A DNA stretch of 12,047 nt from Promethearchaeota archaeon (lineage in GTDB: Archaea; Asgardarchaeota; Lokiarchaeia; Sigyniarchaeales; SOKP01). Each line of letters begins with the position of its first letter. Position 1 is the first letter of the stretch. Positions 1 through 12,047 of this stretch are shown here, one piece after another. The notes below the pieces were generated by a model. The model was not told the origin of the DNA, made no database searches, and worked only from the letters and a program-made list of their open reading frames with translations. Where the stretch lies: contig JAEOTA010000033.1 in the NCBI GenBank assembly GCA_016840085.1, positions 1 through 12,047 on the forward strand, written 5' to 3'. The position numbers and the translations under genes were made by a program.

Positions 1-366
1 TGGTTGAGCCATAAAACTTCCAAAACTCTGACCTATTAATATATATTTTTCCACATTTTCTTTTTTTAGAATTTCATTTACTCCTTCACTAAATTCATCC
101 AAACTTTCAAAATTGGTAATTGATGGGGCGATAACCCTATAGTTTTTTTCAAAAAATTGTATAGCTTGAAAATTACCCTCGGCATTTCCAAGTGCTCCAT
201 GAAAGGTAAGAACTGTTTTTTCACCAGTTCCACAACTTATATATTCTAGTTCCTTATTTCTGAACATAATAGTTTTTATGGGATGATTTTTTCTATAATC
301 TACAAGGCGTTGATAAAGTTCCGTGGTTACATCCTTATAAAACTTGGAATTCCTTTGATTTTTCAT
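1..366 (-). CDS. Alpha/beta hydrolase fold protein (partial, runs off the left edge; not in ORF track)
   Basis: Manual translation from ATG 366: MKNQRNSKFYKD...LEYISCGTGEKTVLTFHGALG...YRVIAPS...ILKKENVEKYILIGQSFGSFMAQP. Contains the oxyanion HG motif and the G-x-S-x-G nucleophile elbow (GQSFG). Frame is open to position 1. Confidence 0.88.
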   Translation of the reverse strand, partial: MKNQRNSKFYKDVTTELYQRLVDYRKNHPIKTIMFRNKELEYISCGTGEKTVLTFHGALGNAEGNFQAIQFFEKNYRVIAPSITNFESLDEFSEGVNEILKKENVEKYILIGQSFGSFMAQP

Positions 367-433
367 CTCTACTACCTTCACTTTTTATCTTACCTAAAGT
401 TTTTTTGTTGCTATTTAGGCATAACTAATTTTG

Positions 434-450
434 ATATATAAATATTTTCA
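434..450 (-). promoter_or_regulatory. Putative archaeal BRE/TATA promoter of the hydrolase gene
   Basis: Minus strand reads TGAAAATATTTATATAT (purine-rich BRE followed by a TTTATATA box), about 70 nt upstream of ATG 366. The AT-rich background limits specificity. Confidence 0.4.
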
Positions 451-656
451 TTTTTTTATGGAATTTGAATAATTTATTCAAATTTTGATCTTTAGTGATG
501 TTTAAAAAAAAATTTAAGTTAAATAACTTGAAGCTTCTTCAAATGATGCATATATTTTGTATATAAACCTAATAGGTCTAAAATTACAAATTTCTAATCT
601 CGCAAACTTTCAGACTTTAAATACCTATAGCATATACATAGAGTATAGAAACTTGA

Positions 657-860
657 TTTCTTGGTAATGAATCCTCTCCTATAGTAGTTCCCGGTAAGGA
701 TTGGGGACATTTAACATTCGAAGAAAATATGGTGGAAATCGCAGCAATCGTATTTAATCGCCCCGGATTAGGAGGTCTTCGACTTGAGTCACCAACACTT
801 GTTACAAGTAAAGGTGCTGAAGTACTTCCTAAAACGCCATTTGAAGTTGATTATGGATAG
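657..860 (+). pseudogene. C-terminal remnant of an M24-family (Xaa-Pro aminopeptidase/creatinase, pita-bread fold) gene
   Basis: Open frame 657-860 reads FLGNESSPIVVPGKDWGHLTFEENMVEIAAIVFNRPGLGGLRLESPTLVTSKGAEVLPKTPFEVDYG*, matching the M24 C-terminal pattern (L-e-e-G/N-M-V...P-G-x-G-G-x-R-x-E-x-x-x-x-V-T-x-x-G-x-E-x-L). In-frame stops upstream (TGA 654, TAG 639); no intact N-terminal part is recognisable. Confidence 0.72.
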
Positions 861-915
861 TTCATCTTTAGAGTAATCAAGTATAATTTATTTTAATAAA
901 AATATTTCTTTTATT

Positions 916-2058
916 ATGGAAATATCTAATGCTCAAAAAGAAAAATTAATCTATATTTTAAAGAAATTAATTCAAATTCCAACTGAGAATCCCCCTGGAA
1001 AAACTGAAGAAGTGGTTAACTTCCTAATCAATGAAGTTTTCAGAGAAGAAGAGGGTTTTCATAATGAAGTTATTACTCATATGAAGAACGGTGTAGAACT
1101 ACATAATTTAGTAACTAAAATTGGATCTGGAAAAAAGAAAATAGTGTTATCAGGACATTTTGATGTGGTACCTGTTGGTGATCAAACTAAATGGAGTTAT
1201 CCACCTTTTTCTGCTAAAATAGTAGATGGAAAAATATACGGACGGGGTTCTGCTGATATGAAGGGGGGAATTACATCATTGATCGGTATTATGCAAATTT
1301 TAAGTACAAATGCTGATTTTATGGAAGATTATGAGCTAATTTTTTTAGGTACTGCCGATGAAGAAGCTGCAATGTCTGGCTCTTTCACATTATCTGAGAG
1401 AGGTTATGTAGATGATGCACATTTATTAATTGTAGCTGAACCAACGGATCTAAATATTGGAATCGCTGAAAAGGGATTATTATGGGGTCTTTTGAAAATT
1501 TATGGAAAATCAGCACATGGTTCTATGCCTAGTGAAGGTCTCAATGCTATAGAAGGTGCTCTTGAGATTATACCTCAATTATATGATTGCGTAGAAGATA
1601 GAGTAAATAAGATCTTAGGAAAACCAACATTGAATATCGGTACGATCAAGGGTGGCACTAAAATAAACGTTGTTCCCGATTATGCACAATTAGAAGTTGA
1701 TTTTAGATTAATTCCGGAACAGAGTCATGAAAATATCATAAATAAATTAAAATCTATAAAATCAAAGTATTGTAAGATAGAAGTAGATATATTAAAAGAT
1801 TCTCCTGCTCTAGAAACTGATTTAAATCATTTTTTTATCCAGAATTTAGGAAAAATTACTAAATCTGAATATATTGGGTTATCATATGCCACAGATGCTG
1901 TTAATTATGTTAGTTCGAATAAATCTTTACCATTTGTTATATTTGGCCCTGGAAATCCTACAAATATTCATAATGAAAATGAATGGGCATCTTTGGAACA
2001 AGTATTTCAAGCAACAGAATTTTTAACTGAAGCTCTTTTAGAAACTTTTATAGATTAA
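916..2058 (+). CDS. M20 family metallopeptidase/deacylase (ArgE/DapE-like)
   Basis: Motifs SGHFDVVP, YGRGSADMKGG, ADEE, AEPT, GKSAHGS, GGTKINVVPD, and C-terminal GPG...IHNENE. The metal ligands His/Asp/Glu/Glu/His are present. Confidence 0.93.
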   Translation: MEISNAQKEKLIYILKKLIQIPTENPPGKTEEVVNFLINEVFREEEGFHNEVITHMKNGVELHNLVTKIGSGKKKIVLSGHFDVVPVGDQTKWSYPPFSAKIVDGKIYGRGSADMKGGITSLIGIMQILSTNADFMEDYELIFLGTADEEAAMSGSFTLSERGYVDDAHLLIVAEPTDLNIGIAEKGLLWGLLKIYGKSAHGSMPSEGLNAIEGALEIIPQLYDCVEDRVNKILGKPTLNIGTIKGGTKINVVPDYAQLEVDFRLIPEQSHENIINKLKSIKSKYCKIEVDILKDSPALETDLNHFFIQNLGKITKSEYIGLSYATDAVNYVSSNKSLPFVIFGPGNPTNIHNENEWASLEQVFQATEFLTEALLETFID

Positions 2059-2130
2059 GAGGGTTGAAAAAATAGTTAATAAATCAATTATCTTTTTAAC
2101 AATTATTCTTTTTATGATATGGTGAAAATT

Positions 2131-2682
2131 ATGATAATTAAAATAGTCAAACTATTTGATATGAAGGTAATTGCTTTCCATTCTTGGGGGGAATTCATTG
2201 GTGATCCCGAGAAAAAAACTTTTCAAAAATTGGATGAATGGGTAAAAGAAAGGGGCATCTCCCTCGATCCATTGAAACATCAAATATTTGGTTTTAATAA
2301 TCCAAGTCCACACATTAATGATTCTGGAAACCAATTTGCATCTAAAGATAATCCCTATGGATATGAGGTTTGGATGACAATTCCTGAAGATTATGAAATA
2401 GAAGAAAATATGAAAGTTAAAACTATAGAAGGGGGATTATATGGAGCAGTCTCAATACGAGGAGTTGACAACATAGGTAAAGGCTGGAAGTTTTTATTTG
2501 ATTGGATACAAAATAGTGAAGAATATGATTTTCATCCTAATTGGAAAGGTTTATCCAAATATTATGATAAAGAACATGTAACTCAGGGAATAACAGGATT
2601 AGAATACCTTGTCAATTATCAAGAATATGATGAAAAAAATTTTCTGATGGACATATATTTTCCAATTATTGAAAGGGATTAA
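2131..2682 (+). CDS. Stand-alone GyrI-like (AraC effector-binding) small-molecule-binding domain protein
   Basis: Pattern MKVIAFH...PEKKTFQKLDEW...IFGFNNP...YGYEVWMTIP...VKTIEGGLYGAV...WKFLFDWIQNS...LE...DIYFPI is typical of GyrI-like domains. Start placed at ATG 2131 because an SD-like GGTGA lies at 2121-2125; the ORF track starts at 2119. Confidence 0.8.
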   Translation: MIIKIVKLFDMKVIAFHSWGEFIGDPEKKTFQKLDEWVKERGISLDPLKHQIFGFNNPSPHINDSGNQFASKDNPYGYEVWMTIPEDYEIEENMKVKTIEGGLYGAVSIRGVDNIGKGWKFLFDWIQNSEEYDFHPNWKGLSKYYDKEHVTQGITGLEYLVNYQEYDEKNFLMDIYFPIIERD

Positions 2683-2742
2683 AATTTGTTGTTTTATTTG
2701 GATATTTCTCTAAAATTAAAAATAGAATTATATATTTTCATT

Positions 2743-3081
2743 TTACTCTGGAATTAGAAATTCAGATAGATCTTTGCCAATTAAATTTCTTCCTTTTTCA
2801 GTTGATAGAGAAGCTGCTATTTCAAACCTATATCCATTTATCGCTTCTGCGTACATGGTCAAACGTCTCACGAAATAATTTATCCCCTCTTCAAAATCAC
2901 TTTCTTCTACTTCAAATGTACCTGAACCTTTTAAACCAGTTTTAGTTGCCCATGTTTCCCAGGGAGTTGCTGGTTTTATAACAGGAGGAAATGGAAATGC
3001 TTGCTCAACTTCGAGATATTTTTTACCAACATCATCACTTTTTTCTACAGGATACCATACATTTATTAAAATTCTTATCAT
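2743..3081 (-). CDS. Small hypothetical protein (112 aa), possibly a ferredoxin-like alpha/beta fold
   Basis: Clean ORF with protein-like composition filling the gap between neighbouring genes. Alternating strand/helix pattern (ILINVWYP...VGKKYLEV...SGTFEV...INYFVRRL...YRFEI). No diagnostic motif. Confidence 0.7.
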   Translation of the reverse strand: MIRILINVWYPVEKSDDVGKKYLEVEQAFPFPPVIKPATPWETWATKTGLKGSGTFEVEESDFEEGINYFVRRLTMYAEAINGYRFEIAASLSTEKGRNLIGKDLSEFLIPE

Positions 3082-3182
3082 TCTGTAACATCTTTTTTAT
3101 TTTTAAATTGAAAAATAGATAATCGAAAACTTAATGATTAGTTTTTTGCTTTCATTATATTTAAAAATTCATTTACATTATA

Positions 3183-4334
3183 TTACAAATTTTTAATAAA
3201 TTTTTCGACTCTATCCATAGCTTCTTCAAGTTTGGAGATTTCAGTAGCATAAGATATACGTATCATGTGTTCAGAAAAAGATCCAAAGATGTCTCCAGGA
3301 ACTATAGCTACAGCTTGTTCTTTCATTACGTCTCGTGAAAATTTTGAACCATTCATGTTAAAAGGCTTAACTGAAGGCATAATGTAAAAAGATCCAAGTG
3401 GTTTAATCACATCAAAGCCCATTTCTTTTAATCTAGTGAAAACTAAAATTCTTCTCTTATTAAAAGTTTCCAAAATTTTTTCGAAAAATCCTATGTCCAT
3501 TTTTAAAGCCTCTATAAAACCATACTGAGCAGCATGGTTGGTGCCTGCCACAGTATATTGATGATACTTCTCCATTAAATCAATAATTTCTTTGGAAGCT
3601 ACAGCATACCCTAACCTAAAGCCTGTAGCTGAAAATAATTTCGACATAGCATTTACCGTTATGGTTCGCTCAAACATCTCATTTAAGGAAGCTGGGCTTG
3701 TATGTTTCAATCCATCATACAAATAATTTTCATAAACTTCATCTGAAATTAAATATAAATCATTATCAATAACGATATCCACAATTGCTTTCAATTGTGT
3801 TAGACTTAATGCATGCCCGGTAGGATTATTGGGAGAATTAATTAAAATTGCTTTAGTTTTTTCCGTAATTGCTTTTTTAATTGCTTCAATATTTGGACTA
3901 AAATCTTCATTTCTCTGTATTTCTACAGTTTTTACACCAAAAAATAAACTGCAGTAAAAGTATGATACAAAATTTGGTGATGAGATGATTATTTCATCCC
4001 CAGGATTAAAAACTGAAGCAAAAGCTAACGTAATTGCTTGACTGCCACCATTAGTAACTATGATATTTTCTTTCCAATTAGATTCAATGCTATTAACTTC
4101 TTTTACTTTCTTTTCTAATAGTTCTAGCAATTCTGGAACTCCTTTTGTTGGAGCATACATTGTTATATTACCTTTTAAAGCTTCAATATTCCCTTTTATT
4201 GCAGATTTAGGAGTTTTAAAGTCTGGTTGACCTATACCAAGACTGATTATATCTGAACGTCCTGCAGCTAGATCAAATAATTCCCTAATAGCAGATTTTG
4301 GAGTTTTGGCTATTCTATGAGAAGTTTCTTTCAT
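3183..4334 (-). CDS. PLP-dependent aminotransferase class I/II (aspartate/aromatic aminotransferase-like)
   Basis: Motifs SLGIGQPDF, Y..TKG..EL, VTNGGSQA, INSPNNPTG, ISDEVY, SKLFSATGFRLGY (PLP-binding Lys), VPGDIFG...IRISYA. Confidence 0.95.
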   Translation of the reverse strand: MKETSHRIAKTPKSAIRELFDLAAGRSDIISLGIGQPDFKTPKSAIKGNIEALKGNITMYAPTKGVPELLELLEKKVKEVNSIESNWKENIIVTNGGSQAITLAFASVFNPGDEIIISSPNFVSYFYCSLFFGVKTVEIQRNEDFSPNIEAIKKAITEKTKAILINSPNNPTGHALSLTQLKAIVDIVIDNDLYLISDEVYENYLYDGLKHTSPASLNEMFERTITVNAMSKLFSATGFRLGYAVASKEIIDLMEKYHQYTVAGTNHAAQYGFIEALKMDIGFFEKILETFNKRRILVFTRLKEMGFDVIKPLGSFYIMPSVKPFNMNGSKFSRDVMKEQAVAIVPGDIFGSFSEHMIRISYATEISKLEEAMDRVEKFIKNL

Positions 4335-4390
4335 AAATCATTTTCTTTTCTTTATTAATTTATATACATTAAATTCTCGATTGAATAATA

Positions 4391-4407
4391 CAAAAAAGAG
4401 TTTTTTG
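4391..4407. terminator. Inverted repeat giving a T6 tract on both strands; possible terminator downstream of the GTPase at 4424-4978
   Basis: CAAAAAA-GAG-TTTTTTG lies about 17-33 nt past the minus-strand stop at 4424. Confidence 0.35.
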
Positions 4408-4423
4408 AGACTATTAAAGCTTT

Positions 4424-4978
4424 TTAAAGTACTACTCCATGATTACTTAAAATTTGATTTACTAATAATAAAAATGCTTCTTCAATATTCTCTCCTCGTT
4501 TTGCACTGGTTTCAATAAAACGGTTCGCATTAATTTTTTTTGCTAATTCTTCTCCTTTTTCAGTTGGTACCACACGTTCTTCTTCTAAATCAATTTTATT
4601 ACCAATTAGTATAAATACGCCTTCTTTTCTCACATATTTCTTAAAATCACTTAACCATTTTGAACTTATACTCTCAAATGTATTATAACGAGTTACGTCA
4701 TATACTAATAAAGCGCCTACACAACCTTGAAAATACATGGATCTAATAACACTATATTTCTCTTGGCCTGCTAAATCCCACATTATTAATCGAATCTTAG
4801 CTTTTTCTAAATTAACATCTTTGCGTACTATATTTGCGCCAAGCGTGGGAGCGTAGTCCTCTTTAAAAGTACCTTCACAGAACATATTAATAAGACTTGT
4901 CTTACCAACTGCGGCTTCACCCAGAACAGTAATTTTGAATACGAATTCTCGTAATTCCTTAGTTTCTTCTACAGTCAT
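4424..4978 (-). CDS. Rab-like small GTPase (Ras superfamily), copy A
   Basis: G1 GEAAVGKTS, G2 YAPTLG, G3 WDLAGQE, G4 GNKID, G5 ETSAK. RabF-like segments RLIMW, YFQGC and LVYDVT. No C-terminal Cys. Confidence 0.95.
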   Translation of the reverse strand: MTVEETKELREFVFKITVLGEAAVGKTSLINMFCEGTFKEDYAPTLGANIVRKDVNLEKAKIRLIMWDLAGQEKYSVIRSMYFQGCVGALLVYDVTRYNTFESISSKWLSDFKKYVRKEGVFILIGNKIDLEEERVVPTEKGEELAKKINANRFIETSAKRGENIEEAFLLLVNQILSNHGVVL

Positions 4979-5021
4979 TATGCAATTTATATATTATTGT
5001 TGGTGTATTTAACACTATCAA

Positions 5022-5040
5022 TTTTTATAAAATTCTTTCT
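5022..5040 (-). promoter_or_regulatory. Putative BRE/TATA promoter of GTPase copy A
   Basis: Minus strand reads AGAAAGAATTTTATAAAAA about 45-60 nt upstream of ATG 4978. A short inverted repeat GTGT-N5-ACAC (5003-5015) lies near the expected transcription start. Confidence 0.45.
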
Positions 5041-5229
5041 TAACGGCTACTTTCAATGGACTTATTTATATTAATTTGTAATTTGACTTTTATCTATTTA
5101 ATATTTTCTTCAATTAATTATAATTAATTTAACAATCTCAAAGGTTTTTTACTTTTTGCTCAAGCTCAATTAATATGCTGAGATTTCTTCTGTCGACCTA
5201 TCGTAATTCATATATTGTTGTATGTCTAT

Positions 5230-5793
5230 TTAAGGCTTTTTTTCAATTTTCAATTTTAGAATAAAAGTATTATGATTTGGATCATTTATAGCTTTTTTAT
5301 CTCCAAAATGAGTAACTCGATATTCGGAGGGTAAAATTTTCTCTAAGGAATGAACTAAAAACCCTTCAAATAAATCACATGGAACTCCAATTTCAGAACA
5401 AAATATACATTTTTGAATTAGAATAGATATTATATCATCATTTCTGTTGGTGATTTCAACTTTCCAGTCTGCAACTATCAATCTATTAATGTCGACAACG
5501 ATTTCTTCAAAATTTTTTCCATAAGGATATAAATAAAATGAAAATTTTTTTCCAATTTCAAAAAGAAGTCTGGAAGAATCATATAATAAACAATTCTGAG
5601 CAGAAATAATTTTCTTAAAAGAAAAGAAATCTAACATTTGATCTTGATTTTCATCTTTTATATTCTTTAGATAGAGCATTTCAGCTTCTTTTAAAATGGA
5701 TCTCATTCCATCATAATCAAGTATATCATGATACGCTTGGAGAAGTGCGGTAATAACCCTATATTTAACTTCTCCTTTATAATCTCCAATCAT
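5230..5793 (-). CDS. V4R (4-vinyl reductase) domain protein; H-NOX/Bet3(TRAPP)-related fold
   Basis: Helical N-terminal half (ALLQAYHDILDYDGMRSILKEA...DFFSF...LLFEIGKKFS) followed by a beta-rich half with the C-x2-C-x6-C-x3-G motif (QKCIFCSEIGVPCDLFEGFL) characteristic of V4R domains. Recognised by pattern only. Confidence 0.7.
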   Translation of the reverse strand: MIGDYKGEVKYRVITALLQAYHDILDYDGMRSILKEAEMLYLKNIKDENQDQMLDFFSFKKIISAQNCLLYDSSRLLFEIGKKFSFYLYPYGKNFEEIVVDINRLIVADWKVEITNRNDDIISILIQKCIFCSEIGVPCDLFEGFLVHSLEKILPSEYRVTHFGDKKAINDPNHNTFILKLKIEKKP

Positions 5794-5871
5794 GTGTTCT
5801 TTATTTTCATAAATTATTATATTAAAAGATACTATTATTTGTATGGCACAAATTCTTTATTTTACGTTATT

Positions 5872-6417
5872 TCAAATCCTGCTTTTCTTTAATACTCGAG
5901 AAACTAGGTTTTTAAAGGCACTTTCTACGTTGTCGCCAGATTTTGCACTTGTTTCAATAAAATCACTTGCTTTTATTTCTTTTGCTAAGGCTTCTCCCTT
6001 TACCGAAGGTACTGTATTTGAATCTTTTAAATCAACCTTATTGCCAATTAACATGTATACTCCATCGGGTCTAGCAAACTTTCTAAAATCTTCAAGCCAT
6101 TTTGACTTAATACTATCAAAGGTAGAATAACGAGTAATATCATAGACCAGTAAGCATCCATGACATCCTTCGAAGAACATTTGCCTAGTTAGTTCATACT
6201 TATCTTGCCCGGCAATATCCCAAAAAATTAAACGAACATACGCATTAAATTCTTCGATTTTGATTTCTTTAGTAAGAATGTTAACTCCTAGAGTTGGATG
6301 GTAATCCTTCTCAAAACTATGTTCTATATAGCGATTAATTAAACTTGTTTTGCCTACTGCGGGATCGCCCAACACAGAGAGCTTAAAAGCCCATATCCTC
6401 TCTTCTTTCTCCGTCAT
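5872..6417 (-). CDS. Rab-like small GTPase (Ras superfamily), copy B
   Basis: G1 GDPAVGKTS, G2 YHPTLG, G3 WDIAGQD, G4 GNKVD, G5 ETSAK. RabF-like RLIFW, FFEGC and LVYDIT. Basic C-terminus SRVLKKSRI with no Cys. Confidence 0.95.
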   Translation of the reverse strand: MTEKEERIWAFKLSVLGDPAVGKTSLINRYIEHSFEKDYHPTLGVNILTKEIKIEEFNAYVRLIFWDIAGQDKYELTRQMFFEGCHGCLLVYDITRYSTFDSIKSKWLEDFRKFARPDGVYMLIGNKVDLKDSNTVPSVKGEALAKEIKASDFIETSAKSGDNVESAFKNLVSRVLKKSRI

Positions 6418-6434
6418 ATTAATTCAAAATTTCC

Positions 6435-6863
6435 CTATATTTTTAGTAATGATAAATTGAGTGTAGGATCATTAGCTCGAATTAATTTTTGATCAATTTC
6501 AAATATATATACTTCACCAGTGATAGAAACTACAGTAGGTTGGATTAAATGTCCACCAATTACATTATAGTCTCTTGTTCCTAGAGAAATATGGAGGTGG
6601 ACTATTGGTTGGTCATCCTTGAAAGAAATGTTTCCCATGCATGAAACTAATTCGACATAATCCTCATAGGTTTTTTGTAAATAGCTTTTAGAGTTAATAT
6701 CAAAATAGCCTATGGTAAATTTTTTTAAGGCACCAATACAATTAATTAGTCCAGATTTTATATCATGTTCTTTTATCATCTGGATTATTGAGTTGATTAA
6801 ATCCTCATCTGGCTCAACTTTACCCACTATAACCCTACTAATCTTAGTTTCGATGCTCTTCAT
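6435..6863 (-). CDS. PPC domain / DUF296 family protein
   Basis: Pattern V.PDEDL...I..G.INCIGAL....IGYFD...ELVSCMGNI...P.VHLHISLG...VIGGHL...VSITGEVYI, with the HxH + GGHL signature of PPC/DUF296. Confidence 0.9.
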   Translation of the reverse strand: MKSIETKISRVIVGKVEPDEDLINSIIQMIKEHDIKSGLINCIGALKKFTIGYFDINSKSYLQKTYEDYVELVSCMGNISFKDDQPIVHLHISLGTRDYNVIGGHLIQPTVVSITGEVYIFEIDQKLIRANDPTLNLSLLKI

Positions 6864-6895
6864 ATTTATTCAAATATATGAGTATTATTATACAT

Positions 6896-6920
6896 AACTG
6901 ATAAAGTCAGTTTTTATATA
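6896..6920 (-). promoter_or_regulatory. TATA box with an adjacent palindromic operator-like site upstream of the PPC-GTPase genes
   Basis: Minus strand TATATAAAAA (6920-6911) abuts AACTGA-N5-TCAGTT (6896-6912). Confidence 0.4.
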
Positions 6921-6980
6921 TTTGAGTTAAAACCATATTTACATATTATTGCTACAAACGATTTATTGATTCTTAATATA

Positions 6981-6997
6981 GAAAAATTAATTATAAT
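6981..6997 (+). promoter_or_regulatory. Putative BRE/TATA promoter of the AAA+ ATPase gene
   Basis: GAAAAATTAATTATAAT about 45-60 nt upstream of ATG 7041. Confidence 0.35.
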
Positions 6998-7040
6998 GTA
7001 CTTTCATAACCAATATTAGTGTACTAACTAGTGTTATAAC

Positions 7041-8000
7041 ATGCCAGAAAAAGTTGAAATTTCAGGGGTTGAATTAATCCTATCTGAGCCAGCTCAGGTA
7101 GATATGGAATGGGTTGGAAACGATGATTTAATTAATCAATTAAAAGCAGCTTGGATGATTGTTGATAAAGAGGATTTACCTCTTAATCCCCGAATACTAG
7201 GGAAGCCAGGAGTGGGTAAAACTACACTTGCTTATGCTGCGGGAAGAAGATTAGAAAAAGATGTATATATGTTTCAATGTACGATGGATACTCGCCCTGA
7301 AGATTTACTTATTAGTCCAGTCATAGCATCAGATACTAAAATAGCCTATGTTGCGAGTTCTTTAGTATCGGCTATGATAATGGGAGGAGTATGTTTGTTA
7401 GACGAGGGAAATAGGATGAGTGAGAAAAGCTGGGCTTCTTTAGCGCCATTAATGGATAAAAGACGCTACGTTGAGAGCATTATTGCAGGTATTAGAATTT
7501 ATGCTCATCCAGAATTTCGGTTATGTGTTACCATGAACGCAGATAGTAGTACGTATGAAATTCCAGAGTATATCATGTCAAGATTGAATCCTCGTATTCT
7601 AATAGAATTCCCTAATAAAATAGATGAGCTCAAAATTTTAAAGTACAATTTACCATTTGCATCAGAAGATATTTTAGAATATTGTGTCAACTTTCTCCAA
7701 AATGCTCATCAACACAATGAAAATTACGTTGTAAGGGATGGTATCAATATTATTAGATATTATATGAAAACAAGAGTAATAAAGAATAAAAATAAAGATA
7801 TTTTGGATGAAAAACAGTTTAAAAACGCAATTTTATTTGTTCTAGATGAAAATGCTATAAATTATTGTCCTGATGAGTATGAAAAATATCTGAAAAAACA
7901 GAAAGAATCAATTTCATTTAAGATATTTAAAGATATTGACGAAGTTAATGACTATTATGATAAATTTGTAAAAAAAACTGATGAGGATTCAGATATTTAG
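7041..8000 (+). CDS. MoxR-like AAA+ ATPase (AAA_5 / CbbQ-NirQ-type)
   Basis: Walker A GKPGVGKT, QCTMDTRPEDL helix-2 insert region, Walker B CLLDEGNR, sensor-1 FRLCVTMN, Arg-finger region IMSRL. Acidic C-terminal tail. Confidence 0.9.
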   Translation: MPEKVEISGVELILSEPAQVDMEWVGNDDLINQLKAAWMIVDKEDLPLNPRILGKPGVGKTTLAYAAGRRLEKDVYMFQCTMDTRPEDLLISPVIASDTKIAYVASSLVSAMIMGGVCLLDEGNRMSEKSWASLAPLMDKRRYVESIIAGIRIYAHPEFRLCVTMNADSSTYEIPEYIMSRLNPRILIEFPNKIDELKILKYNLPFASEDILEYCVNFLQNAHQHNENYVVRDGINIIRYYMKTRVIKNKNKDILDEKQFKNAILFVLDENAINYCPDEYEKYLKKQKESISFKIFKDIDEVNDYYDKFVKKTDEDSDI

Positions 8001-8028
8001 AATTTCATTTATTATATTTCAAGAAATT

Positions 8029-8037
8029 AAAAAAAAA
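8029..8037 (-). terminator. Poly-T (T9) archaeal terminator candidate for the membrane protein gene
   Basis: A9 run on the + strand in the convergent intergenic gap, about 57 nt past the stop at 8094. Confidence 0.35.
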
Positions 8038-8093
8038 TTTGTTATTAAATTGGTTTATGATTAGTGTAGATACTTACTGAAGATACCTCATCG

Positions 8094-8531
8094 CTACCGT
8101 TTAAAAAGTCGTATAATTAAACCTAATACTGTAAGGATACTTAATACTATAGATAATACACATCTAATTACAAATGGAAGTATCTGTGCAGCTGGAGCTG
8201 ACACATCAGCAAATGCTTGTAATACCATAGGCAACCATATCGATATAATAATAATATAAATAACCACTAGTCCTATCCCTATTCTATCTATTAATTTATA
8301 TCGAGTACTATTGACCCCCATCACTCCAACTAATGTAAATGTTTCAGCAAAAAAACAGTTAATTACTGGTATCATTAAAGTCAGAGCAAACGGAATTATG
8401 TATTGAGTTTCAATTTCTGCAAGAAGACTGGGACTCAAACCGATCATAATAACTAGCATCATTATTGATAGCACTGTTATTAAACCGCTACAAACTAAAA
8501 TCAGCATATTTCCTAATTTTGCGAATTTCAT
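8094..8531 (-). CDS. Hypothetical integral membrane protein, about 4 TM helices
   Basis: Four hydrophobic stretches (about aa 9-33, 45-72, 84-105, 118-141) with basic termini (MKFAK..., ...RLFKR). Confidence 0.8.
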   Translation of the reverse strand: MKFAKLGNMLILVCSGLITVLSIMMLVIMIGLSPSLLAEIETQYIIPFALTLMIPVINCFFAETFTLVGVMGVNSTRYKLIDRIGIGLVVIYIIIISIWLPMVLQAFADVSAPAAQILPFVIRCVLSIVLSILTVLGLIIRLFKR

Positions 8532-8777
8532 TGTTTTGTACTTTTTATTTGGATTTGTAATAAAATGTAAAATTTTTAACTATTTAAATCTTAATTATTA
8601 AATGAATTGGACTTTTAGGTAAAATTTAAAACAAAACTTATTAGAATTAAATATGAGAAATCGTAATATTTTGAAAAAAATGAAGGTAACTAAGAAATGT
8701 AAAGAGATGATTTAATCTAAATTAAATCAACTTATATAAGAAATCTTCTAAATTTAACATTATTTTTAACCGTCTTA

Positions 8778-10751
8778 ATGTTAGCAAATAATAACTATTA
8801 TAATCATGTTAATAATCCTGTTAATTCTTCAGTATATAGTGATATCCTTTCGAGAATCGTAGATCCCGTCAATCTTACGGCTGGAATGAGTTATGCTTCA
8901 AAATTAAATTATGAAATGAATAACTCTAATAATTTATTAGAAATACCTGCACCTTCAAATCAGGCATTTAATGCTAGTTTTGCAAATATCACAATGGGAA
9001 ATATAAAGGTACCTAATTTTAACCCATATCTTCAGACATATAATGAAAGAGGTCAACTACTTATAGAAGCTAACCGCCCTGCGACATCCTTTACAGTACC
9101 TTCAAACTGTCATTTAACCAATGCTTCTTTTTACTTTAATATATTTGCTGGAGATCCAGTTTTCTCTGTTCGCCTTCACAATTCAACATGGAATGATACA
9201 TTAGGCATCAATCAACCTTATGGAAATCCTTTTGTTCCAAATGATTATAAAACAATAAACATCTCCACACCAGGTGTATCGGGAGCTGGTTGGGTTAATT
9301 TTACATTCACCATTTCTCCTGATACTTATTTAAATAGCTCAAAGACAGATAATAACACATGGTATATTTGTCTTGTTGTAGGTTCGGGATCCGTTGAATG
9401 GAACTATGAGTTAGATGGTGAAAATGAAGATGATGATAATTCCTTGTCTTATGAGTTTAGTTTCCCAAACTGGTATCTAACTGAAGATTCAGGTGATATA
9501 GTAGACTACGCAGCAAAATTAGGATTTAAAAGAATAGAATTAACAATAAAACCGTCTGATATAGGATTGAAAATTAACGGATTTGCTGTGAAAGATGTTA
9601 ATAATCCAATTTATACGGGTCAATGGATTAGCACACGGATTCTAACGCCAAAACCAGATGGAAAATTAATATTGGATGTTACTGCTGATTATTGGGGCGT
9701 ATGCTGGACAATTTATAATATTTCAGTAAAATATACCAAAACTGACATAAAAGCAACAACTAATTTTACAATTCAGCTCGGTTCAATTGTAACTTGGGAA
9801 GTAAACAGAGCAGTTGAGGTGTTTAATATTAATTTTTCTGACTTTATCTTGAATTTTACAATTTCTGATACCTGGACTATTTCGAATTGTTATAACATCT
9901 CATCAGCAGATCCACACACATTTTTAGAATGGGATAAACCCGGACCCTATAAAGAAATTTCTATAGATGATGCTGGGAATAGTTCTAATTGGAGATTATT
10001 TTGTACAAGCATTAATTTTGCAGATAGCATTAGTATTTTAGTTGATGGTATTAATTCAACTACTGTCCATTATTTTGATGATCTCCAATTTGTAGCAGGA
10101 TTTAATGGCAAAATCACTGGAGATGTAAATCTTACAGTATATAGTTCGTCAGGTTTTATTAATTATACAACTGTGTATAGTTCCATTTCTGAGGTGAATG
10201 AAGTCGCATTCCCATCATTTGATTTAAGCGAGAATATATCTGAATATGGTAATTATATAATCCAGTATTATTGGTTCAATGCAACACATGTGGCTTATTT
10301 GGAGGAGGGTATTATAATTCTAGCAAACACTCAACTTTCGTTAATTTCTCCACCCCAAAATACCGAATTTGATCCTTCTGATACTTTTAGGATAACTGTC
10401 TATTATGATGATATTGGGTTAAATATTCCAATTAATGATGCTACTATTAATTATGAAATAAATGGAAGTGGAACACAAGTAGTTAGTACAAATAATGGAA
10501 CTTCTGGATATTATGAGATATTAATTAATTGTAGTACTTTGGGAACTGGACAAAAGACAGTTGATATAAATGCTATTAAAACTTTATATCAGGGTCAGTC
10601 ATTAACATATAATTTCTATATAAGTTCATCTCAAACTGGTGGTGGCATTACCATCTCGTTAGGAATGATGACTATTCTAATTGCTGCAAATATAGGAGTA
10701 ATAGGTATAATCTTACATATAAAAAAGAAAGGCAGACTTACAGTAGAATAA
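8778..10751 (+). CDS. Cell-surface glycoprotein with beta-rich (Ig-like) ectodomain and C-terminal membrane anchor; true start probably near 8721
   Basis: About 25 N-x-S/T sequons by manual count; N/S/T/I/Y-rich beta-strand composition; C-terminal GGG linker, hydrophobic helix (ITISLGMMTILIAANIGVIGIILHI) and KKKGR stop-transfer. Confidence 0.85.
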   Translation: MLANNNYYNHVNNPVNSSVYSDILSRIVDPVNLTAGMSYASKLNYEMNNSNNLLEIPAPSNQAFNASFANITMGNIKVPNFNPYLQTYNERGQLLIEANRPATSFTVPSNCHLTNASFYFNIFAGDPVFSVRLHNSTWNDTLGINQPYGNPFVPNDYKTINISTPGVSGAGWVNFTFTISPDTYLNSSKTDNNTWYICLVVGSGSVEWNYELDGENEDDDNSLSYEFSFPNWYLTEDSGDIVDYAAKLGFKRIELTIKPSDIGLKINGFAVKDVNNPIYTGQWISTRILTPKPDGKLILDVTADYWGVCWTIYNISVKYTKTDIKATTNFTIQLGSIVTWEVNRAVEVFNINFSDFILNFTISDTWTISNCYNISSADPHTFLEWDKPGPYKEISIDDAGNSSNWRLFCTSINFADSISILVDGINSTTVHYFDDLQFVAGFNGKITGDVNLTVYSSSGFINYTTVYSSISEVNEVAFPSFDLSENISEYGNYIIQYYWFNATHVAYLEEGIIILANTQLSLISPPQNTEFDPSDTFRITVYYDDIGLNIPINDATINYEINGSGTQVVSTNNGTSGYYEILINCSTLGTGQKTVDINAIKTLYQGQSLTYNFYISSSQTGGGITISLGMMTILIAANIGVIGIILHIKKKGRLTVE

Positions 10752-10775
10752 TTAAAAGGTTTAAGTATTTACTTC

Positions 10776-10787
10776 TTTTTTTTTTTT
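10776..10787 (+). terminator. Poly-T (T12) archaeal terminator
   Basis: Twelve consecutive T starting 25 nt after the stop of the surface protein gene. Confidence 0.6.
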
Positions 10788-10938
10788 AAAAATTAGGAAA
10801 ATTTACAAACAAGTTTCATAAATCAAATTTGAGAAACAGATTTTAATATCAAAAGTTACTTATTCTAATTCAGAAAACTGAAATTTTTTTCAAAATATTA
10901 AGTCATTTTAAGGAAATATGTGCTAAAAGAAGAATCAG

Positions 10939-12047
10939 ATGATAGAACAACCTTATATCAAATTTAAGAATATTTTTGTTATTCCTACGTTTCATTCGCG
11001 CATAGAGTTTGCGAAATTGGTTCGTACAGCGTTATTTAAAGTTTTTCCGGATGTTATCGCTGTAGAACTGCCAAATAATGTTCAAGATGAAGTAATAGAA
11101 GCCATTGAGAGGTTACCTTTTTTATCCTTAATTGGATATGCTGATACATTAAATCCAAAAAAGTTGAATTTTATCCCTGTAGATCCAGGAGATTCTATAA
11201 TGGAAAGTATCCAAATTGGTCTTGAACATAATATTCCAATTGAATTCATCGATCTCTCGATTTCCGAATACTTGCCTCCCAGCTTCAAACTTCCAGATGA
11301 TTATGCTATTAATCAGATTGGGCTTCTCAAGTTCTATCAACAGATTGCGAAATACTTTCAAAACGAGTTTAAAGATGAAAAAGATATTCTTAAGGGTAAG
11401 GTAAATTTAGGAGATTTTCTTAAAAATCAAGAAAAAGTAGATCAAAAATATAATTTCATTGAAAAAGATATTCTTAGAGAGAAATATATGGCTGCTCACC
11501 TTTTAAAATTAATGTCAATATATCATAGGGTTTTACTTATTATCGGCATGGCTCATTGGGAAAATGTAAAATATTATATTGAAAATCCAGAAAAAATTGA
11601 AGATATAGATTTGGAGTTAATTCCTCATAAATATGTAAAAATTTACAACATAAAAGGATCTGATGCCAGGTTCATTTTAAGAGAGCTACCATATCATACA
11701 TATAAATGGCTAAAATTTAGAGATAAATTTTCAAAAGTAAAATTAGAAAACATAGAAACTCCTGAAGAACTTTACAGTATTTTAAATTCATTTAATAAAA
11801 TTGAACAAATTAGATCAATTTTAATCAAAGCTAAATATGATTATGAAGAAGAATTTAAAGAATTTGTTGATCTTCATAAATTAAAAACATTATTTCAATA
11901 TTCTAGAAACCTTTCATTGACAGATCAAAGATTATTGCCAAATTTATATCACTTGTTAATAACTTCTAAGAATATAGTTGATGATGACTATGCGTGGAAA
12001 GTTATGGCAAAAGCTACCAAATATCCCTATGATGATGAGAGTGATAA
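10939..12047 (+). CDS. TraB/PrgY/GumN-EreA/ChaN-like (Tiki-fold) conserved protein (partial, runs off the right edge; not in ORF track)
   Basis: Frame is open from ATG 10939 to the window end (at least 369 codons): MIEQPYIKFKNIFVIPTFHSRIEF...FPDVIAVELP...IPVDPGDS...IPIEFIDL...LREKYMAAHL...RVLLIIGMAHW. The H...PD-x-I-A-V-E...RE-x-x-MA...G-x-x-H pattern is typical of that superfamily. Confidence 0.75.
   Translation, partial: MIEQPYIKFKNIFVIPTFHSRIEFAKLVRTALFKVFPDVIAVELPNNVQDEVIEAIERLPFLSLIGYADTLNPKKLNFIPVDPGDSIMESIQIGLEHNIPIEFIDLSISEYLPPSFKLPDDYAINQIGLLKFYQQIAKYFQNEFKDEKDILKGKVNLGDFLKNQEKVDQKYNFIEKDILREKYMAAHLLKLMSIYHRVLLIIGMAHWENVKYYIENPEKIEDIDLELIPHKYVKIYNIKGSDARFILRELPYHTYKWLKFRDKFSKVKLENIETPEELYSILNSFNKIEQIRSILIKAKYDYEEEFKEFVDLHKLKTLFQYSRNLSLTDQRLLPNLYHLLITSKNIVDDDYAWKVMAKATKYPYDDESD

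Follow-up and report, generated by a model that had tools for sequence, protein, structure and literature searches.

A conserved gene pair of an H-NOX-like V4R protein and a Rab-like GTPase in Lokiarchaeia, with a predicted direct contact

Genes of the locus

The window, the whole stretch of 12,047 nucleotides that was analysed, carries three genes of interest on the minus strand: an upstream Rab-like GTPase (P0003; 5872-6417, 181 aa), a stand-alone protein of the H-NOX/V4R fold (P0001; 5230-5793, 187 aa) and a downstream Rab-like GTPase (P0002; 4424-4978, 184 aa). P0001 and its cognate GTPase P0002, in which the G1-G5 motifs are intact, are the core of a conserved pair, and P0003 is a duplicate of the P0002 subfamily found in some genera only. 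No internal stops were detected in the three ORFs, in agreement with an earlier note on this DNA, which described two intact Rab-like GTPases flanking a V4R-type gene on the minus strand. The intergenic gaps are 78 bp (P0003-P0001) and 251 bp (P0001-P0002). A PCC/DUF296 gene (6435-6863, minus strand) lies 17 bp before P0003, and a class I/II aminotransferase is encoded at 3183-4334 (minus strand); both are neighbours at the family level only, and the latter served as a synteny control. As also noted earlier, no longin or roadblock gene was detected in the window, and no such neighbour was seen in six annotated neighbourhoods; roadblock genes are present elsewhere in the source genome.

It had been suggested that the three genes have separate promoters. 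This could not be confirmed, because the TATA-like words found 5' of each gene are also present in 52% of random 90-nt windows. A sigma-70 promoter scan, a method ill-suited to archaea, gave a chance-level result (18 vs 17.5). The source genome (4.68 Mb) has 73 Ras-family matches, or 1-2% of its genes at about one gene per kb. With this many Ras-family genes, a single V4R-GTPase adjacency means little, so that conservation must carry the evidence.

Fold and family of P0001

P0001 alone gave no Pfam match and no PDB sequence match. Its homologues are named from Promethearchaeota/Lokiarchaeota and Helarchaeota, which places the window in Lokiarchaeia. Pfam V4R was matched by 8 of the 56 aligned orthologues (best E 4e-17), weaker MetOD1 and HNOB matches were also obtained among the orthologues, and those of Helarchaeales carry the PF02830 annotation. 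The family profile matches the V4R protein MJ1460 (2osd) at E 0.0014. As judged from sequence, P0001 is a V4R (PF02830) member by transitivity, through its orthologues.

The AlphaFold2 model of P0001 (pLDDT 94, pTM 0.90) has a helical N-terminal part on a four-stranded sheet with flanking helices, which is the H-NOX/V4R/Bet3 fold. Structure searches placed H-NOX at the top (Z 11.2-11.4, rmsd 3.8 for the first match, 164-166 residues over P0001 9-187), followed by YslB (Z 10.3), DmpR (9.0), PoxR (8.8), a TRAPP chain of 3CUE (8.5; 129 residues, P0001 52-187), MJ1460 (8.4), Bet3-TPC6B (8.2; P0001 55-187) and Thor-TRAPPC3 (7.8). The top 22 rows (Z 6.6-11.4) all belong to the H-NOX/V4R/Bet3 superfamily or to related ligand-binding domains; the next, unrelated structure scored Z 4.1. 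Foldseek gave TM values of about 0.6 for H-NOX and 0.40 for Bet3, and the nearest predicted-structure clusters were Chloroflexota V4R proteins (TM 0.77 over 181 residues). The N-terminal helix pair of P0001 (11-36) lies outside the region aligned to eukaryotic Bet3-family chains. According to the model, P0001 is a full-length H-NOX-like V4R protein, nearer to H-NOX/V4R than to Bet3. The earlier placement of the middle protein in the V4R superfamily is upheld by the Pfam matches of its orthologues, the MJ1460 profile match and the model fold alike. The likeness to Bet3 is retained at the superfamily level only, as Bet3 is not the closest fold and covers just residues ~52-187. The PF04051 (Bet3) profile found no match among the 56 members or in the genome, and its control set also gave none. 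A weak internal repeat (helices 11-37 vs 56-81, probability 24%) is only suggestive of an intrachain pseudo-dimer.

Other V4R proteins (PF02830; MJ1460 2OSO; DmpR/PoxR; Chloroflexota) resemble P0001 in fold (Z 8.4-9.0), and the Cys-ligated Zn site that tethers sheet to helix in the V4R family has a Cys-rich candidate counterpart in P0001; unlike these proteins, P0001 is below Pfam detection and has no attached output domain. In P0001, C129-x2-C132-x6-C139 and G144 (5362-5409, minus strand) constitute a candidate Zn-Cys site adjoining a candidate H-NOX-type hinge glycine. C129, C132 and C139 are invariant within the close family, where they may bind Zn, possibly with H174 as a fourth ligand. 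Zn or redox sensing cannot be universal in the P0001 family, because the weighted conservation of these cysteines across families is just 0.43-0.51. G81 and G144 are kept (conservation 0.94 and 0.89), and C139 is five residues before G144. It has been shown that H-NOX regulation involves rotation about two glycines, and that haem-free H-NOX redox sensing is possible at a Zn-Cys site with a Cys five residues before the hinge Gly (PMC7108781). By analogy, we infer that G81, G144 and C139 are equivalent to the H-NOX hinge glycines and the Zn-Cys position. The reading of P0001 as a haem-binding H-NOX was rejected: there is no conserved proximal His (none of the residues common at positions 100-107 is a His) and no correctly placed YxSxR, a similar word being present in 9 of 56 sequences and, in P0001, at 71-75 in the helical half.

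Conservation and loss of the V4R-GTPase pair

Conservation of the pair was surveyed in 400 Asgard genomes; the locus was read in 133, of which 128 were scorable for the downstream gene (below, f and g numbers are family and genus labels within the genome set). A P0001 orthologue was identified in 134 of the 400 genomes, nearly always in single copy and always in the class Lokiarchaeia, and deeper profiles did not recover it from any other class. Outside Lokiarchaeia the profile gave weak matches (E>1e-9) to larger, generic V4R-domain proteins, which had no co-oriented GTPase neighbour at the loci that were read and were left out of the orthologue count.

In 127 of the 128 scorable loci a co-oriented GTPase gene lies downstream of the V4R gene, as the next gene in 124 and past an inserted GNAT gene in three (two of these are beyond the automatic distance cut-off and were counted from direct locus reading). 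The sole exception is a genome of 64% completeness. Related genomes are not independent; the informative count is that by family, 7/7. Outside the window's family the pair was found in 14/14 genomes of six families (two partial) at V4R identities of 26-38%; in many of these the two genes are separated by -4 to 45 bp, and in some the stop and start codons overlap. The PCC gene is a neighbour in 76/123 loci overall and 0/13 outside the family, and the aminotransferase in 106/122 and 0/11. At annotated loci in Helarchaeales the pair sits among ribosomal-protein, glycosyltransferase or epimerase genes. The GTPase-V4R adjacency pointed out in the earlier note is thus conserved, and in the best reading P0001 and P0002 are cognate partners that have been passed on together throughout Lokiarchaeia, Helarchaeales included.

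Both the V4R orthologue and the clade GTPase (at E<=1e-58) are missing from 11 f3 genomes and one f4 genome (G279). The co-absent genomes are 63-93% complete and the profile contains the positives, which biases this test of co-absence; three of these genomes are single contigs of 4.3-6.0 Mb that are at least 91% complete. Genus g2 retains the PCC gene and the GTPases, and its V4R gene is missing both at the locus, which has a gap of 115-124 bp, and elsewhere in the genome. In 4 of 5 g2 genomes, N49-I50 is replaced by D-L in the GTPase encoded at the downstream position. The loss of V4R in g2 is one event.

The two GTPases

Both GTPases match Pfam Ras (E 1e-51 and 2e-47) and have complete G1-G5 motifs, switch II Gln included. 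P0002 and P0003 are 58% identical and are the best two subfamily members in the genome (300 and 266 bits; next 192); among proteins of solved structure, P0002 comes closest to Rabs and Thor-Rab. A sequence check revealed no C-terminal cysteines and no hypervariable tail in either protein, and the prenylation motif is thus absent. By their sequences, P0002 and P0003 are Rab-like small GTPases of the Ras superfamily that do not have the eukaryotic Rab-type geranylgeranylation tail.

In a FastTree phylogeny the downstream GTPases all group in a single clade (support 0.84), which also takes in a few non-adjacent paralogues, and the upstream copies of the window's family are a longer-branched sister group of the downstream copies (joint support 0.96). 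An upstream GTPase occurs in 54 of 127 genomes (three genera and one independent case). The remaining 73 include whole genera (g12 0/38, g13 0/6, g6 0/3), and it is also missing in 12/13 genomes outside the family. Since the downstream GTPases are one clade and the upstream copies are patchy, the ancestral unit is a V4R gene followed by a GTPase gene, and the three-gene sandwich, presented earlier as a cassette, does not hold as a conserved unit but goes back to a later duplication. Upstream copies number 0-2 and have evolved faster than the downstream copies; of the 12 variable positions in the predicted contact described below, 7 carry different residues in P0003 and P0002. P0003 is a later, lineage-specific local duplicate with a drifted partner face, and it need not bind P0001.

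Predicted P0001-P0002 complex

Complex prediction, with an alignment for each protein, gave ipSAE values of 0.74-0.77 (median 0.76) for P0001 with P0002, and 0.21, 0.00 and 0.00 for the controls, which did not include a non-cognate GTPase. In calibration, 58/80 solved pairs and 2/110 mismatched ones attained the ipSAE mark; for the alignments used here these counts hold only roughly, and near relatives of a genuine partner pass the mark as well. The runs, which are nucleotide-free, share at least 95% of contacts, with a partner pLDDT of at least 83.

The predicted patch on P0001 consists of residues 24-36 at the helix A/B turn (5686-5724, minus strand), outside the Bet3-aligned region, and residues 68-79 at the helix C/D turn (5557-5592, minus strand; L69, S73 and E79 conserved). 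On P0002 the predicted contacts are 13, 15, 45-52, 63, 65, 68, 70, 78, 81-82 and 84-85, which make up the switch I/interswitch/switch II face. The segment 45-52 (4823-4846, minus strand) covers the end of switch I and the interswitch strand and includes I50, the first hydrophobic-triad position, at the contact centre; G29, S32, L25 and L69 of P0001 are placed around it. In switch II (residues 78-85; 4724-4747, minus strand), M81, Y82 and Q84 are predicted to pack against P0001 72-79.

Constraint is seen on both predicted surfaces. D28, G29 and S32, in the first half of the patch, are the sole invariant residues of the V4R protein. Mean conservation of the patch is 0.61 vs 0.40 elsewhere in P0001, a value reached by 5/176 shifted patches; the excess over the rest of the N-terminal half (0.52) is small. 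Downstream GTPases of the family are 96% identical at contact positions vs 67% elsewhere, and upstream copies 64% vs 53%. Conservation of the switch face is expected in any orthologous GTPase group, whatever the partner, and D28 and G29 may be invariant as helix cap and kink; both are retained in a second-copy V4R protein whose gene has no GTPase neighbour (L065). Nearly all partners of Rab proteins bind at the switch I/interswitch/switch II face (PMC5902227), so that a helical pair may dock there by likeness. The predicted contact shares with Rab effectors the use of the switch face, two triad positions (I50 and Y82) included; unlike Rab effectors (PMC5902227), P0001 has another fold, and in P0002 the first triad residue is Ile and not Phe, W67 is outside the contacts and a prenylation signal is absent. 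The prediction supports binding of P0001 to P0002, and at a median ipSAE of 0.76 vs 0.21 for the best control, a partnership of the V4R protein with the downstream GTPase, one of the two that the earlier note had considered, is likely. Fold, conserved pairing, orthology of the downstream GTPases and constraint on the two surfaces were each computed here, and we consider direct binding probable, at about three chances in four or slightly less.

Proposed mechanism

The best reading of these data, to which we give a probability of 0.55 at most, is that P0001, as an H-NOX-like Zn/ligand sensor, attaches to its cognate Rab-like GTPase and gates it. This sensor-gate model is proposed because the TRAPP model misfits and the H-NOX-kinase pair is a closer working model. 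P0001 would most likely act as a bacterial stand-alone H-NOX acts on its neighbouring kinase. H-NOX contacts the kinase via helices A-C (plus F) (PMC7108781). The stand-alone H-NOX proteins with HnoK or HaCE (Vibrio cholerae, Shewanella oneidensis; PDB 4U99; PMC7108781) are like P0001 in having the full-length fold, a gene that adjoins that of the target, contact via N-terminal helices (predicted for P0001), and a pair of conserved glycines with a Cys located five residues ahead of the second one. Unlike P0001, they have haem ligands and a kinase or cyclase as partner, where P0001 has a Rab-like GTPase; identity is 9-15%.

Two helix turns of the N-terminal subdomain of P0001 would bind P0002 and cover its switch I/interswitch/switch II face. 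A signal at the C-terminal subdomain, be it a redox change at a Zn-Cys site or a small hydrophobic ligand, would shift the subdomains about the glycine hinge and alter GTPase binding. P0001 would thereby gate the access of other partners to the GTPase or hold it in one nucleotide state, probably GTP. For the P0001-P0002 pair we infer the Zn binding, the hinge, the signal, the nucleotide preference and the direction of signalling. The broader proposition, that throughout the class Lokiarchaeia a haem-less H-NOX-type sensor directly controls a Rab-like GTPase by redox state or ligand, without longin or roadblock, is tentative and in our estimate falls somewhat short of even odds.

Alternative readings

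P0001 may instead bind as predicted and be a constitutive effector or adaptor, a GDI-like holder, or a modulator of exchange or hydrolysis of a non-TRAPP kind. We regard this as unlikely, even though the pairing and the predicted complex fit it equally well, the binding patch is more conserved than the metal site, and the switch face is a binding site of GEFs, GAPs and GDI as well (PMC5902227). Against it, the P-loop (20-27), Y42 and Q72, which GAPs and TRAPP engage (PMC10152722, PMC5902227), are all outside the predicted contacts, and P0001 has no second domain or membrane anchor as output.

Slightly less probable is co-regulation of the two genes in one pathway whose products never touch, with the predicted complex as a docking artefact. 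The GNAT gene between the pair in three genomes, the gaps of up to 250 bp and the second-copy V4R genes that have no GTPase neighbour (L065, L071) would be in keeping with this, as would the outcome of a fusion search, in which no V4R-GTPase fusion was found among 8000 candidates of 400-2000 aa (a weak test, 329-399 aa not being covered with the query). It is opposed by a complex score well above the three controls, with the invariant residues at the centre of the contact, and by the drift of the GTPase face after V4R loss in g2.

The earlier note suggested that the locus could be a minimal proto-TRAPP, that is, a Bet3-like subunit in a GEF for one or both GTPases and a forerunner of the TRAPP-Rab pair; we find this very improbable and would drop the label. 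The superfamily is indeed common to P0001 and Bet3/Trs31/Trs33 (Z 8.2-8.5), and roadblock genes elsewhere in the genome could supply partners in trans. Bet3 has an acidic tail, whereas the C-terminal tail of P0001 is basic and is net negative in 8 of 56 family members only. Bet3-family chains align to residues ~52-187 and H-NOX to 9-187; likewise, the TM value of 0.40 for Bet3 is below those for H-NOX and the Chloroflexota V4R proteins. No longin or roadblock neighbour was seen where neighbours are annotated, and P0001 orthologues are confined to Lokiarchaeia among the 400 Asgard genomes. It has been proposed that V4R is the ancestor of Bet3 (PMC2253512). In TRAPP, the Rab site consists largely of longin subunits, there is contact with the P-loop, and the C-terminus of Bet3 reaches into switch I and the nucleotide pocket, which it opens (PMC10152722), whereas the contact predicted for P0001 is N-terminal, with a geometry unlike that of TRAPP-Ypt1. 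Bet3/Trs31/Trs33 (3CUE, 2CFH) and Thor-TRAPPC3 (7YH2; PMC10933270) share the core fold with P0001 over ~52-187 (Z 7.8-8.5), and the TRAPP Bet3 subunits, too, are associated with a Rab-like GTPase; P0001 differs in its extra N-terminal helix pair as well as in tail, neighbours and distribution. The GTPase genes of MK-D1 do not, as a rule, share an operon with genes for TRAPPC3, longin or roadblock proteins (Tran et al., PMC10933270).

A cascade of the two GTPases with the V4R protein as the link between them, also raised in the earlier note, is very improbable: the sandwich in 54 of 127 genomes and a similar duplication of independent origin in one f3 genome (L054) are compatible with it, but the upstream GTPase is missing from whole genera and from nearly all genomes outside the family, varies in number, evolves faster and has a drifted partner face. 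Inherited gene order with no functional link is largely refuted by the cross-family survey, for although kin are not independent and the PCC and aminotransferase genes also stay adjacent within the family, all other neighbours change outside it and the pair persists, sometimes with overlapping stop and start codons.

Relation to previous work

The folds and the Asgard Rab-like GTPases are already known (PMC10933270, PMC2253512). Structures of Asgard Rab and TRAPPC3 have been solved, and according to the same paper the genome layout makes it difficult to assign regulators to the small GTPases (PMC10933270). In the literature searched, no description of a V4R-Asgard GTPase pairing was found (the sole return, PMC10933270, does not cover the pair), nor was any complex of V4R with a small GTPase, and two structure-wide Asgard surveys do not mention V4R. 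What the present analysis adds is the controlled class-wide count of the pair, the pattern of its loss and the interface predicted for it. If correct, the sensor-gate model would add a partner fold for Ras-superfamily GTPases and a TRAPP-independent route tying the V4R/H-NOX/Bet3 fold to Rab-like switches, with a prokaryotic sensor wired to a eukaryote-type GTPase.

Lokiarchaeia have ~70 small GTPases per genome, and for one subfamily the locus gives one partner and a predicted residue-level interface. P0001 and P0002 are small and have no predicted membrane anchor, which makes them a testable partner pair. Natural controls are present at the locus itself, in the form of the drifted upstream paralogue and of a genus that has kept the GTPases without the partner.

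Variation within the V4R-GTPase locus

In three close relatives (L004:889-1440, L005:2331-2669 and L010:2143-2703) the V4R gene and the downstream GTPase gene are separated by an inserted GNAT acetyltransferase gene. At four loci of genus g2 (L123, L124, L125 and L132) the order is PCC-GTPase-GTPase and the V4R gene is cleanly absent; these loci constitute a natural control for loss of the partner. The PCC/DUF296 gene (6435-6863 in the window) is interleaved in the tandem array of up to three GTPases found in family f1, where it precedes the upstream GTPase gene at a gap that stays within 2-17 bp. In several Helarchaeales loci a GTPase of 310-320 aa with an unannotated N-terminal domain adjoins or neighbours the pair (L055:6185-7141, L058:3399-4337 and L060:6000-6956), and the S13-S4-S11-RpoD ribosomal cluster lies beside it.

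Other V4R genes and a second cluster

The genome of the window encodes a second V4R-GTPase cluster, distantly related to the first pair (G000:C53:11126-13203; loci L092, L133 and L202). A Rab-like GTPase gene comes first, followed by genes for a thioredoxin-like protein of 99 aa with a CxxC motif and a short V4R protein of 159 aa, and then by a further GTPase gene and the TBP gene. The GTPase-thioredoxin-V4R part was found again in most of 38 loci of families f1 and f3, the downstream GTPase being the variable part. In many relatives some 10 kb separate the second cluster from the first pair; one single-contig genome has the GTPase-thioredoxin-V4R cluster and is without the pair. Judging from sequence, this cluster is a candidate redox-linked V4R-GTPase module, and its shorter V4R protein is possibly more Bet3-like than that of the window. 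In Helarchaeales, two second copies of the V4R orthologue (L065:771-1352 and L071) have no GTPase neighbour. A third V4R-domain gene of the window's genome is located at a contig end (L091; G000:C70:111232-111405), upstream of a gene resembling, by eye, CO dehydrogenase/acetyl-CoA synthase.

Other genes of the window

Genes for a MoxR-type AAA protein (7041-8000) and a TraB-like/DUF5682-like protein (10939-12047) are direct neighbours in many relatives. In the window two genes that look like a local insertion lie between them; one encodes a hydrophobic protein of 145 aa, the other an Asn/Thr-rich protein of 657 aa (8778-10751). The 657-aa protein, which has a hydrophobic C-terminal segment and gives a weak Ig-like match (Big_7, E 0.028), is probably surface-exposed. 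An M20 peptidase and a GyrI-like/Cass2 small-molecule-binding protein are encoded at 916-3081, a region that also contains a 112-aa ORF with no annotation.
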